Part shown: one piece after another, positions 1 through 64,000 of the stretch
Layout: every line of letters begins with the position of its first letter
How positions within the stretch are numbered: position 1 is the stretch's first letter
NCBI GenBank assembly: GCA_951406725.2
Contig: OX597817.1
Coordinates: forward strand, 107,756,001 to 107,820,000
Length of the DNA stretch: 64,000 bases
DNA from: Octopus vulgaris
Taxonomy: Eukaryota
Reading direction: 5' to 3'
Program-made: the position numbers and the translations under genes
Notes under the pieces: generated by a model
Database searches by the model: none
What the model was told of the DNA's origin: nothing
What the model saw: the letters and a program-made list of their open reading frames with translations, nothing else

Positions 1-682
1 CGGATAGCTGGTTCCTCTGTTGGGTCGGCATTTGGTAGACTCTCTTTCTCCCATTCATTCTTTTTATTTAGGAACTTTTGATAGTGGCGTCTCCAAACCT
101 CTCTCTTTGCAGCCTCATTTAATGCAAGTAAATCATCATCCATGTGGACACATTTCTCTCCTATGACATCAAAATTCTCTCTCACACACACTGTCTTGCA
201 ACATGAAATACCTCAAGTCTTTGGTCCTCACAGTGTAGAACATTGGCAAATTTTTTCTTATCTGCTTCCCCTCTGGCTAAATAAACCTGTCTCCTAGCTT
301 CCCTTCTGGCAGTCTGATGCAATTCCCTGCTGCCATCGTTCTTCCAGTCCTTCCAAGCCTGTTTCTTTTCCCTAATAGCCCTGTCAATAACATTGTTCCC
401 CCACCATATTACCTTGTGTTAAGAGGGGACTTTGCACCATCCACAGATCTGGTTAGTGGTCCTCAGCAGGTTGTCCCATACAAACCTCCAGTTGTCTTCC
501 ACAGCATGTGATACTATATCCCCCTCTATTTCATCAAAGGCTTCGAGTAATATGTCTCTAAATCTATGTCTATTCGCAGGATCTTTAAGCTTCCAGACCT
601 TTCTCCTCCATGCTGGTCATCTTCTAAGCATCCATCTAGCCCTGATCCCGAAGTCGCTAATTACTAGTCTATGTTGTGGGAT
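1..682 (-). mobile_element. RTE-type LINE ORF fragment (end of APE endonuclease plus linker), degenerate
   Basis: Minus strand reads PQHRLVISDF...VWKLKDP...ARREARRQVYLARGEA...VIGEKCV...WRRHY, with stops. Confidence 0.8.
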
Positions 683-1040
683 ACATGACAGAAAAAGGGT
701 TAAGATAAAAGATAAAGCAAAGAAGAATGTATATATATATATATATGTGCAGAGAGAGAGAGAGAGAGAGTGCTTGTGTCATAAAAATGTTGTGCTTCAG
801 CACTTAGAAATTAGAAAATGGTTGGTTCTCCAACTTCTCTAGGAATTTTGTTTCCTGTGAGCTTTATTTATTGTTTCCAGAGAAGCTTCTTCACTGAGAA
901 CAGGTGTTTGCATAATTAGATTTAAAAAAAAAAAAAACATCGATCATTTTGACATTACTTAAAACTGGCATTAAATTTCCATTTAGTTGATTAATGCAAG
1001 CCTCTGTATGTGTTTGTGCATGTGTGTGTGCATATGCACA

Positions 1041-1123
<83 letters not shown>

Positions 1124-1247
1124 GTATATATATATATGTAAATATATATATGTGTATATTTATATATGTGTAAATGTATGTGTATATGTATGTGTATATA
1201 TGTGTGTGTGTGTATGTATGTATATATATATATGTGTGTGTATGTAT

Positions 1248-2190
1248 ATCATTTAACGTCCGCTTTCCATGCTAGCATGGGTTGGACAATTTGACTAAGG
1301 ACTGGCGAACCAGATGACTGCACCAGGCTCCAATCTGATCTGGCAGAGTTTCTACAGCTGGATGCCCTTCCTAACGCCAACCACTCCGAGAGTGTAGTGG
1401 GTGCTTTTATGTGCTACCAGCACAAGGGCCAGTCTGGCGGTACTGGCAACGGCCACGCTCAAATGGTGTTTTTTACGTGCCACCTGCACAGGAGTCAGTC
1501 TAGTGGCACTGGCAACGACCTCGCTCGAATGTTTTGTTCACGTCCCACCGGCACAAGTGCCAGTAAGGCAACGCAAGTAATGATCATGCTCAAATGGTGC
1601 TTTTTACGTGCCACTGGCACGGAAGCCAGACAGCTGCTCTGGCAGTGATCCCACTTGGATGGAGCTGTTAGCACTCACTGGCAAGGGTGCCAGTCATCGA
1701 ATTTGGTTCAATTTTGATTTCACTTGCCCCAACAGGTCTTCGCAAGCAGAGTTTAGTGTCCAATGAAGGAAGGTTGGCATGGGTGCCAGTCGAATTTGGT
1801 TCGATTTCGAATTCAATTTCGATTTTGATTTTGATTTCATTTGCCTCAACAGGTTTTCTCAAGCAGAGTTTGTGTCCAAAGGAAAGGTACTCATAAGTGG
1901 GCTGGCTACACCCCTGGTAAAGGCCACCAGTTATGGTCTCACTCGTCTTACTAGGTCTTCTCACACACAGCATATTTCCAAAGGTCTCGGTCACTAGTCA
2001 TTGCCTTGGTGAGGTCTAATGTATGAAGGTCATGCTTCACCACCTCATCCCAGGTTTTCCTGGGTCTACCTCTTCCACAGGTTCCCTCAACCACTAGGGT
2101 GTGGCACTTTTTCACACAGCTATCCTCATGCATTCTCGCCACATGACCATACCAGCGCAATCGTCTCTCTTGCACACCACAACTGACGGT
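1248..2190 (-). mobile_element. RTE LINE 3' end with internally repeated 3' UTR
   Basis: [12 protein letters not shown]...GRGRPRKTW; repeated gtgccaccggcac units; terminal gcatggaaagcggacgttaaatgat. Confidence 0.85.
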
Positions 2191-2439
2191 TGTGGTGTGC
2201 AAATATAACATAAGGCTATTTGAAATCTAGGTATTTATTTTTACATTTTATATCAGAGTTTATAAACAAAGTTGTTGGTTACAGCTTTATAATGCATTTC
2301 CTTTGTAAAAATGACAATGTAGTGCCTGTAACTTGATGTAAAGCAAGTATCTCAATGGACTTCATTCTTAAATCACCATTTTATTTTCTGTTTTGTAGCT
2401 CTTAGTTTGTCAAAAAAATATATATCCTTTAATAAACCA

Positions 2440-2795
2440 CAGCTTGCTTCCTAACTACATGGTTACTGGTTCAGTCCCACTCCATAGCACCTTTGGCAAG
2501 CATTTTCTACTATAGCCTCTAGTGTACCCAAAGCCTTGGAAATGGATTTTGTAGATGGAAACTAAAAGAAACCTGTCATATATGTCTATGTATCTCCCAG
2601 ATTGTGTTTGTCCCTAACCACTGCTTGATAACTGGTATCGATTTGTTTAAGTCCCCTTAACTCTATGGTTCAACAAAAGAAAATGATAGAATAAGTACCA
2701 GGCTTAGAAACCTGTACTAGGCTTTGTTTGAACTCTTCAAGGTGGTGCCCCAACATGGCCATAGTCAAATGACTGAAATGAGAAAAAGGTAAAAA
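2440..2795 (+). mobile_element. tRNA-derived SINE, diverged
   Basis: Same family as 22890 and 45860 (ggttcagtcccac...gatagaataagtacc...gtcaaatgactgaaa). Confidence 0.75.
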
Positions 2796-4154
2796 AGGAT
2801 GGAAGATACATTGGTGAAAGACACACGCGCACATACGCACACACATATACACACATGCACACGTGGCTCCTGTACTGTCTCTACTCATCAATTTCCCGCC
2901 ACACAACTGAAATCATTTGCCCAAGATGATGTGCTGTGAAATTGAACTCAGAGCCATATAGTTGTAAAGTGAAATTCTTAATCACACACCTATACTACTA
3001 TATTAGAAGTCATACACATAGACAAAATTAAATAATTAGCAGAAAATATAAATCTGCTTTGGAAACATCATTTCTTCCTTCCACCTCCTTGAGAAGAAAA
3101 ATCAGTTATTTTCTATAATGAAATTATTATGTTGAAGCAGACTTTTCCATAATTAACTGACAAATTTAGTTGAGTTTGTCAAAAACATTTCACTATATCA
3201 CGAAACTGTTGCCTAAAGATTCTGAAATTCTGCTATATCTCATGTTAGTAAAAATATAATCTTTATGAAACCTTAAAATTCTTTAGCTTATCTTTGGAGA
3301 AAATCTCTGTTGACATTTCATTAGTTTCTTCCTTCCTGATAAAAAAAGAAAAAATAGAAAGAAAAAGGAAACACTATTATAGTGTAAAGTTTGCATTTAT
3401 TCAATTTATATCTGTTATCTGAGCTTCCAGCAGTTAACCAATAAACAACAGATTGTACCAACAGCATACAGTGCTGGAAATTAAACTTTCTAGCAGCAAT
3501 GTAAAAGGATAAACATTTATTTATACTTGTACAAGCTGTTCAACAGATGAATTACACTATTCTCCTTTACATTCTTCTCTTTAGAATCTATGAAAAACTA
3601 ACTTAAAATGGATGTCTGTATAGTTTCCTGATGCTATTAATAGACATAATGAAGAGTATAAATCTGCTGTGAGCATAAAACTTTCACATCATTGATTTCA
3701 AATCAGTAAGCTATTATTAAAGAGGTTTCATACTATTTTCTATATGGCATCAGAGACAACTAATACCTTTAACCTACACAACTAGAAATTCCTATGTCAC
3801 TAAAACGAAATTTTTTTTGTTAATAATAATTAAAATTATTGCTCAGCCTGCTGGAAATATCAACTAAATCCCCCCCTCTCTCTCTCTCTCTTAAATCTCA
3901 TCCTACCATCTTGAGAAAAGAACACAAACAACTGATAACATAAAAGGACAAGTTGTTTGTTGCTGGAATGTGTTTAATTATAGGTGTGCAAGAAAAGACA
4001 TGACAAGGCTTAAAAACAACAAACATTAAACTTTAATAGATAGATGTCAAGCCAGATATTATTGGAGAGTACATTAATAGAACTGAAAGAACTATGTGAT
4101 TTTGATGCTTGATTCATACAGTCTATTGGTTCAATCTTTCTTTCTCTCTCTCAT

Positions 4155-4193
<39 letters not shown>

Positions 4194-4194
<1 letters not shown>

Positions 4195-4646
4195 CATCAT
4201 CGTTTAATGTCCGCTTTCCATGCTAGCATGGGTTGGACAAATGACTGAGGGCTGGCGAACCAGATGGCTGCACCAGGCTTCAGTCTTGATCTGGCTGAGT
4301 TTCTACAGCTGGATGCCCTTCCTAGCGCCAACCACTCTGAGAGTGTAGTGAGTGCTTTTACATGCCACCATTATGGGGCCAGTCAGGCGGTACTGGCAAT
4401 GACCTCGCTCGAGTCTTTTACACATGCCACCGGCACAGGTGCCAATAAGGCGATGCTGATAATGATCACGCTCGAATGGTGTCTTTTACATGCCACCGGC
4501 ATGGAGGTCAGATATCCGTTCTGGCAACGATCACGCTCGGGTGGTGCTCTTTAAGGCGACGCTGGTAATGATCAGGCTTGAATGGTGCCTTTTAAGTGTC
4601 ACTGGCATGGAAGCCGGTTAGCCGCTCTGTCAATGATCACACTTGT
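4194..4646 (-). mobile_element. RTE 3' UTR/tail fragment
   Basis: Highly similar to 1248-1680; (cat)n tail next to (TA)n. Confidence 0.8.
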
Positions 4647-4674
4647 AATATATATATATATATATATTTATTTT

Positions 4675-5070
4675 TACTTGTTTACACAGAAGACTGTGGC
4701 CACGCAGTCATGCTGGGGCACCACATTGCACAGTTTAGTTGAAAAGTTTGCCATATTAATTTTTCTTTTTGTCTGGTACTCACTCTAATAGTCTTTTGTG
4801 GTAAACAATGAAGTTATGGGGATGTAAATAAAGCAACACTTGTTGTCAAGCAGTGTGTGTGGTGGGGCTGGACAAATGCAGACGCACGCACATGCATGCA
4901 CATACACACAATTTTCCACATGGTTTCTGTCTACCAGATTCACCCACAATGCATTGGTTAGCCTAGGGCTATAGTAGAGGAGACTTGCCCATGGTGCTCT
5001 GCAGTAGAACTGAACCTAAATCCACATGATAGCAAAGCGAGCTTCTTAACCTCATAACTATACATGTGCC
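4675..5070 (-). mobile_element. tRNA-derived SINE, diverged
   Basis: Reverse-complement match to the 22890 family. Confidence 0.7.
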
Positions 5071-6408
5071 TACAACCTAACCTACCTACTTACCTACCTA
5101 CATGCCCACATACCTACCTACCTACCTACCTACCTACCTACCTATCAACATGTCTATCTATCTACACACACTCACACACACACACATATCACAATCATCA
5201 TCATTTTAAAGGTGCTTTCCATTCTTGCATGAATTGAGCAGGTCATAATCCAAGTTAGTTCTTATTCAGTGTCACTAAACTCTTATTCAGTGTCACTAGA
5301 TGCATTGCATAACCATGTCCCACTTGTATATTTGATTTTTGTTTTGGTTTCTATGGCTAGTTGCTCTTCCTATATATATGTTTTGATTCAAATCTGTGTT
5401 GCTACTTGGAGTTTCATACACCAGTTGGGGCAGTTCAGTTTCTGTTGGAACCCCCTTGGCATGGCACAAACAAATGGATAGATGATGTATAAAATATCTA
5501 GGTGGAACCTATTGCTTATGTCTAGGTGGCTTTTATCAAAATTGAATAGCCCCAACAAGTGTGTATGTGTGTGTAAAAACAAGCATCAAATATTTTATAA
5601 TTAGTTAAGATACAGGAACATGAAACTCAAAGAAGTAACTGTCACACAACAACTTTAAATAAATGTTATGACACTCTACATTACTCTGCTGAACAAATTC
5701 TTTTTACCTAATTGCTATCAAAATGGTGCAACTACCTTGTGTGTGCAACATCATCATCACCATAATATATATATATATATATATCAATCAAATAATTGAA
5801 GTAATTTAAGTAATTTATAGGTGAAATCATTGCGCATTTGAACATACATATATATATAAACGAACACACTTATCAGTCAAGCGGAAAACACATGACTGGA
5901 TAAGTGGGTTCGTTAGAACATACATATAACAAATATATATATAAATTACATCATTCAATTATTGTGCATTTTCTTCATTTCCTTTTTATATATCACCACT
6001 CGTGTTCGACACTCCTTTTTTTAAATATATATATATATATATATATATATCATCATTGGAACATACATATATAAATATATCATCATCAATAAATAGATGT
6101 ATATATTGTCATACTCTTACGCACAGACATTCCTATATATACACACATGTATATGTACATTTATATTATCTGAGATATCATATTTTTCAGAAAAAATGAA
6201 ACGTGTTATGTAAATAACTTTACAGTTATTTATTTAAAAGCCTTTTTGTTTTCTTTTGTTTTTTTCCTTTTTGTTATTGGGAAACTTGTAGTGGAGTGTT
6301 TTGGGATTCAGAGAAGATGTATCACAATTCTTTGGCCACTCAGAAAATCTTGAAAAAATATATAAAGGTAGTGATCATATGTGATGTTATAACATAATGG
6401 GTGATGGA

Positions 6409-6443
<35 letters not shown>

Positions 6444-6785
6444 ACTTCACCTGTTATAACATTACATATGATCTCTACTTTATTATGGGGCCTAATTTAA
6501 AAAGGATAACATCATTGATTCTTATTTTGTAATATCCTCTTCTGTCATGAGTATGAGATAATGTAATACTATGACTTAAAAAAATAATGGTAACATGTAG
6601 TTTGATTGCTTATCAGAAAACATCTTATTTTAACAAATCCTCTCTTCTTTTTTTGATTTTACAAATCCTTTGTTTTTCTAAAACTTCTTGTATAACTTAC
6701 CTGTAATATTCTTTGAAATGATTTCTTTTGACTTGCCTCTTTTGCTCCTTCTGCTGTGTAACCATCTATTGTATCTTTTCTAAAG

Positions 6786-6824
6786 CCAATGCTGATGGTT
6801 CCGATACTGGATTGGCTCGGGCAG
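6786..6824 (+). CDS. Putative 39-nt phase-1/1 microexon of the SLC4 N-terminus (xNADGSDTGLARA)
   Basis: Long pyrimidine tract plus taaag acceptor, GCAG|gtaaaa donor. GC-rich island in unique AT-rich DNA; in frame with exon 37788. Confidence 0.55.
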
Positions 6825-7896
6825 GTAAAATTGCATCCTGTTCATTATACTTCTTACATAGTTTTCTGTAGCTATCAGTGCTAGTCTTTTTGTGTGTGCG
6901 TGCTCTTTGTTTCATATTGCAATTTTTCCTTTCATTTTCGTACGTCACGTACTTATTTTATCCTTGCGTTTTTGTTTTCATCCAATGTTTTGGCATGCTG
7001 TGGTGTTCACGTAGCAGCTATATCGGTTGGGAGACATTAGATGCCTTCCATCTTTAGATGATTCTTTTAATTATTGTTATATTTAATTTTTTTAACATTG
7101 AAATAGCATGGAGAATTATATTTTATTTTATTATTCTTTCTTTTACCATTTTTCTTGATTGAGAAGTTTCTTTCACTTATAATTTTAAAACTCTTCACTG
7201 CCAAAAATATTAATAAAAGATGAAAATATATAACAGAACATATAAAAGAATACATGAAATTGGATTCTGTCAAAAATGTTCCCAGAAAACACTTGGCTAA
7301 TCCCTTCACTAATTCAAAATATATATTTATATTTTGCATTTTTAAAATCTAAACTAGCAAAAAAAAAAAAAAAAAATAGATAAATAAACACTTGTTTTTA
7401 TCATGTCATCTCCCAGCAAAACAAATGTTCAATGTTATTCAATTCTTGACGAAACAAATATACTAAGAATTATACCATTGCATTTTTGATTAAGGGATCC
7501 CTAATTAATTATCATGATTAAAGGAAATGATCATTTGAATCAGTTGAAATATGTTTGGGACATATTTCACCAGTGCAAAGGCCTTATTCACTTCTGTTTG
7601 CTATTGAGAACTCTTGTTTCAGACAATAGGTCTTGTTGTTGGTGGTGGTGATGTTTTTTTTTTTATACATGTTACCTAAAGTGAGAATTCTTGTCAACAG
7701 CAAACAGCAGTGAATACGCTCTTTGTACAGGTCAACTATATCTCATACACATTTGAGCTGATCTAAATTTTATTTTTACTCACAACACTGCTTTTGCGTG
7801 CCTCCTCCGTTACAGAAGAAAATATCCTATTGAAACAGGAATATCATTTGAAATGTTTACACTTCATACCTTGTGACATATACTCACCTCTTACTG

Positions 7897-7943
<47 letters not shown>

Positions 7944-8061
7944 TTGGGAATGGATGAGTTGTGTTCAATCAAATAATGAATAATATACAATATATATATA
8001 TAAAGAATGAGAAAATGGAGAGGTAATTAATAAAATTATTTATTAATTATAAAATATGACA

Positions 8062-8151
8062 ACATCTCTGACAACTGTTTCGATTCAGAAATCTTTAGAT
8101 AATTAATTTATAAAATTAAAATCATTATAAGATGAATCTCTTCAGAGGTGG
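8062..8151 (-). ncRNA. Minimal type I hammerhead ribozyme-like motif (Penelope pLTR-type)
   Basis: Minus strand: ccacct CTGAAGA gattca...tgaatc GAAAC agtt GTC agagatg. Core and stem II intact; stem I weak. Confidence 0.55.
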
Positions 8152-8305
8152 TAAAGACATACCGATTAGAAATACATGTTGAGATAATGGCTATAAACCA
8201 TTTGTATGGTCACCTTATAGTTGAACTTTCAATAGATAGGTAACTAACCAGTATTTTCATTGGATTTATGATCCCTTAATGAGGTTTATTACCTTTACTT
8301 GATTA

Positions 8306-8352
<47 letters not shown>

Positions 8353-8549
8353 GGGTGTGTGTGTGCATGTGCATATATATGTGTGTGTGTGTATATATAT
8401 ATGTATATATATGTGTGTGTGTATATATGTGTATATATGTGTGTATATATGTGTGTGTATATATATATGTATATATATGTATATGTACGTATATATATAT
8501 GTATATATATTTATGTATATATATGTGTGTGTGTGTGTGTATATATATT

Positions 8550-8582
<33 letters not shown>

Positions 8583-8668
8583 GAATATACATAATAATAA
8601 TATTAGGAGTAAATCCAAACTTACAGGGAAAAATTAGATTTAGGCTTAAATCTAATTTCACAGTATAA

Positions 8669-9023
8669 ATATAAATTAAATTAGAGATAAAACCACTATT
8701 AGGCAAATCAAACAGTGAAAAACATATACCAAAACATAAAAATAAAAATAATTAATATAATATACAAAATATATAAAATTTGAAAATTTAAATTATTTGA
8801 ATTTAAAATTAAAATTATAAAAAAACATATATATATATAAAATATAAAAATTTATCAATATAAATTAATAATTTTAATTTTAAATTTAAATAATTTAAAT
8901 TTTAAAATTTTATATTTTATATATTTTGTATATTATATTAATTATTTTTATTTTTATGTTTTGGTTTATGTTTTTCACTGTTTGATTTGCCTAATAGTGG
9001 TTTTATCTCTAATTTAATTTATA

Positions 9024-9024
<1 letters not shown>
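8669..9024. repeat. AT-rich inverted repeat with arms of about 150 bp
   Basis: atataaattaaattagagataaaaccactattaggcaaatc... mirrored by ...gatttgcctaatagtggttttatctctaatttaatttatat. Confidence 0.9.
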
Positions 9025-9060
<36 letters not shown>

Positions 9061-9061
9061 A

Positions 9062-10062
9062 TGCATATATGGGTGCAGAACGTCACCAATGGTGCAAATA
9101 GCTTAAAATACATAAACAAACGAGGGGAAAACAAGTGAAATGCGTAAATGAGATAAACATGGAAAACAGAACAGAGAAAGGACAGAGAAAGGACCCTTCA
9201 TCAGTTGTCAGCTGTCTCTCTACTACTTTTTTCGAGCATTGAATGAAAAGATGAGACTTCAAAGACAGTTGCTCCCATAAATTCCAAAATAAAATTTAGG
9301 ATTTATCGAGGGTCAAAGTTAGGAATAAAAAGATGATAGTGCAGACATTCAAGGTTGGGAACAAAAAAGTTGGGAACAGAAAAATGACAGTGCAGACATA
9401 CAAGGAAACCGATGCATCTATTTCCAAGTAAGTTTTTGATGCTACTCTCTACTCTACTACTTTCTTCATCAATTCTCCTCTAATTTCCTTTTTCTCCTGC
9501 TCCCTCCTTCACCGTTTTCTATCTGTGTGTGTTCTCTTTTCCCCTTTCTCTTTTTCTCTCTCTCTCGTTGCTCACATGTAACCATCGTCCATCTTTCTTT
9601 TCCTGCATGGACATTCAAATGATCGGACGTGTTTTTCTCTGTTTCTTCTATCTTTTCTCTTTTCAAAAAAAAAAAAAAGTTTCTCCCAGCATTCACTATT
9701 TTCCTCTTGTTCTAGTCTAATGACCCACCATGTTTGATTTCCATGTATGTCTCCATTGTCATTTTTTTGTTCTCTGCTTTGACCCTCTATAAATCCTAAA
9801 TTTTATTTTAGAATTTACGAGAGCAACTGTCTTTGAAGACTCATATTGTCGTTGAATGCTCAAAATAAGCATATTGTCGTTGACTGCTTGAAATGAGCCA
9901 GACAGCTGATGACTGATGAAGGGTCCTTTCTCTGTGTTACCTTGTCCTCCATTTTTTTCTCATTTATATATTTCACACATTTTTCTCTCATTTTTTTAAA
10001 TGTATTTCATGTTATTTGCACCATTGGTGCAAATAACATATATCCTGTACCCATATATGCTT
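9062..10062. mobile_element. Foldback/MITE-like element with long imperfect terminal inverted repeats, in a (TA)n tract
   Basis: 9062-9320 is complementary to 9775-10062 (atatgggtgcag...caccaatggtgcaaata vs tatttgcaccattggtg...ctgtacccatat; ggacccttcatcag vs ctgatgaagggtcc). Confidence 0.75.
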
Positions 10063-10577
10063 GTATATATAAATATATATATGTTATATGTTATTTATTG
10101 ATATATATATAATTTTAATATACATATATATATTGTCTCTTATAGTTATATTTCAGTGGGTTTCCATTTTAATATTTTTATCATTGGAGATGTTTTTTTT
10201 CTCTTCTCTTTTTCTCTAGACTCAAAGTTATTGGAACTCTTTCATCATTATTAGTGATGTGGGGTGTTTGCTTTATTTTGAATTTGGTTTCACATAAAAT
10301 GAAAATTATTATTAATTTGAATCAATAATATCTACTGAGTTTATATATATATATTTATATATATTTATATATATATATTGTATATTACTATTGCTTGAAT
10401 AAATTACTGCAATATTTGGGCCAGCAATGCAGAGTGGCCAGCTAAGCACAGTATTATATTTAGCATTCTTCCTCTATACACTAAATTCAAATATTGTCAA
10501 GGACAACTCAACCTTTATATTATTCTGGAGTTGATAAACCTGTGCAATAATAACATAGGAACATTGATTCAGTTAAC

Positions 10578-11838
10578 TATAAAGTCTGTCCAAAATAAAC
10601 TGCTCTTTTAAGAAACTAAGTTATAATTTACAATTTAATAAAAACTGAATCCTTCAAAATGATTCCTTTAATTTATGATGTGTTGTTTCTGATTCTTTTT
10701 CCAATTATAAAATATCTTCTCAAAGCATTTTCAAGTATTGTGCACAGTTCTCATAGCAGATTTTCTTGAATTTTTTCTTTTTTTAAATTGGTGACCTTTC
10801 AGATGAGTGGATATTGATTTTGTGAATGGAAAAATAGTAGTAAGCTGGGTCAACTCTGGAGGCTGAGTTTTCTTGTGTTTTTGCTTACAGCTTCTAATAA
10901 GCAGTAATGCATGAGCAGATGCATTGTCATAGTGCAGCATCCTGGTTTTGTTTGTTCATACCTGTAGCCTCTTCTTTTGCCTTGCTTCTCTGATATGCTT
11001 CAAGACTTTCCAGTAAAAATACTTCAATGATTGTATGACTACTTGGAACAAACACATGGTGGATGACATCCATCAATCCAAAAAGATGATCAGCATCACT
11101 TTCACATTTTATTGTTGCTCGCATATTTTCTGTTGTTGCAATGATGATCATCCAACCCACTGCAATGACTACCTTTTTGCTTGGACGTCATAGCCTGTAC
11201 ACCTGTAATTCATCATTATTTGAGTGATTAGATTCTATTTTTTTTTTTTTGCTAACAAATGTGGCATCAGGATGCATCTTAAATTTTGTTTTCAAAATCA
11301 TGTGGCATTATCTTTTAAAGATGCCCCTTCTTTAGAAAGTTCATAGATTCATGGATAGTCAGACAAAAGTTTTTATGGTTCACAACATCTGTCTTTGCAA
11401 TGTGATCAATGTCTGTTGTTTTGTAAGGTCATCCAGATTCGGAATGTTCTTTGGTGGATATTCTTCTCCAGTCTGTAACATGGATGCAACTTGCGACAAG
11501 GCAAGCAGCTCAAACATTCCCATCATCCTGTTGTAGCATTAGAAATGTCTCTGTTAAAGTTTTGCTCACTTTGAAATAGAATTTCACACAAGTGCTATGC
11601 TCTTGCAATTCATTCATTGTTCAGCTTTCAACAATCCTTCAAGTTCACTAGACATACATTCACTCTAGCACATGTAGATCAGTGACTAACTGATGTGGCA
11701 TGATGTGATTATTATCAAACTGAAGGTCATGTTTACCTATACGCATCATTGCAGTCACAAACCTGTTGTTCTGGCTGATTGATGGTTGGGTTTAAAAACC
11801 CGCTTACAGTCCACTTTGTTTTTTGGACAGATTTTGTA
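10578..11838 (-). mobile_element. Full-length decayed mariner transposon (about 1.26 kb)
   Basis: TA-flanked TIRs tataaagtctgtccaaaa / ttttggacagattttgta; disrupted transposase with LHYDNASAH (HDNAxxH motif). Confidence 0.8.
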
Positions 11839-14800
11839 TGTACACTTCTTCAATCTTCTTTCTTTTTGCACAGGCTTCATATATACTCTGCTTTGCAAAC
11901 ATTAGCCCATGTATTGTTACTCAATCCTAGGCCTCCCTTCATTGAAGAGACCTCTGAACAAAGACGTTCTAGCTGTGACCATCCCTGTATTTTCTTTTTC
12001 ATATAGTGTACTTAGCATTACTTTTTCAAATGTATTCTACTTCAAATAAGACTGTTGGATGTGATTTGATGGCAATTTGGCAGACATAATACAGTGTAGG
12101 AGGATTAAATACTACACTACAATATTTAGTTTCTATTTCTACATTTTGAGTTTATATCCAGGTTTTTCTTTTCTTTTCTTTCATCTGGTATCAATGACAT
12201 GTACAAATAATACACTGTGGTAAATTCAATTGACTATTCTATTCTCTTATGAAATTAACCTTATTTAATTTCATATCCTAGATTTTATGAACAATAGTAT
12301 AGTTGCTTATGTTTCCCACTGGTTCAACCAGAGTATCAGATGTTTTTATATGTTGCCAGTCACAATGTGGTTTTCATCATTTTAGCTTTCAAATGATGCC
12401 AACCTGCTGGATAGGCAAGCAAACCAACATTCCCTCAATTGAAAGTCTAGTCCATCACAGGGTTACGTATGAGTGCTATCAGAATTCTGAAACAACTTCT
12501 CTTTGGCCAACAAGTTTAAAAAGGCCAGAATTACATGCCATTTCCAATTAAGGCAAATGAAACAGACATGGTAGCAAAAGAAGACGCAAGAGTTGCAGGA
12601 TGCTGTGAACTGGTTCTGGGTTCAGTCTCACTGTGCAGCATCTTGGGCTGACCAAAGTCTTGTGAGTGGATTTGGTAGATGGAAACTGAAAGAAGCCCAT
12701 TATGTGTGTGTGTTTATATTGTCTTTGTGTCTGGGTTTGTCTCACATTACTGCTTGACAACTGGTGTTGGTGTGCTTTTGTCCCTGCAACTTAGTGGTTT
12801 GGTAAAAGAAACTGACAGAATAAGTACCTGGCTTAAAAAAATAAGTACTGGGGTCAGTTCATTCAACTAAAAATTCTTCAAGGCTGTGCTCCAGCATGGT
12901 CACAGTCTAATGATTGAAACAAATAAAAGATAAAAGATACATTTCTCAAAGCTCTTTTCAACCAAATGAATTTCACTCACAAGATATTGGACACTCTGAG
13001 AGGCTACTGTAAAGATACTTACTCAAGGTATTGTCCAGTGAGACTGAACTCAACTTCATGCTTACATACATCAATTTATCTTTCCATCAATAAAATATAA
13101 TTTAATTTAACAGTATCCATACTGCAGATGCATAAAAGCATCTCTAATCCATAGATATGAAATCAATCCTACATGGATAGTGAAAAGACACATAAGCATC
13201 TCTTGGATTTCACAATATAGTGATGAGATCACATACAAACAGTGCTGAGATTTTATGGTTGTCTGTGAGTGATGCGTTTATGTGCCACTGGGGTTTCATA
13301 GCTATTGATAAGAGTTGCATATATGTGTCTGTGCTATAAACAGTGTTAAATGTATAACAATAACATTGAAATTATATCTTCCAAACTATTCTAAGATTAC
13401 AAGAAAATATTTTATATATAAAGTGATGTTTGCAAAAGAAAGACTGTTCTGTTGTTGATCAGAGTGAATGGTATGTGGCAAGTGAAAAATATGTCGTGAG
13501 ACTGTAGTAGAAGAATACTTGAAGCATTGTTGATGACACTTAGGATGAGTTAGTTAGATTGGGCCTCAGGATGTTGGGGGTCACTGTAGAGATGTTAAAT
13601 AATTAAGAGGCATGAAAAGATATTGTAGTTCAGACCTGGTTAACTTACATCACTATGGGAAAGTGGTCATTAAACATTTAATAAAATGAGGAAGTTGCCT
13701 GTAATACTGTTGCTACTGATGGTGATGAAGGTGATGATGATGATGAGGAGGAGGAGTTGGAGGAGGGAGGATACGGTAGCTGTCTTTTAAATTGTCATCA
13801 TTGTTCAAAAGAAAGTTTTGATTAATTTTCAAGGGATGTACTTTTAGGAAGTTGTACTTATCCAGTTATTTGCTCTGAGACTCTATTTGAAACTAAAGCA
13901 GTTACATCATGGAGGAGCCATTTTAGCTTTCTAAAAGCACAGAAACAAAAATGCTGTTTAATTCACTTTTCATTTATTTGTTGAGCTGTTAAAATTTTTG
14001 CATTGGAACTGTGGTGTGATAAAAATTGGCACCTTATGAAATAAATGAATAGTGAATTTAACAGTTTGTGTGTGTGTTTGTGTTTAGTTAGCTAAATGGC
14101 TTTTCTATGATGTAGTTGTGAATTTTTAAATCCAAACTTTATTGCTTTTAGAATTATGAAAACCTCTTATTTGCTATGACTACACTCAAAATACAGATTA
14201 CTTGAAAGGAGATAGGAACTTTCATTTATATTTATGATTGAGCTTGAGTGTGTCTAAGATTTAAAAATCATATATATGCTTAACTGGCCTTGTGTCAGTT
14301 ATCTTGACAAGGGTTCCAGTTGATCCGATTAATGGAACAGCTTGCTGGTGAAATTAATGTGCAATTAATGAGCACTCCACAGGCATGCCTACCCTTAATG
14401 TAGTTCTCAGGGATATTCAGCATAATACAGAATGGGACAAGGCTAGCCTATAATCCGTGCACCATTACTGCTTATTTATCACTTGGTTATAAGAATATTG
14501 GGCCTTAAACAGGAGTTGACTCATTTGTATTGCTGAGTTGTCTGTCTATCATATATGACTAGTGGGGAATAAAAGGGTGATATTAATCGAAGATGATGAT
14601 CTATACTTATATTTCAACATATTTAATTTTTCAAACTTTCTATGATTGTTGCTTAAAAATTCTGTCTCAAAAGTATAATGTACGATGAAAGTGAAACACG
14701 AACAAGGAATATAGAAAATCTGCAATGATTGGAAATGGTTAAGGTGAGTGTGGCTCTTAATTGATGGGAAGTATTTAGAGAAGGTATGTTGTGAAAGAAA

Positions 14801-17800
14801 TGAGCATTAGCGACTTCAACCAAATGTGAGTAGAAGAAATAACAGCACTGGTGTAATTTTACATACTGGAAGAAAAGTTAAACAGATGTGTAAAGTACCT
14901 ATAATAAAGGTAGGGCAAAGAAGATATAGAATGCAATAAAGAGATCTTTAGCAAAATAACTGGACCTGACCTCACTAAATTACGGTGTTGTATTGCAGAA
15001 AATAGTGTTATACTGAATATCTGCCCTGTCTTTGCCAGTATTATTAAAACTGAAGGATAAAACAGTAATAATAATATTACTCACAATAATTCTTCTTATT
15101 CTCCCATGAGTTAACTTTCTATTACAGTAATGTTGTCACAGTTGAGCTCTTGTTTGAGTCAAGCTTATTAATTCTCCTGCTAAAAATAAAAAGCATATTT
15201 GCTGTAGCATTTTAGTTGTGTAGTTTTTTTTCTTCTTTGATATACCAATGCATCTGTTTATTTGGTTCAATGGGAATTTAATTTTGATAATATTAATATA
15301 GAATGAGACATGCTGACATGTTGATTGCAGTAAATAAATTATCAAATTTTTAATTATACTTTCTTTATAATCTTCATTTTGTGCATTTTTGAGTAATGTC
15401 TGTTGCATTTTGGTTTATTGTTAAACCAATCAAATCAGATGATTGCATGCATATTTTTATTCTAAATCTTAACTATATGCAATCAATATATATATGTGTG
15501 TGTGTGTGTATCTATGTATATATATATATATGTGTGTATATATATGTATATACGTATGTGTATATATATGTACTTTTTGTATGACTGCTAAAATGTTAAT
15601 TGATATACATTTTGTACCTGTGGAGAATTTGCAATAAATGTTTAATTAAACATATTCCATTAGGAATTGTGAATAAATGTATATATTGTGACTAGCACTG
15701 CTGTGAAATTGCAGATGTTAGATGGACCATCTGTTGCAGGAACTGCACCATGTATCCTGATATGCAAAGATTACATGTTATCTCACTGCAAATGAGGTGG
15801 TTCTGTACTGAGTCTATGTAAAGCCAAAGGACTCAGAATATTTATTTATGTCCTATTTATTTATGGTAGATTTATAGACTCTGTGAATTGTTTGTCTTTG
15901 ATGATAAAATGTGATTCTTTATTTTTTTATAATTTAGCTGGAATTCAAGCAAGAGAAGCTTTTGATATGAATGTTTTTCATTGTTAATCTATTAATTTTT
16001 TATCTATTAATGTTACTCGCCATTGTGTCTATTTTTGAGGTCAGTATGTTTCTCCAGGTCATGTTGTTATTTCTCTGCATTGAAAGGTCAAAGCTCTGGT
16101 AGTACACAAAAAATTGGAAGCTGAATCCTTCAAGCCAAGCCAACTAGCAGGATACCTTGCGGTAGATCAAGAATATGATGGGTAGATAATATCCATAATC
16201 TCAGTTGATCATGCTTGGGAATCCAGCCAGAAAGTCTAATGGTGGTTGATCTTTATAAGACATGTAGAGGTGGTGCCTAAGGTCTTTCCGTCACACAACC
16301 CACCCAGAAATAGTGGGCAGGGAAGATAGATGAATGGAGAGCAAACCAAAACATTTTTATCAACATATTTTCTATTTCACTTTTCTGTTAACATGGAGTC
16401 AATGAATCTGAAAATTTAATTATATAATTATGTTAATGGAAGATTATATTTTGTTAACTGAAACTTCATGTCTCAGTCATAATTTCATGAAATGATATTA
16501 ACACCACTTTCATATGAATATAAACTAAGAGATGTTATGGAAACTGAGAATATAGTGATTGAACCAACATTTGAATCAATTGGGTTTTGATCAAATATCT
16601 AGCATCTTAAGCACTGGAATGTTGATTTTCTGTAAATATGATAACTATTTTAAACGAAGGGGTTATGAACAATTAGCAAAGAGAGTATTTGAAGTTCTAT
16701 TAGCAAAAATGTTAGAAGAAAGAAATGTTCAGAGTTACATCAATCATTTCAAGAGAGATATATATTTTACTTTATGAATTATGTTCAAAGATAAAAAAGG
16801 AAAAAATAGTATTCTATTGCGTACATTTACTCTTTCACATTCCTCTTCTAGCTGCATGAATTCACAATATTCAGTTCATTCAGTGTTTGCCAAATTCTTG
16901 AAGTAATTGCTGTGTTAGTCTTCCTTAATAACTAATTTGAATGTCTTTCATTTTCTAATTTCCTATCCAATCAATAAAGTCTTATTTTATCTTATTAGAT
17001 ATTCTGATTTCCAAAAACCTGATTTCTATCCTTTATGTTCACCTTCTTTTATCCTAGGTGCCTAGAATTATTTGAAGCATCTTATTTATTTATTTATTTT
17101 GCCTAATCTAAAGGCAAGTATTATTTCATTTGGTGTTTTACTTTTAATTCTTTCTGTTCCTACTTTGGAAACTTTCCTGCTCATCTCAGTGATTATGCCA
17201 ACTTTTGGCCAAGCAATCTCTTCTTGTCGTTACACTGCATTAATCATTTTCATTCCTGCCTATATATGACCCATGTTAAAACAAATAGTTTGTTAGAGTT
17301 TAAAGTTGAGCCTCAACTGACAGTCAGATCATAATTTATACTTGTTGAGAGTTTTCTTTAATATCTAGACAGGATAGTAACTTGGAAGGAATAAGACTAT
17401 TTCAAATCAGGATTGTGTATTTACTTAACTGATGGATTGAAGTATCTAAGAAACAAAAGATATTGTGAAATTATCTACAATATTGTAGAAAAGTAGATTT
17501 GTGACAGAGAATTTGATAAAAATTACATACAATCCCCAGTAGTCTTTTTTCTTAATCTAAAAAAAAAAAACAAAAATCAGATTTAGCTATAATAATGCAT
17601 AAAGAAGTGCTGATCTCTAATTGTGGAAGGTACCTGTGGAAGGGGTAGACTCAGGAAGATGTAGTATGAAGTGATGAGAAAGGATCATTAGATGAAAATG
17701 GCAAAGTACCAGATGTGGGGATTTGCTGTAATTGATAAGACGCATCAAACTAAGTAAAATCACTGTCTTCCACCCATAAAGCTTTCAGGTACCAGTGCCA

Positions 17801-19569
17801 CTTAAAAAGCAACCATGCTGGTGCTATGCATATGCACTCATGCCGGTAGCATGTAAAATGCATCCAGCACACTCATTAAGAAGGGCATCCAGCCATAGAA
17901 ACCATGCCACAACAAGCAGTTGGAGTCTGGACAGACAGCTCCCTGCTAGCCAGCTCCATGTCAAACTGTTCAACCCTTGCCAGCATGGAAAGAGGATATG
18001 AAACAATGATGATGTAGGTCTTATAATAATAATTGGGTTTTGTAATTGGTGCTGGTAATGAACCAGCTTTTTGTGTCACAAGTGAACAGAAATCATGCTT
18101 ATTGAACATTTAAACATTTTGTGAGTAATGAGAAGGTTGCAATCATGCTGCACAAAAAAAGAGTTCTGTGTAATGATTTTTCTGTCCATATAATTTGTTA
18201 TGCCAGGAACATGTCCTACAATGTATGAATTCCTCCAAAAAATCCTTTTAAAGTAGGCTTCATATTTAAAATGACAAAATAATTACTTATGCTATTTTGG
18301 TTTCAATGTAAGTTGCTTGTATTCACTGGAAGTTCTGTTAGAGGATCTATATTTTATTAACTTTGTTAATCCTATGAGCCTATACTTGTTTCAGACTATT
18401 TTCCTATACTATTTTACATGCTATAAATCCTCTATATCTATTTTGTGATACTTCTTCAGCCAGTCCTCATTAGCAGTCCATCATCTACTTGTTGCTGGCA
18501 TTCGGTTTTCATTTAATTTTCTTCTCTCTACAGTTTATGAGTCTTATCTCTTTAAGAAAATATATTCATGTTCTATCATTTTAAAATTAATTAGGCAATA
18601 ATTATTTAATGTAACTACATATGTTTTTAATTAGCTCTCTATTTTGAAACATGCAAATATTTTTAACCTTATTCTTTGTGTTTTTGTTCAATATTTTTTT
18701 TTAATATTGAATTTAAAAATCATAAACAGGAATGCATAAAAATATAATAATTACATTATAAATAAACTTACTTCTCATAAATAGTTCTTTCACGGAGAGT
18801 GAGAGGGAGGGAGATAGTTTGATTTTATATACATTTATTAATGAAAGCTTGCTTGCTGTAGGCTAATTTGAGAATGTAAATCAAATATTCATTCCTATAT
18901 TTTGTAGAAAATTATAATTAACTAAATTATTTACATTAAACTATTTCAATGAAATTTATCATTTGCGAAAGATGTTTCTTAAAAATAAATGGACAGATTT
19001 TCATTAAGTATCAGTCCTCACTCAAATATTTAGTCCTATAAAGAATATTGCTGGTCTGCAAATGCTTCCAAATATATGTAGATTTCTACAATTACAGAAA
19101 CCTTTAAGCCTTTTCACACAGGGTAAAATGAAAATTTTCTGAATGGAAAATACCATTTAACATTAGAACAGGTTATAGAGTAACCTCCCATCTACACCCA
19201 ATATCAAATTTTCCAGCTAGAAAATTAAGCATTGCTGTACATTATTAATTTATCTGTCCCTTTGGCAGTTGTTACCATTGTGACACACTTAACACAATAA
19301 GATGTTTATGAAGCACAACAATCAATCATCTAACCACACTGAAAGTAGTGCATGCAGCTTTCAAACTTACATAAAGTTTAAGCTGAAGAGCTTTAGAAGA
19401 TACAATTGAAACTCTTTGTGAAATTTCCAAGGAAAATAACAGTAGTTATTGCAAGGTAGGCTCAGTTGTCACTAGGTAAGAATAAATCTTACAAAAGGTT
19501 TCTTTCACAATAATGACAGCTCTACAAGTCATTATACTCTACAAGTATATCAAGTTTTGATTTGCTATT

Positions 19570-20431
19570 CATCCTGCACAATTTTTCACATATCACCTTT
19601 CTGTGCCTTTAGTTGTCTTTCCTCTGAGCTACATCTTTAATTTGCCATACCTTGTTTCTAACACCTCTCATATTTGCTCTTTTATATTAACCATTGGTGC
19701 TTACCACCTGTTGTTGTTGTCCCACTCTCTATAGCCACCCTTATGTACCTCTGACTTCCATCTCTGTCACTTTACATCAGCTTGCATACTATCTTTACTT
19801 TCTCATCTACCCTTGCTTTCTCATTTGACCTTACTTTCCCATCCTTATTTTCTCATACTGATATTTCCCATCAATTACACCTCTACCCCAATCACTAATC
19901 ATCTGTTACTCTCCTCTGAGGCTCTTTCAAGATTCATCCTTTCTCCTTCCCTGCAATCTGCTGTCTACTTTCTCTTTTATAACCATCTTCTTGTACCTTG
20001 AACTGTTCTGACTCTTGGCATCATCATGTCTATCTTCTATCCAGCTACTTCAACCCACCCTTTTATATCATGGGTTACCCATGTATCTCCTCTGTCACAG
20101 GACATATTCTGTCCCTCTGTCACAGTTTACTCTCTCAACACTTTGCATAAAGCCACCTTCCCCTTTCTCAGTGCACCCTCTCAGTAAGGTGTCCCTTTTC
20201 CTCCATTTCTCTTGTCTTGCAAATTACTTGGTGACCTACTAGTGCTGGTACCATGAAAAAGCACCCAGTACACCCCATAAAGTGATTGGTGTTAGGAAGG
20301 GTATCCACCCATAGAGACCATGCTAAAGCGGAGATTGAAACTCAGTGCAGTCTTGTATCGTGTTGGATTATGTCAAACTGTCCAGCCCATTCCAGCATGG
20401 AAAATGGATGTTAAATAATGATGATGATGAT
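19570..20431 (+). mobile_element. Old insertion ending in an RTE-type tail (atg)n
   Basis: ttaggaagggtatcc...gcatggaaaatggatgttaaataatgatgatg; 5' boundary inferred from the uninterrupted duplicate at about 21575-21665. Confidence 0.55.
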
Positions 20432-21089
20432 ATCAGTGCCATTAACTTACTTGAAAAGAATTGACTTGGATTGCATAACAAAACTTCAACTGCAACTACT
20501 GCTGTTACCACCATAAATACTGGTTATACGTCTTATTTATTGACTTGGAGATAAACAAGCACATGCACATAAATTTGTATGTGTATGAGGATATTATGTT
20601 TTTCCAGTTATGCATCTCTATTTAACAGATCTAAGATGTCTAGTAAAGTTCAGTGTAATTTTAGTGAGGTTAATTCTCTTTGTTATAATCTTCATCAAGA
20701 GCATTAAATATCTGTGCAGTTTCATGTGATTTAGGATTGAGTTAAACTTGTGTGCCAGTGCAGTAGCAATGCTTGCAAGTGACTGTTTCTAATCTTGAGG
20801 CTACAAGTTAGTTGTAAAACACTGCAGTTTTTTTTTTTTTTTTATAATGCAACTGAACAGTTACATTTGGAAAGAGTCAAGTTGAATAGAACTTTAATCT
20901 CTCTTCTGTCATTTTCTCTTCTGCCAGCATCTCCACTCTCATCAATATTGCTTCCATTGATTTCTCTTGAGCCACCAAAGGAATGCCTACATGATTGCTT
21001 TGCTTGCCTGAAATAGCTGCCAGATCTCCAGTTTTCTTCAGTTTTCTAAAAAGGTGGAAGAATACATGAGATAATATAATCTTTTCTTA

Positions 21090-21413
21090 GGGATTAGAAC
21101 ATTGGGCTCACAATCATGAGGCAGTGAGTTTGATCCCTAACTGTGCTGTGTGTTGTGCTTTTGAGCAAGACACTTTATTTCATGTTGCTCCAGTTCACTC
21201 AGCTTTAGAAATGAGTTGCGATGTCACTGATGCCAAGCTGTGTCGGAATTTGCGTTTCCCTTGGATAACATCGATGGCATGGAGAGAGGAGGCTGGTATG
21301 CATGGGTAACTACTGATCTTCCATAAACAACCTTGCTTGGGCTTGTGTCTTGGGGGGAACTTTCTAGGTGCAATCCCATGGTCATTCATGACCGAAAGTG
21401 ATCTTTACCCTTT
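21090..21413 (+). mobile_element. tRNA-derived SINE, second family
   Basis: Colinear with 28481-28780 (gaaatgagttgcga...ccataaacaaccttg...catgaccgaa). Confidence 0.75.
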
Positions 21414-22889
21414 AGATATCCTTAAAAAGACTTACTGATCATGGCTGGAATATCTTTTGATTATAGTTCTTCCTGATTTCAGAGCTGACATGGGGTTAAA
21501 TGACAAAATCTTATTTCTCTTAGCAGATTTTTATTTCTTGAAAGTGGAAATTTTGTATGTAAATCCTAAAGCATACAAAAGATTTCCTCACAATAATGAC
21601 AGCTATCAGTAGCTAGTATATCAAGCAACTAAGTTTTAGATTCACTATGTCAGTGCCATTAAGCTTCTGACTGTGAAATTAAATTTCATGGTTATTCCAG
21701 TAATGATGTTAAATGTCTACCAAAAGATACCATTGGTATTTGATTTTTTTTTTTTTTTTTTGCAAATCACGTTGCCTCTATAAACTTGACATATCTCAAT
21801 GAAAAATAGGTTTAAACCTGACATTTCTTAACAAAAGATATAAAACTGCTTAATGCAGTTAAGGGTAATAAAGTTTTAGTGGATTTATCAGATTTCTATA
21901 TAAAAAATGTTAACATAGTGGAAGAAAGTTTGCCTTGAACTGCCCAATAACAAAATCCTAAGCACAACCACTGCTATCAACACCACCAATGCCATTACTT
22001 CTTACACTACCTACCTCTGAAGCTATTATCATCATCACCACCATCATTTATCACTCTTACCTACCATTCCATTTGAACAATTGTTCCATTTGTTAGGTTG
22101 TTAAATGATAGCTATAGTTATACTTTTTCCCTTTGCTGGAAACCAGTTTTTGTTGTGATGCTTAATACTTTTGTGGTCATATTTCTTGTATATTGCTGAA
22201 AAGTTTAATGAATTTTGAAAAATAATCAAGAATTTCAAAGGATTTAGAAATAAAACTAACTCTGTTATTGTTAACCTGGTGGTTGATTATAACTCACCAA
22301 AAGGACTTGGCATGAAATTATATTGAGAAGTTTTAATTTAAATATGGGCTTGTTAAAAATGAGGAATTTTTGTGTTAGAACCAGCAAGGTTTTCAGGTTG
22401 GTTTGTATCAAAAGCGTTAATAAATATGGTTGAACTATCTTCTGTATGTTATTAGCTTGTATTTCATTGGTGCTGGGAGGAGCGGGCTAGACACCAAATT
22501 AAGTATAGTCTTACTGTCTTTATAATTGCTACTGCATAATTATTAGAAATAATAGTTTAGAGACAGTAATATATTAATGCAAATATATAAATATTTGATA
22601 ATTGCTCTATGCTGTGGATGATTTATGGTTAAAATTAATTCTGTTATATAGCCTGTCATGATATTACTTGATATAAATACTCAGATTAGCGAACATACAA
22701 AACATCTTTTGGCTTCTTCAACACTTATTCAGTTAGGTGGTTGTAAATAATGTTTTGAAACGTGTCCTAAATGTCACTGCAATATACTCAAACTGTTTTA
22801 TATCCTACTACTTTCTTCACCTCAGGCCCAGTATTTTATAAAAACTATATTAAAATCAATTTAATTTTTATATATAATGAAGTCTAGTA

Positions 22890-23058
22890 GGCGTAGGAGT
22901 GGCTGTGTGGTAAGTAGCTTGCTTACGAACCACATGGTTCCGGGTTCAGTCTCACTGCATGGCACCTTGAGCAAATGTCTTTTACTATAGCCTTGGGCCT
23001 ACTAAAGCCTTGTGAGTGGATTTGGTTGATGGAAACTGAAAGAAGCCTGTCGTATATA

Positions 23059-23106
<48 letters not shown>

Positions 23107-23327
23107 TATGTGTGTGTATATGTTTGTATGTCTGTGTTTGTCCCCCAACATCGCTTGACAACCGATGCTGGTGTGTTTACGTCCCCGTAACTTAGCAGTT
23201 CGGCAAAAGAGACCAATAAAATAAGTACTAGGCTTACAAAGAATAAGTCCTGGGGTCGATTTGCTCTCGACTAAAGGTGGTGCTCCAGCATGGCCGCAGT
23301 CAAATGTCTAAAACAAGTAAATGAGTA
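22890..23327 (+). mobile_element. tRNA-derived SINE, full length, with internal microsatellite
   Basis: A/B-box head (gtggctgtgtggt; gggttcagtc), accttgagcaa conserved box; many copies in the window. Confidence 0.88.
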
Positions 23328-23986
23328 TTTCTATGGTATAAGGTTGATAATGACAAATTGATTATTACTCTAATGAATGAAGTAATCCAAGGTTAATAGC
23401 TTCTGAGATTAATATGAGATTTCAATAAGCTTGCATCTTGTTCATCATCATTCATAGTTTGCAATGGTTTTCAATGGGAAAGTTTACAATTCCTGTAAAC
23501 CTTTACTTGCCAGGAGGTGGTCAGGTCAGTTTGTGAAATTTTACCTTAATATGTATAAGTTACTATGTTTACAGTCCTAAATCTTTGGTTATTTGTTTAT
23601 TTATTGCATATGATTTGAGAGCTAAGATCATTCATTTTCATTTTACCTGATAGTTTAAGCTTCTATAAAAATCGTCTGTAGATAAAATTGATTAACTATT
23701 CTAATATGGAGAGTCATATGTACTCTGTTATATTGTGTTTACTGTGTACATTGTATATATATCAGTATGTGTAGGTACATGTATGCAAGCATGAGTGTGT
23801 GTTTTTGTACATGCGTAAATGTGTGTGTGTTTCTGTACATGCATGTGTTTGTATGTATTTGTAAATATAAATTTCTACAAGTATATAACAAATAATGCTT
23901 CTATATCACAATGCTTAAACAGATTTCAATGCTCTTCTTTCATATTAATAGATACATATATATATATTTATATGTATATATATATA

Positions 23987-24286
23987 CAGGGATTCCTCGA
24001 CTTGTGTGAGTAATTGGAGGACGCGCAATTCGAAATCCGTGCAAGTCGAGTACCAGATATTGTTATCAATTACTCAAACACAATTATTTTTACTTTATGT
24101 ATACTTGAAATGATGGATAGATAACAAGATAACAGACAAGGCAATGCAACCATGAATAATAAATATTTTTACAACAAGCGCAAGTCGAGAATACAACTCG
24201 TGCAACCTGAACACTCGGTATCAAAAGCTGGCTCGCGCAAGTCGAATTTCACGCAAGTTGAACTCGCGTAAGTCGGGGAATCCCTG
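23987..24286. mobile_element. Tc1/mariner-pogo-type MITE
   Basis: TA-flanked TIRs cagggattcctcgacttgtgtgag / ctcgcgtaagtcggggaatccctg; repeated gcaagtcga motifs. Confidence 0.85.
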
Positions 24287-25065
24287 TATATATATATATG
24301 AGTATGATTGTGTGTAATTATATATCTATAAATATATATATATATGTGTACGTGTGTGTGTGTGTGTGTGTGATCATCATCATTTAATGTCCGTTTTCCT
24401 TGCTGGCATGGCTTGAAGTTTCTAAGTACATTAAAACTGTATTTTGTGCAATGCAAATATTACTCAATACTTTGGACATTGTATAGAGTGGCTAGATATA
24501 TTTATTACGAAAATTTGTTTGATGCTTCTTTGGGTAGGTCTTCTCATGAGTGCCATGAACAGCCCAACACTGAACATCACTCTCTCCTCATTTGATATAA
24601 TAAGCACACACATGTGTGCAAAACATGCACGCATGCACAAACACACAAACACATACACATACCCATGATTGTTGTATTTATAAATACATACATGTATATA
24701 TTAGAAAAAAAAATGGAAAATTGCTTATATTTTTAATTTCATGTGTTTTGTTATAATACAGGAAATACATTATGAATATAATGATAATATTATTATAATT
24801 AATATTAATAAATATGGTTTCAAATTTTGGCTCAAGGCCTGCAACTTTGGGTTAGTGGCTAAGTTGATTACATTGACTCCAGTGCTGACTGGCACTTACT
24901 TCATTGACTGCAAAAGGATGAAAAGCACTGTTGACCTCAGCGGAATTTGAACTCAGAACATAAAAATAAACAATATGCCACTAAGCATTTTGCCCAGTGT
25001 GCCATTGATTCTGCCAGCTCATAACTCTCTCCTCATTTGATATAATAAATACATGCGTGCGCACA

Positions 25066-25096
<31 letters not shown>

Positions 25097-25179
25097 GATT
25101 GTTGCATATATAAATACATACATGTATGTATTAGAAAAAAACCCAGAAAATTTCATATATTTTATTAATACCAGTAATA

Positions 25180-25394
25180 ATCCTTTGTACTAAAGGCACA
25201 AGGCCTGGAATTTTGCGGGAGGGGACTAGTTGATTATATTGACTCCAGTTTTCAACTGGTACTTATTTCATCAGCCCCAAAAAGATGAAAGGCAAAGTCA
25301 ACCTTGGCGAAATTTGAACTCAGAAAGTAAAAACATGAAATGCTGCAAAGCATTTTGTTCGGTGTACCGATGATTATGCCAGCTTGCCACCTTC
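25180..25394 (-). mobile_element. SINE, third family
   Basis: Copies also at 24810-25020 (-), 58652-58850 (+) and 63320-63630 (-); shared gatgaaaggcaaagtc...tttgaactcag. Confidence 0.75.
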
Positions 25395-27865
25395 TTATAA
25401 TAATAATATAAAAAAATGATAATAATAATAATAAATTTGTGATAATTATATACATGTTAAGAACATGTGGAGGAGGTCCTTTTCTGTGACTCCTCAGATG
25501 AATATTCAAAAATATTATTTTTGAGTTTTTCAGTTTTTGTTTTAATATACAATTATTCTGCAAATATCATTATTCACCAGGACTTTAAACTAATATGCAT
25601 GACTTCCTCATTTAAAGTAAAACATTTGCATGTATACATACATTTGGTTACTGGAATGTACAAATATGCTTCACAAGAACATTGCTTGGATTCTAACCCC
25701 TCCTATACATGTGTGTGTATCTATATATCTATCTATCTATCTATCCCTCCCTCCATCCATCCATCGATGTTTCAAATAGTGGTGTTGCAAATAGCTGTCC
25801 AGCTGAATAAAAATTCATTATATGCAGTAGAAGCCATATGGAATCAATGAAGCCATCTGTGTATCATGCTTAATGTAAATACATTATTGAAAGCAAGTTA
25901 GCAAAGAATAAGAACATTGGGTCTTTCCTGAGTCATAGGCTCATATGACTGATTTTTTTAGATTCTGTAACACATATATTCACCCTCTGGACAGGATGCC
26001 AGTCTGTTGCAAGATTACTCATTTTTGCCAGCTGAGTAGACTGGAGCAGCTTGAGATGTAATGTTTTGCTCAAGAACACAACGAATCACTCAGTCCAGGG
26101 ATCATCAAAACCTCAATCTTCTTATCATGAGTGCAACACACCAACCACTAAGTCATGCACTTCCACAATTTACAATAGTATTAATCTAGAAATATCTCTC
26201 TTAGTGTTTTTTGGTATTACTTTATCTAATTTGTCCTTCTTGTTTCTCATGAGAATAGGGCATGATTTGTAATAGATATGGTTACTATTTGCAGATCCCT
26301 TGTTGACTCAATGTACTGAAGTTGATTTTTACCCATCAGCAACTACAAAATCTTAAACCATTATGATTTGGTTGACTTTGCGTTTTGTCCTACTAATGTC
26401 AAGTGCTGGGGGTTAGTTTAATCAAATGTAATCCGTCTTCCCACCAAAAAATTGTGATCTTGTTTCAATATCAGAAATTCTTTAGTGAATTTGTCTGTAA
26501 GCCTTTAAGGCTTGTAAATGGAATGTTAACTTATATTGATGAAGTGTTTAGATGTATTTCTCATCCATTGATATATTTACCAATTTCATTTTGCTTTCTT
26601 CTTTTTCTCTCTCTTTCTCTGTCTCCCTTATGCTCTTCTTTTGTTTTCTCTTTTATTCACTTCTCTCTACACTTTCCTCTTTGCTCCCTACACCCCTCCT
26701 TCTTTCATATATGTCTGTTGTATAAGTGCATGTTTCTAAGGAATTACTAAACTCATTTGAGAAGGCATTATGATTGTAGTTTGTTTGAGAATTTATGTGT
26801 TGTAGTGTAATGTATTTTGATATCATGTGAATGAGAGAGAGAGATAGAGAGAGAGAGACAATGTGTGCACCAATAACCTCTTTCTTTAACAGACAAAATC
26901 AGTGATGGGTGGGTGGAAATATATTAAAAATATTATTTGTGAGGGAATCTTATTGATTCAAATCTCATTTCCAAAGCCGACTGATCACATGTAAAACCAA
27001 TTTGATTATATAATAATGTTTAAGATTCCCTGCCTATTTCTGTCAGACAACATGATAGACTATATATTTCATCAATACAGCTTAATCATATTTTCCGGTT
27101 CCTTGTGTTTGATAATACAAGTTGTAAACAATTAAAAACATACAACATACACACACACTCACATGTACACACTCTTATACACAAATGTATGCTTGTGCAC
27201 ACATGCACACGCACACATACACACACACACACACACACACATACATGCACATGCACACACACATACATGCACACGCACATACACACACATTGGAAATAGA
27301 CTAATACACACATGTATGTGCATGCAAGCAGGCTCATCAAAATAGACTCACACACACATACACACACACTCATGTATGTACATGCATGCTACTTGCACCA
27401 TATACATGTGTGTGTATGTGTTTGTCTGTGTGAGTATGGTCTAATGGCAATAGAATTGTAAACTAAACTGGGTTACCTAAGACAAGACCAGTTTGAAATT
27501 GAATAATACTTTGTTGAAGAAGTGGAGACAGTAAGAATGTTAAATTCAGTTGCATTTGTATCCATTTAACAACCAGCAACAGCATATTTCCTGCATGGCA
27601 TACATAGATATCCATACATGTCTGAGACAATGAGGCAGCATCTGTATGGTTACATGCCCAGCAAGAAATAGCAACCAAATTGTATTTACTGACTTAAAAG
27701 AAATTAAGGACATTTTGGATATAGTACTTCCAAGGACAACTTAACCTTTCATCTTTACAAAGTTGAATCAAATATGGGTATTTGTCAGTACTGGGGGTTG
27801 ATCTCTGTCTGTCTGTACGTCTTTCACTGTCTGTCTCTGACCATTTGTCTATTTCTGCTTGTGTC

Positions 27866-27896
<31 letters not shown>

Positions 27897-28480
27897 TTGT
27901 GTGTGTGTGTGTCTCTGCCTCTGTCTGTTTGTCTGTCTCTATCTGTCCCTCTCTGTCTTCCCATCCACACCCCCATCACTTTCTTTCTCAGGTGGTTGTG
28001 TTGCACTGCAGGAGGGATTTAGGGAGAACCACTTGCAGTCTCCCTTTCTGTGGAAATGGAAGACAGTTGATCAAAGTGGCCAGTAAACTTTTCTCATAAA
28101 AAAAGAAAAAAATAATGACAGAAAAATGGAAAGAAAGGACAACTAGCTGGCAGAGTTGTTTAAGTATCAGACAAGACATCATGCAGTATTTATTCTGATA
28201 CTTTGCCACTCAAATGCCACTGAGAACAATTTTTTATTGGTACTGACATAGCTGAGTGGTTAAGAAGCTTGCTTTCCAACCATGTGGTATTGGGCTCAGA
28301 TCCACAATGCAGCACCTTGGTAAAGTGTCTTCTATTATTACCCCAGGCCAACCAAAGCCGTGTGAGTGAATTTGGTAGTTGGAAACTGAAGGAAGCTTCT
28401 TCTATACATGTGTGTGTGTAACAATACTAACATTAATATCTCTCATGAGCATAAATGTTCTTTATATATTTTTAAAAGTG

Positions 28481-28780
28481 AGGGTGCATGGCTTAGTGGT
28501 TAGAGCATCGAGCTTACAATCATGAGGTCGTCAGTTCGAATCCCGGACCAGGCTACGTGCTGTGTTCTTGAGCAAGACATTTATTTCTTGTTGCTCCAGC
28601 TGTAGAAATGAGTTGCGACGTCACAGATGCCAAGCTGTATAGGCCCTTGGTGTGGAGAGGGGAGGCTGATATGCATGGGCGACTGCTGGTCTTCCATAAA
28701 CAACCTTGTCTGGACTTGTGCCTGGGAGGGTAACTTTTTAGGTGCAATCCTATGGTCAGGCATGACCGAAGGGGGTCTCA
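28481..28780 (+). mobile_element. tRNA-derived SINE, second family
   Basis: A box tggcttagtgg, B box gttcgaatcc; continues into a SINE body rather than a tRNA 3' end. Confidence 0.85.
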
Positions 28781-29204
28781 GCATATTTAAAAAAATTTTA
28801 TATATATATATATATATCTATCTGTGTGTGTTTGTGTTGTGTTTATCTCCAACAACCATATGACAACTGGTGTTATAAGTGCTGGAATTGATTTGATGGA
28901 CTAAACCTTTCAAGGTGGTGTCCTGGCATGGTCACAGTATGAAAGAAATAGAGGATAAAAGATAAATGCTTGCTGGAAGTATTTAAGGATGGACTGCTTT
29001 GTAGTATATAACATACAACAGATGTAGAATAAAGAAGCAACACTATGCTTGTTGAGGATGAGCGAACCATGAGTAAAATGCTTTTGATCATGAGTTTACT
29101 TATTCAGGGCTGACCTAAGGCTAAATGATATTGTCCATACCTATCTATATTTGTTTAGAAACAAAATAATTCAGAAATAAGTTTTCGTCATCATCAAGTA
29201 TACT

Positions 29205-29432
29205 TTAACCCTTTTGATACCAACCCGGCTGAAACCGGCTCTGGCTCTAAGTGCAAATGTCTTGTTTTCATAAGTTTTGAATTAAAATCTTCCACCAAAC
29301 CTTAATCACAATTTATGTTCCTAACACTAGCTTAATGATAACTAAGTTATTTTACTAAATTCTTTGTTATATTTAAAGTAATTGAAAGAAACACAGAGCA
29401 TTTCAAAATAAATACAGTAACAAAAGGGTTAA
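29205..29432. mobile_element. piggyBac-type MITE
   Basis: TTAA-ccctttt.../...aaaaggg-TTAA. Confidence 0.8.
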
Positions 29433-30089
29433 AAAAATTTTTTATGTTACTTGTTTCAGTGTGGCCAAATTGGAGCACTGCTTTGAATGGTTTTGTCAAA
29501 CAATTGATCCCAGTACAACATTGGTTGTGAAGCAGTGAGGTGTAGAAGAAACACAATGATCCCCTCCCACACACACACACACAGCAGGCTTCCACAGTTT
29601 CTGTTTATCTAATTCAAAAACAAGGCATGTAGGTGTCCCAGTGGTATAGTAGAAAACAAAAAAACACTTGCCCAAGGTGTCAAGCATTGGGGTTAAATCT
29701 AAAGCTATGTGATTGCAAAGCAACATATGTATATTTCTGTTGCCTTGGTGCCTTTGTATTGTTACTCAACCAGCAAGAAAAACCAGTCAAATCTATCTTA
29801 AATCACATTACCTCACAAAGGGATGAACACGGACAGTGTAGTCATTAGATCTACAAATGAAACAGATGGTGATGACTGTAAAACTTTTTAATCAATGATC
29901 TGTTTGAAGTAGATCTGATCTGGGGCTATACAACAGCAGTATGCCATCTCTCCATCACCCTACCCAGTTTCCTATTATTCAATAGTTTCTAAGGGAACCC
30001 ACTTTTGTTTTCTTTCTATTTGTTTATGGACAGAGACATATAGTTACATGTGTTCTCTCTGCCTCTATCTGTCACTTATCCTCTTACTC

Positions 30090-30131
<42 letters not shown>

Positions 30132-32406
30132 CACACATGCACATTCACACATACAACTTTGTTCAGTGGCATACTTAGTTTTATTGTTGTGTTACTAGCA
30201 TTTATTGACTAGTCATTAAGAGCTTTCATGTGGTACATGAGAGAAATGGCAGTTCAAACATAAACGAAAAGACACTATTGAAATATTGTGCGTGTGTGTG
30301 TGTGTGCGCATGTTTGCTTGCTTGAGTATTTATATGTTATAGATATTGTGAGTTAAGAGAGAGAAAGAATAAATGAATAAACATGAATATGAGTGTTGAA
30401 ACAAAGAAGCATTATGTATATTGTTTTAAATGGGTTTTCTTATAGAAAAGTTATAAAAACAAGTAACAAGGAAACAATTTTAAGGTAATACATTTTAAGC
30501 CTAACAAAAAGTAAATTGAATTTATATAATATCTGTTTCTTCTTGATGCATTTCAAGTATCATTGTCTTTGTTGTCATCATTTGGCGTTAGGAAGGGCAT
30601 CCAGCTGTAGAAACACTGCCAGATCTGACTGGCCTGGTGCAGCCTTCGGGCTTCCCAGACCCCAGTTGAACCGTCCAACCCATGCTAGCATGGAAAGCGG
30701 ACGTTAAACGATGATGATGATGATTATCATCAACATCATCATCATTACTATATCATCTTCATGTATTACATTTAAAAATACAACATAAAAACAAAGCAAA
30801 CAGTCTGAGGATATTGATAGCCTATTAACAACATTGAAGGCTTGTTATCAACAATTTCACAGCAATCAAGCAAAAGAATAACGTCTGTTTTATTTCAGTT
30901 AAAAAGTACACACTCTCTTTAAGTAAGTGTCCTCAAATGTCCTTGTAAATGTATTCATAAATCTCTGCTTAGAGTTGGTTTAGAAGTACATTTAATCAGT
31001 TAGCTGGCCTATAGGTGCCTTTAACAAAGTCCACTCTGTTGCAAATATTCAGACAGGGTGTTCAGTCTTATGAAAATCCCTTCTGCATACATAGCCATGG
31101 ACACCGCCCTAAGTCATGAAATATATTATGTTTATAAAGAAAATTGAATGAGATAAGCTCTTGATGAACTGAGTCCATTTAATAAGATTGCTATTATTTA
31201 GTCTCAAACCATCCTTGATTAAGCAGACCTATGATCAAAGATGTTCTAACCTTCATCATTCAGTCATTTTATATATGTGCCTAGGACTGCATTGTCTAAT
31301 GTGTGATGCCTATCTTTTAAGATGGAGGGTGGTGGAGAATTTGATTTTAGGGAGATTTGGCTAATGTTACTAAAAGGTGGAGCAACTGTAATTTCTTGAA
31401 TTTCCTCCTTTGTGGCATGGTTTACTTGTGTTGTCGAGAATATGCATAACTCACAAATCTTATATTAGCGTGTTCTCTTTCTACCCTGTAAACCTAAGCC
31501 TTTCTCTCTGTTCAAAGAATCGATATATTTTGGAATTATAGTTTTCTGTATGGAATGTATCCATTTTGTTACCATATCTCTATTGAAATGCACAGCCTTT
31601 ATCTCAATTTATTTGGAAGCAAAGATGAATTTAGTGAAATAACATCATACTTAATAAGCTGGGCATTTGGAATGTAGATTAACATGAAATTTTGATAGGA
31701 GGATTTAATTTATCAAAGAACAGGGATGGTCTGAGGTGGGTTGCTGTCAGAAAGGCTAAAGAAAACAAAGACCAAAAGAACATCATCTGCGGCTATTATA
31801 TATTCAAGTGTGTAGTTAACAATTCCTTACAGGAAACTGTTAGGGTCATAAGTTTAGTACTTAGCTCTTAAGATAAAATCTTCTGTTGAACAGGATGTTA
31901 GTCTATAGCGAGCCGACTATTTTTTTATATTTGTTTCTGACAGTATGGGCTCTTCTCCAGGATCTATATGAACTTGAGTCTGTGCCTAGCTTTAGATAAG
32001 GAAGGACATCTAGAATAAAGTGTTCTGCCCTTAAAATATGCTATGAAATGATTGCTCTGCAACTGAATTCCCAAATCATGAGTTCAGTATTTTATTCATT
32101 TAGTCATTAGATGAGATACGAGATGAGATTTTTTTGTGGATGCGTATGTACATATATTTGAAAGTGGGTGTGTCTCCAGTGATTATATCTCTCTGGGCAC
32201 ACACACGCATGTACATTTGTGTGTGTATGTATATATATATATATGTAAGTGGATGTTTATATATAAATGTGTACGTAATATAATATAGATACAAACAATT
32301 CCTTTTGTTTTCTTTATTCTGCATTTTTATAATCCATGTAAATATACAATTTAAGCTTGCCTTTGTTTATCTGCCTTTCTGCCTCCTTTCTCTCTCTCTC
32401 TCTATG

Positions 32407-32444
<38 letters not shown>

Positions 32445-33012
32445 TATATATATAATATGTATATAAACAATGTATACGTGTGTATGGCTGTGTGTGTGTG
32501 TTATATATATATATATATATATTTATGTATGTATATAGATTGTTGTTGTTGTTGGCATCCTTTTGTCTTGGGAGACAATGGAGTTGCACATAAACTAATC
32601 CAGTCTAGTTTTTACATTTCATGTCCTCTCCAGTTTTGTGCAGGCCTGGGCTAGATGTAAGAAAATCCTGGGTAGCCTAATCATCAGGATTCCTCTCTCG
32701 ACCTTGGTGATATAGTCTGAAGGAATGCAGAGCATTACGTTTGGCACCAGTTTGGTTGCAGGAGCTGCCAGAAGAGTGTCGAGTTGAACACTAAACCGCC
32801 TATGGGGCTCCACTCCAGATTTCTTTGAAAGTTGTCTCCCTTATGTAACCCTGGATAGGGGCCCATACCAAGTACTGTCAGCTGGAGCCAGCTGAGCATG
32901 GGACTTGAGTCAGGCAGGGTCATCACTCCCTGAAGTAGTGAAGAAAATCGCTACCTACTGCCTAAATGTATATAGATATGTATGTATGTATATAGATTCA
33001 TATATATATGTA

Positions 33013-33049
<37 letters not shown>

Positions 33050-33148
33050 CTGTATATAGATATGTATATGTATGAATCTCTCTCTATATATATATATGTG
33101 TATGGATGTATAAGTATGTATGAATAGATATATGTATATGTATCTATG

Positions 33149-33224
<76 letters not shown>

Positions 33225-33232
33225 TGTATACA

Positions 33233-33272
<40 letters not shown>

Positions 33273-33316
33273 TATACGTATATGTATATATATATACATA
33301 TATATATATGTATGTA

Positions 33317-34248
33317 GGTGCAGGAGTGGTTGTGTGGTTAGTAATTTGCTTACCAACCACATGGTTCTGGGTTCAGTCCCACTGCGTAACACCTTGGGCA
33401 AGTGTCTTCTACTAAAGCCACGGGCTGACCAAAGCCTTGTGTGTTGATTTGGTAGACAGAAACTGAAAGAAGCCTGTCATATATATATATGAACAAAACG
33501 CCCACCGTCCAATGGTTGGTGCTGAGTCATATCTGCTGAATAAAAAGCAATCAGTGTTTTCTTTTCATTAAAAAATAATTAAGCATGCCTTTATTTCAAT
33601 AAAAGTTTTGGTTTTGTTAAACGAAGTTAAGACAAAAAAAAAACTTATTGAGAAACCAAATAGTCTTTCCTTCCTTCATGCCAAGTTTGAAGAAAATATC
33701 TTTTTTGCCTCTTATATTTTTGATCTCTTAAATATATTGCATTTTGTGGCATTATTTCAAGCCAGCTGGCTTTTTTGTGCAAACTGCACATGCATTTTTC
33801 TTGCATACATGTAGTATCGATCGCAACAGCTGATGTACTTACACGTGTAAATGCACGTTTCCACGGCTTTATTGATTGCATTCTCACCTAGAATCGATTT
33901 TTGTAATTTTTTCAAGACTTTTACATGCCCCGATACCGTCAGTATCTACATATCAAATTTGAGCGCAATCAGATAGAGGATGCCCAAGATCTTAGAAGAC
34001 ATACAGACAGAACGGATTTTATATAATAGATATGTATGTGTATGTTTGTATGGCAGTGTTTGTCCCCCCCACTCCAACATCACTTGGCAACCGATGCTAG
34101 TGTGTTTATTTCTCTGTAACTTAGCGGTTCGGCAAAAGAGGCCGATAGAATAATTACTAGGCTTACAAAGGGGTCAATTTGTCGACTAAAGGTGGTGCTC
34201 CAGCATGGTCACAGTCAAATGACTGAAACAAGTAAAAGAGTAAAAGAG
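33317..34248 (+). mobile_element. SINE interrupted by a Helitron-like insertion of about 540 bp (33490-34030, minus)
   Basis: SINE 5' half at 33317-33480 and 3' half at 34030-34248; insert end reads tctattatataaaatccgttctgtctg on the minus strand. Confidence 0.6.
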
Positions 34249-34481
34249 AATATATTTATATGTATGGGTTATATATGTATATGTATATGTGGTATAGGTT
34301 ATATTTTTATATATATATATGTTTACTTGGAAGAGGATGCGTGGCGTTCAATCATATAATGATATAAATAATATATATATATATATATATATATGCATAT
34401 ATACATACATGCTATATGCATACATACATACATACGTATGTATATACTTATATATATACGTATGTATATATATATATATAT

Positions 34482-35260
34482 ATATGGGCTCAGGATGTGA
34501 TGAAACGTGTACAACAAAAATGTACAAAGCACGAGTACATGGAACAGGAACTATTCTTTCAAACAATGAAAGACACAAATGGAAAACAAAACAAAGAATG
34601 ACACTTCATCAGTTGTTGGCTGTTTCTCTAGTCTCATATTTTGGGCATTTAACAACAATATATACTTTTGATTGAGCAGTTGCTCCCGCAAAGCAAGTTA
34701 AATAAAATTTGGGGTTTTTGTGGAAGGTCAAAATAGGTAACACAAACAGGGCAGTGAAAACAAACAGGATGGGCTGCTAAGCCTAAACGAGGTTGTGGTG
34801 GTGAACATGTAAAGCAAGCTAGGACAGGAGACAAACAAGAACATGTCTTCTTTGTTCCTCCTACAATGGAGAGAAAGAAAGATGGCCGATGGTCAAGTGG
34901 GAGCCATGTGAGAAAGGGAAGAGGTGTGAGGGAGTAGGAGTGACAGAGTAATAGGATAGAATAGTGGAAAATAAGGAGGTAAAAGAATAAGAGAGAGAAA
35001 GTGAAAGATCCTATTACTCTGTCACTCTCTCTCCCTCACTCCTCCCTTGCTCATGGGGATCTCATGTGACCATTGGCCATCTTTCTTTCTCTCCATTGTA
35101 GCTGGAACAAGGAAGATGTGTTCTTGTTTGTCTCCTGTCCTAGCTTGATTTACGTGTAACCACCACAACCTCATTGAGGCTTAGCAGCCCTTCCTGTTTG
35201 TTTTCACTGTCCTATTTGTGTTACCAATTTTCACCCTCTGCAAAAATCCCAAATTTTATT
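34482..35260. mobile_element. Foldback element of the 9062 family; arms of about 255 bp (34701-34957 / 35008-35260)
   Basis: gggctgctaagcct/aggcttagcagccc; caagctaggacaggagacaaacaagaaca/tgttcttgtttgtctcctgtcctagcttg. Confidence 0.85.
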
Positions 35261-35262
35261 TC

Positions 35263-36375
35263 TGTGATATAAAAATGCGATTTCGTTATAGCTGCCACTA
35301 GAGGTGTATTTTCCATCATGGAAAAGTACAAAAGCCTGTCAGCTGGGGGAAGGAGAGATTGTTAGGTTGTTGAGAGAGGTTTTCGGAGGTTGGCGAGAAA
35401 GAGTGTTGGAGGTTGGTGAGAGAGGTTGTCGGAAGTTGGCGAGAGGCAAAGACATTATTCTGCTTAGCAAAGGCATCTGGAAAATGTATAACTGCTGTCA
35501 TTCACAGAAGAACTATTGTTTTACCATGAGAAAAGTGCTTTTGAAGTGTTGAGTGAAATTTGGCCATTGAGGATCGAATCCACGCTATACCTGCATGAAG
35601 CTACTACAAATACGTTGTGGAATAAAAAATTTATCTACTGTCATGGAAAAAGTGTAACTGTTAAAATGCAGAATTATTGGAGTAATGGGCATTCAAAAAA
35701 GTATGTATGTGTAGAAATGTATGAATGAAGTCTTTAATGTTTAAAATTCGAATTAAGGAAGTGTAATAATAATGTTTAGCAGTTCAAAACTTTGAGTAGT
35801 GAAATGCAGAATTTGGTCAGCTGATTGAGAAAATCAAATATTGATCTCTTCGCTAAAATCTGCAGGTGGTATGGGTTATTTCCCTTGAGTTGTTTAAATA
35901 AGATATTAGTAATATGTAGTAGATAGAAGGATCCATTGGAAGGGCCCAACAATCTAAGTATGTCACTAGGTTTCCAGACATAAGTTCTACTCACGTGTCA
36001 AATAAAGTATAAAAGTGATGTTGTCTGCCAAAATTAGAAATAAGACCCCAAAAAAATCAATATTCAAAGTAATCGAACATAAACAATGAAATGGGTTATT
36101 TCTCTTGAGTGTTTAAAGAAAAATATTGTATAGGTGCTATGGGTTATTTTCCCTGGGCATTTAAAATAAAATTAGTTACATGAAGTAGATATAAAGGTCC
36201 CTTCCAGGGTCGTATTATAGATTTTTTTTCAACAATCTAAGCATGTCACGAGCTTTCCAGACATGAGTTCTACTCACATGGCAAGTTTCATCAAAATCAA
36301 TAAAATGATGTAGGAGGGGTTAGCTAACAATGCCACAAACAAACACACACCGATTTTCCACATATGTAGTAGATA
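35263..36375 (-). mobile_element. Helitron-like non-autonomous element with internal direct repeats
   Basis: Minus-strand start tctactacatatgtggaaaatcggtgtgtgtttg; three atgggttattt units; family assignment is tentative. Confidence 0.4.
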
Positions 36376-36744
36376 TAGATATATGTATATATATATATGT
36401 ATATATATGTATGTATATATATATGTATATATTTATATATGTATATGCATATATATGTGTATATGTATATGTATGTGTGTGTGTGATTATATATATATAT
36501 ATATATATGATAAACTTATTTGGAAATGGATGCATGGCGTTCAATCATAATAATATAAATAAAAAATATATATGCATATATACATACATATATGTACATA
36601 CAGACATATATATATATATATATATATATATGTATTCATATATGGGTACAGGACGTCACAAAATGAAAGCAACATGAATTACGAAGACAAATTTGGGTAT
36701 GCAGACAACGAGAGAAACAAGTGGAAAACAAGATAAGTAACATC

Positions 36745-37161
36745 ATGAACAATCCTTCCTCCTCCAGACACTTGATGTGAGCTCTGTGTTGAGTCTGAGG
36801 TCATGTGGGAAGATGAGTGGAGGCATAACCTTTCCATCACTAGTGATCACTCCAAACACCATGATGTTGACTAGATGTTTGATTTTTATCACTCTTGGTA
36901 CATATCCAGATTGCACTGTCCTCAGATCGACACCCAAACACTCTGAAATGTTCGTTTTGGAGTTTCTGACACAGTTGCCAAGCCGTACAGCATGTTGTTT
37001 CCAAATTTCTGGCAGAGGGAATTGCATCTTGGTGCTTTTTTTTTCTCACAGATGGTGCTTAATTGACTGTACTATACTGTATAGTCGACAAAATAAAAAA
37101 CAATTTGCATGCACAAAACTAGAATTATAATATGGCGACAGTTTACCTATCACACCCTGTA
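36745..37161 (-). mobile_element. Tc1/mariner-superfamily (maT-like) transposase relic
   Basis: ISECLGVDLRTVQ (HTH-like) and IMVFGVITSDGKVMPPLIFPHDLRLN; terminal tacagggtgt. Confidence 0.7.
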
Positions 37162-37207
37162 TGTATGAACATAAATACATATACATGTGTATATATGTGT
37201 ATGTATG

Positions 37208-37240
<33 letters not shown>

Positions 37241-37269
37241 ATATATGTGTGTGTGTGTGTGTATATATA

Positions 37270-37309
<40 letters not shown>

Positions 37310-37787
37310 ACCGTGACCGACCAGGCTATCAGATGTTGTTACACATCGCTGGTCACAATGTGCTTCGCATTGTTTTAGCCTTCAAATGACGCCACCCGGC
37401 TGGCTAGTGAGCAGGCCGATATATATATATGGATATATATATATATATAATAGGTTATAAATATATATATATATGGCGGTGCCCCAGCATGGCCACAGCT
37501 CATTAGCTGAAACTGGAAAAATCAAAATCAAAATCATATATAATCTTGAGTTAAAAGATGGACACATCTGTAATAAAACTTTTGGGTTTATAGCTACTGT
37601 TTCCTTTTCAGCTGAATTTCCATTGACTGAAAATGTAATGAGGATTTAAATATAAATTCAATCTGTTTACTTGAACTGTAACCCAGCATGAGCATGACGA
37701 AATAAGTTGTATTGATAGTGATCTGTGAAACAGTGTACAGTGGTTTTAGCTCTGATACTGATTCTTGCTTATTCTTTTCTTTATTAG

Positions 37788-37926
37788 CAACCCCGCCATC
37801 TCAGCGCATTCAGTTCTTGCTTGGAGAAGATGATGAAGATGAAGAACATCGGGCACATGATATGTTCTGTGAAATGGCAGAACTTCACCATGTGGATGGA
37901 GAATCCGAATGGAAAGAAAGTGCCAG
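37788..37926 (+). CDS. SLC4A10-like: SLC4 exon ([15 protein letters not shown]...EWKESAR)
   Basis: ttattag acceptor, AG|gtac donor; phase 1 to 2. Confidence 0.93.
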
Positions 37927-40900
37927 GTACACCCCTTAAGCTGTTTTGTTGTTGTTACTGATGATGTGTTTTAGATAAATGTTTTTGTTTAGCCTTGATT
38001 GAGCAAATATATCAGAGACATTCCAGCTATGACTATCCCACTTTCTTTCCTTTTCTAGTACTTTAGCCTACACAATCCAATGTTCAATGAGATGTGGTTT
38101 GAGGGAGATCTGTTTGCTTTTTCAAGCAAGTTGAAAGACCACATAGAGGCACCCTCATTGATTCATTTTAAAGATATTCTAAATATAGGTGATGGTGACC
38201 TTCATCCTTCTACCACCACAACCATTATCATCATCATGAATTTCATCTTCCCACCACCACTACTATCATCTTTATCATTATACTACCATCACCACCACTA
38301 CCATCATCATTGGTTTAATATTCGCTTTTCCATGTTACCATGGGTCGAATGGAATTTTGTTGAGGTAGATTTTCTATGGCTGGAAGCCATTCCTGTCACC
38401 AACCTTCACCAGTTTCCAAGCAAGATAATATTTTCACATGGTCAGACATATTTTCATGGAAAATTGGAAAAGAAAGGACACCACTTGCATGATGGTGACA
38501 CTTGTTTACAACTGTCACATGCTACCAAAGCAAGGAGATAGTAATATACACACACTCATACATACACACATCTGTGCATGCACACACACACACACACACA
38601 ATGGATTTCTTTCAGTTTCTGTCTATCAAATCCACTCACAAGACATTTGGTCCAAGTAGAAGACACTTGCCCAAAGTGCTGTGCAGTGGGATGGAACCCA
38701 ATACCACATGGAGGAGAAGTAAACTTCTTGCCCACATAATCATAGCTGCATGAACTTTTCCTTATTCTTTTTATGAGTATGAGTTTGATGGATCTGGAAA
38801 CTTGATGTTTGGCTCATTGATTACTTTAGGAAATATTCTTTTCTCTGGATGTCCTTCTTTGAGTCACCAAGTAGAAGTTGGACTAATATTTAACACATTG
38901 CTTACCATAGGAGTCATCAGTGACTCCCTGTATTCTTGGTCTTGGTATGCAAAGTGTTAGTATAGTAAAGTAAAAATTTCTTTCTCTTTGGTTGCGATAC
39001 TTTCACAGATTCTCATGATTCTCTGTCACCATCCAATTCCATTATTAATTTGATTTGGGAGCTTGAGTTGTGAATTTTTCATGAGCTGAAAATAAAAATA
39101 AAAATGTTTAATTTCAATTGTTTCAGCTAAGATTCATTCTCATGTTTCAATTCAAGTAATTTTTGTATTCCTACTGATTGTGCTTCATCCTTATTACATT
39201 TATGACATCCAAACTGTATTAGGAATTCAGTAATTATGCTCTTATTTATAATGTCTTCTCAGGTTCTCTAGATATATTCAAACATCAAAACCACTCACTT
39301 TTATGTCAGTAGTTACTGTGTGGTCTGTACAGTAGAGAATATAGCATTATTATTGAAGTGACAGTCATGAACCAACTTCTACAGTTACTGGATCTGCTAG
39401 AAATAGCAACCAAATCATACCCTGTTATCTTGAAAAAACAAGGATACTTTAGACAATGTGTTTCTTGGATGGTCATGGCTGGAATGTCATTGGTCCTATA
39501 TTTGCTTGATCAGGATTGTGTGGATTAAACAAGTTGATCAGGATGCATCTATTTTAATAATATATGAACCTGTTTAGTTTTAGATGAGCCTTTTCATGAG
39601 ATGCTGTTCAAAGATTGGGCGATCACATTATAGAGTTATAAAGTTTGAAAAGCTTTGTTGGGCTAAGTTTTAACTGTAAGACAGAAGAATAGGATAGCAT
39701 AAAACACCCATTGTCCTACACTTCCAATATGATATAGCTGATAAATACATCCCCTCACTTTTAAAATCGAATTATATTTATTTATTAAATGATTAGATAA
39801 AATCTTCTAAGCTCAATGGTTGAATACCTCCCATCAATATTTTGCTGTGAGTTTTAGTAAAGCTGTCTGAAACAACTGATAAGAAGAGCTGTAGTTATCT
39901 ATTTAACCATTAAATAATTTGTGTTTTCCTTCTAGGTCATCCACCTATAGAACGTTTCTTTTTAACAGATTATCCACCTGTAAATGTTTGTAGAACTATA
40001 CAAATAGTTTTATTCAATTCATATAGTTAATCTTATCATTATTACAGAAGGCTGTAGAAGTGTCACTCAACTTAGAAGAGAGAGAAAAATTTTCTTCTTG
40101 ATAGAATATTAATCTAAAATTTGTGTAGCCACCCTAAAAAAGTACTACTTACAATTTAGGGTATGCTATTGTTACACCTACAAGCATCCTGGCCTATATA
40201 AAAAAAAAAAAGGCTAATTGGTTGATTCACTCACCAACCCCCTAAGTCATTAGTTTCACTGATTTACTGTTCCTTCTCTGTCACTATGTCTTTATTACAA
40301 AGGCCTCTACTTCCCTGAACTTGCAAGTTATTTAAGCATCCCTTTTTTGACATACCTGATGCAACCTGCTTTCCCCTTTGCTCATTTCTACAATGTCTAA
40401 CTCCTCAGATATTACACTAAACACTACTCTGTCATTCTCCCCTCAAACCAACATCCCTTCCTACCCATATTTTTCTTGCAGATGTTGACCTACAGAATTT
40501 CAAATTAGACATAGTGGTCTAAGGAAGTTTACAAATGGTATGAGTAGTCCCAAATTTAATCAATACTGCCCATTAATGATGAGCAAGTAGAAACCAGTAG
40601 TTGTGATGAGCAGATCATACTCTATTCATGATCTCAACAACTAATGGCCACTTCAGTAGCATTAGACCACACCAATCCTTATTATATCTAATTATAAGAA
40701 CCCTGTTCTTATAATTAGATCTGATCTTGATGTCAAAATTATTGAGAAATTGTTCTGACTTGGTACAGACCTGATAAGAAAGTCTAGTTCTTCAAAGACT
40801 TCTCCTTAGGGTTTCTTACTGAGGATGCTTAAGTGTTGGTGATGGTGATAATTTGTTTACCAGAAGTAACAGTGTTGTTCCCATGTATTAGCTTTATTGT

Positions 40901-42074
40901 TTTCTGAAAAAAGGGGTGTTAAACATTCCTGCTGATTCTTCAGGAATTCATCATTGTCATCATCATCATTTAGCATTTGCTTTCCATGCTGGCATGGATT
41001 AAACAGTTTGATTGAAACTGGTAAGCTGTGGGGCTACACCAGGTTCCAATCTGATTTGGCATGGTTTCTATTACTGGATGCCTTTTCTAATTCCAGCCAC
41101 TCCAGGAATGTAATGGGTGCTTTTTATGTACCACTGGCATGGGTGTCAGTTATGTGACACTATAATTTCACTTAGCTTGACGAATTAGTTATTATATAAA
41201 TATAATGAAACAATTTCTTCTGAAAACCAAAGCTATGGCTATTATGCCTTGTGATAAATAGGTATAAATATGTGAAAATTATGACTGTTTAAAGTCCTCT
41301 TAGTGTTATATAATATCCCCTTAAAGATAAAGAGAAACTGCTCATTATTTTTTATTGCTTAACTGACCATTTCTGTGAGATTGCAGGGTGTGATTTTAGG
41401 CAGATTTCTAGCAAATCACATACATAGAAACCCATTGACTCGATCATTGCTCATTGGCTCATTAGTTAGACACCTTATATACACTAATGTAAGTGTTGTT
41501 CTAAATACAGTTGCTATACTTGAGTCATTTTTTCTCAAATCAACTATAGTTGTGTGTGCCAATCCATATACTTCAGCATGAAGTATATACTTCATTGATA
41601 AGGTCAATAATACTGAAACATATTTGGAGTTGTCTCCTGTACTTGCCAAAATAATTAAAATAATACTTTACAATGAGTGTATAATTATTTCTAATTAGCT
41701 GTTTATTATACATCAAGTTATTCTTACGTTGGCATTTTATTCCTCTCTCTTCAATACTGTTCAGTAATACCACTATTGACTGGAGTATTTTCATAAACTC
41801 TGTTGTGCATAATAAGCACATTTTATCACTTATTCTATATGACTTCGCTCTACAAATAATTTTCCAATTAAGGGTGTATTCTATTTTATTAGATTTCAAC
41901 TCCCATATGTATTTACTTAGACATGTCGAATTTATTAAGTTGGGATTTTTGAAATGTATATATTATATACATGAGTGTATATATATATACATGAATATAT
42001 ATGTATATATATGTTTATATATATACATGTATATACATATATGTATATATATACGTACATATATATACATATAA

Positions 42075-42125
<51 letters not shown>

Positions 42126-42180
42126 TGTGCATATATATATGTATATATATATGCACCTGTATATATATATATGTATATAT

Positions 42181-42212
<32 letters not shown>

Positions 42213-43194
42213 CATGATGATGATCATCATCGTTTAACGTCCGTTTTCCGCGCTAGCACGGGTTGGACAGTTCGACAGGGGGTGGGAAGCCAGGGGCTGC
42301 ACCAGGCTCCAGTCTGATCTGGCAGAGTTTCTACAGCTGGATGCCCTTCCTAATGCCAACCACTCCGCGAGTGTAGTGGGTGCTTTTTATGTGCCACCTG
42401 CACAGAAGCCAGTCGGGGCGGCGCTGGCATCGGCCATGTTCGGATGGTGCTTTTTATGTGCTACCGGCACAGAAGCCAGTCGAGGCGGCGCTGGCAACGG
42501 CCACGTTCAGAGGGTGCTTTTTATGTGCCACCGGCACAGGTATCACAACTACTATTTCCATTGATATTTATTTCGATGTTCATGTTCATGTACTTGACTC
42601 AACAGGTCTCAAGCGCAGTGGGACGTTCTGGAATCCAGGGTACTTTGAATGGGTAGGGGCTATGCGGAACTGGTGCAGTCACAGCATATCTCCAGAGATC
42701 TCGGTCCTTCGCCATTGCCTCAGTGAGGCCCAATCCTCTGAGGTCATGCTTGACTACCTTATCCCATGTCTTCCTGGGTCTACCTCTCCCTCTGATACCT
42801 TCAACTGTTTGGGAGTGGCACTTCTTCACACATCTCTCCTCATCCATCCGCAGTACATGACCATACCATCGCAAGCGTCGCTCTTGCACACCTCATCTGA
42901 TGCTTCTTATGTCCAGCATTTCTTTCATGGTGCTTACACTCTGTCGTGCGTGCACATTGACATTACACATCCAGCGAATCATGCTAGCTTCATTTCTTTC
43001 AAGTCTACGCATGTCCTCTGCAGTCACAGCCCATGTTTCACTACCGTAAAGCATGGCAGTTCGCACACATGCATCATACAATCTACCTTTCACTCTGAGC
43101 GAGAGACCCTTTGTCGCCAGTAGGGGTAGGAGCTTTCTGAACTTTGCCCAGGCTATTCGTATTCTAGTGGTGATACTCTATATATATATATATC

Positions 43195-43234
<40 letters not shown>

Positions 43235-43665
43235 TGTATATATATAAATACATATCCATCTATATATATATACACACACACACACATGTATATATATATA
43301 AATACATATCCATCTATATATATATATAGAAACTCACTCTCTATTTGTATCACATTGAAACTAACTATGACTTAATTTTTCCTCTCACACCGTCTGTGAT
43401 GAAGGGATATTATTCATCAATATCCTAGAAGCAGCTGTAAGACCTTCTATCTATAAATGCTCTTATATCTATACAGCCTTGGTTTTTTATCTTATAATGC
43501 AAAACATTCTTATATACACATGCTGACATAGAACCAACGTTTAACCTTTTATTCACAATATTACCGAATATGGAACTTAACTATGGTCTGTCTATTGCAC
43601 TTATTCAGCATTACCTGGCACCTTTGGGTCTCAATGACACCATTATTTCTTATATATATATATAT

Positions 43666-43712
<47 letters not shown>

Positions 43713-43777
43713 ATATATATATATATATATGTATGTATATATATATATATGTATGTATATATATATATATATGTATG

Positions 43778-43817
<40 letters not shown>

Positions 43818-43847
43818 TGTATGTATATATATATATATATATGTATG

Positions 43848-43900
<53 letters not shown>

Positions 43901-44091
43901 ATATATATATATATATGTATGTATATATATATATGTATGTATATATATATATATATATATGTATGTATATATATATATATATATATGTATGTATATATAT
44001 ATGTATGTATATATATATATATGTATGTATATATATATATGTATATATATATATGTATGTATATATATATATGTATATATATATATGTATG

Positions 44092-44123
<32 letters not shown>

Positions 44124-44198
44124 TGTATATGTCTATATGTATGTATATGTATATATACATATGTATATATAATATGTATGTATGTATATATATGTATG

Positions 44199-44234
<36 letters not shown>

Positions 44235-44243
44235 TATGTATGT

Positions 44244-44284
<41 letters not shown>

Positions 44285-45126
44285 TATGTATGTATATATA
44301 TATATGTATATATATATATGTATGTATATATATATATGTATGTATGTATATATGTATGTATATGTATATATATGTATATATGTATGTATATGTATATATA
44401 CATATGTATATATATATGTCACGTCACGTGACCGACCAGTCCATCAGATGTAGTTACACATCGCTGGTCACAATGTGTTCGCATTGTTTTAGCCTTCGAA
44501 TGACGCCACCCCGCTGGCTAAGCGAGCAGGCCATATATATATATGTATGTATGTATATATGTATATATAAGTATATATATATATATATATAGTATTTAAG
44601 TAAAAGGGCAGGCAACAGGTTGCTCTGCCGCATACCGAAAGAATTAGAAATGGCAGTCAGAACTGTTTATTTCCATTTTCTACAAGTGGGGGCTCCATAT
44701 ACGACATAACCCTGTGATTCACATACGCAAAATCGGAGTAGCAAATAAACGAAAACAATCCCTTACCGTTAATGGTGAACATGTTTCTAGATCGTAGGCG
44801 AGAAATTGCCTAAAGTCTTTCTTCAGCACCATCTTCGTTAGATTTATCCAATGCCACCAGGCTCCACCTTTGACCAGGCGTCATCAAATACTTATATACT
44901 ATATATACTGAACTCTACAGAAGTTCCTGACGCTAAAAGTCATATTTACATACCGAAATCTACCGGTAAATAATTGTTGGTTGTCTGAAAAACCATCGAA
45001 AAAATTATTTACCCTTTTATTGTATATATATGTATGTATATATATATATGTATGTATGTATATATATGTATGTATGTATATATATATATATATGTATATA
45101 CACATATATATATATACGCATATATG

Positions 45127-45166
<40 letters not shown>

Positions 45167-46006
45167 TATATGAATATACATGTATGTGTATAAGTGCAGA
45201 TATGTGTGTATTTTATATTCCTGACACTTTCCTTTGTTTTCTGTTATAATATTTTGTGAATGAACTGACATCTTCACCCTGTGCATATTTCAGATGGATT
45301 AAATTTGAAGAAGATGTGGAAGAAGGTGGTGACCGATGGTCGAAACCTCACGTTGCAACATTATCCCTGCATTCAATTTTTGAACTGCGCTGTTGTATTA
45401 TGAGTGGTACATGTATGTTGGACATGGATACTTCTAACATGCAGCAAATGTCAGGTAAATGAAATATTCTTAGTTGTTCTTACATTGCATTTGACAAATA
45501 GTTGAAAGTTAAATGTTTGAGAAGGTTGTTTTATGACATTGTGGTTTGAGGTTCCGTCCTATTGTGCTGCATCTGGGGTATGTACCTTCTATGGCCCTGG
45601 GCCAATCAATGCCCTGCGAGTGAATTTGGTAGAAGGAAACTGTGTGGAATCCTGTTGTGTGTGTATATACATGTGTGTGTGTGTGTGTGTGTTATGTTTG
45701 TTGTGTTTCTCCCCCATCTCTTAACAACCAGTATTGGATTGTTAACACCTTTTTCCCCTAACTTGGCAGTTTTACAAAAGAAAATCAATACAGTAAGTAT
45801 GAGACTTTAAAAAAATGAGTACTAGGATTGATTGATTCAACTCATATTTGATAAACTAAGGCGCAGGAGTGGCTGTGTGGTAAGTAGCTTGTCTACCAAC
45901 CACATGGTTCCGGGTTCAGTCCCACTGCGTGGCACCTTGGGCAAGTGTCTTCTACTATAGCCTGTGAGTGGATTTGGTAGACGGAAACTGAAAGAAGCCC
46001 GTCGTA

Positions 46007-46055
<49 letters not shown>

Positions 46056-49000
46056 TTGTGTGTCTGTGTTTGTCCCCTAGCATTCTTGACAACCGATGCT
46101 GGTGTGTTTATGTCCCCGTTACTTAGCGGTTCGGCAAAAGAGACTGATAGAATAAGTACTGGGCTTACAAAAGAATAAGCCATGGGGTCGAGTCGCTCGA
46201 TTAAAGGCGGTGCTCCAGCATGGCCGCAGTCAAATGACTGAAACAAGTAAAAGAGTAATCTGAATGCTAAAGGGTTAAGTGCTTTTAACAGAGTTTCCAG
46301 GTCAGCTTCTTCTCTCTCTTCTATTAGTCTCATGAGCTGCAGCCATGCTGGGACACAACCGTAACCCTTTAGCATTCAGATTAGTTTATCAAATATACTG
46401 CTTTTTTAATCATATTGTTTGGAATTAATCATACATTATCTTGTTGCTTTGAGATTTCGATTAAGGGAATAGTTTACTTTTAGTATGACGTTTCAGGGTA
46501 GATGTAAGAGACTGTATTTGATCAGTTTGAACATAAAACAAAGAGAATGTTTTGGCCAGATATGGCCAGTTTAAATGCTAAAGGGTTAAGAACCACATGT
46601 TGGGTTAAGTCTACCTCTCAAACTGAGAGATGAAAGTAGGAAAACTACTGCTGTAGCTTAATAAGTTGGCTGAAGTTAATTTGAGGAGAACTTCACTGTT
46701 ATTTTTTGCAGGTCTAGCAAACTCACTAGATGCACTCTTGAGAGACAGGTTTATTTTGTATAAACTAACTGTCATAAGAGTGGATGACTTAATTTTTTTT
46801 TTTCAATCACTGAATTTCATGATTTTGTGTACTATTGTGGAGTACAAATAAAGTTTTGGAGTTGAAGCTCTAGCCCTGAGAAAAAAAAAGAAAAAATTGT
46901 ATGCAAGAAGAAAATATATTTGGTCTAAATGATTAAGCATTAGATTAATCAAATTATAGTGTAAAACATGAGATTAGGAAAATTAGTTAACAGAAATTTG
47001 AATTAATTGATAAACATTTAAAAAATAATTACAAAATTTTACAAATTTAATACCTGGTAAACTTTAAATATAATTGCTTCTATGATATGCCAATGTTTGT
47101 AATGGTAAATATTTCATTCAATCATACTTTGTAATTTCTATTCCTCCCTCCCACTCTCTCTCTCTTTATTTTTGTTTTTTTACAATGAATCAGAATAAAT
47201 TGGATTTGCTAATCACTTAAATTGTATTTTCTGTTTAACAGACCTGATCTTAGATACCATGATGGCTAATAAACAACTTGCTGAAGAAAATAGAGAGAAA
47301 GTGAAAGAAACACTACTCAGTCGTCATCGGCATCAACATGAAAAACGTTATCGCAAACCCGAAGAATCAGGGAGTAAACTTCATCTTCCAATCATCAGAT
47401 CTTTGGCTGACATTGGCAAGAAATATTCAGAACCCAAAAATTTGGGCCAACATGGTAAATATAAGTGATTTATTGAATTGCTAATCAATAATATTATGGA
47501 ATATTCTTTTGATTTGAAAAAGCTGTAGATCCAAAGTTCCTTTCTGTTCACTTTTCTCTAAATGAATTTATCTCTTTCAGACATGTTGTTATTCTAATGA
47601 ATAATAAATTTCTTTTCTTTTTTTTCTCTTATGATACATAAGCTTGGGGAACAGGCAAACTTCTGTCTGAATTGTGGATGCTGTAATGTAATGTTTATCT
47701 TTCAGTTAATTATGGAAGAATGCATTCTCTATTGCCTATAATTACATCTGATGGGGCACACAAACTGGTACTCGGAAAATCCTCTGAAGCTGAAGGTGTA
47801 CCAAGCAAGCTTTTCTGATTGCTAGAAGTGTTTTATGGTTCATCTTGTTTTGTCAAATTCAGATATCAAATAGCTAGTTATTTGAGATGCTGTTGGACAA
47901 GATTTTATCCTCTCACCCCAACTATACAACTGTAATCTTTAATAAAATAATTCCTAAGCATTGAACTCAGAGCAAGGCATACTATTTGGGTAACTAAATA
48001 GAAGGAGTGAATTAACCCTCTTCTTATCCAAAGCATTTTCATAAGCTTTTCCATCCTTGTTTTCAGACTATTAGTTCACTCTTGCTTCATATATTCTGAG
48101 TAATATAAAGCTTTCCTTTCATAAATCCCCAAAATGTGTACCATGATACCTGGACTCTAGGAAAATGTGTTCTGTGATACACTGGACAGGCAAAAGGTCA
48201 AAGGGAACACACTCTAAGATCACTCTGAGGTAGATTTTCATGTTCTTCCTCTCAGCAGTAACTCAGGTATTCAGTCACTCAAATTGAATAACTGGTAAAA
48301 GTATCATTCTTTACAAATCTTTTAAATTTGACCTATGAAGCTCAGAAAGGTACTGTGATAAGAAATTAAGTTTCATGGTAATCATGTGTTTAGGGTGGAA
48401 AATACATATATGGATAATAGTAAACTTAACTTTATCTCTACTTCCTTCTATTGAAAATATAGAGTAAGTGGTGAGAGAAACAATATTCATTAGAACGAAG
48501 AAATGTATCAAAGGAAGGAGAAAGTGAAGAGAAAGACACTTGTTTCCACAACCTTGTCATTGCAAAGCAGTATATATTTGGTGATCAAAAGAATATGGAA
48601 AATTTGTTTCCTGTCTGTGCTGCATCACAGTTTATTGAAGCTTGTTGCACTGCAGTCTCCTACGATAACCAGCAGTAGAGTAAAGTGACTATACATCAAA
48701 AACTAGCTGCTTCATATATATCACGACCAGCTGAACATAACCAGTTTAAAAACTGACAAGTTTCTGCAGTGAAGAAAATAGCTCAATTTGCTTAAATTGA
48801 ATTTTATTAGCTTGAGTTCTAAAGTAAAAATCTCTTTTCAGACACTAAGCTTGGTACAAAAAGTACTCCAAATTTAGGATTGGTTCGGAATAATACCTCT
48901 GCTGGCATTTCAGGGACATCACCAACCAGTAGTACTTTGCAACCAAGTCCGTCATTCTCCAATAGCGATCTCCCTGAAGTTCCTTCATCCCACAAGGTGA

Positions 49001-51768
49001 GTCTGTCAAGTTTTAACTGATTATTCCTGACAGCTGTTTTATCTGCCGCTTGTTCTAACTTAAATATTCATGGGTCAATAAGGCCACTTCTTTGAAGTTG
49101 CTCAACTGCCTTAATAATAACAGCCAATTTTCCTCCAACTAACGCTTGACCATATTTAAAAGAGAATGACATTGTATAATGTGGTCCTAAATGTACTATA
49201 TCTGAAAATAAGATGGAATGGCCTTAGCTGGAATGCTTTTGTTCATAGGTTTGGTTAATGTCAGGTTAAAACAACAGCTTAAATATTCACTCTTGACTGT
49301 AGAATATAAATTTTATTGCTTTTGAAACACAAGAAATTCCTGTAATTAGATGACTAAATAAGTCAATACATGTGTATATCTTTATATATGTTGGATAGAA
49401 GAATGTTAGACCTAATAAATGAATTTCATTTTCATATTGAATTGATATTTTCTTCTATTTTCTTCTTTTTATTTTCAGATTAATATGCATTTCATGAAGA
49501 AGATCCCTCAAGGTGCAGAGTCTGCTAACATTTTGGTTGGAGAAGTAGATTACCTAAATCATCAGGTGTCAGGGTTTATACGTCTCAACAAGGCTGTTAT
49601 TCTGGGAGATTTGACTGAAGTTCCTGTACCAACCAAATTTGTCTTTTTCTTGCTGGGCCCCTTAGGAAATAGCAACAAATACCATGAAATTGGACGTTCT
49701 ATTGCTACACTCATGTCAGATGAGGTTAGTCTTATTTTCAGTTGTTTTAATTTGAAGTTTTATGTGTATGCTTGACAACTGGTAGATGGAAACTGAAAGA
49801 AGCCTGTCATGTGTGTGTGTGTGTGTGTGTGTGTGCGAGATTTTGTGTCTGTGTTTATTCATCCCACTCCCACTGCTTGGCGACTGGTGTTGGTGTATTT
49901 ACATCTCTGTAACTTAGTAGTTCAGCAAAACAGACTGATAGAATAAGTACCAGGTTTAACAAAATGGTAAGTACTGGGGTCAATTCATTCGACTAAAAGG
50001 TGGTGCCCCAGCATGGCCGCAGTCTAATGGCTGAAACAAGTAAAAGGTAAAAGAAAAGATCATAGAAGTCTTGAAGCTACAAAATAATGCATGATTAATT
50101 CAAAACAGTGTAAATAAATAAAGCTAGGTGGTTGGCGTTAGGAAGGGCATGCAGCCGTAAAAACCCGACCAAAACAGATACAGAAGTCTGATGCAGGTTC
50201 CTACCTGGCTGGCTGGCTCCTGTTAAACTGTTCAACCCATGCTAACATGGAAGGTGGACGTTTGGCCGAGTAATTCTGAATGCTAAAGATTTAATTTATT
50301 AACTTAATTAGTTTATGTACCTCTGCTGCAGATTAATGGTAAGCTCTTGGAAATCTGAGTTTGAGAGGCAGATTTCATTTGCAATTAAACCATTTCACTT
50401 AACATTTCTATATTAAATTTTACTCTAAGATCATTGATATAAGCAAAATCAAGCACCTCACTTTTAGCTACGCGTCAAAATGAAGCGTTGCTGTGCTAAA
50501 GTCACTTGTAAAGGGGAGCTACTCTAGAATTAAATCTGATACTTGTCATGCTAAATTCACATTTGAAGGGAAGCTACTCTAGTATTCAGTCTGAAACCAT
50601 TATCCTCAATCGACATCAGAGCTGCTTTCTGATTTATGGCATTAATGTGATTTAGGCTGATGTTATGGATAGTGTGCGACAAACATCCACTTTCCTCTCT
50701 GCTTATCCATTACTATTCAATTCTAGCTGATAGCAATATCTGGAGTTCTCTCCCTTGATACTTCTGATGATACAAAGTTTGTCGTTGACATCTTTCATTC
50801 AATTAGTTAAAAAAAGTTTTTTTCAATCTACGACATTAAGAAGAGCAGCTTGTGCTTAGCTAATTAATACTTTAGTGAACTATGAGGGTAATGTTACTAT
50901 TCTTTAGAAAGCTTTCTGTTTTCACTTTAACCTTGCAAACTCAAAGACGTCTCTGAGAGAAATATTTAGTTTATCCTGACCCCAATTTAAGTAATGAATC
51001 TTAAGGGAAATTGATGTTGTTGATTTGATGGAGATGCATCCACTTTGTCACCAATTATTTATGTCCTTTGCTTTCTTTGTAATTAGCACTGTTCATCCAA
51101 GTTTCTCCTCAATTGCCATGTGCTGGCTGACAAATGCGACAAAATTCCTTTCCTCTTTAGGGCTAATTGTTGTGGCAGTGCCTTCTGTGATGTTCCAAGT
51201 ATTCAATAATGATAACAGCATTTCCATGCACATGCATGTACATACACATACATAGTATTGAAGTGACAACATCACTATTGTCATAATCATTTTTAATGTC
51301 CATTTTCCATGCTGGTATGGGTTGATAGTTTGATAAGATCCAATGAGCTGCAGAGTTGTGCTGAAGTTCATTATCAGCTTGGGCATGGTTTCTATGACCA
51401 GATGCCCTACCTAATGCCAACTACTTTACAGCGTGTACTGAGTGCTTTTGCATGCCATTGGCACTAGCGAGGTCACTGAGTAACTTGCAAGACATGAAAC
51501 CAACACAAAGAAGCCCCCTTGATAAAGAGGGATATTTGAGAGAGGGAGGTGGTTTTATGCTAGTTGTTGACAAGCTAAATTATGAAAGAAGACAAACACA
51601 GGTGTCCCTCTATCATATATACTTAATGGAGTCTCCCGTCGAAGATGACATATGAACGTTCAACTATTTGCCATATGACCTGCACAAATGATTTGTTTAT
51701 AGTGATCAAATGCTCATGCTGCACATACATACATACATTCATACATCATACATACATGCATACATACA

Positions 51769-51799
<31 letters not shown>

Positions 51800-51821
51800 G
51801 TATATTTATGTATATATATGT

Positions 51822-51853
<32 letters not shown>

Positions 51854-51993
51854 CACATATATATATACATATATATAGATATAAATATATACATAGATAT
51901 ATATGAATATATATATATATATATATATATAAATGTATGTATATACATAGATATATATGTATATATATATATATACATATATATAAATGTATG

Positions 51994-52071
<78 letters not shown>

Positions 52072-52526
52072 GATGTATGTATATACATAGATATATATGT
52101 ATATATACATATATATAGATGTATGTATATACATAGATATATATGTATATATACATATATATATATGTATGTATATACATATATATATGTGTATATATGT
52201 ATATATATATATATATACACATATATATAGATGTATGTATATACATAGATATATATGTATATATATATATACACATATATATAGATGTATGTATATACAT
52301 AGATATATATATGTATATATATATATATACACATATATATAGATGTATGTATATACATAGATATATATGTATATATATATATATACACATATATATAGAT
52401 GTATGTATATACATAGATATATATGTATATATATATATATACACACATATATAGATGTATGTATATACATAGATATATATGTATATATATATATATTCAT
52501 ATATATAGATGTATGTATATACATAG

Positions 52527-52557
<31 letters not shown>

Positions 52558-52880
52558 TATAGATGTATGTATATACATAGATATATATTATATATATATA
52601 TATACATATATATAGATGTATGTATATACATAGATATGTATGTATATACATAGATATGTATATACATATATATCTATATATATATATATATAATATATAT
52701 ATATATAAATATATACATATATATATGTATAGATATAATATATATATATATATAGATATAAATATATACATATATATATGTATAGATATAAATATATATA
52801 TATATATACATATAAATATATACATATGTATATATGTATGTATATATATATATGTGTGTGTATATATATGTATATATATG

Positions 52881-52918
<38 letters not shown>

Positions 52919-53526
52919 TATATACATACATATATAGATATAAATATATACGTGGCTTATGCCTACAAGCATATGTATTCTTATCGGCATTAGTCACGTT
53001 TGAATTTAGTTTTGTAAATTTTTAATTGTTAATCAATTAAATTATGGCTTGCCCAGCAAGGTTCGGCGACCTTCTTTGCACACATGCATATTGGTCTGTT
53101 AGTTACATTCGTAAATGTTAAAATATTAAAATATAGAAATAGTTAATGAATTATAAAAAACGTTATGAAGAGTCCTGAAGATTGGGGTTGCAGTTAAGAC
53201 ATGTTTCTGAAAAAGACTGAGTGTCTAGGGAACGTTAAACGCACCTCATGAAACTCGTGTAGAAGAGAAATTTGGAACTGAAACAGTAAGTATTAAAATA
53301 AAATTCTATGATATGGTGTGATGTATATTAGGATTTGATGAATTGCATGGGAACTTCTATCTCTAAATAACATATATTTCCTTGTCGAGAATAATTCAAT
53401 TTATTTGAATACCTGTGATGCTGGAATTTTTATTCCCTAATAAATGAAATAATCTCTCTCTCTCTATATATATACATATAAATATATATATATTTATATA
53501 TATATTATATATTATTTATATATATT

Positions 53527-53557
<31 letters not shown>

Positions 53558-54935
53558 TGTTAGCCACTACACACATTTTTTTCTCTCCTTCTTTCTCTCC
53601 TTGTTTTTTTTCTGTGTCCCTTTCTGTAGAAGAGCATAGGCTCGAAACGTAAAAGACTTTTTCTATTCCTGAGCATTATACTAATACATCTATTTGTTTT
53701 GTAGACCACCTGTCTTCATCTTTATATATATATATTAATAATAATAGTGTTTTTTTCTCTAATTTGCATAGCTTTTACTGTGTCTGTTAGCTTCAAAAGA
53801 AATAAATCCTATTTTTCTCTCCTTGTTTTTTACTGTATCCCTTTCTGTAGAAGAGCGTAGGCTCAAAACATAAAAGATGTTTTCTATTCCTGAGCGTTAT
53901 ACTAATACATCTTTTTGCTTTGTACACCACCTGTCTACGTCTTTTGTTTTTTTCATAAACTCTCCCTATATATATATATATATATAATAATAATAGTGTT
54001 TTTTTCTCTAATTTGCATAGCTTTTACTGTGTCTGTTAGCTTCAAAAGAAATAAATCCTATTGAAATGATGCTTATTAAGCCGTATCTTTCATTTTCTGA
54101 TTCGTCAACACAGATATTTCATGACGTTGCTTACAAGGCCAGGAACCGAGAAGATCTTTTAGCAGGAATTGATGAATTCCTCGACCAAGTTACTGTTCTT
54201 CCCCCTGGTGAATGGGATCCTAGTATTAGAATAGAACCACCTAAAAGTGTTCCTTCACAGGTGAGAAATTAAGTTCTGTATGTTTTTTTTTTTCGTTAAT
54301 GAATATTATTATACTTTTATTAATTTTCCTTTCCTTATCTTTGTTACTCAACACAATAGCCTAAATTCTCAACTAAAGAAATAGAATATATTTTACTATT
54401 GATGTTCATATTTAACTGTTTTTGCATGTCGGATTAACATTTGCTGATGAGGGAGGCTCTAGATGGTTGTTTAGCTTGCTAGAAATAGCAATGTTTAATA
54501 ATAATACCTCTGCCACTTTAATTTTTATGGTCACTCCTTTGGCTAGCCCTCATTCTGTGGATACACTTTGATTATAATGAAACCTGCAATGCCTTAACTT
54601 CAGTCTGGCTACTTCTATCTTGTATGGCTCTGTTAAACACAACACATTAAATATATATATAAAAATATATATTGGGTCATCCCATAAATAATGCAGATTT
54701 TTTCAATTGCATGAACTAAAAGTCGGAGGGTGACAGGATGAACTACCTGCATCAACTTGCTATAAAAGCAGGGAGCAATTTTACCTTGTACTTATTCTTT
54801 GTGCAAGTTTTGAAGAGTGCAGTTTGACTTTAACAGTTATTTTTTCAAAGCTATAATGGAAGTGACAAATAAGCATATTCGGTATATTTTGCTTTATGAG
54901 TTCAATAAAGGCAACAATGCAATGTGTGTGTGTGT

Positions 54936-54993
<58 letters not shown>

Positions 54994-57179
54994 GTATGTG
55001 TGTGTAATCAAAAATCAAAATCGAAATCGATCAACATCAATGGAAATTGCAGCTGTGATACCAGTGCCGGTGGTATGTAAGAGAACCTTCCGAACGTGGC
55101 CGTTGCCAGCGCCACCCTGACTGGCCTCGTGCCGGTGGCACGTAAAAAGCACCATCTGATCATGGCCGTTTGCCAGCCTCGTCTGGCACCTGTGCTGGTG
55201 GCACGTAAAATGCACCCACTACACTCATGGAGTGGTTGGCGTTAGGAAGGGCATCCAGCTGTAGAAACATTGCCAGATCAGACTGGGCCTAGTGCAGCCT
55301 TCTGGCTTCCCAGACCCCAGTTGAACCGTCAACCCATGCTAGCATGGAAAGCGGATGCTAAACAATGATGATGATAATGATGATATATATGTATGTATAT
55401 ATATATATGAGCAAATGTTCATCTTACACATTAGCTCACTCTTTTCATCAGAGTGACATTGTCTGAACTTGACATGGTATACCAAGCACCAGGTGTCAAA
55501 GTGTTTGCAGAGCCATGTGAGATGAAGTGTTTTGCTCAAGAACAATGCACAACTTATCTAGGAATTAAAATCTTGATGTAGAGATTGTGAGTGCAACACA
55601 CTAACCCCTATATATATAAAACGTTATATTTGGTTTTCATAAAGGGGTTACAACCAAGTAGATGGGTTTGGTCAACTACGAATCTTTCCTGCATTCAACA
55701 CATTCTTTTACATAGTCAAAAGAGAACATTACTGCCATTAAATGTATCTGGTATCTTCCTTGTTGCAGGAAGCACGAAAAACTCCAGGATCTGGTGCTCA
55801 TCTTCCCAATGGAAAAGCTCTCGTTGAGGAAGAAGAGGATGAACATGATGATGAAACTTTGATAAGAACTGGACGGTAAATGAATGTTTGTTCTAGAAAT
55901 CCTTATAGAATATTTGCAGGTACTTTGTGTCATAGCTATCAGTTTTACAACTTTCTAACAAAGTTTAGTTTATAGTAAGAAACAGTACCATCAATTAATT
56001 CCTCATTTTGTTGTATATGTTTTTTAAAGATTTTTCAATCGTTTTCCAATCAGATCAGATGTTTCCATAAATATATGAATTAATCGATAAAGCTCTCTTA
56101 AACATTAGACAGTGGACAGTTTCAGTGAAAATTATTTGTTTTTCTACTTTGCTGAATGGGATTACTAAAGGAACATGTTTAGAGTAAATATCTTATGTGT
56201 TCAGTGCTGTGCTGTGGAAATTAAAACATAGGAGGCTGACTGCATAATGACAGAGTTAACTTAAACATTCTATAAAATATTATGTATTTTGTGCTTATAA
56301 ATTATAGAAATGACAAAGGCATAAAAATGGTGCAGAAAAACATCAAGAATGCATGCAAATGAGAGAGAACATCTAAATGGTCACTCAATCTGCTATATAT
56401 ACACATCATACTGCTATATATAAAGGGTTTTGCAATAATAACTGTCAAATAATTTCCAGGTTACTTTATCCTTATACTTTCTTACTTTATACTTTCAGTC
56501 TGTTTGGTGGATTGATATCTGATGTGAAAAGAAAGGCACCATTTTATCTAAGTGACTTCACTGATGCCCTTCATGTACAGTCTTTTGCCTCATTTGTTTT
56601 CCTCTATTTTGCATGTCTCACACCAATCATTACTTTTGGTGGTTTACTTGGAGACGCAACAGGAGAAAATATGGTAATTCTTTTCTATTCTTAGCTATTT
56701 CATGTAATTCATAATTCTGTTTGATTTCATTTCTGAGACATAATGTTAAATAAGTGTTTGTTTTTTTTGTTTCATTTAAAAAAATTTTTGTCCTTTTTAA
56801 ACCTAGTCTCTGTCATATAGAATTTCACATCCTTTGAGTAACTTGAATGTCCAATACATCAATACATTTTCTCATGTACTGAATATTTACTTCTCTATTT
56901 TTCTAGTAACTCTGTTGAGTGAGTATGAACAGACACTCGAGCTTCAAGTATTCTAATTCTGTACTTACCAGAATACAGAGTACATTATATTTCATAAAAT
57001 AATTAAAAACAACAACTACATCAACCTAAAACTGAAATTATTAGTAGTTTTCACTTTGAGCAGTGTATGAAATGGTATTCATAAATCTCTATTATATTAT
57101 ACTAGCTGCTAATATGATTTGTAAATTCTTTTTTCTTATTAGATACCATTGGGTTTTGTAAATCTTCTCTCTCTCTCTC

Positions 57180-57216
<37 letters not shown>

Positions 57217-60200
57217 GCCATAAAGTGAGTCAATTCTTGTCTGTAACTTTGATTTAAATCTTGGTTTGTAACTGTTTCACTTCATTTTTATTATGAATGT
57301 CACTGAGAAAGCACGACCACCACAAATCGTATATAAAGTAAGTAGACCTGATCATCTATCAACAGATATCTGAATATGTAAAATGGAGCAATTGATTTTG
57401 TTTATTACTCACGTTTGAGAAAAAGTTGAAAAATTATTGACCCTGTTGTTATCATCCCATTCATCCATTTGGATGGAAGGATGGATTATAACATATGTAA
57501 ATTGATATGATTTATTTTCAGTAAGACCCCTGCTAAAATTTGTCTGAATTTACACACTTGTCACTAAATGGAGGAAGTTCTTAGCTATATTTTTGTAAAT
57601 TGAAAAGATTAATTGTGTTTGAAGAGGTTTTCTATTGTGAAATAACTTCTTACACTTTTAGGCAGCCTTTGAGAGTATTCTTGCTGGTGCCATTTGTGGA
57701 ATTGTGTATGCCTTGATTTCTGGTCAACCTTTGACTATTTTGGGAAGTACAGGTCCTGTTCTGGTATTTGAAACTATCCTGTATAACTTTTGTTCGTGAG
57801 TATTGTTGTTTTACTTTCATTTAATTGTATTAACTATTTAAAGAGTTTATTTAATTATTTATTTAGAGTTGACAGTGAAAGGTAGAGAGCTGGAATGAAT
57901 AGATGGGGCTCAAAACTTCAATCAAATAGTGAAGGGAGAGACATAGGAGTAAATCACATAACTGTATCCCGCTTAGTAATTATATAGTTGTCATATAAAT
58001 AGCATTGATATTATATTTACTGATTACGATGAGGATCAAATGTAGTGATAGTGTTAGTATGATATATTTTTTTACAAGTTTAAGTCATTTGACTGCAGCC
58101 ATGCTGGAGCACTGCCTTAAAGGGTTTTTTAGTGAAAGAAATTGATCTCAGGACTTATTCTTTGCAAGCCTAGTACTTATTCTGTTGGTCTCTTTTACCA
58201 AATCTCTAAGTTACAGGGACATAAACACACCAGTATCGGTTGTCAAGTGGTGGTGGGGATCAAACACAGACACGAATATACACACATAAATACAGGAGTA
58301 CCAGTGTCTTGGACACACAAGGGAGTCTTCCTATTTACATTGTTATCTGGATAAGTATTGGTTTCCATTGTTGCAAAAAATGAGACTGATTTTCTACAAG
58401 GTTTAGTACCCCTCTCTCTGAGTGTGTTCAGTTGAGATTTTCATGTAAAAGGTCACCCCAATTGCAACATCAGCTCTTATTTGGTTGCCAGCTAAGGCTT
58501 AGGGATACCAAGTTAGTCCTGTGTAAATTGCTGCAGGAGTCCCACAGATGCAGAGGTTGCACCAGCCTATGCAGGACAGGGATGGCATCATTTCCCTGAG
58601 CTGTTCACATGAAGAGCTGCATACCCTAATATTATTACTATTATTATTATTAAGGTGGCAAGCTGGCAGAATCGTTAGCACATTGAATGAAATGCTTAGC
58701 AGTATTTTGCCTGTCATTGCATTCTGAGTTCAAATTCTGCTAAGTTGACTTTGCCTTTCATCCTTTTGGGGTCAATAACTTAAGTATCAGTGAAACACTG
58801 GGGTTGATGTAATCGACTAGTCCCCTCCTGCCAAATAGTAGAAAGAATTATTATTATTATTATAAGTTTTTTTTTGGTTTACTGTATTTTGAAAAGGACA
58901 AACATAAGATCTTTATATTAGTGTAATAGTAGTGACAATGATAATAATAACAATGGTTTCTCATGACTTTTAACGTGAAAATGTAATATTTTATCTTTCC
59001 TTTCCAGGGAGCAACAGTTTGACTATCTGGCATTCCGGCTGTGGATTGGTATATGGACTGGTTTGGTCCTCTTTATTATAGTTGCGTTGGATCTCAGTGC
59101 ATTAGTACGCTATATCACACGTTTCACTGAAGAAAGCTTTGCTGCCCTTATCTCATTGATTTTCATTGTGGAAGCTCTGGCAAAACTGTACCACATCAAA
59201 GACAACTACCCTATAAAAACACTGTCCTCTGTTACTCCTTATGTCAACTGCACTTGTGTTGAATCCAACAAAACTGTACCTGAAATCTATATAAACACTA
59301 CCTCACTAAATTGGACTGATATTGAATGGGATAAATGTAAAAGGTATGGAGGTGTTCTAATAGGGCTGGGCTGTAATTTCAAGCCATATGTACCAGATGT
59401 ATTTTTCTTGTCTACTATCTTGTTCTTTGGTACATTTACTATATCTATGTCATTGAAAGCTTCAAGAAACAGCAGTTTTTTTCCCTCTTCAGTAAGTTCT
59501 ATTTCACTTTGTACATTTTTTTTATTGCATGTAGTTTCAGAACTCTAATTTTACATATGCAAATTTATGTATAAGAGCCAATCATTTTGTCATAATAAAT
59601 CATAAAGATAACATGTGATTAATTACCAAAGTATAATGATTCTTTTTTAGAATTATGGATCTTGAAGCAGACAAAAAAAAAGCTATAAATAAGAGCATAC
59701 AAATATAGGGTTAAAAATAACCCTTGGATAGAAAAAATCAAAAGAGATGCAGTTCCATGCCTCATGGACAGTTTTTGACTTTTTCAATCCAAGAGTTTTT
59801 TTAAGCCCAATATTTACATGCTATTATCTATAGCTTTCTGCCCTTTGAGAGCCATCACTCCAAAAGAGAATTATTTCATGTTTATTGAAGTTTGTATGTT
59901 TGTATGATATCATTACCAAATTTCATAACCTTATATATTTCAAATTAAATTATTTTCTTAAGTAATGCCTCAAACTTAACACAAACCTTTATATGTAGTT
60001 TTGTACATTACTTTCATATAAATCTGATCTAGCAGTTATGTTACTTAAACCTTTGAAGCAGCTAAGACTTATTGTAAACTTCAGTTTTCTCAGAATCAGA
60101 GCTTAAAGAGTTTTAATAGCAATTTCTTTTAGTTAAACCAGTTGGTTGCACAGAGTATCACGATATCTGTCTTGAGACTACAAATCAATTATCAGACTGC

Positions 60201-61470
60201 ATAAAGTGATGTGTTGTTGAGTACAGCACTTGGAAATTGTAATCACTCTCGCCTGAAGCATTTAGAAAATGCTTCAGACAGGAGTGATTACAATTTTTCT
60301 GGGAAAAACTTCAGTATATTAGTTAAAATTATATCATCTGAACAGATGGCTAATACATTAAAAGTGTTATGTCCTTAAGAAACCTCATTTGGTCACATTC
60401 AATGATAGTATTTTGGTCAGCCAACCCTTGTATTAATAACATACAGATTCTCATTGGAATTTTTAATGTTAGTTCCACAAACTTATGTACTGCTGCATGT
60501 AAAAGGGGAGTTGGTGGTGAGTATTCACATGCATAAAACAAAATAATATAACCATATATTGATGTAGAACAAGTACCAGCAGAACACTGAGGTCAATGTA
60601 ATCAACTTATGCCCTCCCGCCAAACTTGCTGGCCTAGTACCAAAATATGAAAATTATAACAATCAAAGTCAATTTGCACATAAACAATCACATCATCGAA
60701 ACTTCAAAGTTACAAGATAATGCAGTATAAATTCAAAACAATGTAAATAAATAAGCATTACATTTGACAGAATAATCTGAGTGCTAAAGGGTTAAATTCT
60801 AAAATTGTGATGAACATAATGTTTACAAGGATATGATATAATTAAGAAATTATAGTTTGAAAGGAAATAATATATATATATGTATATATATATATACTTG
60901 CAGTTTGAAAGCAAGATAATATGTTATGGATGCTGTGAGGTTGGGTAAATGTAGAGTAAAAGAGAAAGTGCATCACTGAATTCATGTTATACCAGCTTAC
61001 ACACTATGTGCATATATGTGATGTGTGTGTGTGTGTGTGTGTGCGTGAGTATAAAAAACATGTCAGAAGTAATAGGTATAGTTATATCAGTAATAATTAC
61101 ATTATAATGACCATAATTGTTTGTAAGATTAGTAAAAGTAGTATGGTCTATGTAACCAGTATGAATGTCTCACTAGAAACTATCTACCAACACCTATATA
61201 CAGATAGTTCTACATTTGTGCATATGTATAGAGAAAAATAATGTTTATCACCACATCAATATGTCTGTTCCTTAGGAATCGATGTTACTACTGCTTTTAA
61301 CCCTGGGAGGAGCCTCCTCCAGCTGGTTATTGATACAATCTGCACCTGATAACCACTGGAGGAGGCTCCTCCTGGGGTTAAAAATGGTAGTAACATTGAT
61401 TCCTATTAAACAGCCATATTGATGTGGCAATAAACATTACTTCTTGGTATAGTTACTACTTTCATCTCTT

Positions 61471-61531
<61 letters not shown>

Positions 61532-63946
61532 TAGATAGATAGATAGATACTTACAATTATATATATACACTTACAATTTGTTATTTGTTTAATTATAGTG
61601 AGTAAATATTTGATACCTTGTGGCTACCATTTTTTTGTTTTTCTTCTTGCAGATACGGGCAATTATAAGTGACTTTGCTGTTATCATTGCAATTATTTCC
61701 ATGGTTTTGTTAGATGCCCTCATCGATTTAGATACTCCTAAACTTAAAGTGCCTACTGAATTTAAGGTGAGCTCTCTAACTCTAAGAATCTCTTGTGTTT
61801 CACTTCTTATCTTTCATCTTTTACTTGTTTTAGTTGTTGAACTGTAACCATGCTGGAGTACTCATTTTTTTGAAGTCTGGCACTTATTCTATTGGTCTCA
61901 TTCATCAAAGTGCCAGGTTATGGGGATTTAGAGAAATCAACACCAGTTCTCAAGCAGCAGCAGCGATGGTGGTGGGCAATGGTGGAACAAGCACAAATAC
62001 AAAAGCACACTCACATACACATACATACGCACACACATGATGGGCTTCTGCGCAGTTTCCATCTACCAAATTCACTTGCAAGGCCTTAGTCAACCCAAGG
62101 CCATAGTAGAAGACACTTGCATAAGTGCTGCAGAGTGGGACTGAACTCAAAACCACTTGCTTGGAAAGCAAGCTTCTTAACTACACACCCATATTATCAT
62201 TATTATTATTATATTTTTAAAAGTTTATGTAGAAGACAAAGGATGGTGGTGTCCTGGTCTCTCTGTTTAGTGGAGTGGAGGAAAGAGAGGAAGAAACTAT
62301 GATTGACTTTTTAAATCACAGCCAGGAATTATACCTCAACAGTATTCATCCAATCGATGTAGGTATGGAAAAGTGGACATAAAATCAATGAGGATGATGC
62401 ATATATTTGTATGATTTATTTCAGATCTGTTATACTGATGGGCAGAAAGCTCAGTTTTAACAATTTTATTTTTCGTTTGTTCTGTATCAGTTTTTTTTTT
62501 TCCCCCAAATTGTTATTCTTCTGTTAAAGCACATCAGTTTCTGTCTAATTTTTTTTTATATATTTATTAATGTATTTTTTCTGCCTCCTGTTTTCTTATA
62601 GCCTACCCTACCAACCCGTGGATGGGTGGTGAATCCTTTCAAGAACCCCTGGTGGACAATACTTGCTGCCATTATCCCTGCCATGCTATGCACCATTCTT
62701 ATCTTTATGGATCAGCAGATTACTACTGTCATTGTAAATAGAAAAGAAAACAAACTGAAAGTAAGTTTACTACATTTCAGTTTTACTTTAACCCTTTAGC
62801 ACTCAGATTATTCTGTCAAATGTAATGCTTAATTATTTACATTGTTTTGAATTTATCCTGCATTATCTTGTAACTTTGAAATTTCGATGATGTGATTGTT
62901 TATGTGCAAAATGACTTTGATTGTTATAATTTTCATATTTTGGTACTAGGCCAGCAAGTACGGCGGGAGGGCATAAGTTGATTACATTGACCTCAGTGTT
63001 CTGCTGGTACTTGTTCTACATCAATATATGGTTATATTATTTTGTTTTATGCATTTGAATACTCACCACCAACTCCCCTTTTACATGCAGCAGTACATAA
63101 GTTTGTGGAACTAACATTAAAAATTCCAATGAGAATCTGTATGTTATTAATACAAGGGTTGGCTGACCAAAATACTATCATTGAATGTGACCAAATGAGG
63201 TTTATTTTCTAACACAGTCCCCTTTACAGTCCATACACTTCTTCCATTAGCACTGCAGTACTCAGATCTCATTGGTGAAGAAGGTTTCATCCTGTTGCTC
63301 AAAAAAGTCATCAACAGCAGATAGGATGAAAGGCAAAGTTGACCTTAGTGGAATTTGAACCCAGAATGTAAAGACGGATGAAATACTGCTAAAGCATTTC
63401 ACCCAGTATGCTAATGGTTCTGCCAGTTCACCACCCTCAATCAAAGCATAATATTGATTCCAGATTTTGGTACAAGGACAGAAATTTCGAGGAGGGAGCA
63501 AGTCAATTGTGTTGACCCCAGTGCTCAAGTGATATCTATTTTATCAACCCCAAAAAGATGAAAGGCAAAGTCACTAAACATTTTGGCTGGCATACTAACG
63601 ATTCTGCCAGCTCACTGCCTTCAATAAACATAATATTAACTTTTATTAACATGAAATAAAATTCTCTTTGTTTATCCTTAAATATTGCATGAAGCAAACT
63701 TTTCCAATAATAAAATTTCCATTTGATTAGTATTTTGTCACTGATGTTTCTTCCTTGTTTATTACAGAAAGGCCATGGTTACCATTTAGATCTCTTTGTA
63801 ATTGCTACCCTCATTTTAGTCTGTTCCTTCCTTGGCCTGCCATGGTTCGTGGCAGCCACTGTCCTCTCCATTACACATGTCATGAGTTTGAAAAAAGAAT
63901 CTCAATGTACAGCTCCTGGTGAAAGTCCAAAATTTCTTGGTGTTCG
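37788..63946 (+). CDS. SLC4A10-like: SLC4-family Na+-coupled bicarbonate transporter (SLC4A7/8/10, NDCBE-like), partial; join(37788..37926,45294..45454,47242..47454,48842..48996,49479..49724,54114..54260,55769..55875,56499..56673,57662..57795,59008..59491,61653..61766,62602..62760,63768..63946)
   Basis: 13 AG/GT-bounded exons with compatible phases. SLC4 motifs: [78 protein letters not shown]. Exact vertebrate orthologue cannot be assigned from this sequence. Confidence 0.95.
41570..41955 (-). mobile_element. Penelope-like element GIY-YIG endonuclease C-terminal fragment
   Basis: [39 protein letters not shown]...CLLCTTE...LLN...KC; next to a (TA)n tract. Confidence 0.7.
42213..43175 (-). mobile_element. 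RTE LINE 3' kb (RT C-terminus, UTR and tail), disrupted
   Basis: [20 protein letters not shown]...; in-frame stop; [12 protein letters not shown]...GRGRPRKTW; (atg)n tail. Confidence 0.9.
43392..43443 (+). ncRNA. Degenerate minimal hammerhead ribozyme
   Basis: gtct gTGATGA a gggatatt..aatatcct a GAAg cagct GTA agac; stems intact, two core substitutions. Confidence 0.55.
43651..44417. repeat. Compound (TA)n/(TATG) microsatellite
   Basis: Direct inspection; source of YIYI pseudo-ORFs. Confidence 0.97.
44772..44832 (-). ncRNA. Minimal type I hammerhead ribozyme with intact core
   Basis: Minus strand: atggtg CTGAAGA aagactttaggc-aatttctc-gcctacgatcta GAAAC at GTT caccat; 6-bp stem I, palindromic aacatgtt stem III. 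Confidence 0.7.
45294..45454 (+). CDS. SLC4A10-like: SLC4 exon ([27 protein letters not shown]...)
   Basis: atttcag acceptor, CAG|gtaaat donor; phase 2 to 1. Confidence 0.95.
45860..46257 (+). mobile_element. tRNA-derived SINE, young copy
   Basis: Highly similar to 22890-23327; CpGs retained. Confidence 0.88.
46362..46589. mobile_element. piggyBac-type MITE
   Basis: taaccctttagcatt / aatgctaaagggttaa. Confidence 0.78.
47242..47454 (+). CDS. SLC4A10-like: SLC4 exon ([11 protein letters not shown]...[22 protein letters not shown])
   Basis: tttaacag acceptor, ATG|gtaaat donor; phase 1 to 1. Confidence 0.93.
48842..48996 (+). CDS. SLC4A10-like: SLC4 exon, Ser/Thr-rich variable N-terminal loop ([52 protein letters not shown]); absent from the ORF track
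   Basis: ctcttttcag acceptor, AAG|gtgagt donor, open frame; needed to bridge phase 1 to phase 0. Confidence 0.88.
49479..49724 (+). CDS. SLC4A10-like: SLC4 exon ([14 protein letters not shown]...[15 protein letters not shown])
   Basis: attttcag acceptor, GAG|gttagt donor; phase 0 to 0. Confidence 0.95.
51722..52950. repeat. Compound microsatellite with a higher-order unit
   Basis: Recurrent atagatgtatgtatatacatagatatatat separated by variable (TA)n. Confidence 0.95.
53170..53265 (+). ncRNA. Hammerhead-like motif with long stem II loop
   Basis: tc CTGAAGA t tggggttgc...gcacctca t GAAAC tcgt GTA ga; stem I only 2 bp. Confidence 0.4.
53594..54062 (+). repeat. Tandem duplication (units of about 220-250 bp), each with a hammerhead-like motif
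   Basis: cttt CTGtAGA a gagc-atag-gctc GAAAC GTA aaag at 53620-53655; decayed copy at 53841-53876; shared downstream block of about 75 bp. Confidence 0.85.
54114..54260 (+). CDS. SLC4A10-like: SLC4 exon ([10 protein letters not shown]...[22 protein letters not shown])
   Basis: acacag acceptor, CAG|gtgaga donor; phase 0 to 0. Confidence 0.95.
54670..54922 (+). mobile_element. Mariner 5' fragment
   Basis: tattgggtc TIR start; [22 protein letters not shown] transposase N-terminus, truncated at a microsatellite. Confidence 0.75.
55008..55384 (+). mobile_element. RTE 3' UTR/tail fragment
   Basis: Reverse complement of 42213-42580; (atg)n tail. Confidence 0.85.
55769..55875 (+). CDS. SLC4A10-like: SLC4 exon ([36 protein letters not shown])
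   Basis: tgttgcag acceptor, ACG|gtaaat donor; ends in the conserved LxRTGR; phase 0 to 2. Confidence 0.93.
56499..56673 (+). CDS. SLC4A10-like: SLC4 exon, TM1 ([14 protein letters not shown]...[15 protein letters not shown])
   Basis: actttcag acceptor, ATG|gtaatt donor; phase 2 to 0. Confidence 0.95.
57662..57795 (+). CDS. SLC4A10-like: SLC4 exon, TM2-3 ([44 protein letters not shown])
   Basis: cttttag acceptor, TTC|gtgagt donor; phase 0 to 2; absent from the ORF track. Confidence 0.95.
59008..59491 (+). CDS. SLC4A10-like: SLC4 exon, TM4-6 with 4-Cys glycosylated extracellular loop 3
   Basis: tttccag acceptor, TCA|gtaagt donor; YITRFTEE and YVPDVF; sequons NCT, NKT, NTT, NWT. Confidence 0.95.
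59678..59837. repeat. Imperfect hairpin (MITE-like)
   Basis: aaagctata...cttggat / atccaag...tatagcttt. Confidence 0.7.
60380..60796. repeat. Arm 1 of a 417-bp inverted duplication
   Basis: Reverse complement of 62787-63203, about 7 mismatches counted by eye. Confidence 0.95.
61240..61438. mobile_element. Palindromic MITE-like hairpin
   Basis: aatgtttatcaccacatcaatatg...ggaggagcctcctccag / ctggaggaggctcctcc...catattgatgtggcaataaacatt. Confidence 0.8.
61653..61766 (+). CDS. SLC4A10-like: SLC4 exon, TM7 ([12 protein letters not shown]...[10 protein letters not shown])
   Basis: cttgcag acceptor, AAG|gtgagc donor; phase 0 to 0. Confidence 0.95.
62602..62760 (+). CDS. SLC4A10-like: SLC4 exon, TM8 ([12 protein letters not shown]...[18 protein letters not shown])
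   Basis: cttatag acceptor, AAA|gtaagt donor; phase 0 to 0; absent from the ORF track. Confidence 0.95.
62787..63203. repeat. Arm 2 of the 417-bp inverted duplication (MITE end, SINE piece and mariner-flanking sequence)
   Basis: Starts 27 nt into the intron after 62760; continues into a mariner C-terminal relic ([16 protein letters not shown], minus strand). Confidence 0.95.
63768..63946 (+). CDS. SLC4A10-like: SLC4 exon, TM9-10 (KGHGYHLDL...[10 protein letters not shown])
   Basis: attacag acceptor, TCG|gtaagt donor; phase 0 to 2. Confidence 0.95.
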
Positions 63947-64000
63947 GTAAGTTATAAAACAATTTTATTGGAATAGTTCACTGTTCTACAAAGAGATTGT

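What the first reader, a model, noticed from the sequence alone, without database searches (positions are those of the whole stretch)
60380..63203. Young 417-bp inverted duplication brackets two phase-0 exons: candidate circRNA/exon-skipping device with a stop-free circular ORF
Seen: 60380-60796 and 62787-63203 are reverse complements with about 7 mismatches. The unit is a mosaic of MITE end, SINE piece and mariner-flanking DNA, so it is a local copy, not two independent insertions. Arm 2 is probably the donor because it continues into the mariner relic. The arms enclose exons 61653-61766 and 62602-62760 (114+159=273 nt, both phase 0), and arm 2 starts 27 nt after the donor. Known: reverse-complementary intronic matches promote back-splicing and are ADAR substrates. 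Inference: the pre-mRNA could yield a 273-nt circle whose 91-codon frame has no stop, an in-frame isoform lacking TM7-8, or hyper-edited dsRNA.
Basis: partly seen in the sequence, partly recalled or inferred. Interest (0 to 1): 0.75.

Follow-up and report, generated by a model that had tools for sequence, protein, structure and literature searches.

The report
Transposon-ended inverted copy around transporter exons
In an octopus bicarbonate-transporter gene, a 417-base piece of intron sits copied in mirror image 2 kb away, enclosing two exons; it was likely made by a transposon accident and likely just gives the RNA-editing enzyme a target, and no circular or exon-skipped RNA from it has been shown.

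Summary
The repeat is real: 417 nt, 7 mismatches, enclosing two phase-0 exons (273 nt) of an octopus SLC4 Na+/bicarbonate transporter. It is a local copy: its 151-nt core occurs only twice in the genome search, and arm 2 is the donor. One copy end falls exactly on a TTAA-MITE terminus and arm 1 has TTAA on both sides, which points to a transposase-triggered origin (inferred). Arm 1's outer junction is in DNA contigs of 4 of 4 runs with four species labels, and arm-to-arm divergence equals between-label flank divergence: not very young, no sign of selection. The stop-free circle is trivial (18 of 45 exon blocks of this gene give one). All 7 annotated O. vulgaris isoforms and 130 of 130 testable homologues keep both exons; a skip would remove TM8 ion-binding residues. 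Published octopus data show few circRNAs (296) and much intronic editing. No pair this good was in a 1.6-Mb control, but 4-6 slightly weaker ones were. Back-splice, skip, editing and arm 2 in other animals were not tested on reads. Verdict: likely a neutral ADAR substrate, a new member of a known kind.

The parts
60380..60796 (-). Arm 1: the inserted local copy of 62787-63203, inverted, in single-copy intron DNA
   Evidence: both flanks single-copy in G000; outer junction bridged in 4 of 4 runs
60375..60378 (.). TTAA one base outside arm 1's outer end; candidate target-site duplication
   Evidence: TTAA frequency 0.8% per position; absent at the donor's matching position
60792..60795 (.). TTAA at the MITE terminus, inner end of arm 1
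   Evidence: family copies begin and end with TTAA
62787..63203 (+). Arm 2: donor segment
   Evidence: family matches run across its outer end into the mariner relic
62788..62915 (+). One terminus plus about 125 nt of a ~245-nt TTAA-flanked MITE (piggyBac-like ends; label recalled); the other half is missing
62930..63015 (.).
   Evidence: 30-37 hits per position in the 1.86-Mb sample
63016..63148 (.). Single-copy spacer, present only in the two arms
   Evidence: 2 matches of 2 candidates for 63005-63155; 0 other hits
63149..63328 (-). Decayed mariner 3' end (transposase tail and terminus); only 63149-63203 was copied into arm 1
   Evidence: 38 other places at 82-87%; related loci read as broken transposase C-termini with a YSPDL-like motif; motif name recalled
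61653..61766 (+). Exon A of the SLC4 transporter (38 aa; TM7 region, numbering recalled), phase 0/0
62602..62760 (+). Exon B (53 aa; TM8 region with the conserved Asp), phase 0/0
59008..59491 (+). Upstream exon (donor for a hypothetical skip)
63768..63946 (+). Downstream exon (acceptor for a hypothetical skip)

Best explanation
A 417-bp intron segment that begins at a MITE end lies as an inverted copy 2 kb upstream in the neighbouring intron, likely placed there by a one-ended transposition or transposase-triggered repair event, and the pair is likely a neutral by-product whose predicted RNA duplex would mainly be edited by ADAR. Shown: the two-copy mosaic, the donor direction, the copy end on the MITE terminus, TTAA on both sides of arm 1, arm 1 in four species labels, and mutations on both arms at about the flank's rate. 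Inferred origin: the transposase acted on the single intact MITE end at 62788-62792, joined it to a nearby TTAA, and the other end was closed by host repair inside the mariner (odds about 0.5; MITE-primed ectopic repair 0.35; generic template switch 0.15). Inferred RNA behaviour: when the upstream intron is still unspliced as arm 2 is transcribed, the arms pair into a ~417-bp duplex that loops out both exons. ADAR would edit and loosen it, and strong splice sites would keep both exons in most mRNA. A 273-nt circle or a skipped mRNA may arise at a low level as a by-product.
For: Spacer found twice only. Mariner continuity at arm 2 only. Inner end within 1 nt of the MITE's TTAA, and only 1 of 53 repeat pairs of >=200 nt and >=92% in 1.86 Mb has an end there. 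TTAA 1 nt outside the outer end, about 2-3% by chance. Against family majority letters, 3 mismatches arose on arm 1, 2 on arm 2, 2 are unresolved. Arm-arm 7/417 versus flank 9/467 for label B, p=0.81; variable sites in spacer 2/135 versus flank 14/467, p=0.54. 7 of 7 O. vulgaris isoforms and 130 of 130 testable homologues keep both exons. Both acceptors have 18 of 20 pyrimidines, among the highest of 17. PMC9699675 (passages; supplement passages): editing is mostly intronic or 3'UTR, circRNAs are low, 296 in all. bioRxiv 10.1101/2020.01.19.911685 (passages): octopus has the highest editing rate of the taxa sampled and young repeats are preferred targets.
Against: No RNA reads were examined, so editing is not shown and low circle/skip levels are not shown. 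The pair is stronger than any in the 1.6-Mb control and is the strongest inverted pair near this gene, with arm 2 only 26 nt from the donor; such matches do promote both back-splicing and skipping elsewhere (PMC8330042 abstract). The divergence tests have little power. Annotated isoforms miss rare and circular forms. In all 4 runs only one contig covers the spacer, so arm 2 was not seen separately outside G000. No outgroup empty site was available to confirm the TTAA duplication.
Confidence: 0.6

Rival explanations
1. The duplex rarely forms or is resolved without trace: the 2.2-kb upstream intron is spliced before arm 2 is made, so the pair is inert at the RNA level.
For: Strong acceptors; all annotated isoforms are normal here; arm 1 is 856 nt from the acceptor.
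Against: Arm 2 is complete only about 1.5 kb after exon A's acceptor, and the predicted duplex is very stable (-704.5 kcal/mol); intronic editing is common in octopus.
Confidence: 0.2
2. A working regulatory switch: the arms drive a 273-nt circRNA and/or an in-frame skip that lowers the amount of active transporter, tuned by ADAR.
For: Geometry fits the known mechanism (PMC8330042 abstract; PMC13019027 abstract); upper-tail strength; arm 1 kept in four species labels.
Against: No extra conservation of the arms; no skipped isoform among 7 O. vulgaris models or 130 homologues; acceptors are strong, whereas weak acceptors are the ones reported prone to loop-out skipping; circRNAs are scarce in octopus; stop-free frame is the default for symmetric exons.
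Confidence: 0.08
3. Origin by homology-primed repair: a separate MITE already sat at arm 1's site; a break there invaded the half MITE of arm 2, copied about 290 nt beyond it, and was joined back at the old TTAA. (Concerns origin only; the confidence is for that question.)
For: Also explains the end on the MITE terminus and both TTAAs; mismatches are denser in the MITE part (4/132 versus 3/285).
Against: That difference is not significant (p=0.21); the two MITE parts are 97% alike against 84-90% for other family copies; no remnant of a second MITE end at 60379.
Confidence: 0.35
4. The two-armed state is not general: arm 2's copy is missing or rearranged in other individuals or species, or is peculiar to the reference.
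For: In 4 of 4 runs a single contig runs unbroken through arm 1's outer junction and the spacer, with no second contig on the spacer.
Against: Arm 2 is the donor and carries the older letter at 3 sites, so it predates those changes; X4's contig shows arm 2's letter at 60528 and all four contigs are deeper than their neighbours (21 v 17/14; 32 v 17; 12.8 v 6.8/7.1; 6.9 v 6/3.9), as a collapsed two-copy stretch would be.
Confidence: 0.1

Closest known systems
Reverse-complementary intronic matches that promote back-splicing and exon skipping (C. elegans zip-2, PMC8330042, abstract read; inverted Alu pairs, PMC13019027, abstract read; TBXT Alu pair, PMC10901737, search listing only)
   Same: Inverted pair in the two introns flanking a short exon block; predicted stable duplex; block length a multiple of 3.
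   Different: Arms come from one local copy of mixed DNA, not two insertions of one family; far more alike (98%); acceptors are strong; no RNA product, no deletion test and no conservation signal here.
Alternative-transposition composite insertions of maize Ac/Ds (PMC4270019, abstract read)
   Same: A transposon terminus bounds a local segmental copy, with a probable target-site duplication.
   Different: Only one terminus, of a non-autonomous TTAA MITE, and the copied DNA lies behind that terminus; the far end is a repair-type junction; 417 bp; no transposase identified.
Stop-free circRNAs translated in rolling circles, promoted by A-to-I editing (tau, PMC9825173, abstract read)
   Same: Stop-free exon circle with in-frame ATGs (3 in frame).
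   Different: The circle itself is hypothetical here; the product would be repeats of two membrane helices; nothing shows initiation.
SLC4 Na+-coupled bicarbonate transporters (NDCBE/NBCn; squid Na-dependent Cl/HCO3 exchanger P0003)
   Same: Exon B is 47/53 and exon A 30/38 identical to the squid protein; best solved-structure matches are NDCBE, NBCn1 and NBCe1.
   Different: Nothing unusual in the protein; the host gene is ordinary and intact in this region.

Membership tests
RCM-driven circRNA / loop-out skipping locus | Reverse-complementary match in both flanking introns | tested here: met
RCM-driven circRNA / loop-out skipping locus | Back-splice junction reads, RNase R resistant | not tested
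   No RNA reads were examined; the RNA-like runs listed were contigs only
RCM-driven circRNA / loop-out skipping locus | Skipped linear isoform | tested here: inconclusive
   0 of 7 O. vulgaris isoforms and 0 of 130 testable homologues lack the exons; annotations miss rare forms
RCM-driven circRNA / loop-out skipping locus | Loss of product when one arm is deleted | not testable with these tools
   needs a minigene or an edited animal
RCM-driven circRNA / loop-out skipping locus | Arms conserved above neutral (for a functional case) | tested here: inconclusive
   no excess seen (p=0.81 and p=0.54) but few sites
ADAR hyper-edited intronic duplex | Long near-perfect duplex possible in one transcript | tested here: met
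   both arms on the transcribed span; -704.5 kcal/mol predicted; 163 and 121 adenines
ADAR hyper-edited intronic duplex | Clustered A>G in RNA against matched DNA | not tested
   no RNA reads examined
One-ended / alternative transposition product | Copy boundary at a transposon terminus | tested here: met
   1 of 53 pairs in the sample
One-ended / alternative transposition product | Target-site duplication proven by an empty site | tested here: inconclusive
   TTAA on both sides; no joint skipping arm 1 among the 15 of 23 joints listed; flanks have no paralogue
One-ended / alternative transposition product | Cognate transposase that recognises this end | not tested
   not searched
Intact two-ended MITE or composite transposon family | Terminal repeats at both ends and dispersed full-length copies | tested here: not met
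   only one terminus; no third full-length copy among the 40 candidates scored in each; spacer found twice

The most novel reading that the evidence does not exclude
A one-ended MITE transposition built, shortly before these octopus species split, an intronic duplex that lets ADAR activity set how much of a neuronal-type pH-regulating transporter is diverted into a 273-nt circle or a TM7-8-less dead isoform, possibly with rolling translation of the circle.
Probability: 0.05. Interest if true: 0.7.

Novelty: new member of a known kind. Interest (0 to 1): 0.25.

Why it matters
As it stands it is a tidy example of a known thing: transposon ends make local inverted copies, and intronic inverted copies feed ADAR. 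Its use is as a test locus: an unusually strong, datable match around constitutive exons in the animal group with very high editing, where one can ask whether ADAR and strong splice sites fully suppress back-splicing. It would matter more only if a sizeable circle or skip were found and shown to depend on the arms.

Tried and rejected
Two independent insertions of one TE family: rejected. Assembly artefact for arm 1: rejected for the outer junction (4 of 4 runs); the inner junction is crossed by contigs of X4 and X6 with only about 30 letters on the arm side, below the tool's 31-letter bar. Inversion of the enclosed 2 kb: rejected, both exons are in the gene's orientation and order. Stop-free ORF as a signal: rejected. 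Empty site from paralogues: none; one 26-nt likeness 72 kb upstream has E=0.19. ADAR marks fixed in the DNA: none, only 2 of 7 mismatches are transitions. No RNA holder was listed as on record in the run search; this says nothing on expression. Back-splice, skip, editing and arm 2 junctions in other runs remain open on reads. The published octopus circRNA list was not found: 0 hits in the two zip supplements, and the PDF gives only totals (first 3 places per term seen). Paper searches: octopus + circular RNA + inverted repeat gave 1 unrelated review; cephalopod + circRNA gave 17 papers, 15 listed, none on this gene by title. Earlier scan notes: none near, none by words, 58 in the genome of which 8 were shown and none concerned this locus. 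One search stopped with an error after printing 12 loci.

Full report
Observation. The two stretches are reverse complements over 417 nt with 7 mismatches and no gaps, 1990 nt apart. They lie in the introns on either side of exons 61653-61766 and 62602-62760. Both exons are phase 0 at both ends, and their 273-nt circle has no stop in frame 0. Arm 2 begins 26 nt behind the donor; arm 1 ends 856 nt before the acceptor.

Host gene. The upstream exon is 100% identical to an Octopus vulgaris SLC4 protein (P0001) and 63% to the squid Na-dependent Cl/HCO3 exchanger. Exons A and B match solved NDCBE, NBCn1 and NBCe1 chains. In NDCBE, TM7 is in the gate domain, TM8 is in the core, and Na+ and carbonate are coordinated at TM3, TM8 and TM10; D800C changes transport (PMC8478935, passages). 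That exon B's Asp is the D800 equivalent is my inference from the alignment and recalled numbering. A skip would stay in frame but would likely give a dead transporter. All 7 O. vulgaris isoforms, and the O. bimaculoides, Argonauta and squid proteins, keep both exons. Of the 138 proteins fetched, 130 matched both neighbouring exons well enough to test, and 0 of 130 lack the block.

Anatomy. Read from arm 2's inner end: TTAA, about 125 nt of a ~245-nt MITE whose other copies are 84-90% alike and end in TTAA on both sides, a piece of a common short repeat, a single-copy spacer, and the last 55 nt of a mariner relic. The spacer has 2 matches among 2 candidates in the genome, so this is one local copy. 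Family matches run across arm 2's outer end but stop at arm 1's, and arm 1's flanks are single-copy: arm 2 is the donor.

Origin (inferred). The inner end of the copy is within 1 nt of the MITE's terminal TTAA. Of 53 direct or inverted pairs of at least 200 nt and 92% in 1.86 Mb, only this one has an end at that terminus. A second TTAA lies 1 nt outside arm 1's outer end and is not in the donor; at 0.8% per position that is a 2-3% coincidence. The simplest reading is one-ended transposition into a nearby TTAA with repair of the far end. Repair primed from an older MITE at the site explains the same marks. An outgroup allele would tell them apart; I had none. Maize composite insertions are the closest described class (PMC4270019, abstract).

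Age and reality. I laid 4 of the 24 listed runs, all contigs, on 59000-61460. In 4 of 4 runs, with organism labels A, B, C and D, one contig bridges arm 1's outer junction. In X4 and X6 a contig also crosses the inner junction, with about 30 letters on the arm side. No listed joint skips arm 1 (15 of 23 joints shown). In 467 nt of clean flank the runs differ from the window at 4, 9, 9 and 8 places (my count from table 3). The arms differ from each other at 7 of 417, the same rate (p=0.81). Family majority letters put 3 changes on arm 1 and 2 on arm 2, with 2 unresolved. So the copy likely dates to about the split of these species and has drifted since; the tests are weak. Against my reading: only one contig covers the spacer in each run, so arm 2 was not seen separately. 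Higher depth on that contig and arm 2's letter at 60528 in X4 fit a collapsed two-copy stretch, but this is not proof.

How unusual. In 16 control blocks of 100 kb (round-number places, not gene-matched), no inverted pair reached 400 nt and 97% within 10 kb. Pairs of at least 280 nt and 95% occurred at 4 places within 5 kb and 6 within 10 kb, which scales roughly to several thousand in 2.8 Gb. A 1108-nt segment is enclosed by such a pair 0.4-1.5% of the time, and by a pair of at least 150 nt and 85% 6-22% of the time. One control pair looks like a similar local mosaic copy (481 nt, 94%, 1166 nt apart). So this pair is in the upper tail of a common class.

The circular ORF. Any block of coding exons with equal phases at both ends closes into a stop-free circle. 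In this gene 18 of 45 blocks of 1-3 internal exons do so. It is not evidence of function. Rolling translation of stop-free circles exists for tau (PMC9825173, abstract).

RNA outcome (inferred). The predicted duplex is -704.5 kcal/mol. Such matches can promote both back-splicing and skipping (PMC8330042, abstract), mostly at weak acceptors for Alu pairs (PMC13019027, abstract). Here both acceptors have 18 of 20 pyrimidines, matched or exceeded by only 2 of the other 15. In O. vulgaris most editing is intronic or in 3'UTRs and circRNAs are low, 296 in all, 200 in one tissue only (PMC9699675, passages and supplement passages); the list itself was not in the files I could search, and it may bear on this locus. 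Young repeats are preferred editing targets and octopus has the highest rate among sampled taxa (bioRxiv 10.1101/2020.01.19.911685, passages). Editing of the arms is therefore the likeliest outcome, with circle or skip as minor by-products. None of the three was tested on reads.

Verdict. Observation confirmed; interpretation partly supported. A real, transposon-ended local inverted copy, likely neutral; new member of a known kind; interest 0.25.

Noticed in passing
window 61227-61451: A second inverted repeat (96-nt arms, 82%, 33-nt loop) of a repeated element lies between arm 1 and exon A; another possible local hairpin in the same intron.
   Followed up: no
window 60234-60296: 63-nt imperfect palindrome (86%) 80 nt upstream of arm 1's insertion point; X4 has small deletions in its centre.
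   Followed up: no
window 58654-58764 and 63323-63435: A weaker inverted pair of short repeats (111 nt, 80.5%) encloses three exons, 59008-62760.
   Followed up: no
run X4 on window 59000-59835: A run guessed to be DNA shows depth 172-386 over the exon region against 17-32 in the intron; it may hold RNA or amplified material.
   Followed up: no
L092-L093 (C3 block 59969-60449 and 61616-62101): A 481-nt, 94% inverted pair 1166 nt apart with 223 nt not matched elsewhere in the sample: a likely second local inverted copy, without the MITE end.
   Followed up: partly
L064-L065 (C1b block 79108-80749) and L071 (C2a block 45172-46794): Near-perfect inverted arms of 325 and 281 nt about 1 kb apart, with further copies elsewhere in the sample; possibly young elements with long terminal repeats.
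   Followed up: no
upstream of the window to 37787: The transporter's first two mapped exons lie 23-25 kb before the window, leaving about 61 kb before the next mapped exon.
   Followed up: no
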